Source: an uncultured Thermoanaerobaculia bacterium
Lineage (GTDB): Bacteria; Acidobacteriota; Thermoanaerobaculia; Multivoradales; Multivoraceae
Assembly (NCBI GenBank): GCA_951812325.1
Contig: OX638294.1
Location: 3,198,859-3,262,858 of the forward strand
DNA length: 64,000 nt
Reading direction: 5' to 3'
Part shown: piece after piece, positions 1 through 64,000 of the stretch
Layout of the letters: each line of letters opens with the position of its first letter
How positions within the stretch are numbered: position 1 is the first letter of the stretch
The notes under the pieces: model-generated
Database searches by the model: none
Told to the model about the DNA's origin: nothing
Seen by the model: only the letters and a program-made list of their open reading frames with translations
Position numbers and translations under genes: made by a program

Positions 1-950
1 CAGGCTGCCGCCGAAGGAGGCGCCGATCGCGGAGCAGACGGCGGCGATCTCGTCCTCGGCCTGGTAGGTCGTGACCCCGAAGTGCTTGTAGGTCGCCAGT
101 TCGTGGAGCACGTCGCTGGCGGGGGTGATCGGGTAGGCGCCGAGGAACAGGGGCAGGCCGCTGCGGCGGCTGGCTGCCACCAGACCGATCGCCAACGCAG
201 AGTTGCCGTGGATGCTGCGGTAGATGCCGGGCTCGAGCTTCGCCGGTTCCACGTCGTACCGCACCTGGAAGGCGTCGGTGATGTCGCAGAAGTTCCAGCC
301 CGCCTTCATCACCTTGACGTTCGCCTCGGCGATCTCCGGGCGTCTCTTGAACTTGACCCGCAGCCAGTCGATCGTCGATTCGAGCGGCCGGCTGAACAGC
401 CAGTAGACCATCCCCAGGGCCAGGAAGTTCTTGCACCGGTCCTTGGAGCGGACGTCGAGCGGGCTGTCCTCCAGGGCGCGCCGGGTCATCGTCGTCAGGC
501 CCACCTGATAGAGCCGGAAGGCGTTCAGGCTGTCGTCCTCGAGGGGATTCCCCTCGTAGCCGGCCCGCTTCAGGTTGCGCGGCGAGAACTCGTCCGTGTT
601 GACGATGATCACGCCGTTGTCGCGCAGATCGCGCAGGTTCGCCTTGAGCGCCGCCGGGTTCATCGCGATGAGGACGTCCGGGGCGTCGCCCGGGGTGTGG
701 ATGTCGTGGTCGGCGATGCGGACCTGGAAACCGGAAACGCCAGCCAGGGTGCCGGCGGGCGCCCGGATCTCGGCCGGGAAGTCGGGCAACGTCGACAGGT
801 CGTTGCCGATCAACGCCGACGTGTTGGTGAACTGGGTGCCGGTGAGCTGCATGCCGTCGCCGGAATCGCCGGCGAAGCGGATCACCACGTCGGAGACGGT
901 CGCTTCGGCGGCTCTACCGGCGGCCGTCTGCCCTGCGATCGGGAGGGTCA
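1..950 (-). CDS. 2-oxoacid:ferredoxin oxidoreductase alpha subunit (gamma-alpha fusion type), N-terminal part; gene runs off the window start
   Basis: My reverse-strand translation from ATG at 950: MTLPIAGQ...[15 protein letters not shown] (gamma-domain motif), then [12 protein letters not shown]...[10 protein letters not shown] (PFOR alpha domain I). No stop before position 1. The ORF track missed it because it is truncated. Confidence 0.8.
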
Positions 951-1098
951 TGTTCGTCTCTTGCGATGTGGACGCGGGCGTTCTCTTGCACGGCCAGGAA
1001 CTGCCGCCACGCACCGCGGGCGGTCAGGCTTCCGTCTCCGGTGGTGGTGAGGCCGCAGATAGTACCATGACGCTGCCCCGCGCGTTGGCGGAACCCAA

Positions 1099-3159
1099 GT
1101 GCCTGGTCGCGAGAAACAACCCAGCCGCAAGAGACCATGGCGTCGAGCCGCGTGGCTTGGGGGGCTGCTTGCCGCTCTCGGGCTTTCCAGCGCCACCCTG
1201 TCGCTGGACTCGCCGTTCGCGCTTGACCTGGTGGCCGGAACGGTCGCCAGCGTGGCGGGTGTCGTCGTCGCGTGGGTCGGCTTCGTCTGGCTGCAGCGGC
1301 GGCTGCTGTGGCGCGTCGGACGTCGGCTCGCCTTCAGTTACGCACTGCTCGGTCTGCTGCCCCTGCTGCTCAGCCTGGTGCTGGTGACCGTCGCTGCCTA
1401 CCTGCTTTCCGGATTCTTCCTCGGTCATCTGTACCGGGACGCGGCGATCGGCCTCCACGAGGAACTCGAGGCGGTCTCCGGCTTCCTCCTGCAGCCTCTC
1501 GAGATGGGCCTCCTCGATCCCGCGGGTCTGCCGACCACCCTGGACGGCGCGGCTCTGGCCTACTACCGGGGAAGCGCGCTCGCGGCCGGGGACCCGAGGG
1601 CGCCGGATTCCTTCCCGGAGTGGCTGGAATCCGACAGCGAGTTCGACCGCCAGCAGCGTCGGAGCAGAGTCCCGGAGCTGGTCGTGCTGCCCGACGGTTC
1701 GGCGACTCTGGCGGCCGCCTACCGTCGGGGGACATCAGCGGTCGTCGCCTTCTACGATCCCGAGGCCGGGGGCCTGCTGGAGCGGGAGTTGAGCCGTCGC
1801 AGCGATGTCTGGACGCGGCTCCGGCGTCAGGGCGAAACGGACGGCACGGGGTGGACGGTCCAGATCCTGGGCGCCGAATGGGTGCTGCAGCCACTGGCGC
1901 GGAACCAGGGCGGCGCGGAGCGCGAGGCCTTCTTCGAGTCCCTGAGCGCGAGTTCACCGTTCAGCATCGTGGGCGTCGAAATGGCCGGGCCGCTGCATGC
2001 CTTCGCGAGCGGCGAACCCGTATCGCCGCCGGTCTCGGCATCGCTCGCGGCGACACAGCCGATCGTTATCCGCCATCTCTTCTCGTCCTCGGGCCAGGTG
2101 GACACGCTGGGGTGGATCGCCTTCATCATTCCGGCCTTCCTGCTCTTCGACGTCTTCATCGCCGCGACGGTGATGGCCCTGTTCATGATCCTGGGGCTCA
2201 GCCGGGCCGTGAACCGGCTGAGTGCGGCGACCGGGAGAGTGCAGGCGGGCGACTTCACCGCCCGGATCCCGGTGCGTCGGCGGGATCAGATCGGCGCCCT
2301 GCAGACCTCGTTCAACGAGATGGCCCGAAGCCTCGAGGATCTGGTTGCCGAACGCGCCGCGAAGCACGTCCTGGAGCAGGAGCTCGAGATCGCTCGCGAA
2401 GTCCAGAAGAGCTTGATTCCGGGCCGCAGCCTGCAGTCGGAAGGCGTGGAGTTCGCCACCTACTTCGAGCCCTCCGCGGCGATCGGCGGAGACTACTTCG
2501 ACATCGTTCGGCTGCCCGGCGACGACGGCGGGGAGAGCGATCGGCTGGCGGTGGTGGTCGCGGATGTCGCCGGCCACGGGCTCTCCGCAGGGCTGCGCAT
2601 GGCGATGCTCAAGGCGGGGCTGCTGACCCTGGTCGAGGAGGGCAAGCCGCCCCGGGAGATTCTGTCGTCTCTGGATCGGCTGGTGCGATCCGGCGGCGAC
2701 CGCACCTTCGTGACCGCGAGTCTGTCCATCGTCGATCTCTCCGCGGCCGTCGTCGACGTGACGAATGCCGGCCATCCACCCGCCTACCTGCTGCGGCGGA
2801 ACGAGGTCGAGGAGATCCTGCTGCCGGGGACGCCGCTGGGCGCGCTGGGCGAGGACTACGGCTTCCGGCGCATCGAGTTGCAGCCCGGAGACGTCCTGGT
2901 CTGGCTGTCGGACGGCTTCATCGAAGCTCCCGGACGGGATGGCGAACCGTTCGGCTACGACCGGACCAGGGACTCGCTCAAGGGCCTGGCCGGCAGCGCG
3001 AAGGAGGTTTGCGACCGCATCCTCGGACAGATGAGGCGGCATACCGAAGGCGTCGGGGTCGAGGACGACCTGACCCTGGTCGTCATGCGCTATCAACCGG
3101 AAGCCGCCGCGGCGGAGAATCCGGCCCGTCCGGAGTTCGTCACCGCGGCCGGCGCCTGA
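1099..3159 (+). CDS. Membrane-anchored PP2C-type Ser/Thr phosphatase (RsbU/SpoIIE family) with HAMP linker
   Basis: 686-aa ORF. N-terminal TM helices, HAMP-like segment (RIPVRRRDQIGALQTSFNEMA), and a C-terminal SpoIIE/PP2C domain (GGDYFDIV, VVADVAGHGLSAG, LSDGFIEA). Confidence 0.8.
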   Translation: MPGREKQPSRKRPWRRAAWLGGLLAALGLSSATLSLDSPFALDLVAGTVASVAGVVVAWVGFVWLQRRLLWRVGRRLAFSYALLGLLPLLLSLVLVTVAAYLLSGFFLGHLYRDAAIGLHEELEAVSGFLLQPLEMGLLDPAGLPTTLDGAALAYYRGSALAAGDPRAPDSFPEWLESDSEFDRQQRRSRVPELVVLPDGSATLAAAYRRGTSAVVAFYDPEAGGLLERELSRRSDVWTRLRRQGETDGTGWTVQILGAEWVLQPLARNQGGAEREAFFESLSASSPFSIVGVEMAGPLHAFASGEPVSPPVSASLAATQPIVIRHLFSSSGQVDTLGWIAFIIPAFLLFDVFIAATVMALFMILGLSRAVNRLSAATGRVQAGDFTARIPVRRRDQIGALQTSFNEMARSLEDLVAERAAKHVLEQELEIAREVQKSLIPGRSLQSEGVEFATYFEPSAAIGGDYFDIVRLPGDDGGESDRLAVVVADVAGHGLSAGLRMAMLKAGLLTLVEEGKPPREILSSLDRLVRSGGDRTFVTASLSIVDLSAAVVDVTNAGHPPAYLLRRNEVEEILLPGTPLGALGEDYGFRRIELQPGDVLVWLSDGFIEAPGRDGEPFGYDRTRDSLKGLAGSAKEVCDRILGQMRRHTEGVGVEDDLTLVVMRYQPEAAAAENPARPEFVTAAGA

Positions 3160-3171
3160 CGGAGGTCGCGC

Positions 3172-4008
3172 GTGGGCGTCGACTTGCGGGCAGCTGGGGC
3201 CGCCGCGGCGAGGACGGCCCGATGGTCACGGGATCCGTCGCCTGTGCGGTCGCCAAGGACGCGGCGCTGCCGCCATCGCGGCGACGACGGCCCGCTTGTC
3301 ACGACGCCCGGGTCGCTCATCAGCGTCGGCTTGCGGGCAGGTGCCGCGGCCGTTGCCCTGGTCCTGGGCGCTGCCCCGGCCTGGGCGGAACTGGCGCTTC
3401 TGACCAACGGCTACCGCTACCGGGTGACCGCGTGGGAGCTGCTCGAACAGCGGGGCACGAACACCGAGCGCATCCGGCTGACGCTGGAGAACGGCGGTTC
3501 GGTCACCCTGCCGTTGATTCGGGTCGAGCGCATCTTCGACGACGAGATCGTCGAGGAGCCGCCCCCCGAGGCGCCGCCGGAGGCCGGCTTCTCGCTCGAC
3601 TACCGACCGGGACAGACGGCGCCGGCCGTCCCCTGGGGTGAGCTGTTCCTGGAAGTCGGGCGGGAGCACGAGTTGAACCCCGACCTCCTGGCGGCGATGG
3701 CGCGCGCGGAGTCGGCCTACGATCCCGGCGCCGTCTCGTCGAAGGGCGCCCGCGGCTTGCTGCAACTCATGCCGGCGACCGCGGAGCGGTTCGGGGTCGC
3801 GGCGCGGGAGCTGCACGACCCGGCCCGCAACGTGCTCGCCGCGGCCCGCTATCTGACCTGGTTGCGCCGCCGGTTCGAGGACGACCTGCCGCGCGTGCTG
3901 GCCGGCTACAACGCGGGCGAAGGAGCGGTCGACGCCCACGACGGGGTGCCGCCCTACCGGGAGACGATGAACTTCATCGGCCGCGTCTACGGCTTCCTGG
4001 GCCTTTGA
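3172..4008 (+). CDS. Lytic transglycosylase (SLT domain), secreted
   Basis: Catalytic SLT motif ESAYDPGAVSSKGARGLLQLMPATA. The annotated start is probably too far upstream; TTG near 3331 would give signal peptide M-RAGAAAVALVLGAAPAWA. Confidence 0.75.
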   Translation: MGVDLRAAGAAAARTARWSRDPSPVRSPRTRRCRHRGDDGPLVTTPGSLISVGLRAGAAAVALVLGAAPAWAELALLTNGYRYRVTAWELLEQRGTNTERIRLTLENGGSVTLPLIRVERIFDDEIVEEPPPEAPPEAGFSLDYRPGQTAPAVPWGELFLEVGREHELNPDLLAAMARAESAYDPGAVSSKGARGLLQLMPATAERFGVAARELHDPARNVLAAARYLTWLRRRFEDDLPRVLAGYNAGEGAVDAHDGVPPYRETMNFIGRVYGFLGL

Positions 4009-4174
4009 ACACCGGGTTGCACGGGCGTTCCGGAAGCCCGCCCGGCGGCAGCGCCGCGAAGCCGCGCAGATGCCGGGTTTCCTGAGCGACTCCGCGGCGA
4101 CACCGCGGTGAGGTGGGCGCTCCGGGCCAGACACCCCGTCCTGAAACGAGGCTGGAGCGGCGGGCCTGGCGGTG

Positions 4175-5101
4175 TCAGGTGGCCCGTGGGTGATGGCGGT
4201 CGTACAGCGTGCGGAGCCGGTGCTCGTGGATATGGGTGTAGATCTGCGTGGTCGTGATGTTCGCGTGGCCGAGCATCACCTGCACGGCGCGCAGGTCGGC
4301 GCCGTGCTCGAGCAGGTGGGTGGCGAAGCTGTGGCGCAGCACGTGGGGCGACAGGTCGGGGATGCCGGCGCCCCGCCCGTAGTTCCTGAGCAGCTTCCAG
4401 AGTCCCTGCCGGGTCAGTCCGCCGCCGCGATAGCTGACGAAGACAACGTCGTGGCGGCCCTTCGCCATCACCGGCCGCACGTCCCTCAGGTAGCGGTTGA
4501 GCCAGGTCTCGGCCGACTCGCCCACCGGCACGACCCGTTCCTTGGCCCCCTTGCCGAACGCAATGAGGAAGCCCGCGTCGAGCTGGAGCTGGCTCCGTTC
4601 GAGGCCGACCATCTCGCTGACCCGCAGGCCTGTGGCGTAGAGCAACTCGATCATCGCCCGATCCCTCACTCCCGGAGGCCGGCTGGTGTCGGGGGCGCGG
4701 AGCAGAGCCCCGACCTGCTCTTCGCGGAGCACCCTGGGCAACCGACGGGGCAGCCGCGGCGGGTAGAGGTTGACTGCCGGGTTGTCGTCACGGTCGCCCT
4801 CGTGGACGAGGAAGGCGTAGAACCGGCGCATCGAGACCAGGGCGCGACTGATCGAGCGCGGCGACAGCCCCTCAAGGCGCAGTCGCCGCAGGTGACGCGC
4901 GAGCTGCTCCACGGTGGCAGCCAGCAGGTCGCCGCCGTCATCCTCCAGGTTGCTCCTCAGCCGAAGCAGGTCGCGCCGGTAGGCGTCCACCGTATGCCGG
5001 GAGAGGCCCCGCTCGACCAGCAGACCGTCGAGATAGCGGTCCAGTGTCCGCTCACTCCCGGACACCGCGGACGGCCGGCTCGAGGTCTTTGTCGCGGGCA
5101 T
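4175..5101 (-). CDS. xerD: Tyrosine site-specific recombinase XerD
   Basis: Internal ATG of the 870-aa ORF (MPATKTS...). Phage-integrase catalytic region LRHSFATHLLEHGADLRAVQVMLGHANITTTQIYTHI with the XerD-typical C-terminus ...HHPRAT. The upstream part of the long ORF is Arg/Ala-rich and rejected. Confidence 0.85.
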   Translation of the reverse strand: MPATKTSSRPSAVSGSERTLDRYLDGLLVERGLSRHTVDAYRRDLLRLRSNLEDDGGDLLAATVEQLARHLRRLRLEGLSPRSISRALVSMRRFYAFLVHEGDRDDNPAVNLYPPRLPRRLPRVLREEQVGALLRAPDTSRPPGVRDRAMIELLYATGLRVSEMVGLERSQLQLDAGFLIAFGKGAKERVVPVGESAETWLNRYLRDVRPVMAKGRHDVVFVSYRGGGLTRQGLWKLLRNYGRGAGIPDLSPHVLRHSFATHLLEHGADLRAVQVMLGHANITTTQIYTHIHEHRLRTLYDRHHPRAT

Positions 5102-5314
5102 GGGTCGTATGGCCAACAATCTATCAGTCGTGCTGGATACTCGATCATGCCGCTCTGGCCGGCGGCGCCGTTGGTCGGTTGCAGTAGAGATCACCGCTGG
5201 CCCGGCGCCGGTTCTCTGGGTGCGCGGTCCGTTGCGCGCGCCTTTGGCCCCCGATCCGAGCGCAGCGGCGAAGCGGCGAGCGCGAGTCGCGTTGCCCCGC
5301 GCTACGATTCCCCA

Positions 5315-6964
5315 ATGATCAAACGAGCTCTCGCCCTCGCGTTTCCTCTTCTCGCGTTTCTCCTCGGCGCCTGCAGCACACCCGCTCCGCCGCCCGATAC
5401 CGCAACCCAACTCGACACCTGGATCGCCGACCTGGCCGACGACGCGATGGAAGGCCGCGGCCCCGGCACGGCCGGCGACGTGATGGCGCGCCAGTACATC
5501 GCCGACGTGATGGCCGGCATGGGCCTCGAACCCGCGGCCGCCGACGGTAGCTGGGAGCAGCCCTTCGACATCGTCGGCATCGACGCGGCGGTGCCCGAGA
5601 CCTGGACGTTCCACTCCAGCGCCGGCGACAGCGTGGAGTTTGCGTTTTGGGACGAGTTCATCGCGCACAGCGGCGTCCAGTCGGAGCAGGCCGCGATCGA
5701 GAACGCCGAACTCGTGTTCGTCGGCTACGGCATCCAGGCGCCCGAGTACGGCTGGGACGACTACGGCGACGCGGACCTCGCCGGCAAGGTGCTCGTCATG
5801 CTGAACAACGATCCGGACTGGGATCCGGACCTGTTCGAGGGCGACCGCCGCCTCTACTACGGCCGCTGGACGTACAAGTACGAGAGCGCCGCGGCTCAGG
5901 GCGCCGTCGGTGCGATCATCATCCACACGACCCCTTCGGCGGGCTACCCGTTCCAGGTCGTACAGACCTCCTGGACCGGCCCGCAGTTCGAGCTTCCCGC
6001 GGAAGGCGAGGCCCGCACCCGGATCAACGCCTGGCTGACGGAGGAGGCCTCCCGACGGCTCTTCGCGCTGGCCGGCGTCGACTACGACGCGACCCTGGAA
6101 TCGGCCCGGAGCGCCGACTTCGTGCCGGTGCCGCTCGGCCTGTCGACCAGCCTTTCGCTGACGAACACGGTAACCAGCGAGCAGACCGCCAACGTGCTCG
6201 GCGCCCTGCCCGGCAGCGACCCGGAACTGGCCGACGAGTGGGTCGTCTTCACCGCCCACCACGACCACATGGGCATCTCGCCGGACGAGAGCCTGGAGGA
6301 CCGGATCTACAACGGCGCCCTGGACAACGCGGCCGGCGTTGCCCAGGTGCTCGCGGTCGCCGGCGAGCTGGCCGCGCAAGAGCCCGGTCCGAGCAGGTCC
6401 ATCCTGTTCGCCTTCGTCGGCGCCGAGGAGCAGGGACTGCTCGGCTCCGAGTACTACGCCGCTCATCCCACCGTGCCGCCCGGCAAGATGGCCGCGAACA
6501 TCAACTACGACGGCGGCAACCAGTGGGGCCGCACCCGCGACGTGACCTACATCGGCTACGGCAAATCGAGCCTCGACGGTGTCGTCGAAGCGGCCGCGGC
6601 CGAACAGGGCCGCACCGTGCTGCCCGACCAGTTCCCGGCCAACGGCTACTTCTACCGCTCGGACCAGTTGAACTTCGCCCGCATCGGCGTGCCGGCGATT
6701 TACCTGGACAACGGCACCGACTTCATCGACCGCCCCGAAGGCTGGGGCCACGAGCAGCTCAAGGCCTGGACCGAGAACATCTACCACCAGGTCTCCGACG
6801 AGTACGGCGAGGACTGGAACCTCGAAGGCATGGTCGACGACGTCGAACTCGGCCTCGCCTGCGCCCGCGCCATTTCCGAGAACCCCGAACTCCCGTCCTG
6901 GAACCCCGGCGACGAGTTCGAGGCGGCACGGTTGGCGGCGCTGGCCGCCGTGTCGGGCGAGTAG
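5315..6964 (+). CDS. M28-family zinc aminopeptidase lipoprotein with PA domain
   Basis: Starts at internal MIKRALALAFPLLAFLLGACS (lipobox). Has HHDHMG, NGALDNAAGVAQVL and FVGAEEQGLLGSEYY metal-ligand motifs. The 5' part of the track ORF is antisense to xerD and rejected. Confidence 0.8.
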   Translation: MIKRALALAFPLLAFLLGACSTPAPPPDTATQLDTWIADLADDAMEGRGPGTAGDVMARQYIADVMAGMGLEPAAADGSWEQPFDIVGIDAAVPETWTFHSSAGDSVEFAFWDEFIAHSGVQSEQAAIENAELVFVGYGIQAPEYGWDDYGDADLAGKVLVMLNNDPDWDPDLFEGDRRLYYGRWTYKYESAAAQGAVGAIIIHTTPSAGYPFQVVQTSWTGPQFELPAEGEARTRINAWLTEEASRRLFALAGVDYDATLESARSADFVPVPLGLSTSLSLTNTVTSEQTANVLGALPGSDPELADEWVVFTAHHDHMGISPDESLEDRIYNGALDNAAGVAQVLAVAGELAAQEPGPSRSILFAFVGAEEQGLLGSEYYAAHPTVPPGKMAANINYDGGNQWGRTRDVTYIGYGKSSLDGVVEAAAAEQGRTVLPDQFPANGYFYRSDQLNFARIGVPAIYLDNGTDFIDRPEGWGHEQLKAWTENIYHQVSDEYGEDWNLEGMVDDVELGLACARAISENPELPSWNPGDEFEAARLAALAAVSGE

Positions 6965-7034
6965 TGCGCGGCATGGGCGTCGGAAGCGCCCGTCCGCGTC
7001 CGGTCACACAAGCGCGCCGCAGCTCTGCCAGAGA

Positions 7035-7051
7035 GTCCCATGAGTGAAGCC
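7035..7051. repeat. Left arm of a 17-bp perfect inverted repeat (gtcccatgagtgaagcc) covering the CDGSH start codon
   Basis: Exact reverse complement of 7635-7651, read directly from the sequence. Confidence 0.8.
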
Positions 7052-7279
7052 CGTATAGCTGAGCGTGTTCCGGCCAAGATCGAACTCGAAGCCGGCGCCT
7101 ACTGGTGGTGCCGGTGCGGCGAGTCGAAGAACCAACCGTTCTGCGATGGATCCCATCGCGGTACGGACTTTGAGCCGATGCGGCTGACGTTGGAGGAGGA
7201 CCGCCGGGTCGCGCTCTGCCAGTGCAAGCGGAGCGACAAGATGCCGCACTGCGACGGCAGCCACAGGTTCCTGGACTGA
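7040..7279 (+). CDS. CDGSH iron-sulfur domain protein (two CDGSH motifs)
   Basis: 79 aa with WWCRCGESKNQPFCDGSH and CQCKRSDKMPHCDGSH. The start codon is embedded in the left arm of a 17-bp inverted repeat. Confidence 0.75.
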   Translation: MSEARIAERVPAKIELEAGAYWWCRCGESKNQPFCDGSHRGTDFEPMRLTLEEDRRVALCQCKRSDKMPHCDGSHRFLD

Positions 7280-7309
7280 GTCGTCTCGGATAGACCGGGA
7301 CACGCCAGC

Positions 7310-7630
7310 ATGCCAGACTGTCTCTCTCATGCGATACGGAAGGCTCGAATGACGACGGAGAGTTCGATGTTGCACGTCCGGATGGACGCCGAGATGAAGC
7401 GGAAGGCGACGGCAGCGCTCGCAGCGATGGGACTGACGGCTTCGGAGGCCGTGCGGCTGTTGTTTCACCGCATCGCCGTCGATCAGGCCTTCCCGCTCGA
7501 GCTCAAGGTGCCGAACGCGCGGACCCGCCACGCCATGGCCGAGGTGGACGAGATGGTGGAGAAGCGCAGCGCGCGGTTCGCCAGCGCGGACGAGGTGTCT
7601 GCGGAGCTTGAAAAAGCCAGCGTCCGCTAG
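7310..7630 (+). CDS. RelB/DinJ-family type II antitoxin (orphan)
   Basis: MKRKATAALAAMGLTASEAVRLLFHRIAVDQAFPLELKVPNARTRHAM resembles DinJ. The true start is probably Met14 (about 7349). No RelE/YafQ-like toxin ORF follows. Confidence 0.65.
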   Translation: MPDCLSHAIRKARMTTESSMLHVRMDAEMKRKATAALAAMGLTASEAVRLLFHRIAVDQAFPLELKVPNARTRHAMAEVDEMVEKRSARFASADEVSAELEKASVR

Positions 7631-7634
7631 AGCT

Positions 7635-7651
7635 GGCTTCACTCATGGGAC
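7635..7651. repeat. Right arm of the 17-bp inverted repeat (ggcttcactcatgggac), also part of a local hairpin after the dinJ stop
   Basis: Reverse complement of 7035-7051. Locally agctgg...ccagct forms a 6-7 bp stem-loop right after the dinJ stop, followed by a T-containing tract. Confidence 0.8.
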
Positions 7652-7721
7652 CAGCTCCTCTGTCTATTCGAACAGTTCCGCGTGCGTGCCTGCACGCGCC
7701 AAGTAGATGGACCAGTGCCGC

Positions 7722-7868
7722 ATGAGCGACCCTAACTGGAAGAACCGCACTCTCCGGACGGGGCGCGACAATCTTGAAGTCATGCGTGGCCTGAACTCCG
7801 AGTCGGTGGACCTCATCTACCTTGACCGGGGACTAAGTCTCAGGCGCAATTCCTGCGCGAACGCATGA
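7722..7868 (+). pseudogene. 5' fragment of a beta-class N6/N4 DNA methyltransferase (about 33 conserved N-terminal residues, no DPPY motif)
   Basis: My translation MSDPNWKNRTLRTGRDNLEVMRGLNSESVDLIYLD matches the N-termini of CcrM-like N6_N4 MTases (xxGDCLExMxxLPxxSVDLIFADPPY). The ORF then degenerates (RGLSLRRNSCANA*) and stops after 48 codons. Confidence 0.55.
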
Positions 7869-7977
7869 GTCTGCAAAGCACGGTCACTTCCTGGCTGGGG
7901 AGTGGATGAAGAAGAACCTGTAGGCCGTCCTCGAGACCAAGACGGACATCTTCGACAGCGGGACGCGCTCGCGCATC

Positions 7978-8403
7978 ATGGCGAGAGTCCGGAACCGGAA
8001 CACTGGGCCGGAGTTGATCCTGCGCCGGGCGCTCCACGCCCGCGGGCTGCGGTACAAGCTACACGATTCCGCGCTTCCCGGTCGGCCGGATCTCGTCTTT
8101 CCTCGTTTCGGAGCGGTTTGCTTCATGCACGGCTGTTTCTGGCATCGCCACGAAGGCTGTCGCCGCGCGACGACACCGGCGACCAACAGGAGTTCTTGGG
8201 AGCGGAAGTTCGCGGCAAATGTTCGGCGTGACCGGAAGAACCGGATGGCACTGCTTGAGGCCGGCTGGCGTGTCGGGGTGGTCTGGGAGTGCGCTCTACG
8301 CCCCAAGGAGCGCTTGGAGGCGGTGGCAGCGAGTGTTGAGGGATGGCTGAAGGGACAGCGCAAGGAGTTCACAGCCGGTCGCCGGCAGGCTGGCGGGTCA
8401 TAG
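7978..8403 (+). CDS. vsr: Very-short-patch repair endonuclease Vsr
   Basis: 141 aa. LPGRPDLVF...CFMHGCFWHRHEGC...WERKFAANVRRDRKNRMALLEAGWRVGVVWECAL aligns with E. coli Vsr. The D51, H64, H69 and E25 equivalents are present. Confidence 0.85.
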   Translation: MARVRNRNTGPELILRRALHARGLRYKLHDSALPGRPDLVFPRFGAVCFMHGCFWHRHEGCRRATTPATNRSSWERKFAANVRRDRKNRMALLEAGWRVGVVWECALRPKERLEAVAASVEGWLKGQRKEFTAGRRQAGGS

Positions 8404-9576
8404 CCATGCTGGAAGTGCGAGCGGAAGGGCTGAAGACGCGATAGGTAGTGCGGGTAGGCCGTTCCTGGCTCGGGATGGTACGAGGTCGTCGGCGCTGCTT
8501 CTGGCGAGTCCATGCGAGATAAGGTTCCACTTCTTCTTCCCGAGGCATGCCGGCGGTTTCTTCTCAAGTCCCTCAGTCAGCATGTTCAGGACCTCAGGTA
8601 CCTTGGCTTTACGGTCTTCAAAGAACTCCACATGATCGTCTGCGAAGCGGTCGCTCAACCAATGCTTGATTGCGTCGATTCCTGCGGGACACGTTTTGTC
8701 GACTGCGTCGTCCATGATACCGCGAAGTTCGCTGGCGATCTGCCCCACCATGTGCTGTTCTGAATCCGAAGGCTGCGGAAGACATGCGCGGTGCGCAAGA
8801 AAGGCTGGATCAAGGTCCGGTCCGAAGTGTTCCAGTACCCGGTATACGTTCTCCCGGACGGCGGCGAGAGCAGTGAGAACGAGGCTGGGCAGGAGTCCCT
8901 GGGCCATTTCGGCGACGTCGGCGATGAGCCGCTCGGCCAACTCTTCTTCGTTCACAACCGTGTTCAGGGCGTCGGCGCCGGAGCCGGGCTTCCCGTAGAC
9001 GACGATCCGGCACGCTCCGAAGTCGATGCGACCATGGTCGTCTGTCGTCCGAGTCGTTCCATGGGGTGCGTCCAGGTCGTTAAGGCGTTCGGAAATTCGT
9101 CTGCGAATGTCCTGGCGGTCGGGCTCGCCGGTGTAGAACGCGATCAAGCGAAGCCGAGCGGGCTGATCTGCCCGCAGGATACGCTTTAGCAGTGGCAATG
9201 CGGTCGCGCCGCTGGTTCGGCTCAGCCGCCAGTCCAAAATGACGATGTCCGCACGAGCGATGGCTTTGACGAGAGCCTCAAGGTCGTCTTGGTCTCGCGG
9301 GGGCAGTACTACGCCGCAGACCATCCCCTGGCGGGCAAACGACAAGGTGATGGGGTCAACCTTCAGGGGCCGGGACGGACCATGTTGCGGGGCGGCTTGG
9401 GCCGGTGCTTGGCTCGAGGCGCGCTGGTCGGGTGGGGTCAGCCCGCCGTGGACCGGCGTCTCTGCCGGGGCGGAGAGCTCGTCGTCAACGACCACCGCTG
9501 TCAGCAGGAAGCGCCGGACGATCTCTTCACAGTGCTCGCCAAGCGCGTTCGCTTCCGGGGAGCTAGGGTTGGTCAT
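8398..9576 (-). CDS. Receiver (REC) domain protein with about 260-aa C-terminal domain of unknown function
   Basis: Start moved to internal ATG (MTNPSS...), which has an AAGGG ribosome-binding site (RBS) 8 nt upstream and overlaps the last 4 codons of the upstream kinase gene. REC-like motifs: AVVVDDE, ADIVILDWRL (phospho-acceptor Asp), LIAFYTGEP, VVYGKPG. The 3' end overlaps vsr tail-to-tail by 6 nt. Confidence 0.7.
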   Translation of the reverse strand: MTNPSSPEANALGEHCEEIVRRFLLTAVVVDDELSAPAETPVHGGLTPPDQRASSQAPAQAAPQHGPSRPLKVDPITLSFARQGMVCGVVLPPRDQDDLEALVKAIARADIVILDWRLSRTSGATALPLLKRILRADQPARLRLIAFYTGEPDRQDIRRRISERLNDLDAPHGTTRTTDDHGRIDFGACRIVVYGKPGSGADALNTVVNEEELAERLIADVAEMAQGLLPSLVLTALAAVRENVYRVLEHFGPDLDPAFLAHRACLPQPSDSEQHMVGQIASELRGIMDDAVDKTCPAGIDAIKHWLSDRFADDHVEFFEDRKAKVPEVLNMLTEGLEKKPPACLGKKKWNLISHGLARSSADDLVPSRARNGLPALPIASSALPLALPAWL

Positions 9577-12544
9577 CGGTGTCGCCCTTCCGGTCCTTGA
9601 TCGGCGCGATAGCGAACGTCGTGCTCCACTTCGATCCGCGCTCCTCGAGCGCCAGGCCGTAACCAATCTCACGCAGCGTCGCGCGTGCGATGTGCAGCCC
9701 CATGCCGCGGCCCTCCGGCTTTCTGGTGAACCCGATATCGAAGACTTCGTCCCGGTCCCGGGCGTGAATGCCGGGTCCCGTGTCCGAGACGCGGAACGTC
9801 TTCCCGGACCTGTCGAGCTGGATTCGGCGCTCAAGCCGCTCGTTCAAACCCGAGAGCCAGTAGATCGCGTTGTCCACGAGATTGATGAACACAGGATAGA
9901 AGGAAGACGGATAGCCGCGCACGGCCGCGCTGGCGAAGGCGTCGGTCCGGGTCAACTCAACGTGGTGTCTGGCCAGTCGCTGGCCAAAGAGGTTGATCAG
10001 AAAATCGTGAATCTCCCACCCGCGAATGTCCACGGCTTTGCGGTAAAGTCTTCTTTGGAGCGGCGTAAATAGTGTCAGGTACGCGTCGAGATGATCGAAG
10101 CTGCCGCGAATCCCCTGATACAGCGACTTCAGTTCGCGATTCGCATCGGCCCAGGCCTTGAGGCCGCGCAGTCCCGATCGGACCGAACGGATGGCGGCGC
10201 CGAACTCGTGGCTGATGATCTCGATCGCCATGCCTAGCTGAGCGAGCTGAAGGTCGGCGGCAGCCTGTTCCTGGAGTGTGACGTTGCTCTGTTCCACGGC
10301 CTCAAGTTGATCGAGAAGCCAGGAGTCGGCCGTCAAATCGACGGCTTCCAGCTGCGAGCGAACGGCGTCGAGAGTTTTCTTTTCGGTCTCGAGCGCCTCG
10401 CGGATCGGAACTTCCAGATCGGAACGTACGGAAATCAGCTGCTGGTCGTCCAAGTCTGCAAGGTCGCGCCGGTCGAAATCGGCCATTCCGGCGCGAATGG
10501 CATCCTCGACATTCTGCACGCACCGCAGGGCCAGGCTGCGCACATCCTCCGAGATACTCTTCGCTCTCGCGTCTACTTCGCAACGACCCGCCTCCGTTTC
10601 TCTCCTGGCCGATTGACCCAGTTGGTTGAGAGCCGAGTCGATGCGTTCTCGGGCACTAACGTCGACGCCCGCCTTGGTCACTTCCTGCGTGACGACACTC
10701 TCAATGGACGTCCGGAGGTCTCGTATGCCGTCGGCAAGGTTCTGAAACGCTTCCCGGTAGTCGCCCCATTCCCGTTGCAAGGCGCGGCTCAAGCCGATAC
10801 GCGGCTTGGAAACCCGGTAACAGGTCTCCAGCTTCTCGAGATCTCTGCGGGCATTCCGTTCGATCTCTATGATTCGTCTGGCTGCTCGCCCGCGGTCCGT
10901 ATCGAGACTCGCCTCTTTCACTCGTTCCTCGGCCCCCAAGCCCAGTTCCATGGCGCTGTCAAGCGGCTTACTCGTCTCCATTCGCTGGAAGAAGGCCGCA
11001 AGGTCCTTCCTGAACTGGTCGCGCTTGGCGGTGACGGTTCTGGCGCGGGCACGCCTATGGCGCTCGATCTCGTCCAACTCGCGCTTGCGGCTCTTGAACC
11101 GTTCGCCGTACGCTCCCTCCTCCCGGAAGAAGTCGGCGGCCACCTGAACGAGGAAGCTCTTCAGAATGCTCCGCAGTTCACGGTAGGCCTTGTTCTGGCG
11201 GAAGCCCTCTCGCCCCGCCTTCTCGCGAAGACGTGAGTTGTTAACGGAGTCGACTTCAACCACGCCGAACATCTGTCGGTATGAGAAGTAGTAGTAGGAG
11301 GCGCTCTTGGTCCGCCGGAATTCGATTTTCAGCCAGTCGTAGTCGGTGGTCCCGTACGGTTGAATGCGCACGCCGTCCCGATAGATGTAGAGGCCCCCGA
11401 TGCGTCTCGTCTTCTCGAGCATTCGAGCATGCTCCGCCGGAGGAAGAGTGGAATGCCTGGATGCGCCCTCGATTGCGGCGAACCTGATATGGAACGGACC
11501 GCAGGCCGTGGGACGCCCTCTTCCGTCGCGCCAATTGATGACGTGGTCGCTCCTGGTCTCGCCGTAGATGGACACGCTGCCCTTGAACTGGCCATAAGCG
11601 TCGAATCTACCTGAGATCTGATGATCCGCGTTCTCGTAGTCGGAGCGAGTGAAGAACTCGTGCTCGCCGATGAGGTCCTCGCAGGCGCCATCCAGTCTGT
11701 GGTCGCGGAAAGCGGTGCGGATGATGGGCTCCGTGCCAGTCGCGAACGACGGAATGGTAAACCCCAGCAGTGCTTTCTGTAGCGGCGCCGCCGAACGGGA
11801 GGTCGCCTCCCCCGCCATGTCGTGGTCCAGGTCGGCCGATGCTGGCAGAAGGTAGAAGTGCGTACCGTGACCGCCGTCGAGGAGCGACGGCTGGCCCAGG
11901 TGTGCGGCGGTCGCCCGAGGATCAACGGCAAACGCTCCAAGGTCGCCCTTGATCCGGGCCCACTCCTCTTCGTCCATGCGTTTCTGAAGGCCTGCGTTCC
12001 TGTCGAGGAATGACTCCACCATCTCGGCTACGTCCTCGGCGTCGGGCAGGCTGCCTCCGGGAAGAGTGCGTAGCGGAATCCGGATGTCCTGGAGATTCAG
12101 TTCGGGACATTCGAAGACCCGCCAGTTGAGAAAGGCAGCCGTCAGGTCGGACAAGCCGTCGTCGCGAAGGGCGCGTGTGAGCACCAGGACTTGAGGAGCG
12201 ATCGTGGCGATGGCCAGGCGACCGATTCCCTTCTCCCCCAGAATGGGCCTTGCGCCTTGCAGCGGCTGGCGGCGTTGCCGCTCCGTGCGTTTCCGCCGAA
12301 TGCTGGTCTCCGTCGCGATGGTGAGCCATCGGTCGATGAACTCGTCGGTCTGCATGCCGAAGCCGTCGTCGCGCATCACGAACAGCCTGTCGCGGCGGTA
12401 GTAGTCAACTTCCACATGCCTGGCGTCCGCGTCGTGAGCGTTCTTGAACAGTTCGCTAATCGCGGTTGGGATGCCGGCGATCTGCTGTCTCCCCAGCATG
12501 TCCAGCGTTCTCGCCCGGGCCTTGAAGCTAACCTCCGTCGACAT
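9563..12544 (-). CDS. Dual GHKL protein: N-terminal MORC/Hsp90-like ATPase, long coiled-coil middle, C-terminal histidine kinase (HisKA H-box + HATPase_c)
   Basis: Start moved to Met50 (MSTEV...), whose ATG shares one nt with the MTase stop (TGATG). N-terminal ISELFKNAHDADA, RDDGFGM, GEKGIGRLA resemble HATPase_c_3. C-terminal H-box IEIISHEFGAAIRS, N-box FINLVDNAIYW, G1 RVSDTGPGI, G2 GRGMGLHIA. Confidence 0.75.
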   Translation of the reverse strand: MSTEVSFKARARTLDMLGRQQIAGIPTAISELFKNAHDADARHVEVDYYRRDRLFVMRDDGFGMQTDEFIDRWLTIATETSIRRKRTERQRRQPLQGARPILGEKGIGRLAIATIAPQVLVLTRALRDDGLSDLTAAFLNWRVFECPELNLQDIRIPLRTLPGGSLPDAEDVAEMVESFLDRNAGLQKRMDEEEWARIKGDLGAFAVDPRATAAHLGQPSLLDGGHGTHFYLLPASADLDHDMAGEATSRSAAPLQKALLGFTIPSFATGTEPIIRTAFRDHRLDGACEDLIGEHEFFTRSDYENADHQISGRFDAYGQFKGSVSIYGETRSDHVINWRDGRGRPTACGPFHIRFAAIEGASRHSTLPPAEHARMLEKTRRIGGLYIYRDGVRIQPYGTTDYDWLKIEFRRTKSASYYYFSYRQMFGVVEVDSVNNSRLREKAGREGFRQNKAYRELRSILKSFLVQVAADFFREEGAYGERFKSRKRELDEIERHRRARARTVTAKRDQFRKDLAAFFQRMETSKPLDSAMELGLGAEERVKEASLDTDRGRAARRIIEIERNARRDLEKLETCYRVSKPRIGLSRALQREWGDYREAFQNLADGIRDLRTSIESVVTQEVTKAGVDVSARERIDSALNQLGQSARRETEAGRCEVDARAKSISEDVRSLALRCVQNVEDAIRAGMADFDRRDLADLDDQQLISVRSDLEVPIREALETEKKTLDAVRSQLEAVDLTADSWLLDQLEAVEQSNVTLQEQAAADLQLAQLGMAIEIISHEFGAAIRSVRSGLRGLKAWADANRELKSLYQGIRGSFDHLDAYLTLFTPLQRRLYRKAVDIRGWEIHDFLINLFGQRLARHHVELTRTDAFASAAVRGYPSSFYPVFINLVDNAIYWLSGLNERLERRIQLDRSGKTFRVSDTGPGIHARDRDEVFDIGFTRKPEGRGMGLHIARATLREIGYGLALEERGSKWSTTFAIAPIKDRKGDTDDQP

Positions 12545-13647
12545 CAGCTCAAGCGTGCCTCGGCGAGGTGTCTGATGACGTGCTGTCCCACCAGGTTCGT
12601 CAACAGAGAAGGTACGGCGTTCCCAATCTGCCGGGCCATCGAGTTCAGATTGCCGCAGAGGTGAAAATCCATCGGAAATGTCTGAAGACACGCGGCTTCC
12701 CTGACGCTGATCGCACGATCCTGCTCAGGGTGCCCGAAGCGGCCGTTGGAATAGCTGATGCAACGCGTCGTGAGCCCGGAAGCCGGCCGGTCCCAAGACA
12801 TGCGACCGTAGACGTCGGTGTAGCCGGCAGTCTGCTTGTGGCATTCAAGACGAAGGGCCTCCGGCCAATCCCGGTGCCCGCCGCCCTCGGGGGTTGCCCG
12901 GATGCGCTCCAGATTGAGCTCGGACAGTCGAGCGGCGCGGTGGTCGCGGATTGCCGGGTGGGTCTCACCGGCGTCAATCCCCGGCAGGTCGCCTATCCAG
13001 TCGCGCACGGTGGAGAACTCGGGGTTGGCCGCGCCCGGCCCGTGGGTTTTGGGAGGGAGACCCACGGGTCCGTGGCGACTGGCGAGGAGCAGGAATCGGC
13101 GGCGACCCTGCGGCACTCCGTAGTGCTTCAAGGGCACTGAAGTGCAGGTCGGCTTGGGATAGCCCGCCTCCTCCAATCCCTGAAGGAAGTCGCTCAGCGG
13201 TTCAGATTCGGGGCACACATTCTGAATCCCCGGGACATTCTCCACGAAGACGACGTCCGGCTTGCATCTGCGGATGAAGCGCAGGAGCTCAAGAAGCAAG
13301 GGCACCCGTTCGTCTTCTGTGGGCTTGGGACGGCTGGTATTCTGCTTGGTGAAAGGCTGGCAGGGTGCGCATCCGCAGAACAGAATGGGGCGCGGTCGGT
13401 GTTCAACCACCAGCTCGTGGACGGAGCCTTCATCCACATCCCGAATGTCGCTGCGTTCGAAGACGGCCGCTGGGAAGTTGCGCCGGTAGGTTCGCTCGGC
13501 GTCGGCGTCACAATCGAGTCCGAACACGATCTCCATTCCGGCGTCTTGAAAACCGCGGCTGGCCCCGCCGCAACCGGAGAAGAAATCGAAGACCACCGCT
13601 CGCCGCCAAGCCGCGCCGTTCGTGTTGGGATCGTCGAGGGAATTCAT
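12544..13647 (-). CDS. DNA (cytosine-5)-methyltransferase (Dcm-like)
   Basis: 367 aa. Motif I VVFDFFSGCGGASRGF, motif IV GCAPCQPFT, motif VI VFVENVPG, motif VIII QGRRRFLL, motif X NAVPSLLTNLV. Confidence 0.9.
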   Translation of the reverse strand: MNSLDDPNTNGAAWRRAVVFDFFSGCGGASRGFQDAGMEIVFGLDCDADAERTYRRNFPAAVFERSDIRDVDEGSVHELVVEHRPRPILFCGCAPCQPFTKQNTSRPKPTEDERVPLLLELLRFIRRCKPDVVFVENVPGIQNVCPESEPLSDFLQGLEEAGYPKPTCTSVPLKHYGVPQGRRRFLLLASRHGPVGLPPKTHGPGAANPEFSTVRDWIGDLPGIDAGETHPAIRDHRAARLSELNLERIRATPEGGGHRDWPEALRLECHKQTAGYTDVYGRMSWDRPASGLTTRCISYSNGRFGHPEQDRAISVREAACLQTFPMDFHLCGNLNSMARQIGNAVPSLLTNLVGQHVIRHLAEARLS

Positions 13648-13764
13648 GGACGACTCGACTACTGCGAAGAGGTTCCAAGAGGCGGCGAAAGCCTAACAAA
13701 TCGCGACGGAAGCGGGCCTTCGGACGGACGTCCCATCGGCAGATCAGCGCAGGGGCGGAAACCG

Positions 13765-15021
13765 TTAACCTTCAACGATCTCCGCGTCATGCCCGCACCA
13801 CACGAGGCCTGACACGAGCTTCGGCAGGAAGCGGGTCGACTTGGGCGGCAGCAGGTCGCCGTCTTCGGTCGCGAGGGCGAACTGCTTCGGGGTCATCGGC
13901 GGCAGGAAGACGCCGGTGGTGACGGCGCCGCTTTGCAGCAGTTCGATGATGTCTTCCGGGTCGGCTTCGTAGGCGATGCTGCCGTCGGTGGCGGATTCGA
14001 TTGGGACGCCGGCGGTCGTCAGCAGGTGATGGTGGAGCAGGGAGGCCGGCAGGTCGGCCTTGCGTCCGGGCATGTCGGCGGGCGCGGCCGCGGCGTCGAG
14101 GGTCCACAGTTCGGGTGACGGGTCGCCCTGGAACCAGACGGCGAGGGCGGGCTGCGGCGCGGCCGCGACGCGGGCGGCGATGTCCTTGCCGGCGGTCGCT
14201 TCCAGGGTCTCGCGGCGCGCCGGCAGCGCGGACATCGCCTCGCGGTCGACCGGGACGCGGATGCCGCGGTGGACCGGGTCGATCCGGAGGTTCGCGGAGG
14301 CCAGGCTGGTGAGGACGACCATCTTGCACGCCGCGGCGGCGCCGCCCTTTGCCCCCTCCTCGGCGGCGTAGGTCTGGGCGACCTGGGTGCGATGATGGCC
14401 GTCGGCGATCGCGGCGCGGGCGCCCTTGAGCGCCGCGGCGTAGGCGCCGATCCGCTCGGGGTCGGTGATCCGGAAAAGGCTGTGGACGTCGCCGGTCCAC
14501 GGGTCGGTGTGACGGACCAGGGCGTCGCCCGCGGCGCCGCTTGAGTCTTCGCTCAGCAGGCGTTCCAGGACGCCGTCGTCCTCGGCGAGGTAGAACACGG
14601 GCTCGATGTCGATTTGCGTGAGCCGGAGCAGGGCCAGGCGCTCGGCGATCGACTTGGCGACCGTCTGTTCGTGGGGCCGGAGGTCCCCCTCGCGTCCCGG
14701 CTCGACGCCGACCAGGGCGCACAGGCCGAGGCGGCTCGAGCCGTCGGGCCGGGCGATCGCGTACGGGTAAAGCGAGGGAGTCTCGTCGCGCTCGACGACT
14801 CCGTTCTCCAGCCACTCCCGGTGGAGCGCGGCCGCGTGCTCGTGCGGCGTCTCGCCGTCACGCGCCACGGGCTTCGTCACCCGGGAGAACTGGTGCGGCG
14901 ACTGCGCGTGCAGGCGGTCGCGCAGGGTCTCGTCGATCTGGTCGAAGGGCGGCGCCGCCTGAGCTGCGGCATCGAGCCTGGCGGAGTTGTAGCGGTAGCC
15001 CTGGAAGGCGTAGAGCTTCAT
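13765..15021 (-). CDS. DUF1015 family protein
   Basis: 418 aa. N-terminus MKLYAFQGYRYN and conserved IADGHHR, typical of DUF1015. Confidence 0.7.
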   Translation of the reverse strand: MKLYAFQGYRYNSARLDAAAQAAPPFDQIDETLRDRLHAQSPHQFSRVTKPVARDGETPHEHAAALHREWLENGVVERDETPSLYPYAIARPDGSSRLGLCALVGVEPGREGDLRPHEQTVAKSIAERLALLRLTQIDIEPVFYLAEDDGVLERLLSEDSSGAAGDALVRHTDPWTGDVHSLFRITDPERIGAYAAALKGARAAIADGHHRTQVAQTYAAEEGAKGGAAAACKMVVLTSLASANLRIDPVHRGIRVPVDREAMSALPARRETLEATAGKDIAARVAAAPQPALAVWFQGDPSPELWTLDAAAAPADMPGRKADLPASLLHHHLLTTAGVPIESATDGSIAYEADPEDIIELLQSGAVTTGVFLPPMTPKQFALATEDGDLLPPKSTRFLPKLVSGLVWCGHDAEIVEG

Positions 15022-15187
15022 TGCGGCTCCTGGTTGGCGCTGGAGTCTGCCCCCATCGGGGGTTGCATCGGGGTTGCAGCGGGGTTGAAGTGGGAAGACG
15101 GTTGAGCCGGGGCGCCGGGGAACGGTCCGGCTGGTCCCCGATTTCCGGGGCGGTACTCGTCGGTAGCGGGTCGCCGGGGGTTGCGGT

Positions 15188-17836
15188 TCAGGCGGCGCGA
15201 CTGTCGTCGCTTCCGGCTTCGTTTGAACCGGTCGTCGGTCCGGTTCGGATCGAGAGGCTACCGCCTTCCACGTCGATCACAATCCGATCTCCCGCGCCGA
15301 GATCGCCGCCGACCAGGGCGCGTCCCAGGCGGGTCTCGACCTCGCGCTGAAGGTAGCGCTTGAGCGGCCGGGCGCCGTAGACGGGGTCGTATCCGGCGCG
15401 GGCCGTGAACTCGCGCGCCGCCGGGGTCAGTTCGAGCCCGATCCCCTGGTCGCCGAGGCGCTGCTCGAGGTCGGCCGTCAGCAGGCCGACGATCTGCTCG
15501 ATCTCCGACACGGTGAGCGGCGAGAACAGGACGACCTCGTCGATCCGGTTGAGGAACTCGGGCCGGAAGCTGCGGCGCAGCTCGGCCATCACGGCGTCCC
15601 GGGCCGCGTCCGTGATCTCGCCCGCCGGCGTGACGCCTTCCAGCAGGCGGGGAGAACCCAGGTTGGAGGTCATGATGACGACCGTGTTCTTGAAGTTGAC
15701 GGTGCGTCCCTGGGAGTCGGTGATCCGACCGTCGTCCAGAATCTGCAGGAGCACGTTGAACACGTCGCGGTGCGCCTTCTCGATCTCGTCGAACAGGACG
15801 ACCGCGTACGGCTTGCGCCTTACCGCCTCGGTCAGCTGCCCTCCGTCCTCGTGGCCGACGTAGCCGGGCGGCGCCCCGACCAGGCGCGAGACGGTGTGCC
15901 GCTCCATGTACTCGCTCATGTCGAGGCGGACCATGTTGTCCTCGGTGTCGAAGAGCGCCTCCGCCAGCGTCTTGGCGAGTTCCGTCTTGCCGACGCCGGT
16001 GGGGCCGAGGAAGAGGAAGGAGCCGATCGGGCGCCGCGGATCCTTGATTCCCGACCGGGCGCGGATCACCGCGTCGGCCACCAGGCCTACTGCTTCGTTT
16101 TGGCCGATCACCCGGCGGTGCAGGATCTCGTCGAGACGCAGCAGCTTCTCGCGCTCGCCCTCGACCAGGCGGGTGACCGGGACGCCGGTCCACCTGGACA
16201 CGATCTCCGCGATCTCGTGGTCGGTCACCTCTTCCCGCAGCAGGCGGCCCGAGGCGTCGGCCGCGCCTTCCGCCTGCTCCTGGCTCTCGAGCTTCGCGCT
16301 CAACTCCGGGAGCACGCCGTGCCGCAGCTCGGCGGCCCGGTTCAGGTCGTAGTGGCGTTCGGCGACCTCGATCTCGCGCCGCACCTGTTCGATCTGCTCG
16401 CGCACCTTCCGCTCGTCGTCGATTGCCGCCTTCTCGCTCTCCCACTGGCTGCGCATCGCCGCGTCGCGGGTCCGCAGGTCGGCGAGTTCACGTCTGAGCG
16501 TCTGCAGGCGCGCCTGGCTCGACTTGTCGGTTTCCTTGGTCAGCGCCGCCTCCTCGATCTCGAGCCGCATGACGCGGCGGGTCACTTCGTCGAGTTCGGC
16601 CGGCAGGGAGTCGATCTCCGTGCGGATCAGGGCGCCCGCTTCGTCGACCAGGTCGAGCGCCTTGTCGGGCAGGAACCGGTCCGAGACGTAGCGGTCCGAG
16701 AGGGTGGCTGCGGCGACCAGCGCGTTGTCCTGGATCCGTACGCCGTGGTGGACCTCGAAGCGTTCGCGCAGGCCGCGCAGGATGGACACCGTGTCCTCCA
16801 CCGACGGCGCATCGACCAGAATCGGCTGGAACCGCCGCTCGAGGGCAGCGTCCTTCTCGATGTACCTGCGGTACTCGTCCAGGGTGGTGGCGCCGATGCA
16901 ATGGAGTTCGCCGCGCGCGAGCATCGGCTTGAGCAGATTGCCGGCGTCGGTGGAGCCTTCGGTGCGGCCGGCGCCGACGATGTTGTGAACCTCGTCGATG
17001 AACAGCAGGATGCGTCCCTCGCTTTGGGCGATCTCGGTCAGCACGGCCTTCAACCGCTCCTCGAACTCGCCGCGGTACTTGGCGCCGGCAAGCAGCGCCC
17101 CGAGGTCGAGCGAGAAGACGCTGCGGTCCTTGAGCCATTCGGGCACGTCGCCGCGGACGATGCGCCCTGCCAGTCCCTCGACGATGGCCGTCTTGCCGAC
17201 GCCCGGTTCGCCGATCAGCACCGGGTTGTTCTTGCGTCTGCGGGAGAGGATGCGGATCGCTCGGCGGATCTCCGAATCGCGCCCGATGACCGGGTCCATC
17301 TTGCCGGCCCGCGCCTGAGCGACCAGGTCGACACCGTACTTCTCGAGGGCCTCGTACGAGGCTTCCGGATTGTTGCTGGTCACACGCTGGGCGCCGCGCA
17401 GGGTCTTGAGCGTTTCCAGGAGCTGCGGCCGAGAGAGGCCGGCGTCGGCCAGGGCCCTGGCGGCGCCGTCCCTGCCTTCGGCTGCCGCGAGCAGCAGATG
17501 CTCGACCGACACGTAGTCGTCGCCGAGCGCCCCGGCCTCGTCTTCTGCCCGGATCAGGAGCTGCTGCAGGTCGGTCGTGACGTAGAGCTTGCCGAGTTCG
17601 TCCGCGCCGCCGGTGACCTTCGGCTTGCGCTCGAGGTCGGCCCGGAGTCTTGCGCCGAGTGTGGCCGCGTTGATGTCGAGGCGCTGGAGCAGCCGGGGCG
17701 TCAGACCGTCGTGCTGGTCGAGCAGAGCGAGCAGCAGATGCTCGCTGTCAACCTGTTGGTGGCCGAGACGCCGCGCCCGGTCCTGGGCGCCGGTCAGAGC
17801 TTCCTGGGACTTGATCGTCAGCTTGTTCGGGTCCAT
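15188..17836 (-). CDS. clpB: Chaperone ClpB (AAA+ disaggregase)
   Basis: 882 aa. Two AAA modules ([15 protein letters not shown]; [16 protein letters not shown]), middle coiled-coil, Clp N-domain. Confidence 0.95.
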
Positions 17837-17860
17837 GTCGTTCAGGTTCTCCTGTTGGGT

Positions 17861-18853
17861 TCAGGGGCCTTGTCCACGTTCTCCGCCAGCGGTCCCGCCG
17901 CTCCCGCCGGCTCCGGAGGCGTCGCCGGCCGGCTCGAAGTCCGAGATCTCGCGAAGCTGCTCGAACAGCGCCTGCTCCTCCGCGGTGAGCACCCTGGGGA
18001 CGACGACCTGGACTTCCACCAGTAGATCGCCGTCCGGGCCCTTGGGATCGGGCAGTCCGCGACCGCGCAGGCGCATCTTCCGGCCGGTCGAGGAGCCGGG
18101 CGGGAGCTGTGTCTCCGCATGCCCGGCGAGGGTCGGAATCCGCACCTTCCCGCCCAGCGCCGCGGTCCAGGGCGCCACCGGCACGTCGCAGTGAAGGTCG
18201 CGCCCGCGACGGCGGAAGATCGGATGCGGCAGGGCTTCGACCTTGAGCAGAAGATCGCCATCCGGGGCGCCCAGCCCCTTGCCGCCCTGGCCGCCGAGCC
18301 GGATCGATTGCCCGGGAAGTACGCCCTGCGGAACATTCACCTCCAGGCGCCGGGTCCGGCCGGTCGAACGGTCCAGGAACTCGATCGCACGCGGGCCGCC
18401 CTCAGCCAGGTCCTCGAGGCTGAGCGGCAGCGCCATCTCGTGGTTCCGGCCGCGGCGGGGTGGGGTCCGGCTTCCGGGGCGGCCGCCGCCGGGAAAGTCC
18501 TGCGGACCGGCGCCGCCGAACAGCATGTCGAAGAAGGAGCTGAAGCCGGAGGCGCCGCCGGGACCGCGGCCGCCGCCGAAGCTGAAGTCGAAACGCTCCC
18601 ATCCGGGCGGGGGAGCGCCCCCGGTCTGCACTCTCTGCCAGGCGGCGCCGTACTGGTCGTACCTGCCGCGCTTCTCCTGGTCCTTGAGCACTTCGTACGC
18701 TTCGCCGATGTCCTTGAAGCGGCCCTCGGCGCCCGGGTCCTTGTTCACGTCCGGGTGGAACTGGCGGGCGAGCTTCCGGTAGGCCCGCTGGATCTCCGTC
18801 GCCGAGGCGTCCTTCGAGACGCCCAGCGTCTTGTAGTAGTCCTTGTATTCCAC
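17861..18853 (-). CDS. cbpA: DnaJ-like co-chaperone without zinc finger (CbpA-like)
   Basis: GTG start (VEYKDYYKTLGV) with GGAG 6 nt upstream. J-domain HPD motif (QFHPDVNKD), G/F-rich linker, DnaJ_C domain. 24 nt upstream of clpB on the same strand. The track ORF's N-terminal extension is rejected. Confidence 0.8.
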   Translation of the reverse strand: MEYKDYYKTLGVSKDASATEIQRAYRKLARQFHPDVNKDPGAEGRFKDIGEAYEVLKDQEKRGRYDQYGAAWQRVQTGGAPPPGWERFDFSFGGGRGPGGASGFSSFFDMLFGGAGPQDFPGGGRPGSRTPPRRGRNHEMALPLSLEDLAEGGPRAIEFLDRSTGRTRRLEVNVPQGVLPGQSIRLGGQGGKGLGAPDGDLLLKVEALPHPIFRRRGRDLHCDVPVAPWTAALGGKVRIPTLAGHAETQLPPGSSTGRKMRLRGRGLPDPKGPDGDLLVEVQVVVPRVLTAEEQALFEQLREISDFEPAGDASGAGGSGGTAGGERGQGP

Positions 18854-18938
18854 CTGTTCTCCGTTCCGTGGGTCTGAGCGCCAGCGGCCCAGGTTCGGCA
18901 GATAGTTTAGTCGATCACACTCAACTTTGGAAGGCAGG

Positions 18939-18992
18939 CCGGCGCACCTGTACCTTTGCCGGGTGGATTCCGGTCCCTGTCCGAGGCCGTCC
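18939..18992. repeat. Dispersed ~55-nt intergenic element, copy A (86 nt upstream of the cbpA-clpB operon start)
   Basis: ccggcgcacctgtacctttgccgggtggattccggtccctgtccgaggccgtcc. About 49/54 identical to copy B at 37468-37522, same orientation. Confidence 0.7.
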
Positions 18993-19129
18993 GAGAGGCG
19001 AGCAGTGGTCGAGGCTGCGGTAGCTGTGGGAACCGGTCTGCCGGTTTCCAAGGTCCGGCGGGAAACGGCTAAGCCGTTTTCCGCGGGACCGGCAGCTTCC
19101 CAGTGGCGGCGCCGGAGCCAGATGCACGA

Positions 19130-19153
19130 GGGGCGCGACTCGCGTCGCGCCCC
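19130..19153. terminator. GC-rich hairpin (9-bp stem, 6-nt loop) about 27 nt downstream of fdxA
   Basis: ggggcgcga-ctcgcg-tcgcgcccc. No clear U-tract on the fdxA (minus) transcript, so intrinsic-terminator status is uncertain. Confidence 0.3.
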
Positions 19154-19179
19154 TTCGCCAGTCGCTGATCCCGGTCCGT

Positions 19180-19431
19180 CTACGGCGGGTCGAAGCCGAA
19201 GATCGTGTAGTTCAGCGCAATGTACTTCTCCTGGTCCTCCGGGACCTCCTCGAGCGGCAGGATCGCCTGGACCGGACATGCATCAACGCACAGTCCGCAG
19301 TCGATGCACTCCTCGGGGTGGATGTAGAGCATGTCCCAGTCGTCATCGTCGTAAATGCAGTCGACCGGGCAGACGTCCACGCACGACGTGTCCTTCACGC
19401 CGATGCAGGGTTCAAAGATGATGTGGGTCAT
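19180..19431 (-). CDS. fdxA: 7Fe ferredoxin (FdxA-like, [3Fe-4S][4Fe-4S])
   Basis: 83 aa with CIGVKDTSCVDVCP and CIDCGLCVDACP cysteine clusters. Confidence 0.85.
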   Translation of the reverse strand: MTHIIFEPCIGVKDTSCVDVCPVDCIYDDDDWDMLYIHPEECIDCGLCVDACPVQAILPLEEVPEDQEKYIALNYTIFGFDPP

Positions 19432-19542
19432 CGGACGCTTCCTCGTGCGAACCAGTAGGCGCCGGAAATCTCCGGTTCCGGCGGATTCAAGGTGCGGCAG
19501 ACAGTACCAGAGTCGCTATCGGGGGAGAACCCGCCGCGTCCG

Positions 19543-20703
19543 TCATCGGGCGAGTTGGTGAAACCGTCCCGGCTGCATCGCGGCGGGGACCGGCACGGTT
19601 GAGACCACGGGTCGGCCGAGGACCATCGGGGCGATCATTCTGGCGGTCAGCGGGGCCAGCAGGATGCCGTTGCGGAAGTGCCCGGCGGCGATGTAGAGGC
19701 GGTCGGTCAGAGCGCCGACGAGAGGCCATCCGTCGGGTGTTCCCGGGCGAAGTCCGGCCCAGTGTTCGACCGGGCGGCGGTCGCGCAGCGGGGGCAGCAG
19801 GTCGGCGGCCTCGCTGGCCAGGCCGTTGCCGACCTCGTCGCTCAGGCTGAGGTCGAAGCCGGTGTGCTCGACCGAAGCGCCGATCAGCAGGCGACCGCCG
19901 GCACGGCGGACGGCATAGAAGGACGGAGTTCGGATGGCGCCGGAGAAGGGCCAGTCGACCCGGTCGAAGCCGATCATCTGGCCCTTGACGGGACAAATCG
20001 GCAGGGTGGGCAGCCCGTGGATCGCCGGTGTCCAGGCGCCGCCGCAGACGACGACGGCGTCCGCGGCGACCGCGAAGCCGGCCCCCGTGACCAAGACGCC
20101 GCCGGTCTCCTCGACCACGCTGTCGATCGTGGCCCGGTGGAGAATCACGCCCCGCCGGTGCAGGGCCGCCGCGGCCGCCGCGGCGGCGAGCCGGTTGTCG
20201 ACGCGGTGTTCCCCCGGCAGCGCCAGCGCCGTCTCGATCCCCGGACGAAGGTCCGGCACCAACCGGAGCAGTTCGGCGCGGTCGAGCTCGGCGGTCGGTT
20301 CGCCGAGGTCTTCGGCCTGTTCCCGGATACCGGCCAGCACCTTGCGGCCGGTCTCGTCGAGAACCGGCAGGATGGCGCCCGTGCTGTCGTAGTCGATCGA
20401 GGTTTCGCTCTCCTGCTCGAGGGCCGGCGCCAGCTCGGTCCAGAGATCGCGCGAGACGAGGGCCATCTTCGCGAAGGCGACATCGGCGCTGCTCTCCGCA
20501 ATCGGCGCGATCATCCCCGCCGCGTTGGGCGAGGCGGCGCCGGCGCGGCGGTCGTCGACGACCTCGACCCGGGCGCCGGCGTGGCTCAGCTCACGGGCGA
20601 TCAACAGGCCGATCAAGCCGCCGCCGACGACCAGGACGTCAGGCCGCGGCCCGCCAACAGCCTGCGCGGCAGAGACCGGGTGCGCCCGCCTCCTGGCCGG
20701 CAT
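19543..20703 (-). CDS. FAD-dependent oxidoreductase, DAO family (glycine oxidase ThiO-like)
   Basis: Internal start MPARRRAHP..., whose ATG overlaps the upstream stop (ATGA). Dinucleotide fold VLVVGGGLIGLLIARELSHAGARVEVVD. Confidence 0.7.
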   Translation of the reverse strand: MPARRRAHPVSAAQAVGGPRPDVLVVGGGLIGLLIARELSHAGARVEVVDDRRAGAASPNAAGMIAPIAESSADVAFAKMALVSRDLWTELAPALEQESETSIDYDSTGAILPVLDETGRKVLAGIREQAEDLGEPTAELDRAELLRLVPDLRPGIETALALPGEHRVDNRLAAAAAAAALHRRGVILHRATIDSVVEETGGVLVTGAGFAVAADAVVVCGGAWTPAIHGLPTLPICPVKGQMIGFDRVDWPFSGAIRTPSFYAVRRAGGRLLIGASVEHTGFDLSLSDEVGNGLASEAADLLPPLRDRRPVEHWAGLRPGTPDGWPLVGALTDRLYIAAGHFRNGILLAPLTARMIAPMVLGRPVVSTVPVPAAMQPGRFHQLAR

Positions 20704-23096
20704 CAGTTGTCCGCCAGGGCCTCGGCCTGCAGGCGCGCCCGCGGGCCGACCTTCGGGCCGGCGTCCGACCCCAGCCGTCCGCGCTCCGCGGTGGCGAGGG
20801 CGTCGAATACGGCTCGAGCGCGAGCCCGGTACGCGTCCTGGCCCTCGTCGCCGAGCATCTGCAATGCGAGGCCCACCGTGTACTGGACCGTCTCCCGGCC
20901 CAGACCCGCGCGGCCGGGAGCGTCGATCGTGCGCAGGCTGCGGATTGCCGCGCGGGCGTCGCCGCCTGCCAGCAGCAGGTTCGCGAGATCGAATTCGAGC
21001 AGCCAGCGCGGGATGTCGCCGGTTCGCTCCAACTCCTGGAGCAGCCGCGCGGCGGCGGCAGAGGGCAGCAGGTCGGGACTCCTGACGTCGAGCTGGGTCC
21101 AGCCCCACTCCGGCTCGACGGTCAGGACCCGGACGGTGTCCCGATCCTGGATCTCGAGTTCGACCACGTCGCCGGGCCGCAGGTCCTCGAGAACCGAGGT
21201 CAACTGCAGGGTCGAGTATGCGGCCGTTCCGTTGATGGCCAGAACTCCCATCCCGGGCCTGAGTCCCGCTTCCTGCGCGGGTCCGCGGGGCTCTACGGTG
21301 GCCACGATGGGCGCATCCGCACTCAGCGAGTCGATCAGGACGGCGCCGAACCGCGGCGCTTGAAGGCCCAGATCCGGATCGAGCCCGCCGGCGAGGCTGA
21401 CGAGCGCTTTGCCGTCGAGACGGCCGTCGTCGATCCGCACGGTCCGCACGTCCGGCCGGGCCGGGCCGGGAGCGGCCGGCCACCACCACAGGTCGACCGC
21501 ATCGGCTACCAGATCGTCGTTCAGGACGGCGACGAAGTAGAGCGCCGCCGGCAGCCCGGCCTGAATGTGCTCCTGAACCGCGGGCCAGTCGAGCTCCCGG
21601 CGGGCGGCTGCCCTTTCTCGCAGCACCTCCGCATCGACTCCCAGGCCGGCGAGCGCGGCGACACCTTCCGTGGCGCGTCCGAGCACGCTGTAGGCGCTGG
21701 CGCCGCGAAACGATTCGAGCGCCGCGTCCAACGCCCGAGCGCCGGCGGGATCGTCGCCCAGCACGCCGAGGTAGACCAGCGCGGGGCGGAGTTCGATCTC
21801 GATGTCCAGCCGTCGCCGGTCTTCGGCGATCACGGAGGTTTCGAAGTAGCCCAGGGCGCCGTGGGTTACCGAGATGTCGTAGGCGCCGGGAGGCAGGCGT
21901 ACCTGCGGCGGTGACTTCGAGCGGTCGGGACGCAGGATCCGGCCGTTGCCAAGAACGGCCGCGCTTTCCGGCAGGCCGGCGAGACCGATGACCGCTTCCT
22001 CACGCTCGAGAACGATCGGCGGCAGCTCGTAGTCGCGGAGGTCGGGCAGTTGCAGGCGCGTCACGAAGCTCCGGAAGCCATCCTTCTCGATCGTGATCCG
22101 GTAGCGGCCGGGGGCCAGATCCTCGACCCGGAGTTCCTCCGAGAAGTCCTCGGGCGGATGATCCGAGGCTGGCCCGTCCGGTCGGAACCAGGGTTCTGCC
22201 TGGCCGGCCGTTCGTCCGCGTTCGATGCCGTCGACCAGGACCGCGGCGCCGGTCGGCGCGGTACGCAGGAGGACAACGGCGCTGTCACGCTCCAATTCGA
22301 CTTCGACCTCGAGGTCGCGCCCGCCGATGACCGTGAACGCTGCGGTAGCAGGCAGAAAGCCCGGACGCGAAATGAAGGCCAGGTAGTCGCCGACCAGCAT
22401 GGGACTGGGCTCGGGCGGTTCGAACGGTTCCGGTCCCGGTTCCGCGTCCATTCCCGTCTCGGGGTCGGCCGCCGCGTCGGCGTCGCCTCCGTCACCCGGC
22501 TCCCCGCGTTCCTCGCGCGGAGGCGTCTCAGGCGGCGCGGCGTTGCCGAACTCCGCGTCCCCGACCAGAATGCGCGCGTCCCGCGGCAGGACGAAGAAGG
22601 AGACGCGGCCCAGGAGCTCTTCCTTTCGGCGCTCCAGGCGATCGGTCAACTGCCTGCCGGCCGTTTCCGCGTCCAGCTCGAAGCGGGGATCGAGGCGGAC
22701 GATCCGGTCGAGGGAGGCGTCGGCGGCGTCCCGATCGCCGAGCGTCCACCGGGCGGCGGCCAGATAGAGCCAGGCGGTGCGCAGGGTCTCGAACAGGCGT
22801 GGGTCGTTCGCGGCCAGGTCCCGCGCGTTGCCGGCAGCGACAGCGAGCGGCTCCAGCGTGTCGACCACGCTCTGCAGGATGGGAATTGCCCCCTCGGAGT
22901 CGCCTTCCGCGTAGAGGTCGCCGGCCTCGGCCAGTGCGGCCGTCGCCTGTGGCGGCAGCCGGCTCGAACGCTCGATCTCCAGATCGCTGCGGCCGATTTC
23001 CTGGACACCCGGGCGCTGTGCGGCCAGGGGGCCGGAGAGCGCGACGACCAGGGTCAGGATGGGCCCGAGCATCTCGAACCGGCGGCGTGCGCTCAT
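20703..23096 (-). CDS. Secreted TPR / PDZ-domain protein
   Basis: 797 aa. Signal peptide, TPR-like N-terminal region, acidic low-complexity linker, C-terminal PDZ-like GLRPGMGVLAINGTA...LRPGDVVELEI. Confidence 0.6.
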   Translation of the reverse strand: MSARRRFEMLGPILTLVVALSGPLAAQRPGVQEIGRSDLEIERSSRLPPQATAALAEAGDLYAEGDSEGAIPILQSVVDTLEPLAVAAGNARDLAANDPRLFETLRTAWLYLAAARWTLGDRDAADASLDRIVRLDPRFELDAETAGRQLTDRLERRKEELLGRVSFFVLPRDARILVGDAEFGNAAPPETPPREERGEPGDGGDADAAADPETGMDAEPGPEPFEPPEPSPMLVGDYLAFISRPGFLPATAAFTVIGGRDLEVEVELERDSAVVLLRTAPTGAAVLVDGIERGRTAGQAEPWFRPDGPASDHPPEDFSEELRVEDLAPGRYRITIEKDGFRSFVTRLQLPDLRDYELPPIVLEREEAVIGLAGLPESAAVLGNGRILRPDRSKSPPQVRLPPGAYDISVTHGALGYFETSVIAEDRRRLDIEIELRPALVYLGVLGDDPAGARALDAALESFRGASAYSVLGRATEGVAALAGLGVDAEVLRERAAARRELDWPAVQEHIQAGLPAALYFVAVLNDDLVADAVDLWWWPAAPGPARPDVRTVRIDDGRLDGKALVSLAGGLDPDLGLQAPRFGAVLIDSLSADAPIVATVEPRGPAQEAGLRPGMGVLAINGTAAYSTLQLTSVLEDLRPGDVVELEIQDRDTVRVLTVEPEWGWTQLDVRSPDLLPSAAAARLLQELERTGDIPRWLLEFDLANLLLAGGDARAAIRSLRTIDAPGRAGLGRETVQYTVGLALQMLGDEGQDAYRARARAVFDALATAERGRLGSDAGPKVGPRARLQAEALADN

Positions 23097-23172
23097 CGCT
23101 ACTGCCCCGAACGACGGTCGCGGTCGTCAACTGCCCCGACGAGGGCCTTGAACAGGCGGCGTGCGCTCATCG

Positions 23173-24519
23173 CTACTCCACGACCAGGACGGTGCCGAGC
23201 CTGCTGTCGGCGATGAAGATGCGCCCCCGGGCATCGACCGCGATGTCCTCCGGGGCCCGAAGCTCCTGGGCGCCCGGGAGGGTGGGTCCGATCGTGGCGA
23301 CGGGAGCGGCCGCCGGGTCGTAGACGAGGACCTGCAGCGCTCCCGTGTCGAGCACGTACCGGTTGCCCAACGGGTCGACGTCGATCGCCGTGGGCCGTTT
23401 CCATTCGGCGCGGAACGACTCCTCCAACCTGCCGTCAGCGGCGAAGCGGAGCACCGATGGAGCCTGTGAGCGGGAACCCGCGTCCAGGACGTGGATGGCG
23501 CCGTTCTCGCCGAGGGCCAGGTCGATGGGCCGGGTCATGGCGGCCGCCTTCAGGGTCTCGAGCAGGCGGCCGTTCGAATCGTAGCGGAGCACCTCGGCCG
23601 CGCGGCGCGACAGAACGGTCCAGTTGCCGAAGTCGTCCCGGGCGGCGGCGACGATCCGGTCGAGGGCGCCGCCCTGAGGGCGGGCGAACGACAGGCTCGT
23701 CGGCGCCTGGAAGTCCGTCACTCCATCGGCCGTGATCACCGCCAGCGGGCCTCGGGATGTCTGGCCCGGCTTGACGATCCCGCGCAGGTCGCGGGCCGCG
23801 GACGGCATCCCTGCGGCGTCGAGAATCGCCGCGCGATTCGGCTCGGTGACCAGGAGTTCACCGTCCGGTCCGGCGGCGACACCGCGGGGCCTCTCGATTC
23901 CCACCCGTTCTGGCAGGTAGGGCCGGGAACGGCGCCAGGGTTCCCCGCCGGCCAGTGGCCGCAGGATCATGCGCTCGATCAGGGTCGTCCGTTCGAGCGC
24001 CGCATCGGCAAGGTCGGCAACCGACGCCTCGCCTGCGGCGGCGCGGCGGAGCCAGCCTTCCCGCGCCAGCCGCAGATGGTTGGCTGCCTGCTGCCAGTCG
24101 CCCCGCGCGAGGAGCAGTTCGCCGAGTTCGAAGTGGGCCCTGGGAGTCCACTCGCTCTCGGCCTCGCGCTCCAGTACGCGCAACAGCTCGCCTCCGGCTG
24201 CTGCGGCGTCGCCGGTCCGCCGGCCCAGCGCGGCTGCCTCGACCAGGGCGCGGGCGCGAACCGCCGACCGGGGGTGTCGGCTCCGGGGAAAGCGCTGGCT
24301 GATCGCCAGCAACTGCCCGCGGGCGTCCCTGAGGTCGCCGGTGCTGCGCGCCGAGGCCGCGATGGCGAGTGCCGCATCCACGGCCGCGGCCGCCTCCCGC
24401 CGGGTCTCGTCCCGCCGGGTCTCGTCCTGCCGGGTCTCGTCCTGCCGGGCCGGCAGAGCCGCGGCGACGAGGACTGCGACCAGGCACAGGCCAAGGCGGG
24501 GACACGGGCTGCGGATCAT
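23173..24519 (-). CDS. Secreted TPR + NHL-repeat beta-propeller protein
   Basis: Start at internal MIRSPCPRLGLCLVAVLVAAAL (signal peptide). C-terminal NHL-like repeats (NRYVLDTGALQVLVYD; RGRIFIADSRLGTVLVV). Confidence 0.6.
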   Translation of the reverse strand: MIRSPCPRLGLCLVAVLVAAALPARQDETRQDETRRDETRREAAAAVDAALAIAASARSTGDLRDARGQLLAISQRFPRSRHPRSAVRARALVEAAALGRRTGDAAAAGGELLRVLEREAESEWTPRAHFELGELLLARGDWQQAANHLRLAREGWLRRAAAGEASVADLADAALERTTLIERMILRPLAGGEPWRRSRPYLPERVGIERPRGVAAGPDGELLVTEPNRAAILDAAGMPSAARDLRGIVKPGQTSRGPLAVITADGVTDFQAPTSLSFARPQGGALDRIVAAARDDFGNWTVLSRRAAEVLRYDSNGRLLETLKAAAMTRPIDLALGENGAIHVLDAGSRSQAPSVLRFAADGRLEESFRAEWKRPTAIDVDPLGNRYVLDTGALQVLVYDPAAAPVATIGPTLPGAQELRAPEDIAVDARGRIFIADSRLGTVLVVE

Positions 24520-24780
24520 GCCGACCAACCCCCGGGCCTCCAGCAGCACACACCCTTCCAGATCACGACGGACGCGCCGTCTGTGGCAGAGGCGGGGCTG
24601 CATTCGCGCGGCCATGGCGCCCGTTGGCATCGTGCCGCCCTCCGTGCGCTCGATGACTCGCACGCGGAGATGGTTTCGCGTGTGGCGCGGGACGCGCCAC
24701 ACGGGTTGGTCTCCCGTCGCGCCCTGCTGGACGGGCGCCTGACCGCTCCCGGTGCGACACGGACTTTCGCCACCGGCTGC

Positions 24781-26601
24781 CTAGGCGTCGAGTTGCTCGC
24801 CGAGCTGCTCGTCGCTGATCCGTTGGGCGCTTGGCGAGTGGGGGGCGTGAGTCAGGATCTGGTTGGCGCGCATGATCGCCTTTGCCGCGTCGCCGAGATC
24901 CTGGTAGGTGAGCATCTCCTTGTAGAGCACGTCGGCGAGTCGGTTCAGCTGCTCTTCGACCTGGCCTGCGTATGGGCCGCCCGGGAAGCGCTCGAGGTAC
25001 TCCGAGCCGCTCGTGATGTCGTCGTAGTCGCCGACCAGTTTACCCAGCCGATCCTCGGCCCGCTGACCGAGCTCGGGGTCACGCTGCTGGAGCGCGAGGT
25101 GCTGGAGTGAGCCGAGACGGGTGAGCACCGGCGCCAGGTTGCGCAGGCCGCGCTGGGCAGCGGCCGCCGGAGTGTCTCCGTCCTCCTCGATGTCGCTGGC
25201 CGGCTCCGATTCCCATGCCTCGAGGAAGTGCTCCACCGCGTCCGTTTCGCGGCCGAGCCGGCTGTAGGAGATGCCCAGCAGCAGCGCCACCCTGGGTGTG
25301 CGCGGCGAGTCGGGATAGTTGGACAGGAAGGCTTCGAGGAAGGGGGTTTCGAACACCCCCCGGTCGAGGATCCTGATCGAGTGGCCGTAGAGCTCTTCGG
25401 ACTGGCGGCGCAGGTCGGCCAGCTCGTTGCCGAGGTCCGCCAGGAAGGGTGAGTCGGGGGTCAGGGAGCGGACGCTCTCCATCTGCCGGCGATAGGCGGC
25501 GATGATGCGGCCGTAGTCCCGGGACGTGCCCAACCGCTCGAGTTCGGCGTCTCGCAGCCCGTGCAGCTTCCGCAGCCGCAGGGATTCGGCGGCACGGCCG
25601 GAGGGCCAGGCGTGAAGCGCCAACTCGTTCAGCAGTTCGAGCTCGGGCGGCGTGGCCAGGCGTCCCTGCGGGCGGCCGGGAGGCCGTTCCTCCGCTTCGC
25701 GTTCTCCGAACCCGAGCAGCACCGCCTGCGTCTCGCTGCGGTACGCATCGACCTGCTCGGCGGGTTCCGGCTCCAGCGTCGCCAGGTAGCGACCACGGGC
25801 CTCGGCGGCGTGAACGCGAGAATCGAAGAACGGGTGGGTCTGCCAGTAGCCGTAGGCCTTCGATTGCGAGATGCGCTCGCCCATCCTGGCCATCAGCGCG
25901 CTGAGCGCCGTCGGGTCGTAGCCGGCTGCCGCCGCGAGGCGCTGCCCCTCCTCGTCGCTCTCGTCCTCGTGCTCGCGCGAGTAGCTGCGCATGACGAGTT
26001 CGGTGATCGCCATGCCGCCGAGCAGGGCGGCCTGAGCGGCTGCCTCGGTCGAACTCTGATCGCGGGTGTAGCCGTAGGGAGTGAGGTAGCCGTCGCGCCG
26101 GTCGCCGGCGCTGGCCGCGATCAGGCCGACGGACAGCAGGGCGCTGACCGCGTTCAGCTTCATCGCGCGCTTCTTCTGCTTCAGGAAGTGCTCCGAGGTG
26201 ACGTGAGCGATCTCGTGGCCGAGCAGCGCGGCGAGCATGTCGTCCGAGAGGTCGAGGTCGAGGATGCCTCTGGTGACGAAGATCTGGCCGGCCGGCAGCG
26301 CGAAGGCGTTGGGGATCGGCGTGTCGACGACGGCGAAGGTGAAGGGGTAGCGGTCGAAGTCTGCGTGGTGGGCGAGCTGATAGCCGATCCGGTTGACGCG
26401 CTCCTGAGCCTCGGCGTCGTCGAGCAGGCCGTACTGCCGTACCGCCTGAGCGGCCGCGGCCAGGCTCTTCCGGAACAGGCCCGGATTCGAGATCTCGACG
26501 CCGGGCGCGGCGGCGGCGCCGGCGAGATTCCATGCCAGGACGACAGCGGTTGCGGAGCGCGCGGACACCCTGCGGCGGTTGGGACGGTGGGCCGGGATCA
26601 T
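24781..26601 (-). CDS. M48-family zinc metalloprotease with C-terminal TPR domain (BepA-like)
   Basis: HEIAHVTSEHF (HExxH) with downstream Glu, plus TPR helices. Confidence 0.8.
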   Translation of the reverse strand: MIPAHRPNRRRVSARSATAVVLAWNLAGAAAAPGVEISNPGLFRKSLAAAAQAVRQYGLLDDAEAQERVNRIGYQLAHHADFDRYPFTFAVVDTPIPNAFALPAGQIFVTRGILDLDLSDDMLAALLGHEIAHVTSEHFLKQKKRAMKLNAVSALLSVGLIAASAGDRRDGYLTPYGYTRDQSSTEAAAQAALLGGMAITELVMRSYSREHEDESDEEGQRLAAAAGYDPTALSALMARMGERISQSKAYGYWQTHPFFDSRVHAAEARGRYLATLEPEPAEQVDAYRSETQAVLLGFGEREAEERPPGRPQGRLATPPELELLNELALHAWPSGRAAESLRLRKLHGLRDAELERLGTSRDYGRIIAAYRRQMESVRSLTPDSPFLADLGNELADLRRQSEELYGHSIRILDRGVFETPFLEAFLSNYPDSPRTPRVALLLGISYSRLGRETDAVEHFLEAWESEPASDIEEDGDTPAAAAQRGLRNLAPVLTRLGSLQHLALQQRDPELGQRAEDRLGKLVGDYDDITSGSEYLERFPGGPYAGQVEEQLNRLADVLYKEMLTYQDLGDAAKAIMRANQILTHAPHSPSAQRISDEQLGEQLDA

Positions 26602-26656
26602 GAGTGGGGCAACGGTGGCTTGCTCTCGGGAGATTCCAGCTTCATAGGATAGCGCC

Positions 26657-27376
26657 GTGGCGGCCCCGGAGTTGCTGGAGGCGTTGGCAACGGCGGCGCG
26701 GAGCGGCCGGGGCCATGAGCCCTGGGTGTTCTACCCGCAGGATGGCCGCTGGCGTTGGTGGTCGTTCAGGCGGGGCTGGATGGAGGTCGAGCGCTGGCGG
26801 GCGGCGTTCGCTCGTGGCGGCGGAGCGTCCATCGACCAGGCCCCGGCGCCGCAGACCTCTCCGCAGGCGCTCTGTTGTCACCTCGCGGCAGCCCGCGCGG
26901 AGGCAACCGGCGTGGAATCGGCGGCTTCGACCGCGTTCGACGGGCTGCTGGCGCCGCGGCGGCTGGCGCGGGAGATCGTCGTCGTCACGCCTCCCGCGGC
27001 GGCGTCGCCGAGCGAGGTGGACCGTCTGGCGGAGCCGTGGCTGCACTGGTGCTGCCTGAACCTGGCCGTCCTGGTACTCGAACCGAGCCGCGGCGCCCTG
27101 GTCGGTTCGGTCTTGTGGTGCCGGCCGACGGTGCTCCTTGCCGGTCTCGAGCAGGAGCGCGCGCTCGCCGCAGCGGTGCGGGAACGCAGCCGGGACCGCG
27201 TTCGCCGGGCCGCGGCCCTGGTCGACCGGCTCCGTGTTCTCCTCGTCGCGGCCGACGACCGCGGCGCCGTTGGCGAAGCCCCGGCGCCGGCCGGCTTCTG
27301 GCGTTCCCGGGGCGTGCAGCGGCGCCTGGTGTACCGGGAAGACGTCGATCCCTCCACCCGCGTGCCCGAGGTGTAG
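26657..27376 (+). CDS. Hypothetical protein
   Basis: 239-aa ORF divergent from the M48 gene. High GC3 consistent with coding, Trp-rich (WVFYPQDGRWRWWSF), no recognisable motif. Real start uncertain. Confidence 0.4.
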   Translation: MAAPELLEALATAARSGRGHEPWVFYPQDGRWRWWSFRRGWMEVERWRAAFARGGGASIDQAPAPQTSPQALCCHLAAARAEATGVESAASTAFDGLLAPRRLAREIVVVTPPAAASPSEVDRLAEPWLHWCCLNLAVLVLEPSRGALVGSVLWCRPTVLLAGLEQERALAAAVRERSRDRVRRAAALVDRLRVLLVAADDRGAVGEAPAPAGFWRSRGVQRRLVYREDVDPSTRVPEV

Positions 27377-27519
27377 CTGCCCGGCGCCCGCAGGCGTGCA
27401 CCGCGCCGGTCGCAGCGCCCGCCCGCCCGAGTCGGGTCGTTGATACAGTGCCGACTGATGAACATTGCGGGCCGGTGCGTTGCGGATGCGACTCCGGCCC
27501 TGCGCCAGGGAGGCTCAGG

Positions 27520-28674
27520 ATGAGGTTCCGGAGACGGCAGGGGGCTACGGTCATCCGGCGCCGGCCGCTGTTGGCTCTGCGCGCCCTTCCGGAGTTCGCC
27601 CGTGGTCTCGGACGGCAAGCTGCGGCCGTCCGGTACTGGCCGCTGTGGGCGCTGCTCCTGGCGGCGGCGGCTGGTCCCGCGCCGGCCGGGGCGGCGGACT
27701 TCACGATCAAGATGGCGACGCTGTCGCCCGACGGGTCGCCCTGGGACGGATTCTTCGAAACGATGGGCCGGGACTGGGAGAAGGGAACCGATGGCCGGGT
27801 CAGCTTGACCATCTATCCCGGCGGCGTGGCGGGGGACGAGCCGGACATCCTGCGCAAGATGAAGATCGGCCAGTACCACGCGGCCGCTCTCTCGGTCAGC
27901 GGTCTGGCCGACATCTCCAGGGACTTCACCGTCTTCGAGATACCTCTCTTCTTCCGCTCCGAGCGCGAGATGTTCCATGTGCTGCGGGAACTGACACCCG
28001 GCTTGCGGACGACGCTCGACGAGAAGGGCTTCGTGCTCCTGGGCTGGGGCTACGTTGGCCAGGTCCACTTCTTCACGAATGAACGGGCGCGCACCGTCGA
28101 GGAGATGCAGGAGCTCAGGATCTTCACCTGGGCCGGCGACCAGGCGATGACGAACTGGTGGCGCCAGGGCGGTTTCAAGCCGGTCGCGCTGGCCGCCACG
28201 GATATCGTGACCGGCCTGCAGACCGGCATGATCGATGCCCTCGCGGTGCCGCCGATCTACGCCATGTCGGTCCAGTTCTTCAAGCAGGCGAAGTACTTCG
28301 CCGACATTCCGCTGATCCCCATGATGGGCGCCATCGTGGTCACGAAGCGGGCCTGGAACCGGGTCTCGGAAGCGGATCGGGGGGTGCTGGTCGATGGCGG
28401 TCAGCGGGCCGAGAACCGGATCTTCGAGACGATTCCCGACATCGAGCAGGCGACGATCAAGCTGATGGGCGGCCAGGGCCTCGAAGTCGTCCCGATCGTG
28501 GGCACCGAGGTCGAGGACGACTGGAAACGCATCGCCAACAGCTTTGCCGACGACATGCGGGGCAAGGTCGTGCCGGCGGCGATCTTCGACCGGGCGACGG
28601 CGGTACGGGACGCGTACCGGCAGCGTCAGGAGGCCGAAGCGGCCGCGTCTGCCGCTGCCGACGGCAGCCGTTAA
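27520..28674 (+). CDS. dctP: TRAP transporter solute-binding protein DctP
   Basis: Internal ATG (MRFRRRQG...) with GGGAGG RBS. Signal peptide, then DctP-family sequence. The track ORF's long N-terminal extension is rejected. Confidence 0.85.
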   Translation: MRFRRRQGATVIRRRPLLALRALPEFARGLGRQAAAVRYWPLWALLLAAAAGPAPAGAADFTIKMATLSPDGSPWDGFFETMGRDWEKGTDGRVSLTIYPGGVAGDEPDILRKMKIGQYHAAALSVSGLADISRDFTVFEIPLFFRSEREMFHVLRELTPGLRTTLDEKGFVLLGWGYVGQVHFFTNERARTVEEMQELRIFTWAGDQAMTNWWRQGGFKPVALAATDIVTGLQTGMIDALAVPPIYAMSVQFFKQAKYFADIPLIPMMGAIVVTKRAWNRVSEADRGVLVDGGQRAENRIFETIPDIEQATIKLMGGQGLEVVPIVGTEVEDDWKRIANSFADDMRGKVVPAAIFDRATAVRDAYRQRQEAEAAASAAADGSR

Positions 28675-28863
28675 CGCCGCCAGACCTAAGGGGCCCCACA
28701 CGCCATGTTCGGCTCCAGCCCCCACTTCGCCAGGACCCTTCACCGCGCCGCCTGCTGCGCTGTTGTTTCTGCGGTTCAAGCGCCCGCCGCCCCGGCGAAG
28801 ACGGCAACGTGAAGGCGCGGGCACTCTGCCCGCATTCGGTGCGCAGCGCCGTCGGGTGTTCGC

Positions 28864-30780
28864 TTGACCGGTAAGGGCGCCTCGCCCCGGCTCCGAGCGG
28901 CAGGGCGCCTCCTGCATCGGGTCGAAGACGGCCTTTCGAGCGTCCTTTTGGCCGCCATGGTGCTGCTGCCCTTGGCGGAGATCGTCGTGCGTCAGACCGG
29001 CGCCGGGATTCCCGGCGCGCTTCCCTTCGAACAGCATCTGACCCTGTGGATCGCTTTCCTGGGCGCGGCCCTGGCAGCGCGCGAGGGACGCCTGCTGGCC
29101 TTGGCCACCGGGAACTTCCTGCCCGAAGGCCGGTTCCGGGCGATCGCCGCGGTCTTCACCGGCGGCGTCAGCGCGATGGTGACGACGTTGCTCGGCAGGG
29201 CCAGCTTGGACCTGGTGCAGATCGAGCGCGAGGGCGGTATCGAGATGGCGGCCGGCGTACCCGTCTGGGTGGGCCAGGCTGTCATGCCGTTGGGCTTTGC
29301 GCTCCTGGCCCTGCGACTGGCCTGGAAGTCGTCGGAACTCTGGGCCGGGCGCGCCCTGGCCGCGTTTGGCATCGTGCTGGGGCTGTGGATCGGCGGCAAC
29401 GCCGAGGCGTTCGGCGAGCTTCCGGCGACACCCTGGCTGGTCCTGATCCTGGCTTCGACCCTGCTCGGCGGGCCGATCTTCGCCGCCCTCGGCGGCGCCG
29501 GGGTGTTTCTGTTCCTGTCCGACTTCGTGCCGCTCGCTGCGATTCCGGCCGAGAGCTACCGGCTCGCCGTGTCGCCCACCCTGGCGGCGATCCCGCTGTT
29601 CACGCTGACTGGCTTCCTGCTCGCCGAGGGCGGGGCGTCGGAGAGGCTGCTCAGGGTGTTCCGCGCCCTGTTCGGCTGGGCGCCGGGCAGCACCGCCGTC
29701 GTGTGCGCCGTCGTCTGCGCGTTCTTCACCGTCTTCACGGGCGGTTCCGGCGTCACGATTCTGGCGCTGGGCGGCGTGCTCTTCGCCGCCCTTTCGGCCG
29801 ATGGCTACCGTGAGCGCTTCTCGCTCGGTCTGCTTACGTCGTCGGGTTCGCTCGGCCTCCTGTTGCCGCCGGCCCTGCCGCTCATCCTCTTCGGCATCGT
29901 CGCGCAGGTGCCGATCGAGGATCTGTTCATTGGGGGGATCCTCCCCGGCCTGCTCCTGATCGCGCTGATTGCTGCGTGGGGCGTCAGGGAGGGGTTGCGC
30001 GCCGGCGCTGGCGGGACCTCGATCTCCGGGAAGGAAGAGGGGGGCGCCACCGGCCCGGGCGAATGGGAAGGGTTGCCGCCCGTCTTGAGGCGATTGCTGC
30101 CGCCCGGCGTCATCGAGATGGTGTGGGCAGTCTGGGGCGGCAAGTGGGAGCTGCTGCTGCCTGTCGTCGTCCTGGGCGCCTTCTTCAGCGGCTACGCGAC
30201 CCTGGTCGAAACGGCCGCGCTGGCGGCTCTCTACGCCTTCGTCGTCCAGTGCCTGATCCACCGGGACGTGAAGCTGGGCAAGCCCCTGCTGGCCGTCTTC
30301 CGGCAGTGCACCGTGCTGGTCGGTGGCGTGCTGATCATCCTGGTCGTGGCAATGGGACTCACGAGTTGGCTGGTCGATGTCCAGGCGGCCCAGAGTCTGG
30401 TTGAACTTGCCCAGGACAACATCGAGTCGAAGATCCTGTTCCTGTTGCTGCTGAACGTCTTTCTGCTCCTCGTCGGCTGCCTGATGGACATCTTCTCGGC
30501 CACGGTGGTCGTCGTCCCCCTGATCGTCCCGCTCGGTCTGGCCTTCGGCGTCGATCCGATCCACCTCGGGATCATCTTCGTCGCGAATCTGGAGCTCGGG
30601 TACCTGACGCCGCCGGTCGGCCTCAACCTGTTCCTCGCGTCCTATCGCTTCGAGCGGCCGCTGCTCGAGATCTACCGGGCCGCGGCGCCGGCACTCGTCA
30701 TACTCGGCGTCGGCGTGCTGCTGATCACCTACGTGCCGGTTCTGACCCTGGGCCTGCTTGAGCTGTTGGGGAAGCGGTAG
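28864..30780 (+). CDS. TRAP transporter fused small/large permease DctQM
   Basis: 638 aa. DctQ-like N-terminal four TM helices followed by the DctM 12-TM permease. Confidence 0.85.
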   Translation: MTGKGASPRLRAAGRLLHRVEDGLSSVLLAAMVLLPLAEIVVRQTGAGIPGALPFEQHLTLWIAFLGAALAAREGRLLALATGNFLPEGRFRAIAAVFTGGVSAMVTTLLGRASLDLVQIEREGGIEMAAGVPVWVGQAVMPLGFALLALRLAWKSSELWAGRALAAFGIVLGLWIGGNAEAFGELPATPWLVLILASTLLGGPIFAALGGAGVFLFLSDFVPLAAIPAESYRLAVSPTLAAIPLFTLTGFLLAEGGASERLLRVFRALFGWAPGSTAVVCAVVCAFFTVFTGGSGVTILALGGVLFAALSADGYRERFSLGLLTSSGSLGLLLPPALPLILFGIVAQVPIEDLFIGGILPGLLLIALIAAWGVREGLRAGAGGTSISGKEEGGATGPGEWEGLPPVLRRLLPPGVIEMVWAVWGGKWELLLPVVVLGAFFSGYATLVETAALAALYAFVVQCLIHRDVKLGKPLLAVFRQCTVLVGGVLIILVVAMGLTSWLVDVQAAQSLVELAQDNIESKILFLLLLNVFLLLVGCLMDIFSATVVVVPLIVPLGLAFGVDPIHLGIIFVANLELGYLTPPVGLNLFLASYRFERPLLEIYRAAAPALVILGVGVLLITYVPVLTLGLLELLGKR

Positions 30781-30932
30781 CCGGGAACGCCTCGACGGCT
30801 TGTGAAGGCTTGAACTGAGGCCATCGGCACTTCTGATGCCCGGCACGCGGGGTCGTGTATCGTCATGGATCCGGCTGGCGTTGTTCGCAGACCGCCGGAC
30901 ACTCGGCCTGCACACTGACGGAGACAACACTC

Positions 30933-31625
30933 GTGCGAATCGAGCCGGAGATCAGTGCCGTGAGCGTCGTGCTGCTTGGCTCTTTCAACCCGGCCATCTT
31001 CACTCCCGCCTGGTTCGGGCTGCAGGGCCTCCTGCCAAGGGCGGCAGTGGAGAGCGCCGAGCTGGGCGTTGCCCACGCAAGCGTTACGGAGTTCGCTGCC
31101 GAGTGGCTGAAGCTGGGCGTCCGGCCCGACAGGTTTGCGGCCGAGACGTCGCAGGCGCCATTGATCCGGGTCAGCGACCTGGTAGTGCGGACGTTTCGAG
31201 AGCTGCTGCCCCACACCCCCATCGAGGCGCTCGGGATCAATCGGGAAGTCCACTTCCGGGTACTGAGCGTGGCTGAGCGAGACCGGATCGGTCGGAAGCT
31301 GGCGCCCACCGAACCTTGGGGAGATTGGGGAAGGCTCATTGAACCTGACGGCGCTCACGGCGGGATGACGTCGCTCACGATGAGGCAGCAACGAGTGGAA
31401 GGCCGGCCTCCGGAAGATACGATCAACGTGACGGTGGAACCTTCGGTGCGCCTCGGGAGTACGGGCGTCTTTGTGCGTGTGAACGACCACTACACGGCTC
31501 ACGGGAACGGTCACGAGGGAGGCAGCGTCCTGATCGAGCGGCTGGAAGGAGAGTTCGAAGAGTCGAGGGAACGCAGCGAGAGCTTGATCGACCAGGTCAT
31601 GTCGCTCGCCGGAGGGCAGGACTGA
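30933..31625 (+). CDS. Hypothetical protein (gene 1 of a three-gene coupled cassette)
   Basis: GTG start (VRIEPEISAVSVVLLGSFNPAIFTPAWF) with GGAGA 9 nt upstream. Stop overlaps the next start (TGATG). No recognisable motif. Confidence 0.55.
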   Translation: MRIEPEISAVSVVLLGSFNPAIFTPAWFGLQGLLPRAAVESAELGVAHASVTEFAAEWLKLGVRPDRFAAETSQAPLIRVSDLVVRTFRELLPHTPIEALGINREVHFRVLSVAERDRIGRKLAPTEPWGDWGRLIEPDGAHGGMTSLTMRQQRVEGRPPEDTINVTVEPSVRLGSTGVFVRVNDHYTAHGNGHEGGSVLIERLEGEFEESRERSESLIDQVMSLAGGQD

Positions 31626-32209
31626 TGTCCCTTTCTGCTGTTGTCGAGCGTCGGAGCGGGACGTCGGACTCCGTTGGCGGAAACCAACCGACCGGGATGC
31701 GGGCCAGCATCGATCGCGAACCGATCTTGCGTCTTGTCGAGGGCTTTCCGTCGATCTTCTTTGCCGGGAGCACCGACTCCCAACAAGAGCGGCGTTCTGA
31801 GGGCTCGTCCTTCGGAGACCTCGGAAGCGTGGATTTTGCCAGGATTCCGGCACCCAGACCCGACCACGCTCGACCGCAGGCGACGCTTCACGCTCTTCAG
31901 GAGTGGGAGGGCTTCGTGGTCGGGATCGGATCCGAGACGTTCGAGGCGCGGCTCCTCGACGTGACCGCCGGAGACCGCTGCGACTCCGCGGAGGCGACGA
32001 TCCCGCTCCAGGAGATCGCTCATGGAGATCTCGAACGGATGGAGATCGGCAGTATCTTCAGGTGGGTGATCGGCCATGAGATCTCCTCAGCCGGGTCCAA
32101 GCGGCGGGTTTCGCAGATCGTCTTCCGGGACCTGCCGGCAGTGACGCGCGCCGCCGAGCGCGCCGGCAGCCGATGGGCTCGGAACGTCATGGACAAGTTC
32201 GGTCTGTGA
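31625..32209 (+). CDS. Hypothetical protein (gene 2 of cassette)
   Basis: 194 aa. ATG overlaps the previous stop. Its stop overlaps the GTG of the next gene (GTGA). No recognisable motif. Confidence 0.5.
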   Translation: MSLSAVVERRSGTSDSVGGNQPTGMRASIDREPILRLVEGFPSIFFAGSTDSQQERRSEGSSFGDLGSVDFARIPAPRPDHARPQATLHALQEWEGFVVGIGSETFEARLLDVTAGDRCDSAEATIPLQEIAHGDLERMEIGSIFRWVIGHEISSAGSKRRVSQIVFRDLPAVTRAAERAGSRWARNVMDKFGL

Positions 32210-33279
32210 GCTCGGGCTTCGGCCTTCCTCCGGCCCCCGAAGAGTTTGAACTCACTGTGATCGGGCCGGGGTACGGCGAGAGCGTCGTGGTTCATTTGGG
32301 CCGTGGCGCGTGGATGATCGTGGATTCCTGCGTCGATTCCGGAGGAGCGCCTCACCCGTTGCGCTACCTGGAGGACCTTGGCATCGAGCCGGCGGAGTCC
32401 GTTCGGTTCGTCGTTGCGACCCATTGGCACGACGACCACATCAGGGGCATGGCGCAAGTCGTCACTCGCTGCCTGAGAGCGCGTTTCTGCTGCTCGGGCG
32501 CTTTGGCAAGAAGGGAGTTCCTGGTTGCGGTGGGGAAGAGCGAAGAGCGGCCACGCTCGCGTGTTTCGTCAGGATTGAGGGAGTTGCACGGGGTGTTCAG
32601 TCAGCTCTCCGAGAAGCCGACATGGGCTCTCGCAGATCGCCTGGTTCACAGAAGTTCGGACTCGGAAGTCTGGGCGCTTTCGCCGGACGACCTGGTCTTC
32701 AAGCGCTTCCTCGACTCCCTGGCGGGGCTGCTGCCTGATCGTGGCGCCCCGAAGAGGCGCATTCCGGACCTGTCGCCCAACGAGGTGTCGGTCGTGCTCT
32801 GGGTCCGCAGTGCGGGGGGCGTTGCCCTGTTGGGGGCAGATCTCGAGCGAGCTGGCTGGCAGCGTACTCTGGGCCGGGGAACAAGGCCAGAGGGCTTGGC
32901 TTCGGCGTTCAAGGTGCCGCATCACGGTGCAGAGACTGCGCACGAACCGGGAGTGTGGAAGCAGATGCTGACGCCCTCGCCTGTGGCGGTCCTCACGCCT
33001 TGGACGAGGGGCGGTCGAAGGCTCCCCGGTAGAGCGGACCTAAGCCGAATCCTCAGTGAGACGCCTCACGCCTACGCGACGGCGCCTCCGGGCCGGGTGC
33101 GCAGGGGGAAGCAACAGAGGCAGGTCGCACGAACACTCCGGGAAACGGGCGCTGAGGTCCGACGGGATGGGCAGCGGTTCGGGGCGGTTCGCCTGCGCAA
33201 GAGTCTCGACGATGCGGGGGAGTGGAGCATCGAGACCTTGGGTACTGCAGTGAGGTTGGGCGCAGGACGGCCCGCCTGA
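32206..33279 (+). CDS. Metallo-beta-lactamase-fold hydrolase (gene 3 of cassette)
   Basis: GTG start overlapping the upstream stop. MBL signature VVATHWHDDHIRG (HxHxDH) and a downstream FKVPHHGAE His-His motif. Confidence 0.65.
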   Translation: MSSGFGLPPAPEEFELTVIGPGYGESVVVHLGRGAWMIVDSCVDSGGAPHPLRYLEDLGIEPAESVRFVVATHWHDDHIRGMAQVVTRCLRARFCCSGALARREFLVAVGKSEERPRSRVSSGLRELHGVFSQLSEKPTWALADRLVHRSSDSEVWALSPDDLVFKRFLDSLAGLLPDRGAPKRRIPDLSPNEVSVVLWVRSAGGVALLGADLERAGWQRTLGRGTRPEGLASAFKVPHHGAETAHEPGVWKQMLTPSPVAVLTPWTRGGRRLPGRADLSRILSETPHAYATAPPGRVRRGKQQRQVARTLRETGAEVRRDGQRFGAVRLRKSLDDAGEWSIETLGTAVRLGAGRPA

Positions 33280-33511
33280 CCTGACTCGCAGCGAGCCGCT
33301 CGACGGCTTCGGTGGACGGCCAGGCCAGGGCTCAGGCCAGGTGCCGGGTTCTCTCTCCTGTCCGACCAGTGCCGCATCCCCGGGCGGCGAAGTCGAGGCT
33401 TCGACCGCGTCCCGGCCATGGTGGGGCGGCATGGTCGCCGCCCCTGGGTTCAGGTCACCGGTCGCGAGGCCGCCGGACCAACGTGTCCGTGACGCGTAGG
33501 ATAGGCGCCAG

Positions 33512-34069
33512 ATGAACTTGCGGCGTCTGCAGAGCATCGCCGTCCTCTGGTCGGCGGTCTTCGTGGTCGCCGCCATCCTGACCCTGGTGGGTCTTCAGGT
33601 CGTGCCGCGGGGCGTGCCGGGTCTGGTCGGGGCGTTGCATGCCCTCGTCGCGGCGGTCGGCTTCTTCTGCGGCGTCGCGGCGACCCGGCGCCGGGCGGAG
33701 ATCGAGGCTGAGCGTTGGAAGCGCGTGGAGGACGTGGACCTCACGTCGAGCGAGCGGGAGCATGCGCACCGGGAGGCGGAATCGGAACTGAAGCGAGCGA
33801 GCGCGCAGTTCCTGCTCGTCGGCGTGACGCTCGGCGGCTGGCTCGCCTACCAGTTGCGCGCCGAACGCCCGCAGGCGGGCGCCGCGGTCGCGGAGCTTCT
33901 CGGCGGCGAGGCGCCCCCCGTCGAGACCGCGGCAGAGGCCCTCGCTTCGGCGCCCGTGTACAGCCTGAGTGCCTCCGATCTGCTCATTGCGACGCCGCTG
34001 ATCGCCTTCGGTCTCGGCATGCTGTGGGCGCGCCGGGGCGCCGCCCGGTCAGCGCCCCGTGAGGGCTGA
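33512..34069 (+). CDS. Hypothetical membrane protein
   Basis: 185 aa. Two or three predicted TM helices (AVLWSAVFVVAAILTLVGL; LHALVAAVGFFCGVAA). Confidence 0.45.
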   Translation: MNLRRLQSIAVLWSAVFVVAAILTLVGLQVVPRGVPGLVGALHALVAAVGFFCGVAATRRRAEIEAERWKRVEDVDLTSSEREHAHREAESELKRASAQFLLVGVTLGGWLAYQLRAERPQAGAAVAELLGGEAPPVETAAEALASAPVYSLSASDLLIATPLIAFGLGMLWARRGAARSAPREG

Positions 34070-34087
34070 GCGGGACTGCCGCCAACG

Positions 34088-34384
34088 CTAACGCAGCCGC
34101 GCCACGGTGGCGCCCCATCCGCCGCCGCCGGGGCCGCCGCTCCTGAACGACACGACCCGCGGGTCGCGCTCGAGCACCTTGCGCACGATCTGGCGCTGGA
34201 CGCCGATCCCCCGACCGTGGATGATCCGGACCTCGCGGAACCCCCTCTCGTACGCGGCGTCGAGATAGCTCTCGACGACATCCTTCACCTCCCGGGGCTG
34301 GAAGGGATGGAGGTCGATCTCATCGCCGATGGGCACCTCGACGATTTCGTCCATGTCCGGCGCGAAGTCGTCTTCGGGGGCCAT
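34088..34384 (-). CDS. Smr-domain protein
   Basis: Only the 3' about 98 codons of the 507-aa track ORF (MAPEDDFAPD...). Smr motif EVRIIHGRGIGVQRQIV. The rest of the ORF is Arg-rich and off-frame to the downstream gene. Confidence 0.65.
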   Translation of the reverse strand: MAPEDDFAPDMDEIVEVPIGDEIDLHPFQPREVKDVVESYLDAAYERGFREVRIIHGRGIGVQRQIVRKVLERDPRVVSFRSGGPGGGGWGATVARLR

Positions 34385-34386
34385 GG

Positions 34387-37326
34387 CTAGAACAGCTTGA
34401 GGACGGCGATGAAGGCGCTCCAGCCGTCGTCGGGCCCGGCGAGCGCGGTGCCGACATCCATGTTGACCAATGTGCCCCACGGGCCGATGAAGGTGCCGAC
34501 GATGCCGACGCCGGCGAGCAATTCGTTGTCCAGGCCGGAGGCCGTGTCCGTTGCCCAGGCGGCGTCGCCGACCAGGTCGATGCGGAAGAGCTGACCGAGT
34601 TCGAAGCCGTACGTGATGTGGGCGGCCGCCGCGCTCTCGGCGCGCACCTTGTCGCTCTGGTAGCCGTGGACGGTGATGTCGGAGAAGAACCCGAACCCGT
34701 ACTTGCTGAAACGGTCCAGGTCGGCGCCGTCCACGTACTCGAAGGACAGACCGATCTTCTGGAACTTCGGCAGGTGCCAGGTCTTCGCGACGCCCACGTT
34801 CCAGAGCGTGTAGGTGTCCGGGGTCACGTTGGCGCCGCCCAGGCCCCAGGGTTCCCAGTCGCCTCGCCGGTTCCAGGCGCCGCCGAGTGCCAGCCGGTAG
34901 CCGGAACGCGTGTAGCGGAGGGTGGCGCCCAGGCTGTGGCTCAGGTGATCCGCGGGCAGGACGAAATCCTCGCCGGTCTCGTCGGCCCGCTGGAAGTTGT
35001 TCCAGGACAGCTCGTAGCGGAAATCGAGCTTGGTGTAGCTGCCGAGCGGCCGACCGAGGCTGAAGTCCATGTTCGGGCGCAGCCGTTCCACGTTCTCCCG
35101 CGGCGCCTCCCGGCCGTCGCGGTAGAGGGTGTCCTGGCCGGCGAAGGCGAGCGCGAAGACGTCGACGCCAGCATCCCAGCGGGAGCCGAACAGGCTCGGG
35201 TTCGCGACGTCGGCGAGGATCAGCGGACCGGCAATGAACAGGTCGGCCTGCATTCCCGTGCCCCGCCAGTCGAAGGCGAGCCAGTTCACGCCGCCCAGCG
35301 GCAGGGGGCCGTCCTGGGCTTCGTCGTAGAAGGCGCCGCCGAGGATGAACATCCGGGTCTTGTCGTCCTCCTTGACCGCCCGTTCGCCGGTCGCGCTGTC
35401 GACGGCCAGGTAGCGAAGCCCCACTTCCGTGTCGCGCACCATCGTCGCCTCGGAGGCCAGGACCGCCTGCCGGCGGGTTTCGAAGTCGCCGGGATTGATC
35501 CGGATGTCGGTGAGTTCGGTCAACCCCTCGACGACCGTCGTCGCGTTCAGCAGTGAGAACAGCCGCTGGCTGACGACGCGGGCCGGGAGCCAGTACGAGG
35601 ACCGCTCCCACGCCGCCGGCTCGCCCTTCTCGTCAACCGGGGTGTAGAACGTCGTTTCGTCGTTCGAGAGGACTTCGCCGGTCAGACCGAGCTGGACCGC
35701 GCGGGTCTTCACCCGGGCGTAGAGCTCGCGGTCCACCCACACCGTGCCGCGGAACAGGCTGCGGCCCTCGGCCAGCGCCGCCGCCGGCTCGAAGTCCACG
35801 ACCCAGGTGTCCCGGCCCTCGACGGTCGCGGTGCCGCGCAGCCGGTAGCGGTACTCCCTGGTGAAGGTGATCGCGGCAGGCATCGCGGCCGCCTTTTCCG
35901 GCTGAATCAGGGGGATCTCGGGGATCTTCTTGCGCCGCCAGCGAATGCCGTTGACAAAGAAGTTGTGCCAGGCCCAGTCGAAACCCGCTTCCTGGCGGAA
36001 GAAGAAGGGGCCCTGGAAGGTCACGTCGACCGTCTGGATGCCGGTGCCGAGCTGGAAGCGCAGCGAGGTCGTGTTCGTCGCGCTGTAGTTCGCGATCCGC
36101 CTCGACTGATCGTCCTCGAAGGCCTGCAGCCGCCTCAGAATTTCGCCGACCGGCACCTGGCGCGTGTCGGCGACCGACAACGTCTCCTCGATGCTCCCCG
36201 TCCCGTCCAGCTTGACCGCCAGATCGCGCTCGAGCCGGAAGACGAAGGGACCTTCCGTTGCGGCCAGTTCGAGTTGATAGCCGCTCCGGGTACGCCGGCC
36301 GCCGAACAGCAGGTCGGTCTCGCCGGTCGCGAGGTCGAAGCGGGCGGCCGAGCCGAGCTGCCGGTCGCTGAAGCGGAGCGTGACCGGCGCGCCCGCCGCT
36401 GGCGACACGACGATCCTCAGACTCAGGTCCTCGCCGTGGACGAAGCTCCAGGCCGTAGCACCCGAGGGCGTCGAGTAGGGATCGAAGGCGACATCCCCCG
36501 AGAACTCCTGAGCGATCAGGCGGGCGGCTTGAACGGCCGCCCGGTCGGCGTCCCCGTCGCCGGCGAGGGTGAACAGGGACAGGGTGGCGCCGGCCTCCGC
36601 CTCGGCCGCGGCGCGCACGAGCAGGTCGCCGCCGGCGTCCGCGGCCGCGGTCGGCTCGCGCTCGACCGCCATCAGGGCGTCCGGATCCAGGTCGCGGAGC
36701 AATCGCCTGATTGCGGCCAGGTCGACCTCGCCGGCCGCTGCGTCGACGCTGAACGAGACGCCGTCCAGATAGGCGTCGAGTTCCTGCCCGTAGAGGCTGC
36801 GAATCAAACCGTCATCGGCGGGAAACGACTGGGAGACGACGAGGGCATCGGGCTGTGCGCCGGAGACCGCCACCGCGGCACGCTTCAGGGCGAGGGCGTA
36901 CTCCTGGACTTGTACGGGTTCGTCCTGAAGCGCCACCGGCCAGACGAGCTGGAAGAAGGCGCCGGGCGACGCGGTCCGCGCGAGGTCGGCGAGCCGCTCC
37001 AGTTCCGTCGCCAGTTCGTCGCCGCGGTCGGCCGCCGGCGGGCGCTCGGCGAAGCGAACCGCGTACCACGGCACGGCGCCGCTGTCGCGCAACCGCGTCG
37101 CCGCCTCGGCCGCCGCGTCAATCCCGGCCTCATCCGCGAGATCGATCGGCCACTTGACCACCAGGAGCGCCTCCTCCGGCGCCTCCGGCAGCGTTCCCAG
37201 AACCTCCGCGACTCTCTCGGGGTCGTCAGTCGCCAGACCCACGCAGGGGTTGCACGGCAACTGCCCGGCCACTGGCAGGGCTCCAGCGAGCAGGAGAGCT
37301 ATCGCAGGAAGAGCTTGTTTCGTCAT
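34387..37326 (-). CDS. Large secreted outer-membrane protein with C-terminal Omp85/surface-antigen-type beta-barrel
   Basis: 979 aa. Signal peptide MTKQALPAIALLLAGALPVAG. C-terminal beta-barrel region ending ...AFIAVLKLF (terminal aromatic residue). Confidence 0.6.
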   Translation of the reverse strand: MTKQALPAIALLLAGALPVAGQLPCNPCVGLATDDPERVAEVLGTLPEAPEEALLVVKWPIDLADEAGIDAAAEAATRLRDSGAVPWYAVRFAERPPAADRGDELATELERLADLARTASPGAFFQLVWPVALQDEPVQVQEYALALKRAAVAVSGAQPDALVVSQSFPADDGLIRSLYGQELDAYLDGVSFSVDAAAGEVDLAAIRRLLRDLDPDALMAVEREPTAAADAGGDLLVRAAAEAEAGATLSLFTLAGDGDADRAAVQAARLIAQEFSGDVAFDPYSTPSGATAWSFVHGEDLSLRIVVSPAAGAPVTLRFSDRQLGSAARFDLATGETDLLFGGRRTRSGYQLELAATEGPFVFRLERDLAVKLDGTGSIEETLSVADTRQVPVGEILRRLQAFEDDQSRRIANYSATNTTSLRFQLGTGIQTVDVTFQGPFFFRQEAGFDWAWHNFFVNGIRWRRKKIPEIPLIQPEKAAAMPAAITFTREYRYRLRGTATVEGRDTWVVDFEPAAALAEGRSLFRGTVWVDRELYARVKTRAVQLGLTGEVLSNDETTFYTPVDEKGEPAAWERSSYWLPARVVSQRLFSLLNATTVVEGLTELTDIRINPGDFETRRQAVLASEATMVRDTEVGLRYLAVDSATGERAVKEDDKTRMFILGGAFYDEAQDGPLPLGGVNWLAFDWRGTGMQADLFIAGPLILADVANPSLFGSRWDAGVDVFALAFAGQDTLYRDGREAPRENVERLRPNMDFSLGRPLGSYTKLDFRYELSWNNFQRADETGEDFVLPADHLSHSLGATLRYTRSGYRLALGGAWNRRGDWEPWGLGGANVTPDTYTLWNVGVAKTWHLPKFQKIGLSFEYVDGADLDRFSKYGFGFFSDITVHGYQSDKVRAESAAAAHITYGFELGQLFRIDLVGDAAWATDTASGLDNELLAGVGIVGTFIGPWGTLVNMDVGTALAGPDDGWSAFIAVLKLF

Positions 37327-37467
37327 TTGCTTCTCTCAGTTCCGGACCAAGTGTCGAACCCTAGCCCGGATAACACGGAAAGGCGGACCGGATTCCCGAT
37401 ACCGGTTGCGCCGGCCTTCCGGCCGGCGCGTGTTCCTGGCCGCCTCCGGCGGCAGCCGGCCGCAAAG

Positions 37468-37522
37468 CCGGCGCACCTGTACCTTTGCTGGGTGGGTTCT
37501 GGTCCCTGTGCGAGGCCGTCCC
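37468..37522. repeat. Dispersed ~55-nt intergenic element, copy B (between the recA 3' end and the outer-membrane protein gene start)
   Basis: ccggcgcacctgtacctttgctgggtgggttctggtccctgtgcgaggccgtcc. Matches copy A. Confidence 0.7.
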
Positions 37523-37642
37523 AGTGGGGCGTCGCCCACAACGGGTCGCGCGCCCAGGGACAGGTCGGCGCCCGGCCTGACCCCAAGACGGGCGGGTGCG
37601 TCGTCCGCAGCCGCCGTCGCCGTCGCCGTCGGGCGACGGCGG

Positions 37643-38719
37643 CTAGCTGGCAGCCGCCGCCCGGTCGCCGGACTCGGCGGCGACGATCGGCGGCAGTCCC
37701 ATCTCGGTGCGCAGGTGGGCTTCGATCTCGTCGGCGAGGTCGGCGTTGTCACGGAGGAACTGCTTCGCGTTCTCGCGGCCCTGGCCGAGCCGGACGTCGC
37801 CGGCCGAGAACCAGGCGCCGCTCTTCGTGACGCGCTTGTGCTGGACGCCCAGGTCGATCAGTTCGCCGACCCGGGAGATGCCCTCGCCGTAGTCGATGTC
37901 GAACTCGGCGAGCCGGAACGGCGGCGCGACCTTGTTCTTGACCACCTTGATCCGCACCCGCGAGCCAACCACCTGGTCGCCGTCCTTCAGGGCGCCGATG
38001 CGCCGGATGTCGATGCGGACGGAAGAGTAGAACTTGAGCGCCCGGCCGCCCGTCGTCGTCTCGGGCGAGCCGAACATGACGCCGATCTTCTCGCGGATCT
38101 GGTTGATGAACACGACGGTCGTCCGTGACCTGGAGATGATGGCGGTCAACTTCCGGAGCGCCTGGGACATGAGGCGGGCCTGGAGGCCGACGTGGGAGTC
38201 GCCCATCTCGCCTTCCAGTTCGGCCCGCGGCACGAGGGCGGCAACCGAGTCGATCACCACGATGTCGAGCGCGTTCGAGCGCACCAGCATCTCGGCGATC
38301 TCCAGAGCCTGTTCGCCGCTGTCCGGCTGCGAGACCAGGAGGTCGTCGATGTTCACGCCGATCTTCTCGGCGTACTCGGCATCCAGCGCGTGCTCCGCGT
38401 CGATGAAGGCCGCCGCGCCGCCGGTGCGCTGCGCCTGTCCGACGACCGACAGGGCGAGGGTCGTCTTGCCGCTCGATTCCGGACCGTACACTTCGACGAC
38501 GCGGCCGCGCGGGAAGCCGCCGGTGCCGATGGCGTGGTCGACGGCCAGCGATCCGGTCGAGATCGATTCGACGCCGAGGTTCTCCTGTTCGCCGAGGCGC
38601 ATGATCGCGCCTTTTCCGAACTGGCGTTCGATCTGGGTGAGTGCGCCTGCGATGCCTTCCTTGCGGGCGTCCTTGCGGGCGCCTCGCTGCGTGCGTGCCT
38701 TTGCGCGGGTCGGGGTCAT
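37643..38719 (-). CDS. recA: Recombinase RecA
   Basis: Internal ATG (MTPTRAKA...) with GAGGAAA RBS. Walker [13 protein letters not shown], and [28 protein letters not shown]. The Arg-rich N-terminal extension in the track is rejected. Confidence 0.95.
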
Positions 38720-38821
38720 GAGTTCGGTTTCCTCTCTTCTTTGCTGTGGCGCGTTGGCGATGTCCGGCCGGGTTCGGGTGGTCCGCGCCGTCGGGGGGAG
38801 ACTGGATCGGTTCCGGCGGCG

Positions 38822-39940
38822 ATGCCGCAGGACGTGCGTGGCTATACTTCCTCGCGACCGATGCGGCGCTCCCCTCGATCGTCGGACGGTGGGACAGAAG
38901 GGACCTGGCCGCTGCGGACGCTCGGCGACGTGGCGCAGGACAACGTGACAGCCGACATCGACAAGGGCGCGGCCAGCGTATTGCAGCCCCCCGCGGGCGT
39001 CAACCGCGAGGCTCGCGAACGGCTCGCCGCGACTGCGGGCATCGAAGTTCACGAGAGGGTTCGGCTGGCCTCCGTGACGACACTGCGGATCGGCGGTCCG
39101 GCGGATCTCCTCGTCCGGGTCGATTCCGAGGCGGCGCTCAGCGAGGTGATGGAAGTCGCCAGGGGGTGCGGGGCTGCGCTCCATCTGCTTGGCCACGGCT
39201 CGAACGTCCTGTTTCCCGACGCCGGGATCCGGGGCATCGTCTGCCGCCTGCGCGGTGAACTCGGGGTCGTCGAGGTGGAGGGCGAAACGGTGCGTGCCGG
39301 CGCCGGCGTCACGCTCGCCCGGCTGGCGCGGGATACGGCGAAGCAGGGTCTGCTTGGACTCGAGGCCCTGTCCGGGTTCCCGTCGACGGTGGGCGGCGCC
39401 GTGGTGATGAACGCCGGCTGCTACGGCACCGAGATACGCGACGTTCTCACCGAGGTTCGCGTGGCCCGGCCGGGACGACCGGTCGAGTCGCTGCCGGTCG
39501 CCCGGCTCGAGCCGGGCTACCGGACGACGAATCTGCAGGGAACGGACGCCGTCGTCACGGGGGCGGAGTTCCGGCTCCGGCGCGGGGCCGGCGCTCCGGC
39601 GCTAGCACGAATCGACGAACTGAACCGGCGGCGCTGGCAGAGCCTGCCGTCCGGCAAGCCGAACGCCGGCTCCGTGTTCCGCAATCCGGGGGACGACCAC
39701 GCGGGTCGACTGATCGAAGTCTGCGGCCTGAAGGGCCTGCGCCGTGGCGGCGCAGAGATCAGCGGACGCCACGCGAACGTGATCGTCAACCGGGACAAGG
39801 CATCGGCCGCGGACGTGCTCGATCTGATGGTGGCCGCGCACCGGGCGGTGGGAGAGCGGTTCGGGGTCGAACTGCGGCCCGAGATCGTGCTTCCCGGCGG
39901 CCTGGCCGAGGAGTTCTGGCGCCGCGCCCGTTGCGGGTGA
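38822..39940 (+). CDS. murB: UDP-N-acetylenolpyruvoylglucosamine reductase MurB
   Basis: FAD-binding N-terminal region ([22 protein letters not shown]) and the MurB C-terminal domain. Start uncertain (38822 ATG gives about 60 extra N-terminal residues). The track ORF start at 38192 is rejected. Confidence 0.8.
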
Positions 39941-40020
39941 CGGGCGCCGCAGGGCGGCGCGACAGGTTATCCTCGGAGCTGGACGCGAGACGAGGGCTGA
40001 CGGAAAGAAGGGGAGACACG

Positions 40021-40605
40021 ATGAATGGGAGTGTGAATCGAACGGCGTGGGCTCGGCAGGACGTCATGGCGGCGCTCATCGCGGCCATCGCGCTGCTCGC
40101 ATCGGCTTGCGGCGGCGGCGGCGGTGTGGCGGATGCGCGGGCCGGTTTCATTGCGCAGATACAGTCGTTCACGGTTCAGAGCCCGCCTGCCGCCGGGGTG
40201 ATGGCAGCCGACGAGGCCGACGCGGAGGCGGAGGGAGAAGCCGATGCGCAGGCGGAACCGGAACCGGAAGTGGAAGCGGAAGCCGAAGCCGAAGCCGAAG
40301 CGGACATGCCCGCCGAGTCCGCCCTGGTCCACGTGATGCTCGACATCCTGGTTCACAATGAAGGGTCCGGCACGCTCGACGGCATCACGGTCGACCTGAC
40401 GATCGCCGACCCGGACGGCGTGGAGAAGGAACGGCGGTTGATCTGGATCGAAACCGCGGGTCTCACCAAGGGTTCCCAATCGCAGGTCGTCCACGAATTG
40501 CACGACCTTGACTACACCGAGGGCGACGGCTTCCACGTCGAGGTCCGGCACCCGATCCCGATGGAAGAGCGCGGCGACTACCGCGAGTTCGACGCCGAGA
40601 GCTAG
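40021..40605 (+). CDS. Acidic lipoprotein with (EA)n low-complexity tract
   Basis: Internal ATG with AAGGGGAGA RBS. Lipobox LLASAC. Run of EAEAEAEAEAEA. Confidence 0.55.
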   Translation: MNGSVNRTAWARQDVMAALIAAIALLASACGGGGGVADARAGFIAQIQSFTVQSPPAAGVMAADEADAEAEGEADAQAEPEPEVEAEAEAEAEADMPAESALVHVMLDILVHNEGSGTLDGITVDLTIADPDGVEKERRLIWIETAGLTKGSQSQVVHELHDLDYTEGDGFHVEVRHPIPMEERGDYREFDAES

Positions 40606-41999
40606 CGGCACTCCGCCGACATCACCTCGGACTCGATGATCACGCCGCAGATGTGGCTCGTGTATTCGAACGGGTCGCCGTCGAAGAGAGCGAGGTCGGC
40701 GTCCTTGCCGACTTCGATCGAGCCGACGCGGTCGTCGATGCCGAGAATGCGGGCGGGGCTCAGGGTGACGGCTTCCAGGGCGCGTTCGAGCCCCAGGCCG
40801 TTGGCGGCGGCGATCGCGGCCTCCCATAGCAGGACCCGGGTCTTGGGGACGTAGCCCTCGAAGCCGGTCTGGATGGCGAACGGGATGCCGGCGTCGGCGA
40901 GCGCGGCGGCGGTCTCCCAGGAGCCGTTGCGGACCCGGCTCATCGTCGGGTGGAGCAGGACCGGCACGCCGGCCTCGCGGATCTCGTCGATCAGCAGGTA
41001 GGCCTCGGCGGCACTGTCGAGCACCAGGTCGAATCCGAACTCTTCCTGCAGCCGGAGCGCCGAGGCCATCTCGGCCACCGTGTTCGCGGTCACCAGCAGG
41101 GAGATCTCGCCGCTCAGGACCTGGCCGAGTGCTTCGCTGGACAGGTCTCGGGGCGGCGGCTGGGGCGTGGAACCGGCGTCACCGTCCTCCTCCTCGTCGC
41201 CGGCCTCGCGTTCGCCGTTCTCGCCGCGTTCGGCTTCCTCCGCCTCGCGCACCTGGTCCAGGTACTCCCGGGCGCCGTGCAGGGCGTTCCGCAGCATCGC
41301 GATTCCCTTGGCGGAGGTCCCGGGCGACTGGAAGTTCGATGACACGGCATTGCCGAGCGTCGCGGCCAGCATCCGCACAGGCATCAGCGCGGCCTGCTCG
41401 ACGTTGCGGCCCCTGGTCTTGGCGATCATCGTCTGGCCGCTGATGAGGGCCCCCGGCCCGTGGCCCGTGTGGAGCGTCGTGACTCCGTACGAGCGGACCC
41501 ACTCGACCAGGGTCTCGTTCGCGTCGTAGGCGTCGATCGCCCGCAGGTCGGGCTGGAGCGGCGAGGACCGTTCGAGCTGGTCCTGGTCTCGCACCGGTCC
41601 GACGTTGCTGTTCAGAGCGCCGGAGAGACCGACGACCGAGCGGGCGTCGACGAGTCCGGGCGTCACGACGGCGGCTTCGAGCACCTCCACGCCTTCGGGA
41701 ATGTCCGCCTCCGCCGCGGGGCCGACCCATTCGATCCTGCCGTCCGCGCCGGCGATGACCACGGCGTTCTCGATCGGGGCGCCGGATACGGCATGGAGGG
41801 TGCCGGCCCGCACGGCCACCTGGGCCGCGGCCGGGATGGCGGCGAGGGCGGCCAGAGCCGTCAGGACGGCGGCCGCCGGGCGTGTTCGCGGCGTGTTCGC
41901 CGCCCGGTGGCGCAGGGAACGCCGGGCATGCGAATGCGGGCAGGAGGCCTGCCCTTCCAGGGGGCGGAATCCGTTCCATCCAGGCGCCGGGCGCTTCAT
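40602..41999 (-). CDS. Amidohydrolase-family metal-dependent hydrolase (paralog 1)
   Basis: 465 aa. Signal peptide and amidohydrolase fold (TGHGPG..., C-terminal KDADLALFDGDP). Start overlaps the upstream stop (ATGA). Confidence 0.7.
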   Translation of the reverse strand: MKRPAPGWNGFRPLEGQASCPHSHARRSLRHRAANTPRTRPAAAVLTALAALAAIPAAAQVAVRAGTLHAVSGAPIENAVVIAGADGRIEWVGPAAEADIPEGVEVLEAAVVTPGLVDARSVVGLSGALNSNVGPVRDQDQLERSSPLQPDLRAIDAYDANETLVEWVRSYGVTTLHTGHGPGALISGQTMIAKTRGRNVEQAALMPVRMLAATLGNAVSSNFQSPGTSAKGIAMLRNALHGAREYLDQVREAEEAERGENGEREAGDEEEDGDAGSTPQPPPRDLSSEALGQVLSGEISLLVTANTVAEMASALRLQEEFGFDLVLDSAAEAYLLIDEIREAGVPVLLHPTMSRVRNGSWETAAALADAGIPFAIQTGFEGYVPKTRVLLWEAAIAAANGLGLERALEAVTLSPARILGIDDRVGSIEVGKDADLALFDGDPFEYTSHICGVIIESEVMSAECR

Positions 42000-43354
42000 C
42001 GTGTTTCTCCCTCCAGCAACTGCCGAATCGCGTGGTCTTCATCGGCCGTGGTGCGGTAGACCTTGTAGCCGCCCACCGCGTACCTGCGGTGGTCGGGATT
42101 GGCCCGGTCGTAGATCATCGTCCCTTCGACCCAGGTCTGCTCGACCTTCGTGTAGGTGCTCAGTGGATCGCCCGAGAGGACGACGAAGTCGGCGTCCTTG
42201 CCGGCTTCCAGCGAACCGATGCGGTCCTCGAGCCCGAGCATCCGCGCCGGCGCCAGGGTGAGACCCTCGATCGCCTTCTCGCGCGACATGCCGTAGCGGA
42301 CCGCGATCGCGGCCGCCCGGAACAGGAGGCGCGAGTCGGTTACCGAGTCGTCCGTGTTGAAGGCGACGTCGACGCCGGCGCGCTCCAGGATCGCACCCGT
42401 CTCCATGTTCCAGTCGATCGTCTCCTCCTTGCCGCCCGGAGCGTCGATCCAGGTGATCGACACCGGGACGCCGGCCGCAGCGAGTTCCTCCGCGACCTTC
42501 CAGGACTCGGTTCCGTGCTGGACGACGACCCGGAACCCGAACTCCTCCCTGAGCCGCAGGACGGTCGCGATGTCGTTGTGGCGGTGGGTGTGATGCTGCA
42601 CGATCCTCCTGCCGTCGAGCACCTCGACCAGGGCCTCCATCCGCAGGTCGCGCTTCGCCGCCTCGCCGCCGTCCTGATTGTCCTCATCGTCCTCATCGTC
42701 CTCGGCAGCGGCCATCTTCTCGCGGTACTCCAGGGCCTCGTGGTACAGGTTGCGGACCAGGGCCGCGGACTTGGCGCGCGTGCCGGGAAAGGGCGGCGAG
42801 CCGATCGAGTTCGTGCCGTTCGCCATCTTCATGCCGCCGCAGATGCCGTGGATCGGATCGTCGCAGTAGAGCCAGTCCTCGATCGTGCGGGCGCCGTCGC
42901 GCAGCTTGACGTAGGCGGTCTGTCCGGACATCAGGTGGCCGGAGCCCGACATGATGTTGAGTGTCGTGATGCCGCCGCTTCGGGCCCGCCAGACGCTGTC
43001 GGCGGCGATGTCGATCGAGTCGAGGTTGCGCACGTCCGGGTGGAGCGGCGCCGACCGGTCGCCGCCGGATACCGAGCCGACGTGGGAGTGGGTGTCGACC
43101 AGGCCCGGCATCAGCACCTTGCCGGTCACGTCGTGCTCGACGGCGCCCCGGGGCGGGCGGGTCCGGGGTCCGCCGATCTCCGTGATCCTGCCGCCCTGGA
43201 CGACCAGGACGCCGGATTCGATCGGCGGCCCGGCGATCGGCAGCAGCCGGGCGCCGCGGAAGACGTGGGGGTCGTCCTGTGCGGTTGCCGGCAGCGCGAT
43301 CAACGCGGTCACCAGGCCGAGGGTGAACGGGCGCGGACGTTTTCTCATCTTCAT
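41996..43354 (-). CDS. Amidohydrolase-family metal-dependent hydrolase (paralog 2)
   Basis: Internal start MKMRKRPRPF... HSHVG metal-binding motif and C-terminal KDADFVVLSGDP. The upstream Arg-rich part of the ORF is rejected. Confidence 0.7.
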   Translation of the reverse strand: MKMRKRPRPFTLGLVTALIALPATAQDDPHVFRGARLLPIAGPPIESGVLVVQGGRITEIGGPRTRPPRGAVEHDVTGKVLMPGLVDTHSHVGSVSGGDRSAPLHPDVRNLDSIDIAADSVWRARSGGITTLNIMSGSGHLMSGQTAYVKLRDGARTIEDWLYCDDPIHGICGGMKMANGTNSIGSPPFPGTRAKSAALVRNLYHEALEYREKMAAAEDDEDDEDNQDGGEAAKRDLRMEALVEVLDGRRIVQHHTHRHNDIATVLRLREEFGFRVVVQHGTESWKVAEELAAAGVPVSITWIDAPGGKEETIDWNMETGAILERAGVDVAFNTDDSVTDSRLLFRAAAIAVRYGMSREKAIEGLTLAPARMLGLEDRIGSLEAGKDADFVVLSGDPLSTYTKVEQTWVEGTMIYDRANPDHRRYAVGGYKVYRTTADEDHAIRQLLEGETR

Positions 43355-44604
43355 GCAGGTTCCTTGAAGGGTGGGACTGCCCGGCTCCGGGAGCTGCGCC
43401 GCGGAACGCTGCGGAGCGGGCGGCGCGGCGCGAGCTCCTGATGGCTCTCTGCCACGGACTGCTGGCGCCGGAACGACGGGTCGAGGTGGATGCGATACAA
43501 CGCTTCGCGCGGGCGGTCGCCGTTTCGACTGCCGCCCCAGAGCACGTGGACGGCGATCCGGTCGCCCTCCGGACTCCAGGCCAGGTCGCCGACGTAGGTG
43601 TGGCCGAGGCTGTGCCCGGAGGTCGGGTCGTTGAAGAACGTGAGCCGGCGCTTGTTCGAGCCGTCCGCATCCATCAGCCACAGCTCGCGCCGGGCGCCGG
43701 GCGGCACGATCTGGTCGGGCTCGGTACCGCGAATCCCGGCGTTCGAGGTGAAGACGAGGTGGCGGCCGGTAGGCGAGAGGCGGACGTACTCGTCGGCGCC
43801 GTCCCGGGAATGGGTCAGACGTTCGGGCTCGCCGCCGTCCAGGCGCAGCCGGTAGAGGTCGAGCGTGTCGGGCGACTGTCCGGGTTCGAGGTTCGCCGCG
43901 ACCAGGGCGCCGCGGTCGTCGGGGGTGAAGCCCTGGGGGACGATCAGCGCGTCGACCGGCGCCGGGTACGTCCTGATCCTGCGCAGCCTGGCGATGCCGC
44001 TGCGGTTGACCTGGAACCGGGCGCTGCGTAGTTGCCAGGCGCCGTAGCGCCCCTTGCGCGCCTTGATCCGCTCGCTCCACAGCAGCCGGTCGCCGTCGAA
44101 GGCGAAGTGGGGGTCAAGCACCGCGGCGCCGCTTGCCGCGAACCGGGTGAGCAGGGTGAAGTGCTCGCCCTTGCGGTCGATGTCGTAGAGCTCGCTGTGG
44201 ACGCCCCGGTCGGGGGTCAGGAGTTGCAACGGATCGGCCACGAACCGGAGCCGCTTAGGGCGGCTCTGGACCTGCACGACGAGCCGGTCGCCCGAGGGGT
44301 GCCACACCGGGTTCATCGCGTTGTCCTTGCGCAGCGCGTACATGTCGCAGGTCAGGCAGCGCTCCGCCGGGAGGTCCGTGGAGGTGATGTAGACGTCGTA
44401 GCGGCCGTCTTCTCCAGCCTTGTCGTAGGCCAGCCAGTCGCCCTGGCGGGACCAGTCGACGCGGGCGCCGCCGTCGATCCAGCGTTCGATGCCGAGAACC
44501 GGGCCGGACTCCGGATCGGCAGCCGGCGCCGGCGCGGTCAGGCCGACGAGCAGGAGGCATGCCGCCGCCTGGACCGGGCGCCGGCGCAGAGGAAGATCCG
44601 CCAT
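43351..44604 (-). CDS. TolB-like WD40 beta-propeller protein, secreted
   Basis: 417 aa. Signal peptide. Repeated PVWHPSGDRL / LAWSPEGDRI blade motifs. Confidence 0.65.
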   Translation of the reverse strand: MADLPLRRRPVQAAACLLLVGLTAPAPAADPESGPVLGIERWIDGGARVDWSRQGDWLAYDKAGEDGRYDVYITSTDLPAERCLTCDMYALRKDNAMNPVWHPSGDRLVVQVQSRPKRLRFVADPLQLLTPDRGVHSELYDIDRKGEHFTLLTRFAASGAAVLDPHFAFDGDRLLWSERIKARKGRYGAWQLRSARFQVNRSGIARLRRIRTYPAPVDALIVPQGFTPDDRGALVAANLEPGQSPDTLDLYRLRLDGGEPERLTHSRDGADEYVRLSPTGRHLVFTSNAGIRGTEPDQIVPPGARRELWLMDADGSNKRRLTFFNDPTSGHSLGHTYVGDLAWSPEGDRIAVHVLWGGSRNGDRPREALYRIHLDPSFRRQQSVAESHQELAPRRPLRSVPRRSSRSRAVPPFKEPA

Positions 44605-44804
44605 CGCGGGAAGGCTACCAGCGGCAGGCGCGGTCGCCGGTCAGAGTCTCCGTGCTGGCGACGGCGGGTTCGGGCCGGCCTCGAGCCGGGGAGCAGGGGG
44701 CGACCGAGGAGCAGGATCCGATCTCCGGGCGCCTTGGGGAGAACCCGGCCCCTCGGCGCCCTCGCGGGGGCGCCGATGCGGGCGGTGGTCGGACGCTTGA
44801 CAAC

Positions 44805-45962
44805 ATGGCGACTGCTAGCGTCTTCTCCGAGATGGCCAACGACACCGGATCCCGGCCGCGGGCGGGCCTCGCCGTTCCGGTGCTCCTCGCGCTCTGGATC
44901 GTTGGTTCGGCGCCGTTTCTGGGTCGGCTGCAACGGTGGGTTCAGGAGGTGGATCGCTCCCTCCTCGTGATCGTGCCGACAATCCTGTTCTGGGCTGCGG
45001 CCGCTGCGTTCGCGGTCCGGGTGGTTCGCGTCGCGAAGCGGCTGCCGTGGACGAACTACGGCGTGCTTGCCGTCGGGGCGGTCTGGGCCGCGGTGCAGGC
45101 GACGGCCATGGCCCGGGGGCGGCCCGAGGAGTCGGCGCTCGAACGGATGCATCTGGTTCTCTACGGGCTCCTCGCGTTGCTGCTCTACCGCGCCCTCCTC
45201 CGCCGCGGCCGGTCGGCCGTCGCGGCCGCGTTCGCCGCCGCCGTTCTGGCCTCGCTGGTCGGCGTCGCGGACGAGTTCGTGCAGTGGCTGGTCTGGCTCC
45301 GGGTGGGCGACTTCCATGATTGCCTCCTGAACGCGTCCGCCGCCGGCTGCGGAGCGATCTTCGGCGCCGGCCTGTTCGGATTCGATACCCGGGCGCCCGC
45401 CCTGGCGGAACGGCGGACGATCGCCGCACTCTGGGCCGTCCTCGTCATCTCTTCGTTCGGACTCCTGGATCTGACGAACCTCGGTCACCGGATCGTCGAC
45501 GCGGAGATGGGCCGCTTCCGCAGCCACTACAGCGCCGATCGGCTGGAGCGCCTGAACGAGAACCGGCGCGAGCGCTGGGCCGCGAAACTGCCGCCGATGA
45601 CCCTCCAGCCCTGGCACATCGAGGACCACTTCCAGTCCGAGGCCGCCTGGCACGTCCAGGCCCGCAACGAAGCGTACGATGCCGGGGACTGGCCCGCCGC
45701 CGCCGCCGAAGAGGCGATCCTGAACCGCTACTACCCGGCCGCGCTCGAACTCCGGACGCCCGAGGGCCGGCTTCGCTACGCCTTTTCTCCGGAGAGAGTG
45801 CAGCGCCTCCAACAGGAAGGCGCCGTCCCCGTTCCCGCCTACGAAAGTCCCGCCGGCGGCAACCGCATCCGGATCTGGCCCCGCTTCCTCGCGCCCGCCC
45901 TGCTTCTGGCCGCACTCATCCCCGGTGTTCTCCCCGCCCTGTCCCGGAGCCGAAGCGGATGA
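44805..45962 (+). CDS. VanZ-like family membrane protein
   Basis: Internal ATG (MATASVFSE...). VanZ-like motif ASLVGVADEFVQWLVWLRVGDFHDCLLNASAAG. Confidence 0.55.
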   Translation: MATASVFSEMANDTGSRPRAGLAVPVLLALWIVGSAPFLGRLQRWVQEVDRSLLVIVPTILFWAAAAAFAVRVVRVAKRLPWTNYGVLAVGAVWAAVQATAMARGRPEESALERMHLVLYGLLALLLYRALLRRGRSAVAAAFAAAVLASLVGVADEFVQWLVWLRVGDFHDCLLNASAAGCGAIFGAGLFGFDTRAPALAERRTIAALWAVLVISSFGLLDLTNLGHRIVDAEMGRFRSHYSADRLERLNENRRERWAAKLPPMTLQPWHIEDHFQSEAAWHVQARNEAYDAGDWPAAAAEEAILNRYYPAALELRTPEGRLRYAFSPERVQRLQQEGAVPVPAYESPAGGNRIRIWPRFLAPALLLAALIPGVLPALSRSRSG

Positions 45963-45988
45963 AGACCCTCCGGCGGGTGAGCGCCCCC

Positions 45989-47098
45989 TCAGTGGAACCC
46001 TTCGCGGGTCTCGGCGATCAGGCCGTCGACGACGGCGTTCATGTCGCCTTCCCTGGCCCGCTTCAACTGGCGGTCGGCGCTGGTGCCGTGGGCGAGGATC
46101 GTGTGGACGTACTCGGCTTCCCTGCGGATGCCGAGTTCGTCGAGCACGTCGTCCACGAAGTCCATCAACTCCAGGACCAGGAACCGTAGCGGCACTTCCT
46201 CGGCCTTGCCGAAGTCGATCAGCTTGCCGTCGATGCCGTACCGCATCGCCCGCCACTTGTTCTCGTAGAGCAGGTGGCGGGGGTAGCGGCGCCAGGCCTG
46301 GTTGTTGCGCCGCAGGCGGATCAGCTTGCCGACGATCGCCATGAACAGGGCCGTCAGGCACAGCGCCTCCTCGATCTTCGTGCAGACGTCGCAGACGCGG
46401 AACTCGATCGTCGGGAACCTGGGATGGGGCCGGACGTCCCACCAGATCTGGGTCGGCTCCTCGATGCATCTGGTCCGAACGAGAACGTTCACGAGCCGTT
46501 CGTACTCGGCGTAGGACCGGAGCGAGGGCGGCAGGCCGGAGCGGGGGAGGCTCTCGAAGACCACCGAGCGGTAGGACTTGAGCCCGGTGTCCCGCCCTTG
46601 CCAGAGCGGCGAACTCGTCGACAGCGCCAGCAGGTGAGGCAGGAAGTAGAGCGACTGGTCCATCACGTCGATGCGCAGGTCCTTGTCCGGCACGCCGACG
46701 TGGACGTGCATGCCGAAGATCAGCATGCGCCGGGCGACATCGCCGAAGTTCTCCTGCAGCTTGATGTAGCGCTGGGCCTCGGTGACATCCTGCTCCTGCC
46801 ATGAGGAGAAGGGATGGGTGCTGGCGGCGGCGATTCGCAGGCCGTTGCGGGACGCCAGGTGGGAAATCGATCGCCGCAGACGGATGAGCTCCTGGCGCGC
46901 CTCTCCGATCGTGCGGCAGACATCGCTGCCCACTTCGACCTGGCACTGCAACTGCTCCGCCTTGATCTGCTCCTGGAGAACGATCTGGCCCTGCTCGAGG
47001 AACTTCTGGATGAACGGTTTCAGCTCCCGACTCTCCGGGTCGACGATCTGGTATTCCTCTTCGATGCCGATCGTCAACTCGGGAAGCTTCGTCTGCAT
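45989..47098 (-). CDS. Carboxylate-amine ligase, GCS2 family (YbdK-like gamma-glutamyl:cysteine ligase)
   Basis: Internal start MQTKLPELTIGIEEEYQIVD with AGGAAG RBS. GCS2 signatures FGMHVHVGVPD and TIEFRVCD. The rest of the 830-aa track ORF is rejected. Confidence 0.85.
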   Translation of the reverse strand: MQTKLPELTIGIEEEYQIVDPESRELKPFIQKFLEQGQIVLQEQIKAEQLQCQVEVGSDVCRTIGEARQELIRLRRSISHLASRNGLRIAAASTHPFSSWQEQDVTEAQRYIKLQENFGDVARRMLIFGMHVHVGVPDKDLRIDVMDQSLYFLPHLLALSTSSPLWQGRDTGLKSYRSVVFESLPRSGLPPSLRSYAEYERLVNVLVRTRCIEEPTQIWWDVRPHPRFPTIEFRVCDVCTKIEEALCLTALFMAIVGKLIRLRRNNQAWRRYPRHLLYENKWRAMRYGIDGKLIDFGKAEEVPLRFLVLELMDFVDDVLDELGIRREAEYVHTILAHGTSADRQLKRAREGDMNAVVDGLIAETREGFH

Positions 47099-47260
47099 GG
47101 TCTTCCTGCTGCTCGGAGGGGGAAGCGTGTCTTCCTGCAAGCGCGGAGGCCGACCTGCGGACCGCGATCTCCCGCGGCGTCGATGCGTGGCTCGTCGGGC
47201 GCCCCGCGCGGAACAAGCGTATCCGGCCGGCGGCCGGTCGCTTGAACCGGTGCTCGGGAG

Positions 47261-49069
47261 GTGCTCTCTGATACCGTCTCCGCTGCGATGAGCCGGTTCG
47301 CGACCATTGCCTCGCGCCCGCTCGTTCGGCGCCTGATCGCGGGTTGTCCGGCGCCCGCCGTTCTGCTCGGAGTCGCCTGCGCGGGCGCGGAACCGGCGCC
47401 CGAAACCGGGAGCTCCGGGGTCTGGAGTCTGGACGGCAGGGCGCCGACGGCGGAAGGTCGGCACGGGATGGTCTCGAGCGGCCATGGCCTGGCGTCGGAG
47501 GCCGGCGCGCGCGTCCTGGATCAGGGCGGCAACGCGGTCGACGCCGCGGTGGCGGTTGGCTTCGCCCTGGCGGCCGTTCTTCCCGCGGCGGGCAACATCG
47601 GCGGCGGCGGTTTCCTCGTCTACCGGTCGACGGAAGGCGACGTGAGGGCGCTGGACTACCGCGAGAAGGCGCCGGGCGCGGCCACTCGCGACATGTTCCT
47701 CGACGACGAGGGCAAGGTCACCGAGAGCGCCGTGATCGGCCACCTTGCGGCCGGCGTTCCCGGGTCCGTGGCCGGGCTGTGGGAGATGCACCGACAGGTC
47801 GGCTCGCTGCCCTGGGCCGACCTGGTCGCGCCGGCGATCGAGTTGGCGCGGCGCCACGCAGTCGACGAGGTGCGGTCGCAGAGCCTCGCCTCGGCGGCTG
47901 ATCGCCTCAACCGGTTCCCGGCCAGCGCGCAACAGTTCCTCGTTGATGGCGAGGCGCCGGCGCCCGGAGCGCTCCTGGAGCAGCCGGACCTGGCGGCCAC
48001 CCTGACGGCGATCGCCGAGCAGGGGCCGGACGGGTTCTACCAGGGCCCGGTTGCCGCTCTGATCGTCGCCGAAATGGAGAGGGGCGGAGGCCTGATCTCC
48101 CACCGGGACCTGCTGGACTACGCGCCCGTCTGGCGGGCGCCGGTCGAGGTCGGGTACCGCGGCCACACGATCCACTCGATGCCGCCGGTTTCTTCGGGCG
48201 GCCTGACCCTGGGCCTGATCCTGAACGTGCTGGAAGGCTGGGACCCGCTGCCGCCGTTCGGCAGCGCCGAGTTGATCCACCTGGAGGCGGAGACGATGCG
48301 TCTGGCGTTCCGCGACCGGAACACCCTGCTCGGGGATCCCGACTTCGTCGACGTGCCGCGGGCGCGGTTCGAATCCCGGGACTACGCGGAGGAGCTGCGC
48401 GCGCGGATCGATCCGGACCGGGCCCGGCCGTTGCCGCCGGTCGAGGTCGCCCCGCCGCAGGAGAGCACCGAGACGACCCACTACTCCGTCGTCGACCGCT
48501 GGGGGAACGCGGCCTCGGTGACGACCACGATCAACAGCGGATACGGCAACGCGGTCACGGTCACGGGGGCCGGGTTCCTGCTCAACAACGAGATGGACGA
48601 CTTTGCCGCTTCGCCGGGCCAGCCGAACCAGTTCGGCCTGGTCGAGGGCGAGAACAACGCGATCGTCCCCGGCAAACGGATGCTGTCATCGATGACGCCG
48701 AGCATCGTGGTCGACCCGGAAGGCGACCTGATGATGGTCGTCGGTACGCCGGGAGGCCCGACGATCATCACCACCGTCTACCACGTGATCTCGAACGTGA
48801 TCGACCACGGCATGACCCTTCAGCAGGCGGTCGAGAGCCCGCGCGTGCATCATCAGGCGTGGCCCGACCGCATCTTCCACGAGGAGGGCGGCCTCTCCGC
48901 CGAAGCACTCGACGGTCTGGCCGCGCGCGGCCACGAGCTGTTCGAGCGCGGTTTGAGCGGCGACGTGTCGGCGATCCGGGTGCGGGACGAGCGGCTCGTC
49001 GGCGTCGCGGATCCGCGACGGGGAGGCGGCGTGAGCGCAGCGCGGGGAGACACGCCCGCAGGCGGGTAG
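47261..49069 (+). CDS. ggt: Gamma-glutamyltranspeptidase
   Basis: GNIGGGGFLVYR; catalytic Thr motif TTHYSVVDRWGNAASVTTTINSGYG; GGPTIITTV. Start is GTG 47261 or ATG 47288. Confidence 0.9.
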   Translation: MLSDTVSAAMSRFATIASRPLVRRLIAGCPAPAVLLGVACAGAEPAPETGSSGVWSLDGRAPTAEGRHGMVSSGHGLASEAGARVLDQGGNAVDAAVAVGFALAAVLPAAGNIGGGGFLVYRSTEGDVRALDYREKAPGAATRDMFLDDEGKVTESAVIGHLAAGVPGSVAGLWEMHRQVGSLPWADLVAPAIELARRHAVDEVRSQSLASAADRLNRFPASAQQFLVDGEAPAPGALLEQPDLAATLTAIAEQGPDGFYQGPVAALIVAEMERGGGLISHRDLLDYAPVWRAPVEVGYRGHTIHSMPPVSSGGLTLGLILNVLEGWDPLPPFGSAELIHLEAETMRLAFRDRNTLLGDPDFVDVPRARFESRDYAEELRARIDPDRARPLPPVEVAPPQESTETTHYSVVDRWGNAASVTTTINSGYGNAVTVTGAGFLLNNEMDDFAASPGQPNQFGLVEGENNAIVPGKRMLSSMTPSIVVDPEGDLMMVVGTPGGPTIITTVYHVISNVIDHGMTLQQAVESPRVHHQAWPDRIFHEEGGLSAEALDGLAARGHELFERGLSGDVSAIRVRDERLVGVADPRRGGGVSAARGDTPAGG

Positions 49070-49079
49070 CGGGCCGCGC

Positions 49080-50312
49080 ATGAACGGCCGGCGCATCTTC
49101 GCCGCGGTGACGGTCGGTCACCTCGGGATCGACATCTTCAACAGCATGGGGCCCGTGCTGTTGGCCTTCCTCAAGGAGCCGCTCGGCCTGAGCGCGGCGC
49201 AGATCGGGCTTGCGGTGGGACTCTTCCAGGTGCTGGCCGGCGCCACGCAGCCGGCATTCGGCTGGTTGGTCGACCGGGTCGGCAGCCGCATTCTCGGACC
49301 GTTCAGCGTCGCCTTCAACTTGGGGTGCGTGGCGCTGGCGGTCGCTCTGGCCGCCGCGACGGGGAGTTTCGGCCTGTTTCTCATCCCGTTCGCCCTGGCG
49401 GCGGTTGCTTCCGGCGCCTTCCACCCCCTGGGCGTGATGCACTCGAGTACGGTGAACCCGGCGCGCTCGTCGACGTTCACGGCCATCTTCTTCTTCTGCG
49501 GCCAGGTCGGGCTCACGACCGGGCCGTATCTGGCGGGGCTGGCGCTCGACCGGGCGGGGCTGACCGGGATCTACTGGCTCGTGCTGGTCGTGGCGCCCGC
49601 GCCCCTGTTCATGGCCTTCGCGATGGGGCCGCGGCGATTCCACCGGGCGCCGCAGGCGCCTCAGCCGGGGGAGACGAGGGAGGTTGCCGCGTCAGGGTCG
49701 GGCGGCGGCCCGGCTTCGGCTTCCGAAGCTCCCGGCCGGCGGCCTCGCGTGCGGCCCTGGCTGATGGCTCTCCTGGCTCTGGTGTTCGCCAGCCGGTCCT
49801 GGGCTGTGTTCGGGACGCTCGCGTTTCTTCCCCTGCTGCTCGCGGAGCAGGGCTACAGTTCCAAGTTGCAGGGGCTCGCCAGCGGCATGTTCCTGCTGGG
49901 CGGCGCGGTGGCGGCCGTTCTGGCCGGGGAATGGGCTGAGCGTTGGGGGCGGCGTCCGGTTGTCTTCCTGACCACGTCGCTCGGCGCCCTGCTCCTCGTC
50001 TTCCTGCCGGGCTCCGGGAGCTCGACCTTTGCGCTGGCCCTGCCCTGCGGAGCACTGCTGGGAGCGTCGCACTCGATTCTCATCGTCATGGCCCAGTCGC
50101 TGCTGCCCTGGCGGCGGGGTCTGGCCTCGGGAACGTCGCTGGGCTTCCTGTTCGCGACCGGCGGCACCGCCACCTGGGCGATCGGGGGACTCGCCGACCG
50201 CTTCGAACTGGCCTCGGTGCTTCAGGCCGGCGCCGTCGTCGGCCTGTTGTCCGCAGTGGCCTCGCTTCTCCTGCCGAAGCAGGAGCAGGCCCCGGTCGCT
50301 GCCGCGCCTGCC
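49080..50312 (+). CDS. MFS transporter (N-terminal portion of an in-frame fusion ORF)
   Basis: MFS motif A GWLVDRVGSR, 12 predicted TM helices. There is no in-frame stop before the downstream outer-membrane-protein sequence, so the boundary at about 50312 is inferred. Confidence 0.6.
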
Positions 50313-53054
50313 GTGGCGACGGTCCTGGTGGCGGTGGTCGGCCTGGCCCTGTGTTCCCCGGGCGCCGCCACGGCCGGCCTGAACGGCGAGATCAACGGCC
50401 AGGTGCGCGACGAGGCCACCGGAGAGCCTCTGCGCGGCGCGGAGATCAGGATCACCGGGGCGCAGTTGTACGACCCGAGGATCGTGCACGTCGCCGCCGG
50501 CGGCAGCTACCGGGCGGCGGGATTGCCTCCCGGCAGCTACAGCGTGGAGGCGAGCGTGCAGGGGTTTGCGACCTCCGCGGCGGAGAACCTGATCCTGGTG
50601 ACGGGCGGTGTGCTGAGAGTCGACTTCGATCTTCGCGCCGGCGGCGCCACGAGTCTCGACCTCGTCTCGTCGCCCCTGCTCGACGTGGTCACCGGCAGTG
50701 ACGGCAACGTGCTGGCCGGAGACGACCTGCGGGAACTGCCCGGCTCGACCGCGGCCGAGAGCCTGGACCTCGCCACAGGCCTGGACGCGGTTGCCGGCGG
50801 TCTGTCGGTCAGCGGCTGGTCTCCCGGACTCGCCAGCTATCGGATCGACGGACAGGAAACGGCCATCGCTGCCCGCGAAGCGACCGCGGTGGACCTTCAT
50901 TGGGTCGATCAGGTACGCGTGCGGACGATGGACTTCTCGGCGGCGCTGGCCGGCCCGCACATCGACCTGATCACGCGGACTGGCGACACGGCCTGGCGTG
51001 TGAACGGGGGGCTGTCGGCCGTGGAGCCGTTGGACCGGGCCAAGAGACCGGCTCTGCGCCAGCAGGCGGGTGAGCAGGCTTCCTTCGGCGGCGCCGACAG
51101 CAGGAGGATTTCCGGCGAAGAGGCCTACGTCTTCGTTGGCGGTCCTCTCCGCGACGAGCGCGCGCGCGCTTTCGGCGGCCACTCGACGGGCCGGGCCAGC
51201 GGCGTCTTCGATCTGTTCCTGGCGGGCGCGCCATCGACCTGGCGGGAGACGACGGAAGTGGCGGTCGGCAAGCTGGACTGGTGGGCCGGGTCGGCCAGCA
51301 ACCTGAGCCTGAAGCATCACGAGGGAGTCTCGGAACTGGAAGGCCGTCGGCCCGCCCTGCTGGTGCTTCCCGACGGCAATGGTGCGGAGAGAAGACGTTC
51401 CAGTCACCAGACGACGAGCCTGAACGTCGAGTGGGGAATCACGGATCGGCTGTGGCTCCGGCTCTTCGGCGGCCGTTCCGACCTTCGCGATCGCGCCGAT
51501 CCCTGGCAGGACACGGGCGCCTACTTCCTGGCGTCCGCCCCGGGTCTCGTCGCCGGCTCGCTGCACCCGCGGACCGCGGGGCCGCTGCGGCGGTTGGCGG
51601 CGCGCCGGAACTGGGCCGTGGAACCGTCGTTCTTCCTGTTCGATCACACACTGGACGTCGGCATTCAGAGTGCCCGCGGTGAGTTGCAGCTGGTTCGCTC
51701 CGAACATCCGGGACAGGAGTTGCGGCTTCCCGGCGGCCCCCTGCCGGAGTGGCGCGGCGAGCCCCTCGGAGTTGGCGGTTTGCGGCAGGAGAAGCGGGCG
51801 CTCTACGTCCAGGACGTCTGGCGTCTGGCGGGAGTCTTCGACAGACGCCTGACCCTGCATCTGGGAGTGCGTGCCGAGGAGGAGACGACCGGCCCGCTCG
51901 AACTCGGCTTCGGCGATCGCACCGAACCCCGGATGGGCTTCGTCTGGGACGTGACCGGACGCGGAAAGTGGAAGGTCTACGGAGGCGCGGCCTGGTGGCA
52001 TGTGGACGCCTTCCGGCCCGTGGCCGGTTTGGCGGGTATTGACGGACTGGCCGCTCTGCAGACGGCGGGATACTCCGGCACGTCCCTGATCTTCGAGCAT
52101 GCCGCCGTTGATCCCGACCTGCGTCCCGGGCTGTCGCGGGAGGTCCAGTTGGGAACGAGATACCAGTTCCTGCCGGACGTGGTGATCTCCGCCCGTCTCG
52201 CCCGCCGCCGGCTTCGCGACGGGATACGGCTGGTTCCGGTGAACGGCGGCGGCGTGATCGTGCCGACGCTCCTGACGCCGGGCGTGGGCGCCGGTGTCGA
52301 TCCCTGGGGAGGGACAGGCCGCGATCTGCCGCGGTTGCAACAGGACTGGTGGGGCGCCGAACTCAACGCGAACGTCGGTTTCAGCCCGGCCTGGCGCGTC
52401 CACTTCAACTATCTGCGGAGCCGGCTGACCGGCAACCACGAGGTCGGCGGCCTGGCGCTTCAGGCCTTCAGTGGAACCGACGTTCATCCAGCGGCGGCGG
52501 CGTTGGACCTCTGTTCATCGCCGGTAGCCTGTGACGTCTTCGACGTGACCGACGAGAGCAGGCGCCTCGATGTGGACCGCGAGCACCAACTCGCCGGCTG
52601 GTTCGTGCTGTCTCCCGGCGACCGGCTGATGATGGCCCTCGTCTACCGGTTCCGCACCGGCGGGTCGTACGTGCCGCGGACCATGGCGGTACGGGTCGAC
52701 GAGGAGAACCGGATTCTCAGCAGCGGACTGGCGCCGTTGTCTCCCGGTGCGGAGACGCCGGTCAGGAGTTCGGATCTGAAGCGGGCGGACCTGGCGCTGA
52801 CTCTCCGCATCCCGCTGCGCTCCGTGCATCGGCGGCTGGCCTTCTTCGCCGAGGCGCTGAACGTCTTCGACCAGGACGCCGCAACCGATCTCTGGCCGCT
52901 CGCCTACTTCGATCCGGTGCTGATCGGTCCGGGGGCGGGCAACGTCGCCGACGCCGTCGCCGAACAGCAGCCGAGGCCGGACGGCCGCGAAGGCTTCGCG
53001 GCCGCGTTCCAGGACAGCCGCCGGGTGCGGGCCGGGTTGCGGCTGCAGTTCTGA
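50313..53054 (+). CDS. TonB-dependent-receptor-like outer-membrane protein with carboxypeptidase-regulatory-like N-terminal domain (C-terminal portion of fusion ORF)
   Basis: Signal-like VATVLVAVVGLALCSPGAATA, then CarbopepD_reg-like GQVRDEATGEPLRGAEIRITG...GSYSVEASVQGF, then a long beta-barrel ending ...RAGLRLQF. Internal GTG start is hypothetical. Confidence 0.5.
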   Translation: MATVLVAVVGLALCSPGAATAGLNGEINGQVRDEATGEPLRGAEIRITGAQLYDPRIVHVAAGGSYRAAGLPPGSYSVEASVQGFATSAAENLILVTGGVLRVDFDLRAGGATSLDLVSSPLLDVVTGSDGNVLAGDDLRELPGSTAAESLDLATGLDAVAGGLSVSGWSPGLASYRIDGQETAIAAREATAVDLHWVDQVRVRTMDFSAALAGPHIDLITRTGDTAWRVNGGLSAVEPLDRAKRPALRQQAGEQASFGGADSRRISGEEAYVFVGGPLRDERARAFGGHSTGRASGVFDLFLAGAPSTWRETTEVAVGKLDWWAGSASNLSLKHHEGVSELEGRRPALLVLPDGNGAERRRSSHQTTSLNVEWGITDRLWLRLFGGRSDLRDRADPWQDTGAYFLASAPGLVAGSLHPRTAGPLRRLAARRNWAVEPSFFLFDHTLDVGIQSARGELQLVRSEHPGQELRLPGGPLPEWRGEPLGVGGLRQEKRALYVQDVWRLAGVFDRRLTLHLGVRAEEETTGPLELGFGDRTEPRMGFVWDVTGRGKWKVYGGAAWWHVDAFRPVAGLAGIDGLAALQTAGYSGTSLIFEHAAVDPDLRPGLSREVQLGTRYQFLPDVVISARLARRRLRDGIRLVPVNGGGVIVPTLLTPGVGAGVDPWGGTGRDLPRLQQDWWGAELNANVGFSPAWRVHFNYLRSRLTGNHEVGGLALQAFSGTDVHPAAAALDLCSSPVACDVFDVTDESRRLDVDREHQLAGWFVLSPGDRLMMALVYRFRTGGSYVPRTMAVRVDEENRILSSGLAPLSPGAETPVRSSDLKRADLALTLRIPLRSVHRRLAFFAEALNVFDQDAATDLWPLAYFDPVLIGPGAGNVADAVAEQQPRPDGREGFAAAFQDSRRVRAGLRLQF

Positions 53055-53160
53055 CCGGCTCGGAACGGTTCCGACGGTCGGCTGGCGCCGGAACAGACCA
53101 ACGACCGCCCCGGCCTCGGCCGAGGCTTCTCCTTCGAGACCGCTCCGGGCGCCGCAGTAC

Positions 53161-53547
53161 TTACCACGCGATCCGCACCGGATACCGGGAAACCAGCCTG
53201 TCCGGTGTGACCAGCGTCATCCCGTGCTCGATTGCCTGGCAGATCAGGAGGCGGTCGAACGGATCGCCGTGCACGGGCGGCAGCCGCGGTAGCTGCAGGG
53301 CGCTGGCCTCGTCGACCGGCAGGGAACTGAAGCCGTACCACTCTCGCCGTGTGGGAACGAAGACGTCTGGCTGTGCCGGCAACTCGAGTTTGCCGAGCCC
53401 GTGCTTGACGGCCAACTCCCAGGCCGTGACCGCGCTCACGTAGACGTCGTTCGCGGGGTCCGCGACGAGCTTTCGGACTTCCCCGGAGACTCTGGCGGAG
53501 CCTTGGCTCCACCAAAGGAACACGCAGGTGTCGAGCAGCAGCTTCAC
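53161..53547 (-). CDS. vapC: PIN-domain toxin VapC
   Basis: 128 aa. MKLLLDTCVFLWW... with the PIN acidic residues. 4-nt overlap with the upstream antitoxin. Confidence 0.8.
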   Translation of the reverse strand: MKLLLDTCVFLWWSQGSARVSGEVRKLVADPANDVYVSAVTAWELAVKHGLGKLELPAQPDVFVPTRREWYGFSSLPVDEASALQLPRLPPVHGDPFDRLLICQAIEHGMTLVTPDRLVSRYPVRIAW

Positions 53548-53810
53548 TCTTCGGGAAGTATCGGCCCGTTCTCGAACGCGTCGATGAACTCGTCGGGCAG
53601 GGGGTCGAAGAAGGAGTCGGGGACCTCGAACTTGCCTCGATCCAGTCCGAACGGGCGAGGTTTCTTCCGGGCCGCCGGCACAGGACGAATCTCGGCGACC
53701 GGCTCGTTCCGGCGGCAGAGGAGGATCGTCTCCCCTGACTCCACCCGCGCGATGTAGCGGGAGAGATGCGTCTTGGCCTCGTGCATGTTGAGTCGGATCA
53801 TGATCGACAA
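53544..53810 (-). CDS. Phd/YefM-family antitoxin
   Basis: 88 aa. MIRLNMHEAKTHLSRYIARVESGETILLCRRNEPVAEIRPV is typical of Phd/YefM. The real start may be Met4 (53801). Confidence 0.75.
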   Translation of the reverse strand: MSIMIRLNMHEAKTHLSRYIARVESGETILLCRRNEPVAEIRPVPAARKKPRPFGLDRGKFEVPDSFFDPLPDEFIDAFENGPILPEE

Positions 53811-53907
53811 GTTAGTTCAGTTGTGGACTCGATGTCAACCGCGAAGCGAGGCCTGCAGCGGCTTGGTGCGCAACCGGGAGCCGGCAGCGGCGCGCCGTGC
53901 GCCCGCC

Positions 53908-54171
53908 GGTTACACCAGTTCGCTCAGCCGATGCAGCGCCGCCAGCAGGTCGGGCTGCTCGGTGAGCACGCCGCGTAGCGGGTCGGTCTTGCGCCGGTTA
54001 CACCAGTTCGCTCAGCCGATGCAGCGCCGCCAGCAGGTCGGGCTGCTCCGTGAGCACGCCGCGTAGCGGGTCGGTCTTGCGCCGGTTACACCAGCTCGCT
54101 CAGCCGCCTTAGCGCGGCCAGCAGGTCGGGTTGCTCGGTGAGCACGCCGCGTAGCGGGTCGGTCTTGAGCT
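53908..54171. repeat. 88-bp tandem repeat x3; third copy is the authentic 3' end of ligD, including its stop codon
   Basis: Units begin at 53908, 53996 and 54084 with ggttacaccag(t/c)tcgctcagcc...gtgagcacgccgcgtagcgggtcggtcttg. Each copy carries the TAA (minus strand) and about 28 C-terminal codons. Confidence 0.85.
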
Positions 54172-56833
54172 GCTTGAGCCGTTCGGGCAGCGACCGGATG
54201 GTGTGGTCGCGCAGGTCGAGGCCGGGCTTGACCTCGGACCAGCGCAGCGGCGTCGAGACCGGGGCCGCCGGGAGCGGTCTGACGCTGAAGGGGGCGACGA
54301 GCAGCCGTCCGCGGCCGTTCTGGACGAAGTCGATGTAGACCTTGCCGCCGCGGCGTTCGGGGTTGCGGGTGATCGTGGCGATGTCGGGCAACTGGCGGCA
54401 GATGATCCGGGCGATCAGTTGGCCGAGGCCGCGGGACTGCTCGAAGGTGCAGGCGCCGCCGAGCGGCAGAAGAACGTGCAGACCGCTCGAGCCGCTGGTC
54501 TTGACGAAGCTGGGCAGCTTGATCTTCCGGCACAGGCGGCGGATGGCCAGGGCGATCTCGATCACGTCCCCGAAGGGTGCGTCCTTCGGGTCGAGATCGA
54601 GGATGCACCAGTCGGGCTGGCCGAGCTGGTGCACCCGGCTCGACCAGACGTGGAGGACGATCGCGCCCAGGTTGGCGATGTAGACCAGGCTTTCACGGTC
54701 CCGACAGACGAAGTACTCGACTTCCTTGCCGGTGCGGGGGCTCACCAGCTTCACGGTTTGCAGCCAGTCCGGCGCGAAGTCGGGCGCGTTCTTCTGGAAG
54801 AAGGACTTGCCTTCGATCCCGTCGGGATAGCGGGTCATGACCAGCGGCCGGTCGGTCAGGTAGGGCTGCATCGCGTCGGCAATCCCGGCGTAGAAGTCGA
54901 TCAGGTCACCCTTCGTGTAGCCCTCGGCCGGCCAGAACACCTTGGACCTGTTCGTCACGTCGACGCGCCGTTCGGGCGGCGGCGGCGGGGCGGCGCCGGG
55001 GGCCCGCGGCCCGGCGCGGCGTACGCAGTCCTCGACCGGCTTGTCGTCGCGCAAGCGGAGGAAGACAGGGTGCCGGAGCACGCCGTGGGGGGTCCATTCC
55101 TTGTAGCGGACCTCGCAGATCAGCTCCGAACGGGGCTCGATCCAGGTCTGCTCTTCGACCCGGCCGCCGATCAGGTCGTTGTCGGCCAGCGGCCTGTCGA
55201 CGGGATCGTCGGCGTCTGCGCCGTTGCCCGCGCGGCCGCCGGCGTCTGCGCCGTTGCCCGCGCGGCCGCCGCCGTCGGCGCCGACGGGGGCCCGGCATGG
55301 CGGACGGTCGCGCTGGTTGGCCGACAGTCGATCCGCCAGCTCCGCGAGGATCGCGTCGCTGAACCCGGCGCCGACGCGTCCGGCATAGACGAGGCCGCCG
55401 GCTTTGCCTTCGCCGGCTTTGCCTCCGCCGGCTTTGCCTCCGCTGGCTTCGGCGCCGCTGGCGCCGGCTTTGCCTCCGCTGGCGGCCGCCGTGCCGCTGG
55501 CCTCCGCATCCCAGACCGCCAGGTGGAGCGAGCCGAAACCGACCCGGCTGCCCTTGGGCGGCGACATGCCGACGATGGCGAAGTCGGCGGTCCGTTCGGT
55601 GCGCAGCTTGACCCACGACGACGACCGGCGGCCAACGTAGCGGGAGTCGCCGTCCTTGGCCATCGCGCCTTCAAGGCCCATCGCCGCCACCTGCTCGAAG
55701 AACGCCTCGCCCTGCTCCTCGATGTGGTCCGAGTAGCGGAGCGGCCCGGCCGGGGGCAGAACCTTCGCCAGCAGGGCCTTTCGCTCCAGCAGGGCCAGCG
55801 ACCGCAGGTCCGATCCCTCGAAGGCGACGAGATCGAAGGCGAACAAGGTCGCGGGCCGGCGCACGGCGGCCTGTTCGATGTCGACCGGTCGGCTGAGCAG
55901 GGCGCGCGTCTGCAGCCTGGCGAAGCTGGGCCTGCCGCCGGCGTCGAGGACGGTGACCTCGCCGTCCAGGACCAGGGACTGCACCGGCAGGGCGCGCAGG
56001 GCGCGGACCAGTTCGGGGTAGAGCGCGGTCACGTTGCCGCCGTTCCGGTAGCGCAGGAAGACGTTGCCGCCTTCCCTGGCCGCCACCAGCCGGTAGCCGT
56101 CGTACTTCAGTTCGTAGATCCAGCCCGGCCGGGAGAACGGCCGGTCACCGGCGACCGCGAGCATCAGTTGCAGCGAGCGCGGGTCGACGTCTTGCCGTCG
56201 CGCGCCGGATTCGGCGACCTCGGCACGCACCTCCTCGATCCGCTCGCAGCCGTCCCGGAGTTCCTCGACGGTCAGGCCCGAGAGCACGGACTCCGGCGGC
56301 AGGTCGTCCGCGCCGCCCTCGCTCTCCGGGCGGGCAGCCGCGTCGGGTTTCTTCATCAGCAGCCACTGGTTGCCGCCGTCCGTCTGGCGCCGGCCGCCCG
56401 TGCGAAACAGGGTCCAGACGCCGCGCAGCTTGTAGCCGTGGAGTTCGAAGAGGAGCTTGCCGTTCTCCAACCCGGCGACCGGGTCCTCAAGCGGCCTCCA
56501 GCGGCCGCTGTCCCAGACGATCATCGCCCCGGCGCCGTAGTTGCCGGCGGGGATCGATCCCTCGAAATCGGCGTACTCCAGCGGGTGGTCCTCGGTGGCC
56601 ACCGCCAGGCGTTTGACCTCGGGGTCGAGGCTGGGACCGCGGGGCACGGCCCACGACTTGAGAGTGCCTTCGAGTTCCAGGCGCAGGTCGTAGTGAACGC
56701 GGCGTGCCGCGTGCTTCTGGACGACGAAGCGGCCGGCGCCCGTTCCCGTCGCGGGACCGAAGGGTTCGGGCGTCGCTTCGCTCGATCGCTTGCGGCGGTA
56801 GGCCTCGAGATTGCCGCTCGGCATCCGCGGCAT
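54086..56833 (-). CDS. ligD: Multifunctional NHEJ ligase LigD (phosphoesterase - ATP-dependent ligase - polymerase domains)
   Basis: 915 aa. N-terminal PE domain (VQKHAARRVHYDLRLE), ligase KxDG motif ELKYDGYRLVA, C-terminal Pol domain (SGSSGLHVLLPL). The low-complexity (GKAG)n / (GGRAGNGADA)2 linker is encoded by DNA repeats. Confidence 0.9.
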   Translation of the reverse strand: MPRMPSGNLEAYRRKRSSEATPEPFGPATGTGAGRFVVQKHAARRVHYDLRLELEGTLKSWAVPRGPSLDPEVKRLAVATEDHPLEYADFEGSIPAGNYGAGAMIVWDSGRWRPLEDPVAGLENGKLLFELHGYKLRGVWTLFRTGGRRQTDGGNQWLLMKKPDAAARPESEGGADDLPPESVLSGLTVEELRDGCERIEEVRAEVAESGARRQDVDPRSLQLMLAVAGDRPFSRPGWIYELKYDGYRLVAAREGGNVFLRYRNGGNVTALYPELVRALRALPVQSLVLDGEVTVLDAGGRPSFARLQTRALLSRPVDIEQAAVRRPATLFAFDLVAFEGSDLRSLALLERKALLAKVLPPAGPLRYSDHIEEQGEAFFEQVAAMGLEGAMAKDGDSRYVGRRSSSWVKLRTERTADFAIVGMSPPKGSRVGFGSLHLAVWDAEASGTAAASGGKAGASGAEASGGKAGGGKAGEGKAGGLVYAGRVGAGFSDAILAELADRLSANQRDRPPCRAPVGADGGGRAGNGADAGGRAGNGADADDPVDRPLADNDLIGGRVEEQTWIEPRSELICEVRYKEWTPHGVLRHPVFLRLRDDKPVEDCVRRAGPRAPGAAPPPPPERRVDVTNRSKVFWPAEGYTKGDLIDFYAGIADAMQPYLTDRPLVMTRYPDGIEGKSFFQKNAPDFAPDWLQTVKLVSPRTGKEVEYFVCRDRESLVYIANLGAIVLHVWSSRVHQLGQPDWCILDLDPKDAPFGDVIEIALAIRRLCRKIKLPSFVKTSGSSGLHVLLPLGGACTFEQSRGLGQLIARIICRQLPDIATITRNPERRGGKVYIDFVQNGRGRLLVAPFSVRPLPAAPVSTPLRWSEVKPGLDLRDHTIRSLPERLKQLKTDPLRGVLTEQPDLLAALRRLSELV
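55211..55270. repeat. Perfect 30-bp tandem duplication inside ligD encoding (GGRAGNGADA)x2
   Basis: ggcgtctgcgccgttgcccgcgcggccgcc twice. An adjacent GCCGGCTTTGCC(T/C)CCGC repeats encode the (GKAG)n linker. Confidence 0.8.
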
Positions 56834-57089
56834 TCTCCCAGAACCCCGTTTCGCAGGGCCTGGCGCCGGTCGACCGGGTGCGCCGGCGTGCCATCCGTGC
56901 GCCCGACGACGGGCGCACGGACTGGTTCACGTGTGGCGCGGCTTCCCGCCGCGCGGGTCCCCCGCCGGCTGCCGCCGCAGGCGGCCAGAAGAGCGCGCCG
57001 GCCGCAAGGCCGGCGCCGCTTTGGCGGCCGGCTCGAGGAAGCGGCTCGAGGTCCCGCCGAACCGCTTTCGGTGCTATGATTCGCCGTCT

Positions 57090-58001
57090 ATGCCCGCTCG
57101 TTCCGTTGGCGCCGGCACCGTCTCGTTCGGTCTGGTTTCCATTCCCGTCAGGCTGTACTCGACGTCGGAGACCTCAGGCGGGGTCCGCTTCAACATGCTC
57201 GACCCGACCGACAACACGCGGCTCAAGCAGCAGTTGGTGAACCCCCGTACCGGCGAACTCGTCGAGCGCAAGGAGACGATCAAGGGCTACGAGTTCAGCA
57301 AGGGGCAGTACGTCACCTTCAGCAACGAGGAGATCAAGGAACTGCAGGAGAAGGCCTCGCCGGCAATCGAGATCACCGAGTTCGTGCCGCTCCAGGAGGT
57401 CGAGCCGATCTACTTCGAGAAGTCCTACTACCTGGGGCCGGAGAAGGGCGGCGAGCGCGCCTACCGGCTGCTCAGCGAGGCGATGCGAAGCACGGGCCGC
57501 TCGGCTCTGGCCAGGCACGCCGCGCGCGGAAAACAGTACCTGGTCATGCTGCGCCCCTTCGGCTCGGGTCTGCTGATGCAGCAGCTGAAGTACGAGGACG
57601 AGCTGAAGTCCTTCGACGAAGTGCCCCTGGGCGACGAAACCGAACTCAAGCCGGGCGAGCTCGAACTCGCGGTCCAGCTGATCGAGCAGATCGCCAACGA
57701 CGAGTTTCGGCCCGACCAGTACACGGACGAGGTGCGCAAGCGGCTGTGGGAGGCGATTCAGGGCAAGATCGAAGGCCGCGAGGTCGCCGAGGACGAGACG
57801 GAGGCGCCGGAGGCGCAGATCATCGACCTGATGGAGGCGCTCAAGGCGAGCCTCTCCGGGAATGGCGACGCCGACGCGGGTGATGCCGCGGACGAGCGTC
57901 GGCCGAAAGCCGGCGCCCGCGGGTCCGGCGGGGCGGCCAGGTCCGCGAAGAAGGAGCGCCGGGCGAAAGCGGAACCGGCGCGCAGAGCCGCATTTGGTTG
58001 A
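57090..58001 (+). CDS. ku: NHEJ end-binding protein Ku
   Basis: Internal ATG (MPARSVGAGTVSFGLVSIPVRLYS...) gives a typical bacterial Ku core with a basic C-terminal tail. Divergent from ligD. The track ORF's N-terminal extension is rejected. Confidence 0.9.
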   Translation: MPARSVGAGTVSFGLVSIPVRLYSTSETSGGVRFNMLDPTDNTRLKQQLVNPRTGELVERKETIKGYEFSKGQYVTFSNEEIKELQEKASPAIEITEFVPLQEVEPIYFEKSYYLGPEKGGERAYRLLSEAMRSTGRSALARHAARGKQYLVMLRPFGSGLLMQQLKYEDELKSFDEVPLGDETELKPGELELAVQLIEQIANDEFRPDQYTDEVRKRLWEAIQGKIEGREVAEDETEAPEAQIIDLMEALKASLSGNGDADAGDAADERRPKAGARGSGGAARSAKKERRAKAEPARRAAFG

Positions 58002-58193
58002 CGTGAGCCATCGCCGGTGAGCCCTCGCTGCGAGGGCGTCAGTCCGGTCGCCGTCTTTGTTCAACTGACTGGATCCGCGCACCCGCGTGGGCGGGGAGCG
58101 GCTAAGGTAATGCTTCGTTCCGGTCGTCCGTTTGGGGCCGTCCGGCCTTAGGTCAGCCAGAGCTGGCCGGTAGTCAACACAGGAGTCTTCGAG

Positions 58194-58721
58194 ATCGCAC
58201 CCCCATCCAGAGAGCCGCGCATCAACCACCGGATCCGGAAAAGCCCGGTACGGCTCATCGATCAGGACGGTACCCAGGTCGGTGTCGTCGCCTTGGATCA
58301 AGCCAGGACGCGCGCTCGGGCAGCCCGGCTTGATCTCGTTGAAGTGGGTCCCAACGCGGACCCGCCCGTCGTCCGTATCCTGGACTGGGGCAAGGTCAAG
58401 TTCGAACGCGACAAGAAGAAGAAGGAGTCGCGCCGCAAGGCGGCGACGGTCGATCTGAAGGAGGTCAAGTACCGACCCACGATCGACCCGCACGACTACC
58501 AGATCAAGACCGACCGGGCGCTGCGCTTCCTGCGGGAGGGCAAGAAGGTCAAGGTCACGATCTTCTTCCGCTATCGGCAGCTCCGCCGGCCCGAACTCGG
58601 CATCGCCATCCTGGACAAGGTGAGCGCCGCGATCGAGGGCGTGGGCGAGGTGGAGACCCGGTCCGGCCTGGAGGGCCGTCAGATGACGATGGTCCTGAAC
58701 CCGGTCGAGCAGGCAGACTGA
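58194..58721 (+). CDS. infC: Translation initiation factor IF-3
   Basis: Homology to E. coli IF3 (REPRINHRIRKSPVRLIDQDGTQVGVVAL... vs [29 protein letters not shown]) extends upstream of the track's ATG (58293). The open frame begins after TAG at 58149 with no ATG/GTG/TTG. AGGAG at 58181-58185 lies 8 nt before ATC 58194, so a non-canonical AUC start is inferred. Confidence 0.75.
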   Translation: MAPPSREPRINHRIRKSPVRLIDQDGTQVGVVALDQARTRARAARLDLVEVGPNADPPVVRILDWGKVKFERDKKKKESRRKAATVDLKEVKYRPTIDPHDYQIKTDRALRFLREGKKVKVTIFFRYRQLRRPELGIAILDKVSAAIEGVGEVETRSGLEGRQMTMVLNPVEQAD

Positions 58722-58842
58722 GGCCGAACCCGGGGGCCGCCGCTTGAGCGGCGGGCTGATCAGGCGCGTCCCGGCAGCCGTCTTCGCGATCGTCCATCAC
58801 CGCGAAGATCACGAGCCCCGAGTCGGCGGCGTTGCTGGTCCG

Positions 58843-61850
<3,008 letters not shown>

Positions 61851-61852
<2 letters not shown>

Positions 61853-62100
61853 CAGCGGTACGATGACCGCCATGCCAGCGCCCGCCCGGCGACCGCCCGG
61901 CGCCCGTCTCGACCGACCACGACACGTCGGGCGACAGCGGTACGATGACCAGCCATGCCAGCGCCCCGGCGACCGTCTCGACCGACTGCGACACGTCGGG
62001 TGACAGCGGTACGATGACCGCCATGCCAGTGCCCGCCCGGAGACCGTCTCGACCGACTGCGGCACGTCGGGTGACAGCGGTACGATGACCCGCCATGCCA
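61851..62100. repeat. Tandem repeat (units 82, 69, 71 bp, plus a partial fourth) immediately upstream of and running into the MT-A70 MTase start
   Basis: Units begin at 61851, 61933, 62002 and 62073 with gacagcggtacgatgacc(n)ccatgccag(c/t)gc... Each copy reproduces the ATGCCAGCGC start context of the MTase gene. The first copy starts at the M1 peptidase stop codon. Confidence 0.85.
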
Positions 62101-62733
62101 GCGCACGAGCACTTGGCGGCGGCCGACTTCGAGCGGACGTACGCGGGTAGCGTCTTCGGCACCGTCCTGGCGGATCCGCCGTGGCAGTTCCTGAACCGCA
62201 CCGGCAAGGTGGCGCCCGAGCACCGCCGCCTGAGCCGCTACGCGACCCTTTCGCAGACCGAGATTGAAGCAATCCCGGTCGCCGCGGCCTGCGCCGAGGC
62301 CGCCCACCTCTACCTCTGGGTACCCAATGCCCTCGTCCAGGAGGGCCTGGACGTGATGAAGCGCTGGGGTTTCACCTACAAGACGAACCTGGTCTGGCAC
62401 AAGGTGCGCAAGGACGGCGGCCCCGACGGTCGGGGAGTCGGCTTCTACTTCCGCAACACGACCGAACTCGTCCTGTTCGGCGTCCGCGGAAAGCTCCGCA
62501 CGCTGGCGCCGGGCCGGCGGCAGGTGAACATCATCCGCTCGCGCAAGCGGGAACACTCGCGCAAACCGGACGAACTGTACGAGATCATCGAAGCGTGCAG
62601 CCCCGGCCCCTACCTGGAGTTGTTCGCCCGCGGCCGCCACTCCGAACTCTGGACCGCCTGGGGCGACCAGAGCGACGGCTACGAGCCGGATTGGCCCACC
62701 TACGCGAACGCCAGCGGCGGCGTGGACCGCTAA
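62095..62733 (+). CDS. MT-A70-family N6-adenine methyltransferase
   Basis: 212 aa with the catalytic DPPW motif (VLADPPWQF) and conserved WVPN, FYFRNTTELVLFGVRGK. Confidence 0.8.
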   Translation: MPAHEHLAAADFERTYAGSVFGTVLADPPWQFLNRTGKVAPEHRRLSRYATLSQTEIEAIPVAAACAEAAHLYLWVPNALVQEGLDVMKRWGFTYKTNLVWHKVRKDGGPDGRGVGFYFRNTTELVLFGVRGKLRTLAPGRRQVNIIRSRKREHSRKPDELYEIIEACSPGPYLELFARGRHSELWTAWGDQSDGYEPDWPTYANASGGVDR

Positions 62734-62939
62734 CGGGCGGTGGTCTGGCTCGGCGCCCGCCGCCCGGCTCGAAGGCGCCGCCCCGCCGGCGTGTACCGCT
62801 AACGGGCGGTGGTCTGGCTCGGCGCCCGCAGCCCGGCTTTGAAGGCGCCGCCCCGCCGGCGTGTACCGCTAACGGGCGGTGGTCTGGCTCGGCGCCCGCC
62901 GCCCGGCTTGAAGGCGCCGTCCCGCCGGCGTCAGGCGAT
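62731..62939. repeat. About 70-bp tandem repeat x3 spanning the convergent 3' ends of the MT-A70 MTase (+) and fic (-)
   Basis: Units begin at 62731, 62800 and 62870 with taacgggcggtggtctggctcggcgcccgc(c/a)gcccggct...gtgtaccgc. Copy 1 supplies the MTase TAA; copy 3 supplies the fic stop (cta) and last 15 codons. Confidence 0.85.
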
Positions 62940-63921
62940 AGCGCTGGTCCTTCGCCCTCGGCGCCTCCGGTCGCGTCATCTCGATCAGGCCTGCTTGCAG
63001 GGCGGGTCCAAGGTATCCCTGACGCAGCCATTTTCGGTCGCGCAGGCCCAGTGCATCGAGCATCTCGCGCCTGGACATCTCTCCGTTCACTAGCTCCAGG
63101 AGCCGCTCTACTTGGGGGGGCACTTGCGGGGTTTCATGGGGGGTTACTTGGGGGGTTTCATGGGGGGTAGCCTGTCGCACCGCAGCGAGGATTGCGTCCA
63201 GCATGAAACGGATGAACGGTGTGCTCCCGCCTTGCCTGGAACTCTCTTCGATGGCCGTGTAGTACTCGGGCTGGCAAGCCTGCACGACGCTCTCCACCGG
63301 CACGTGGGCGAACATCGGCTTCCAGCGGCTGAGGATCAGGGTCTGCCACAGCCGGCCGAGGCGGCCGTTGCCGTCCTCGAAGGGATGAATGAACTCGAAC
63401 TCGTAGTGAAACACGGAGCTCGCGATCAGCGGGTGCTCCTCGGCGCCCCGCAGCCGGCTCAGGAGGTCCGCCATCAGCCCCGGCACGCGGTCTGCCGGCG
63501 GACCGATGTGGTGTACGCCGTCAGGGCCGATCACGCCCACGGCGGTGGTGCGGTATCGACCGGGTGTTGCGGCCAGTCCGGTCATCAGCGCTCGGTGAGC
63601 CCCGAGCAGGTCGTCCTCGCTCGCCGGCGTCCAATCCCCGGCCAGGTCGTAGGCCGCGTTCGCGTTGCGCACCTCCTGCACGTCCTTCGGCGGCCCTGCG
63701 ACCCGCTTGCCGTCAAGAATCGCCGACACCTGCTCCTCGGACAGCACGTTGCCCTCGATGGCCACGGAACCGTGAACCGTACGAACGCGGGCTTCCCGCC
63801 GCAGTTGCAGGTCCAGCCCCAGGCCGGCTGCTTCGGCCCGCCCGATCGCCTCACCGATCTGCTCCACCAGGAACAGGATCCCGGGCGTGATCGTGTAGGG
63901 CGGCGCCGCGGCAGCGGTCAT
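62869..63921 (-). CDS. Fic-family protein (AMPylation/phosphocholination-type fold)
   Basis: 350 aa. Canonical Fic motif HPFEDGNGRLGR. Contains a small TPHETPQV x2 internal repeat. Confidence 0.85.
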   Translation of the reverse strand: MTAAAAPPYTITPGILFLVEQIGEAIGRAEAAGLGLDLQLRREARVRTVHGSVAIEGNVLSEEQVSAILDGKRVAGPPKDVQEVRNANAAYDLAGDWTPASEDDLLGAHRALMTGLAATPGRYRTTAVGVIGPDGVHHIGPPADRVPGLMADLLSRLRGAEEHPLIASSVFHYEFEFIHPFEDGNGRLGRLWQTLILSRWKPMFAHVPVESVVQACQPEYYTAIEESSRQGGSTPFIRFMLDAILAAVRQATPHETPQVTPHETPQVPPQVERLLELVNGEMSRREMLDALGLRDRKWLRQGYLGPALQAGLIEMTRPEAPRAKDQRYRLTPAGRRLQAGRRAPSQTTAR

Positions 63922-64000
63922 GCCAACACTCTTGCACAGCCTGTTCCGCGGAGGTCCAGGCGCCTTCGGGGTCCTCCGCCACGGTACGATGGGGCCACCC

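Follow-up and report, generated by a model that had tools for sequence, protein, structure and literature searches.

Three tandem copies of the 3' end of ligD, stop codon included, form a probably neutral minisatellite-like array in an acidobacterial genome

Results

The window, by which we mean the whole stretch of 64,000 nt that was analysed (G+C content 69%), encodes LigD on its minus strand (Table 1), with a C terminus that reads ...DLLAALRRLSELV*. The protein comprises, in this order, a phosphoesterase domain (PF13298, 2.7e-42), an ATP-dependent ligase domain (PF01068, 3.4e-28, and PF04679, 5e-18) and a primase-polymerase domain (PF21686, 3.8e-83), all of which score far above the Pfam cutoffs, and a Ku gene (PF02735, 1.5e-47) adjoins ligD divergently. 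The presence of the three domains in one polypeptide, with Ku adjacent, identifies the product as a DNA ligase D. The public gene call begins at Met4 and gives a protein of 912 aa; from this residue onward LigD of the window is 100% identical to P0121, which is encoded on a contig of 4,634,923 bp. We note that ligD also contains in-frame repeats in its low-complexity linkers, at 55210-55283 and 55395-55495 (30 bp x2.5; 15 bp x ~4-5). Compared with the two sequences of its sister lineage, L001 and L081 (see below), LigD carries private expansions of 12 aa in a (GKAG)n linker and of 10 aa by duplication of GGRAGNGADA; more distant relatives are without most of both inserts.

Downstream of ligD lie genes for a Phd/YefM-type antitoxin, syntenic in 16 relatives, and for a PIN-domain toxin, the GTG start of which overlaps the phd stop codon (GAGTGAAG). 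A small antitoxin gene upstream of, and overlapping, a VapC-like PIN toxin gene is the layout of a type II toxin-antitoxin module, with the reservation that the PF02604 match is borderline. A promoter-like TTGACA/TAACTT element lies 7 nt upstream of the phd ATG, and its sequence is kept in 12 relatives. A consensus scan of 53400-54400 on both strands found no promoter or terminator, and this element, a putative promoter, lies below its threshold. The element (TTGACAtcg...ACTGAACTAAGTT) is strongly conserved, and in every relative (homologous positions in L002-L025) its end precedes the phd ATG by only ~7-10 nt; this closeness to the ATG suggests that the phd transcript may be leaderless or nearly so. 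Next to this pair, an ORF on the plus strand (49080-53054, 1324 aa) joins an N-terminal MFS_1 domain to CarboxypepD_reg and a TonB-dependent-receptor beta-barrel, as judged by Pfam. It is unusual for an inner-membrane transporter and an outer-membrane receptor to be fused in this way; the same architecture is also called, at 1315-1316 aa, in the relatives L081, L082 and L083.

Table 1. Positions of the features discussed, counted from the first letter of the window
Feature	Position	Strand	Basis or remark
PIN-domain toxin gene, 128 aa	53161..53547	-	PF01850, 7.9e-12; synteny
Phd/YefM-type antitoxin gene (phd), 85 aa	53544..53801	-	PF02604, 4e-07, 30.2 bits vs cutoff 29.8 (borderline)
CGACCC, right deletion breakpoint, inside phd	53602..53607	-	window vs L001 alignment; L081 same
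phd/PIN promoter-like element	53809..53838	-	TTGACA (53838-53833), 18-nt spacer, TAACTT (53814-53809)
Unit C, second non-coding pseudo-3' end	53908..53995	-	TAA 53912-53910
Unit B, non-coding pseudo-3' end RKTDPLRGVLTEQPDLLAALHRLSELV*	53996..54083	-	TAA 54000-53998
CGACCC, left deletion breakpoint, at unit B start	54068..54073	-	window vs L001 alignment; L081 same
Unit A, real ligD 3' end: last 27 codons + TAA + 2 nt	54084..54171	-	TAA 54088-54086
ligD CDS, 915 aa from first ATG	54086..56833	-	translation, Pfam
MT-A70 5' array, 69 bp x3.0, 88% matches	61894-62104		Tandem Repeats Finder
MT-A70 methyltransferase ORF	62095-62733	+	Pfam, 1.3e-27
MT-A70 3' array, 69 bp x3.1, 95% matches	62718-62931		Tandem Repeats Finder

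Between ligD and phd, at 53904-54171, lie three head-to-tail units of 88 bp, each a copy of the ligD 3' end with its stop codon. Tandem Repeats Finder reported here, at 53904-54167, the strongest-scoring tandem array in the 64-kb window (period 88, 3.0 copies, 94% matches, 0% indels, score 472). Consistent with this, a 50-nt probe taken from the unit matched exactly three times in the 64-kb window at no more than one mismatch, compared with 0 matches expected from 100 dinucleotide-preserving shuffles. The locus exceeds the minimum for a tandem repeat, two head-to-tail copies of a unit of more than 9 bp that resemble each other beyond chance, and the triplication described in an earlier, sequence-only reading of this DNA is thereby borne out. 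That reading had also taken the highest-coordinate unit for the real end of ligD, which the minus-strand ORF and its TAA confirm. Its unit starts (53908, 53996 and 54084) are a valid register, to which Table 1 and the unit positions below refer; the true breakpoints lie four bases further along the gene direction. In breakpoint phase, unit A occupies 54167..54080, unit B 54079..53992 and unit C 53991..53904, and each unit reads CAAGACC...GTGTAACCGGCG. In gene direction, A is followed by B, by C and, beyond the array end at 53904, by a unique spacer of 102 nt that leads to the phd ATG.

Because the stop codon is part of what was repeated, full-length LigD is still encoded by the first copy, and the two further copies are shown to be non-coding filler in the ligD-phd spacer that leaves the LigD protein unchanged. 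The 28 pseudo-C-terminal codons previously attributed to each of B and C hold as a count that includes the stop; the sense codons number 27. As 88 equals 3x29+1, the units are mutually out of frame, unit B being shifted by +1 against the ligD frame. A single position separates B from C (unit position 35, G in B and C in unit C), and A is separated from C by 8 positions and from B by 9, which agrees with the few differences noted earlier. Three of the differences between A and B/C fall at the junction end (unit positions 1-4), and the remainder are CAA/CAG, GCC/GCG, CTAAGG/CTGCAT and GAG/GAA. Internally, A and B/C diverge at 7/84 positions, a degree comparable with that seen between the lineages, and 5/7 of these differences are synonymous third positions. 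The replacement of four consecutive bases, AAGG by GCAT, is private to B and C. The residue at this site varies across the LigD family (R/G/Q/H/P/S), and one functional homologue, P0015, has His there and ends LHRLSELV, as B and C do. Because the AAGG-to-GCAT change improves a hairpin, a quasi-palindrome template switch was weighed as its origin; it was rejected, as the product of a pure switch would be GCTGCTCGG, one base shorter than the observed GCTGCATCGG.

The array was compared with 80 loci from species-representative genomes, to which L081, L082 and L083 were added; the related sequences are metagenome-assembled genomes that bear the label Thermoanaerobaculia or 'Candidatus Multivorans' (Acidobacteriota), and several come from sponges. 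This comparison of copy number with related genomes, an approach put forward in the sequence-only reading, gave three units in the window, one unit plus a 12-nt remnant in L001 and L081, and a single unit at the ligD end in every other relative in which the unit was detectable (~40). L082 and L083, two further close relatives, likewise have one unit: each gave one ligD-end alignment and has a normal gene layout after ligD. Copy number thus varies between lineages among these related genomes. Exact look-ups of LigD (from both starts), the antitoxin and the MT-A70 protein in the collections returned no other assembly of the same strain, and the metagenome collection gave 0 hits for the 27-nt junction and 0 for a 27-mer specific to B/C.

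The closest relative, L001 (CATOTG010000001.1), has a LigD 95% identical to that of the window. Following its ligD stop, it reads TAACCGGCG CAAGACCGACCC, which is the tandem junction together with the first 12 nt of a second unit. The same junction, GTGTAACCGGCG/CAAGACCGACCC, stands directly after the ligD stop in L081 (ENA ERZ18545498); L001 and L081 are independent assemblies and carry different LigD proteins (P0001 and P0122). Past the junction, L001 runs on into the 3' end of phd, of which 20 codons are left, and then into an intact PIN gene; L081 likewise runs on into the phd 3' end and has the same deletion. In the outgroups, phd is intact and CAAGACCGACCC is absent after the ligD stop, and the state of L001 and L081 is therefore a deletion from an array of at least two units. 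Relative to the window, this deletion spans 466 nt (54073..53608), with CGACCC at both breakpoints; along with the remainder of the array it took the phd promoter and the greater part of phd (~65/85 codons, ~two thirds). As the alignments show, the array provided one end of the deletion.

Separately, we observed that the 128-aa PIN ORF is intact in L001 (8680-9140) and L081 (8905-9369), where it lies ~70 nt downstream of ligD and is 96% identical to that of the window, so that PIN apparently is an orphan toxin gene in two different strains. L083 (~90% LigD identity) lacks the phd/PIN pair, its ligD lying directly beside the MFS/TonB gene, and L027 (~90% LigD identity) gave no match to phd or PIN; the toxin-antitoxin module has therefore been lost repeatedly in the clade.

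Throughout the clade, the ligD-phd-PIN order and the phd promoter motif have been retained; the spacer otherwise varies in sequence and length, and the ligD-phd spacers of other relatives are ~40-190 nt of unrelated sequence. Both the synteny and the promoter are ancestral to the clade, which places the origin of the extra units at the locus itself, and a mobile toxin-antitoxin cassette that brought along a foreign ligD end is ruled out on the same grounds. The window and the L001/L081 lineage are 85-97% identical across the locus, depending on the segment. Along the final 617 nt of ligD, L001, L081, L027, L025, L082 and L083 each match the window at ~96% identity, with mosaic site patterns. 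At unit sites 41/56/77, B and C have G/G/A, as do L001 and L081, and A has A/C/G, as do L027, L083 and L082.

Overall, these comparisons suggest the following history. An 88-bp segment (the 27 last codons, TAA and 6 nt of spacer) was doubled in place in a common ancestor; because the L001/L081 state derives from an array of at least two units, this first duplication (1 to 2) is older than the split from the window lineage. The duplication is thus old and pre-split, not a recent accident. In the sister lineage, the CGACCC-microhomology deletion, with the array as one end, then cost the genome its extra unit or units together with the phd promoter and the greater part of phd. In the window lineage, unit B would have been doubled again, or B and C homogenised, and their difference of one base makes it probable that this expansion from two to three, or homogenisation, was recent. 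It is likely to have come about by slipped-strand mispairing or by unequal homologous exchange between 88-bp copies. The coding copy A may later have been altered by allelic recombination, or by substitutions under selective constraint. The few informative sites suggest that B and C keep the allele of the time of duplication and that it was A that changed later, by allelic recombination.

We also searched the array for signs of function. Rfam 15 gave no match near threshold, the sole match being Cis90_sRNA inside ligD (54730-54939; 15.5 bits vs a gathering score of 50, E = 0.57). The hairpins of B and C have no U-tract, and the array has no GC-rich hairpin with U-tract of the kind that defines an intrinsic terminator. 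Folded as a whole, the array does no better than shuffled sequence (z = -0.39), and single units A, B and C gave z values of -0.6, -0.4 and -1.9, respectively. None of the ORFs that cross the array (53773-54066 and 53766-53978 on the plus strand, 54012-54608 on the minus strand) matched a Pfam family.

Two further arrays flank an MT-A70 methyltransferase gene 8 kb from the ligD array (Table 1); they have no similarity to each other or to the ligD unit. The 5' array repeats the upstream spacer, the ATG and the first codons (GACAGCGGTACGATGACC..ATGCCAGCG, four times), and its first unit overlaps the TGA of an upstream M1-peptidase gene. In the 3' array, it is the last codons and TAA that are repeated, a layout shared with the ligD array; a 6-bp CGGCGT repeat, typical of slippage, lies at its borders. 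Close by, a Fic-family ORF on the minus strand (62869-63921) contains a 12/24-bp tandem repeat (63109-63168), an in-frame expansion that encodes TPHETPQV TPHETPQV PPQV where a linker connects the Fic domain to a Fic-like C-terminal domain. The window thus has three arrays with a period of at least 40, compared with three in 1.05 Mb of the relatives' ligD loci, which are not a genome-wide sample; this hints that the duplication rate is elevated in this genome.

Discussion

The results are most readily understood if the array is a genuine, old and neutral tandem duplication of the VNTR type, generated locally and later expanded, and we consider this reading likely. The best-supported origin is local duplication by slippage or unequal exchange, in keeping with the replication slippage proposed in the sequence-only reading; the first step would have proceeded with at most 2 bp of microhomology, and the step from two units to three needs only slippage or unequal exchange between 88-bp homologies. 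From negative computational results, and these only, we infer that the array is without function of its own and persists as harmless, and that its position beside a gene for non-homologous end joining (NHEJ) is a coincidence. The event is best read as having been tolerated because one intact ORF end remains. Three observations run counter to parts of this reading. The microhomology at the 1-to-2 junction (GC) is weak for classical slippage. The changes of AAGG to GCAT and of CAA to CAG lengthen an imperfect hairpin in B and C, which could hint at selection or at a template-switch event. Further, the density of long-unit arrays in the window compared with the relatives' loci does not sit easily with a background process.

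If the extra units had been made by an assembler or polisher from one true copy, as the sequence-only reading had considered, their divergence at up to 9 positions would be hard to explain, because a collapsed or expanded assembly error would look otherwise. The 264-bp array is, moreover, far shorter than the reads needed for a 4.63-Mb contig (the read type being inferred), and the junction and 12 nt of the second unit recur in related strains, in two assemblies made independently. On the other side stands the result of the look-ups, which found no further assembly of this strain, but the diverged units and the junction in L001 and L081 effectively exclude an artefact. Nearly as improbable is the capture of a foreign allele, in which B and C would be the ligD 3' end of another strain, left by imprecise recombination or integration. 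The mostly synonymous differences between A and B/C, the distribution of the B/C haplotype (L001 and L081) and the A haplotype (L027, L083 and L082), and the LHRLSELV ending of P0015 would fit such a capture. However, the B/C units start exactly at the end of this lineage's own spacer CCGGCG, and their tail is the lineage's own TAA-CCGGCG, as opposed to TAG and an unrelated spacer in other lineages. The synteny is ancestral and needs no import, overwriting of copy A by ordinary allelic recombination explains the haplotypes equally well, the His/Arg position is variable across the family, and the B/C-specific 27-mer has no hit in the metagenome collection.

We next consider whether the array could be something other than neutral. 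B and C might form a structured 3' UTR or terminator of ligD, or an insulator between ligD read-through and the phd/PIN promoter, with the GCAT and CAG changes selected for a stronger hairpin. The changes in unit C do extend the stem GCUCACCGAGCAGC / GCUGCAUCGGCUGAGC, its minimum free energy is -40.4 kcal/mol vs -32.4 for A (and its z value the lowest of the three), and the two pseudo-copies are almost identical. Yet the private C-to-G change of unit B weakens the same stem, with the z value given above, no U-tract or terminator consensus is present, the whole array folds no better than shuffled sequence, the array is conserved in no relative and was deleted in the sister lineage, and other relatives manage with short, unrelated spacers; we regard a functional element as decidedly unlikely. 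Somewhat less improbable, though still unlikely, is a repair scar, in which a staggered break (opposite-strand nicks ~88 nt apart) was filled in and joined by NHEJ of the Ku/LigD type. Such joining would give a tandem duplication without microhomology, and the step from two to three could still be homologous. The essentially blunt 1-to-2 junction (0-2 bp of microhomology), the complete Ku and LigD pair encoded beside the site and the unusual frequency of long-unit arrays in the window are all compatible with a scar, but the ligD junction is old, so any microhomology could have been erased, the MT-A70 3' array has a clear 6-bp direct repeat of the slippage type at its border, and the sequence bears no mark that identifies a joining enzyme. 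We know of no case that establishes tandem duplications of ~88 bp by bacterial NHEJ. The link to repair that had been suggested from the nature of the gene thus finds nothing in its support: two unrelated 69-bp arrays, each of about three units, lie at a methyltransferase gene in the same window, and nothing ties the event to ligD as an NHEJ gene. It is also conceivable, albeit improbable, that a lineage-specific and unusually active process, possibly linked to NHEJ, multiplies gene-boundary segments of ~70-90 bp, for which fill-in and joining of staggered breaks by Ku/LigD would be a candidate driver, or that the boundary arrays are locally generated, functional intercistronic modules (3'/5' UTR structures) analogous to MIRU. 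The first of these two readings would draw on the three arrays of the window and the two private expansions in ligD, set against three arrays in the 1.05 Mb of the relatives' loci.

Taken by itself, the ligD array matters little, as LigD is unchanged and no regulatory role is visible. As a case history, it is clean and datable: it indicates that gene-end tandem duplications can arise, outlast the split of lineages and expand, and that an old allele of a gene end may be kept as a fossil in the duplication and later become a substrate for microhomology deletion. One such deletion took away the antitoxin here, and the PIN toxin gene stayed intact. Annotators should not collapse the repeat, as an assembly error is very unlikely. 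Should the surplus of arrays at gene boundaries prove true of the whole genome, it would point to unusually duplication-prone repair or replication in these sponge-associated Acidobacteriota.

A literature search for a described precedent returned nothing directly relevant. We compared the array with known kinds of repeat. Bacterial VNTR or minisatellite loci, e.g. ETR and QUB, are used for typing Mycobacterium tuberculosis. The ligD array resembles them in its head-to-tail units tens of bases long, its location at a gene boundary in intergenic sequence, its imperfect copies, a copy number that differs between related lineages, and the slippage or unequal exchange by which such loci are generated and lost. 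It differs in that its unit is a local gene end, out of frame (88 = 3n+1), so that no protein is altered, and in that the copy-number variation seen here is that between lineages.

MIRU form a dispersed family of ~40 loci, the small ORFs of which overlap the upstream stop and the downstream start. The name stands for mycobacterial interspersed repetitive units, reportedly described by Supply et al. in 1997 and 2000. Like MIRU, the ligD array consists of tandem units in the 40-100 bp range that lie between genes of the same orientation, and the unit contains the stop codon of the gene upstream. However, the three arrays of the window are mutually dissimilar, which rules out a dispersed repeat family of the MIRU or REP-like kind. 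The ligD unit occurs nowhere else in the 64-kb window, and no dispersed related units were found there, in the 69-bp arrays or with the junction and internal probes in the metagenome collection. The ligD unit contains no small ORF that couples the upstream stop to the downstream start; the array stops short of the phd ATG by the length of the unique spacer, and phd has its own conserved promoter. The closest counterpart is provided by partial tandem gene duplications that keep one intact ORF, in which, as here, a 3' end with its stop codon is doubled, the upstream copy remains complete and the event is tolerated; we see no essential difference from these and file the ligD array with them.

Follow-up and report, generated by a model that had tools for sequence, protein, structure and literature searches.

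Gene context

The window, by which we mean the whole 64-kb stretch of DNA that was analysed, carries a solitary gene for an MT-A70 family methyltransferase between a peptidase M1 gene and a convergent Fic/DOC gene, with a tandem array at either end of the methyltransferase gene. The three genes are:

60050..61852, + strand: peptidase M1 gene (Pfam PF01433, E 1e-33), stop codon TGA at 61850-61852
62095..62733, + strand: solitary MT-A70 family methyltransferase gene, 212 aa (Pfam PF05063, E 1e-27)
62869..63921, - strand: Fic/DOC gene, convergent (Pfam PF02661 and PF21247)

The methyltransferase ORF contains a DPPW motif, and the closest solved structures to its product are MT-A70 family proteins (E 3e-22). 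It begins with MPA, the same start as in several close homologues, and 62095 was therefore taken as the real start codon. Tandem Repeats Finder detected no tract able to shift the frame inside 62095-62733. Within the Fic gene, a 12/24-bp repeat (63109-63168) encodes TPHETPQV repeats, the copy number of which is about equal in the related locus L098 (3875-3935).

Homologues of the methyltransferase are 71-98% identical, the closest coming from Thermoanaerobaculia (Acidobacteriota) MAGs, many of them named Candidatus Multivorans. In 20 distant loci from Planctomycetota and other phyla (20 among L035-L086, e.g. L061 1595-2236), a BglII-family restriction endonuclease (PF09195, E 4e-47) is encoded upstream of the homologous methyltransferase, which is there 71-81% identical to that of the window. 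No adjacent BglII-family nuclease was found in the window or in the Thermoanaerobaculia loci, hence the designation of the methyltransferase as solitary. Judged from these comparisons, it appears to be the solitary descendant of a BglII-type Type II restriction-modification system, the Thermoanaerobaculia copy of which has apparently lost its nuclease. Because identity is so high across phyla, the distribution of the methyltransferase-nuclease system points to horizontal spread.

The gene order Ku, IF3-C, alcohol dehydrogenase, peptidase M1, methyltransferase, Fic, DUF2277 is kept in relatives. In two loci (L100 2022-2034, L101 2148-2160) the Fic gene is missing and DUF2277 follows directly after the methyltransferase. 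The relative most informative for the arrays, L007 (CATOTG010000001.1), shows 98% protein identity, and its flanks are 95-97% identical to the window; the flanks of L098 are 96% identical, and L005 and L009 are more distant.

The 5' array

The array upstream of the methyltransferase gene and the elements within it are:

61853..61934, + strand: unit 1, 82 nt
61935..62003, + strand: unit 2, 69 nt
62004..62074, + strand: unit 3, 71 nt
62075..62104, + strand: terminal partial unit, with a TACGAT box (62081-62086), an 8-nt spacer and the gene's first 10 nt, the true ATG being at 62095
61859..61864, + strand: -10-like TACGAT box of unit 1; equivalents at 61941-61946, 62010-62015 and 62081-62086
61863..62003, + strand: short ORF of 46 codons, opening 11 nt past the peptidase stop and spanning units 1 and 2
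62014..62088, + strand: short ORF of 24 codons in unit 3, its TGA within the ATGA of the last unit

Read directly from the sequence, the array (61853-62104) consists of head-to-tail units of 82, 69 and 71 nt and a 30-nt partial unit, unit 1 being longer through an internal 11-bp duplication; Tandem Repeats Finder reports 61894-62104 with a period of 69, 3.0 copies, 88% matches and a score of 330. The initial annotation had described tandem repeats at 61851-62100 that multiply the MT-A70 start region, with 3.3 units before the real start at 62095 and the array opening exactly at the peptidase stop. This description is borne out, its coordinates being essentially right: each unit carries a conserved TACGAT box and an ATG, and the homology starts at a GTGA that holds the peptidase stop TGA. 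All units share the pattern CAGCGGTACGATGACC(N)GCCATGCCAG(C/T)G. On the right, the homology ends 10 nt inside the MT-A70 ORF in the window and 13 nt inside it in L007, whose units read ATGCCAGCGCACG. The order within a unit is a decayed peptidase 3' end, a stop codon, a 19-nt spacer with the TACGAT box, and an ATG followed by 10-13 nt.

Two parts of the unit can be told apart. The junction part, 29-32 nt long and made up of the 19-nt intergenic spacer and the start of the methyltransferase gene, is invariant in 9/9 units of the window and L007 (CAGCGGTACGATGACCGCCATGCCAGCGC(ACG)), and the sequence outside it varies among the nine. The 39-nt remainder aligns best with the 3' end of the window's own peptidase gene (semi-global z 3.9, p ~0.003), to which it is ~64% identical, and with no other part of the window. 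The 5' coding region of the methyltransferase was rejected as its source (local alignment z 0.9, not significant), a same-offset match of the 39-nt part to that region (GNCCGACTNCGA) being suggestive at most; the peptidase 3' end fits better, and it was probably from the last ~35 nt of the peptidase gene that the non-promoter part of the unit came. With one part matching the peptidase end and the other the junction, the 5' unit is most simply read as a duplicated segment of ~71 bp across the peptidase-methyltransferase junction.

Probes of 28 and 33 nt from the unit matched nowhere else in the 64-kb window (chance expectation 0.00 each). Nor did the unit occur elsewhere in ~100 related loci or in a metagenome scan, in which a 20-mer of the unit gave 11 chance matches, 0 of them with a methyltransferase. 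A REP-like palindromic element of 41-45 nt (GCCGRCGGGGACGYCGGCGCACCCAGTGTG), often in tandem, occurs in intergenic spacers of relatives (L099 1295-1376, L015 2966-3092, L040 1-102, L005 ~990-1045); this family was rejected as the source of the 5' unit, being unrelated in sequence and absent from the window.

The TACGAT box and the short ORFs

In 33/36 Thermoanaerobaculia loci the methyltransferase ATG is preceded, at a distance of 6-10 nt (mostly 9-10), by a TAC[GC]AT box, which is kept whichever gene lies upstream (peptidase, FGE-sulfatase gene or retroelement cassette). The stretch from this box to the methyltransferase ATG contains no Shine-Dalgarno sequence. Bacterial promoters include -10 elements of the form TANNNT, and leaderless or short-leader mRNAs occur; on these grounds we infer that the box is the proximal promoter element of the methyltransferase gene itself. 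A promoter and terminator scan of the arrays gave neither a canonical sigma-70 promoter nor an intrinsic terminator. A 549-codon ORF (5303) also has a G[GC]TACGAT box 6 nt ahead of its ATG (5303-5317), and another is present at the edge of the window (63985-63990), where relatives have DUF2277. These occurrences fit G[GC]TACGAT being a -10-like element in general use in this organism where leaders are very short.

The 5' units open ORFs of 20-24 codons that stop in the ATGA of the following unit. These ORFs end 0-7 nt from the next start, successive ones being linked by ATGA/GTGA overlaps. In L007 the chain is unbroken and ends on an in-frame ATG of the methyltransferase gene. In the window it is partly broken by indels (units of 82, 69 and 71 nt, and a 1-nt insertion in the last unit), and the last short-ORF stop falls 6 nt before the true methyltransferase ATG. 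As a sign of selection the full chain was given little weight, since the unit lengths are 2 mod 3 and stop-free frames come easily at 70% GC, so that such a chain is likely enough by chance. An RNA element was ruled out as the nature of the unit, as its predicted folds are no better than those of shuffled sequences (z 0.2-0.9) and it has no Rfam match at E up to 1.

The 3' array

A second array on the same methyltransferase gene, missed in the initial annotation, lies at the junction with the Fic gene:

62715..62931, + strand: 3' array, 3.1 units of 69-70 nt (62715-62783, 62784-62853, 62854-62931)

Tandem Repeats Finder gives it a period of 69, 3.1 copies, 95% matches and a score of 391. Its left edge falls within the last five methyltransferase codons and its right edge within the 3' tail of the convergent Fic/DOC gene, the stop codon of which lies inside the unit nearest that gene. 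Each unit comprises the last 4-5 methyltransferase codons and the last ~19 Fic codons and contains a CTAA that is a stop codon on both strands; the unit is thus the 4-nt overlap of two convergent stops together with the tails of both genes.

The 3' unit is single copy in L098, L005 and L009. In L098 the methyltransferase and Fic genes overlap by the 4-nt CTAA, and the single unit is bracketed on both sides by a 7-nt direct repeat, CGGCGTG, an arrangement that would be the state expected before a microhomology-mediated duplication. The two edge units of the window match the two units of L007, and the middle unit of the window is a hybrid of them, as predicted by unequal exchange.

Copy number and structural variation in relatives

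L007 has both arrays at the same junctions, the 5' array with 4.5 units of 71 bp and the 3' array with 2.1 units of 69 bp. Copy number in the 5' array, whose invariance across reads and strains would have counted against the initial annotation, does differ, with 3.3 units in the window vs 4.5 in this ~96%-identical relative. The 3' array has 3.1 copies in the window vs 2.1 in L007 vs 1 in L098, L005 and L009. Both arrays thus have head-to-tail units at a fixed locus and a copy number that differs between close genomes, as in a VNTR. None of the remaining loci fetched has an array of large period adjoining the methyltransferase gene. Beyond the position at which the window ends, L007 has a 135-bp x2.3 tandem repeat (8759-9073), apparently in a long ORF.

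L098 carries a duplication of the start region at a spacing of 76 nt, and the intervening sequence is not recognisably related to that of the window; the history of this junction is therefore more complex than one event. At the same junction, between the peptidase and methyltransferase genes, there is an FGE-sulfatase gene in L001-L003 (2851-3921) and L101 (351-1421), and an FGE-sulfatase/bAvd/reverse-transcriptase cassette in L005 (1188-3927) and L009. The FGE-sulfatase gene with bAvd and reverse transcriptase is a diversity-generating retroelement cassette. From the varying cassette content among relatives, the peptidase-methyltransferase junction appears to be a hotspot of structural variation.

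Other local duplications in the window

Three further duplications and the gene affected by the largest of them are:

53904..54167, - strand: LigD 3'-end array, 88 bp x3.0, triplicating the last 27 codons and the stop of LigD
54086..56833, - strand: LigD gene
23066..23177, - strand: stop-start junction (TAGcgATGAGCGCACGCCGCC...) duplicated at 74-nt spacing, between genes for proteins of 509 aa and 797 aa
60425..60536, + strand: in-frame repeat of a 37-nt segment within the peptidase gene, spacing 75 nt

Five synonymous codon positions and one H/R codon set the functional LigD copy apart from the two spare ones, a pattern that suggests the later import of a divergent LigD allele, the import probably ending inside the 88-bp array. 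A search of LigD homologues for relatives of this array returned only matches of ~60% identity. Elsewhere in LigD, repeats with periods of 30 bp and 15 bp (55207-55283 and 55395-55484) encode a low-complexity linker rich in Gly, Ala and Lys. At 23066-23177, the first copy opens a bridging ORF of 23 codons, closed by the duplicated TAG 2 nt ahead of the true ATG at 23096. The peptidase gene has an insertion of ~100 nt (60399-60536) relative to L001, L009 and L012; it includes the 37-nt copy of the sequence just after it, and the region is 100% identical in L007 and L098.

The 5', 3' and LigD units share no significant similarity in either orientation, and a common origin of the three arrays was ruled out on account of these mutually unrelated sequences. 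Local direct repeats are in excess, with 6 observed in the 64-kb window vs ~1 expected at the rate derived from 742 kb of related loci (Poisson p ~7e-4; p 0.02 without the two ascertained arrays). Their spacing is 69-88 bp in 5/6 cases vs 2/12 in the controls (Fisher p 0.013). The lineage seems prone to local duplications of ~70-90 bp, and that unrelated duplications cluster at 69-88 bp hints at a limit on size set by the mechanism.

Origin and persistence of the arrays

We consider it probable, at roughly 0.7, that both arrays are independent, locus-specific minisatellites that arose by duplication of a junction-spanning segment and unequal exchange, and that are tolerated as their units carry start or stop signals. 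Short GC-rich direct repeats would have bounded a gene-junction segment of ~70 bp that underwent tandem duplication, after which the number of units would have been altered by unequal exchange among them or by slippage during replication. With signals that begin or end the flanking ORFs present in each unit, the arrays would be tolerated, because no copy number alters the peptidase, methyltransferase or Fic protein. Elsewhere in gene-dense DNA, such duplications would disrupt ORFs and hence not be tolerated; the arrays would illustrate how tandem duplications survive only where each of their units includes a start or stop signal for the adjoining genes. If neutral, they may serve as fast-evolving strain markers for this uncultured acidobacterial lineage.

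Besides the start-region duplication of L098, two observations sit less easily with independent minisatellites. An invariant junction part beside a remainder of ~64% identity needs either concerted evolution in the array or selection on the promoter/start part, and its perfect conservation would fit either. In addition, simple slippage leaves the narrow 69-88-bp spacing of unrelated duplications unaccounted for.

Copy number and expression of the methyltransferase

The initial annotation had likened copy-number change in the 5' array to phase variation of a DNA methyltransferase. On/off phase variation is not supported: the array is confined to the region upstream of an intact last unit, and however many units are gained or lost, the ORF cannot be shifted and the proximal box and start stay in place, because that last unit remains downstream with box, ATG and frame always kept. 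Equivalent arrays stand at the 3' ends of genes (62715-62931 and 53904-54167), where there is no promoter logic, which argues for a general duplication process and not a dedicated switch. A graded effect is possible. Each 5' unit would add one potential promoter box and one short ORF abutting the next start, so that array length might shift methyltransferase expression by degrees, up or down, either through added promoter boxes or because ribosomes would have to terminate and reinitiate more often on the way from the peptidase stop to the methyltransferase start. Were array length indeed to tune a solitary methyltransferase, this would be epigenetic variation based on a minisatellite, distinct from the simple-sequence-repeat switches of pathogens.

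That the 5' array is a selected, copy-number-dependent regulator, acting on the methyltransferase through tandem boxes, a ribosome relay over the short ORFs, or both, with unit gain and loss producing epigenetic heterogeneity as in phase variation, we regard as unlikely. The box and ATG conserved in every 5' unit would suit it, as would the fully conserved junction part beside a variable remainder and the difference in copy number between close relatives, but the internal boxes of L007 are degraded (TACGCAT, TACGGT) and the full sigma-70 consensus was not found. Its ribosome relay would draw on the unbroken ATGA/GTGA chain of L007, which runs onto an in-frame methyltransferase ATG, and is at odds with the indels that break this chain in the window. 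There is precedent in mycobacteria: expression in M. tuberculosis has been reported to be affected by VNTR copy number (Tantivitayakul 2010, as cited in PMC4803746), and MIRU insertions at start codons are considered to leave coupling intact, since the ORFs they contain couple to those codons (PMC12548453). Against a regulator stand also the lack of an off state, as the last unit always supplies box and start, and the 3'-end arrays, at which such regulation makes no sense.

More doubtful still is an active, size-constrained duplication of junction segments of ~70-90 bp in this species that would provide the methyltransferase with a copy-number-tunable promoter/short-ORF relay. The Ku and LigD end-joining genes of the same window are a conceivable agent of duplication with such a size constraint. 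If this were so, methylation state might be set differently in sister lineages via the level of the methyltransferase.

It is very improbable that a small mobile, MIRU-like element, inserting at start codons and amplified in tandem, gave rise to the units. Unit size, intergenic site and the overlap of stop and start codons resemble MIRUs (PMC12548453), and the 5' unit weakly matches the duplication at 23066-23177 (CGACYGCGAC(A)CGTCG, p ~0.005 uncorrected). The absence of the unit from the rest of the window, the ~100 related loci and the metagenome scan speaks against such an element, as do the mutually unrelated 5', 3' and LigD units and the match of the non-junction part to the local peptidase 3' end. 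Hardly more credible is an assembly artefact, or the scar of a lost retroelement cassette, for although all genomes involved are metagenome assemblies and L001-L003, L005 and L009 carry the FGE-sulfatase gene or the whole cassette at the junction, the units are set apart by substitutions and indels that are not adenine-specific, the arrays recur in an independent assembly with other copy numbers and their own variants, and the unit shows no similarity to the cassette-bearing loci.

Comparison with known systems

Phasevarion repeats are tracts of 1-9 bp inside an ORF or a promoter spacer that switch a gene on and off. The locus described here is like a phasevarion in associating a repeat tract of variable length with a methyltransferase gene, but its units measure ~70 bp and are placed outside the ORF, which always keeps its proximal box and start codon intact. 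The enzymes differ as well, a solitary MT-A70 methyltransferase of apparent BglII-type descent here as against Type III mod or Type I hsdS genes in phasevarions. Tandem promoter duplications and upstream-ORF relays are matched in so far as the units repeat a -10-like box and a start, with ORFs ending close to the next start; unlike in those systems, promoter activity and reinitiation are here deduced from sequence, and the internal boxes are partly degraded in L007.

By analogy, the closest known systems to both arrays are probably the mycobacterial MIRU/VNTR loci (ETR, QUB), which likewise have tandem units, tens of bp in length, at junctions between genes and a copy number polymorphic between close strains. 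The unit size, which the initial annotation had thought unusual, is ordinary for bacterial minisatellites, mycobacterial MIRU/VNTR units being of the same order (PMC12548453). As in MIRUs, the ORFs of the units overlap or abut the flanking stop and start codons (ATGA, -4 nt), so that downstream translation can stay coupled (PMC12548453); this -4-nt arrangement is complete in L007, with its ATGA/GTGA overlaps, and partly broken in the window. MIRUs form a dispersed, related and apparently mobile family, whereas each array here has its own, locally derived sequence, and no dispersed related units were found in the 64-kb window and the related loci. MIRU hosts are actinobacteria and the host here is an uncultured Thermoanaerobaculia bacterium; judged from the host phylum and the local origin of the unit, homology of the 5' unit to the mycobacterial MIRU consensus is unlikely. 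The arrays extend the known bacterial minisatellite/VNTR type to an uncultured lineage of the Acidobacteriota.

Follow-up and report, generated by a model that had tools for sequence, protein, structure and literature searches.

The convergent stop codons of an MT-A70 family methyltransferase gene and of a Fic-domain gene (fic) lie, in the 64,000-nt stretch of DNA that was analysed (the window), within a tandem array of three units, each of which contains the ends of both genes. With a probability of about 0.82, we consider this array (the 3' array) to be a young, lineage-specific minisatellite (VNTR), near-neutral and derived from locally duplicated gene-end sequence. Its classification as a VNTR is based on the copy number of the unit, which is 1, 2 or 3 among close relatives. 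The array is probably selectively neutral, and its only demonstrated effect is the separation of two genes that formerly overlapped.

The array was identified by TRF at 62718-62931 (period 69, 3.1 copies, 95% matches, score 391), and a repeat search of the window retrieved three in-register copies with start-to-start spacings of 69 and 70 nt. A 35-mer of the unit (ACCGCTAACGGGCGGTGGTCTGGCTCGGCGCCCGC) had 3 exact occurrences in the window, the number expected from 100 dinucleotide-preserving shuffles being 0. The limits of the repeat were set by MAFFT alignment of the three units and their flanks, which gave unit lengths of 69, 70 and 69 nt and showed that the units differ from each other by G/T, C/A and C/T changes and by a 1-nt indel. 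The tandem triplication at the methyltransferase and fic stops, which had been proposed from the letters of the sequence, was therefore borne out by TRF, by the repeat search and by the threefold presence of the 35-mer. The array indeed lies at the position first given to it (62731-62939), but its true limits are 62718, about 13 nt earlier, and 62931. Similarly, the 70-bp unit of the original prediction is right for unit 2, while units 1 and 3 have 69 nt. The coordinates of all features are given in Table 1.

Table 1. Position and content of the genes, arrays and repeat units discussed in the text (window coordinates)
Feature	Position	Strand	Description
88-nt x3 array at the LigD gene end	53904..54167		unit 3 holds the last 26 LigD codons with the real stop, TTA at 54086-54088 (minus strand)
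5' array	61842..62104		four core copies, spacing ~69-76 nt; TRF, repeat search
MT-A70 family methyltransferase gene	62095..62733	+	212 aa, DPPW motif; PF05063, 1.3e-27, full-length profile
Left microhomology CGGCGGCGT	62715..62723		partner CGCCGGCGT at 62923-62931
Repeat unit 1	62718..62786		69 nt; last 4 MT-A70 codons and functional TAA (62731-62733)
Repeat unit 2	62787..62856		70 nt, with a 1-nt insertion; pure spacer
Repeat unit 3 with terminal microhomology	62857..62931		functional fic stop, CTA 62869-62871 (minus strand)
Fic-domain gene	62869..63921	-	350 aa; PF02661 and PF21247; HPFEDGNGR motif
In-frame 24-nt repeat in fic	63113..63168	-	codes for the TPHETPQV linker that joins the Fic domain to the C-terminal one

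Both stops are present in every unit, in the form of the tetramer CTAA. A unit comprises the last 4 methyltransferase codons with their stop and the last 20 fic codons with theirs, not the last 15 codons of fic that had been assigned to it. The methyltransferase gene uses the TAA of unit 1 and fic the CTA of unit 3, which also accommodates the last 20 fic codons (62872-62931); the two genes do, as foreseen, end in different copies of the repeat. Besides the end of the methyltransferase gene, unit 1 includes the 3' end of fic in silent form, and in unit 2 both stop copies (TAA 62800-62802 and CTA 62799-62801) are silent. The idea that transcripts reading through the copies could specify alternative C-termini is not supported: each gene stops in-frame in the first unit that it enters. 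The extra units are downstream of both stops, and the protein lengths are constant with 1, 2 or 3 copies. Thus, as both stops are present in every unit, neither protein is altered.

To place the array among related genomes, the methyltransferase protein was used as a query against species-representative genomes. This put the window among uncultured Acidobacteriota (MAGs of Thermoanaerobaculia or 'Candidatus Multivorans'), and the isolate names of several relatives suggest sponge and coral metagenomes. The 69-nt unit was found once in L003, L081, L082, L085 and L086, twice in L001, L087 and L088, and three times in the window. This 1/2/3 allele series is backed by two independent samples or assemblies only: the 1-copy and 2-copy contigs are all from one metagenome assembly (ERZ18545498), and the window DNA appears to come from another one, in which a 4.63-Mb contig encodes proteins with 100% identity to the methyltransferase and Fic of the window. 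An exact-pattern scan of JGI metagenomes for further alleles returned 0 contigs. The nucleotide identity of the flanks to those of the window was 95-97% for L001 and 96-97% for L085, and the three alleles would, judged on this identity, belong to approximately one species.

In the single-copy allele, the methyltransferase gene occupies positions 9689-10327 and fic positions 10324-11376, which means that they overlap by 4 nt, CTAA. The single-copy orthologue in L085 and L003 is collinear with one unit of the window. More distant relatives have a TTAG overlap in place of CTAA, and their Fic tail is shorter. With 1 unit, the two genes therefore overlap by 4 nt, whereas a spacer of 65 nt separates them with 2 units (L001) and one of 135 nt with 3 units (window).

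The substitutions that distinguish the units provide some information on the order of events. Both CTCGAAGG and GCCGCCCC are common to unit 1 of the window and unit 1 of L001, and unit 3 of the window is identical to unit 2 of L001, indicating that the first duplication is older than the split between the window and L001. Unit 2 of the window is without counterpart in L001; it would either have been gained later or have been lost from L001. The methyltransferase of L001 ends in GVYR, as compared with GVDR in the window, and this tail agrees with GTGTACC, the variant seen at the junction in the downstream units. The replacement is consistent with an exchange between units, and it was the only protein-level effect of the 3' array that we saw.

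A likely starting point for the duplication is offered by the sequences at the edges of the unit. The pair CGGCGGCGT/CGCCGGCGT forms an imperfect 9-nt direct repeat, CGGCG(G/C)CGT, that bounds the unit, and a hybrid of the two recurs at the internal junctions (62784-62792 and 62854-62862). In the single-copy L085, the flanking pair is CGGCGTG / CGGCGTG, 69 nt apart. Slipped-strand mispairing and unequal recombination classically take place at short direct repeats of this kind. We propose that the ancestor had convergent MT-A70 and Fic genes, the stops of which were fused in CTAA with a 4-nt overlap. Slipped-strand mispairing or unequal recombination at CGGCGGCGT/CGCCGGCGT would have duplicated the 69-nt segment across CTAA (4 methyltransferase and 20 fic codons), which would later have expanded to three copies. 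That the array was made by slippage and not by some other route of recombination is our inference. Each gene still ends in the unit closest to its body, the remainder having become spacer. Because the stops are regenerated in each unit, boundary-spanning duplications of this type would escape purifying selection in a compact genome.

An assembly artefact, in which the assembler would have falsely expanded a single-copy junction, appears very unlikely as the source of the 3' array. The occurrence of three arrays of about three copies within 10 kb is suspicious at first sight, but the units are distinguished by substitutions and a 1-nt indel, unlike the identical copies expected of artefactual loops, and in another assembly (ptg000044l / CATOTG010000001.1) a 2-unit array has unit-specific substitutions in common with the window. 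Furthermore, the ptg and atg contig names suggest long-read assemblies, in which 210 nt would be spanned many times by the reads. We attach hardly any probability to another origin, the insertion at the junction of a mobile, dispersed repeat (MIRU, REP or MITE type) bringing its own stop codons. The MIRUs (mycobacterial interspersed repetitive units; Supply et al. 1997, as summarised in PMC3184786 and PMC12548453) are tandem units of 40-100 nt with a variable copy number, the ends of which overlap the flanking stop or start codons, so that the expression of these genes is hardly affected; they form one family dispersed over ~40-50 loci, and their insertion is believed to take place at start codons where the neighbouring genes are co-oriented. 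The 3' array resembles them in its unit size, its tandem order, the high-GC genome in which it is found and the position of the repeat ends at flanking codons, and the likeness is strongest for the 5' array (see below), which includes the upstream gene's stop as well as the methyltransferase start. By contrast, each array in the window duplicates its own local sequence, and the three units are unrelated to each other. The 3' units do contain the stops of the flanking genes, but these genes are convergent and the codons are their own: the unit has as its orthologue the gene ends found once in relatives, and it encodes the real Fic C-terminus together with the last methyltransferase codons. No further copy of the 69-nt unit, linked or unlinked, was found in the rest of the window (64 kb) or in the 80 other loci searched, which led us to reject a MIRU-like dispersed family, and palindromic structure in the unit was not above that of shuffled controls.

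It is also unlikely that the array is a functional element of the 3' region, either a terminator or insulator array that tunes convergent transcription or a set of silent 3' cassettes diversifying the C-termini by gene conversion. Several observations could be read in this way: the single-copy overlap leaves no room for a terminator, and expansion provides a spacer of 65-135 nt; the D to Y change in the methyltransferase tail of the 2-copy relative agrees with the variant of the downstream-unit junction; and variable arrays are present on both sides of the methyltransferase gene. However, a consensus scan of 61700-63100 disclosed neither a sigma-70-like promoter nor an intrinsic terminator (0 terminator-like sites, no hairpin plus T-tract). 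The predicted RNA folding of single units, of the whole array and of the single-copy orthologue was no better than that of shuffled sequences (z from -0.86 to +0.89), and the covariance models of Rfam 15 gave no relevant match at E<=1 in 61500-63300. An intrinsic terminator or a REP-type palindrome was rejected for the 3' array on the basis of the absence of terminator-like sites and of excess folding. As to the cassettes, unit 2 carries a frameshifting indel relative to fic, so that this silent fic end is not usable, and the Fic tail past RYRLTPAGRR is not conserved, most homologues having 330-337 aa and ending in ...RRVRG. Convergent transcription may be modestly affected by the additional spacer, though this is improbable.

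The 3' array resembles the VNTRs or minisatellites used as MLVA loci in that its units, tens of nt long and slightly diverged, are arranged head to tail in 1, 2 or 3 copies; the unit is of local origin with short direct repeats at its ends, which makes slippage or unequal recombination plausible. We found tandem units well above chance, copy variation at one locus and local origin. It differs from the usual VNTR in that it sits on the fused stops of convergent genes and its unit consists of the 3' ends of two genes. Convergent overlaps of 4 nt (CTAA, TTAA, CTAG or TTAG) are a recognised common class (PMC2174442). The single-copy allele of L085 and L086 is exactly such an overlap (CTAA), and the distant relatives have TTAG. 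In the usual account, such overlaps arise by loss of a stop codon, whereas here the overlap is undone by tandem duplication.

A DNA methyltransferase gene with copy-number-variable repeats is reminiscent of phasevarions. In these, repeats of 1-5-nt units lie inside the ORF or the promoter and switch the frame or the promoter spacing. The 3' units, in contrast, have 69 nt and follow the stop, and a phasevarion was rejected for the 3' array because the length of the methyltransferase ORF does not change with the number of units (1, 2 or 3). Tandem duplication followed by decay of the redundant copies is a model for the intergenic spacers of mitochondrial genomes. The likeness is that new intergenic DNA is formed from duplicated adjacent gene ends and that redundant copies gather indels; the scale and the type of genome are different, and gene order is not changed here. 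A CRISPR array was discarded because the 3' units abut without spacers, and a DGR VR/TR pair because the differences between units are not adenine-specific. The literature searched contained no earlier report for the uncultured Thermoanaerobaculia symbiont lineage or 'Candidatus Multivorans'.

The Fic protein consists of a Fic domain and a C-terminal Fic-like_C domain (Pfam). The copy number of the 24-nt repeat that encodes the linker between them differs in L001, where Fic has 342 aa as compared with 350 aa in the window. The gene order peptidase-methyltransferase-fic is common to many relatives of the window. In some close relatives, a DUF2277 gene starts 11 nt after the methyltransferase gene, without fic between them; in the window lineage, a cassette of ~1.5 kb (fic and ~450 nt) separates the methyltransferase and DUF2277 genes. 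From this comparison, which involved L083 (1550-2496), L084 (4001-4845) and L085 (10324-12119), we conclude that fic is an accessory insertion beside the methyltransferase gene. The left edge of the cassette (...AGCGGCGG|) was <=3 nt from the left edge of the 69-nt unit, and this may be a locally recombination-prone site. A database protein of 307 aa (P0042) combines MT-A70 and DUF2277 domains. The 212-aa MT-A70 protein shares 70-80% identity with proteins from MAGs of Planctomycetota, Thermodesulfobacteriota, Proteobacteria and Bacteroidota. This unusual degree of conservation across phyla suggests either strong constraint or frequent horizontal transfer of what would be an orphan methyltransferase.

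The methyltransferase gene is bracketed by tandem arrays, as the original prediction had it, the 5' array being confirmed with its four cores. Its cores are situated between an M1 peptidase gene (60050..61852), which stops at TGA, and the methyltransferase start at 62095. The core, GACAGCGGTACGATGACCGCCATGCCAGCG, is present four times, two copies having 1-nt indels, and comprises the context of the peptidase stop (TGA), a TACGAT box resembling a -10 element and the methyltransferase start, ATGCCAGCG; of these starts, the last one is real (ATG 62095). There are 4 cores in the window, 5 in L001 and 2 diverged ones in L085. A box of the form GCGGTACGAT, GCGCTACGAT or GCGGTACCAT precedes the methyltransferase ATG by 8-10 nt in the window (61857-62097) and in nearly all 'Candidatus Multivorans' relatives. 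By its motif (TAnnnT) and its spacing, this conserved box looks like a putative -10 element placed for a leaderless mRNA. Since every 5' unit has the box and an ATG, the array multiplies the putative promoter and the start. The upstream ATGs open ORFs of 20-43 aa only. A similar box was seen at 5301-5317, before a 549-aa ORF that starts at 5315. Alignment of the ~38-nt filler of the 5' unit (61881-61926 and its equivalents) to the methyltransferase 5' coding region or to the peptidase 3' end did not reach significance (p ~0.11-0.13).

Another array that spans a gene boundary is found at the end of the LigD gene (54086..56833, minus strand). Its units 1 and 2 are silent downstream copies of the gene end, situated between LigD and a PhdYefM/PIN toxin-antitoxin pair (53161..53810). 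The loci retrieved from relatives do not reach this array, L085 beginning within LigD and L087 ending ahead of the LigD 3' end. The LigD and the peptidase/methyltransferase arrays follow the same gene-boundary-spanning logic as the 3' array. The mutual similarity of the 5', 3' and LigD units was no higher than that of shuffled sequence, and with unrelated units no recombination is expected between the arrays bracketing the methyltransferase gene. Within LigD, a low-complexity linker (55210-55495) contains in-frame repeats of 15, 21 and 30 nt, and the length of the protein differs in relatives (915 aa versus 890 aa). The region that follows fic and DUF2277, past the right end of the window, is represented in the closest relative by L087 (444-9500). 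It contains a DUF222-HNH gene with internal repeats (135 nt in L087; 135 and 108 nt in L085), fragments of ISL3 and DDE_Tnp_1 transposases and a C5 DNA methylase, and looks like a variable, mobile-element-rich island beside the locus.

Arrays inside long ORFs had periods divisible by 3 (15, 21, 24 and 30 in the window; 108 and 135 in a DUF222 gene of relatives). In three arrays the spacing is not divisible by 3 (88; 69/71; 69/70), and each of these extends across the end of a gene. This supports the reading that selection acts as a filter, keeping multiples of 3 within genes and allowing other spacings across gene boundaries. The distribution of the arrays along the window is more puzzling, since TRF found seven arrays with a period >=15 nt in the last 10 kb and two in the first 53 kb. 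Purely random slippage leaves this clustering unexplained. We found no sign change of the GC skew that would point to a replication terminus or a skew switch at the repeat cluster, and no change in composition in the repeat-rich last 10 kb of the window.

One may wonder whether the boundary duplications (69-135 nt) in the last 10 kb and in its continuation in the relatives reflect a hotspot, due to a directed or locally enhanced process. We regard this as doubtful. Candidate causes would be replication-transcription conflict at packed gene ends or repair of the Ku/LigD type, the genes for which are in the same stretch, and such a process would give rise to new intergenic sequence and separate overlapping genes. 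If this were true, a leaderless-type promoter and start would be multiplied in the 5' array, and the expression of the orphan MT-A70 enzyme, and with it the methylome, would vary with copy number between strains of the sponge symbiont.

On the minisatellite reading, which we prefer, the 3' array reveals no new molecular mechanism. It is mildly unusual in that the repeat is built on two fused convergent stops and in that a series of 1, 2 and 3 units is found in near-identical genomes; the local cluster of boundary-spanning arrays is also unusual. Its interest lies in providing a clean, dated example of a compact bacterial genome gaining intergenic DNA, a 4-nt convergent overlap having given way to a 65-nt or 135-nt spacer within roughly one species. 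It is also a warning for annotation, as duplicated pseudo-ends of genes may occupy spacers. For the uncultured Thermoanaerobaculia symbiont lineage, the 3' and 5' arrays are ready-made VNTR markers of strains.
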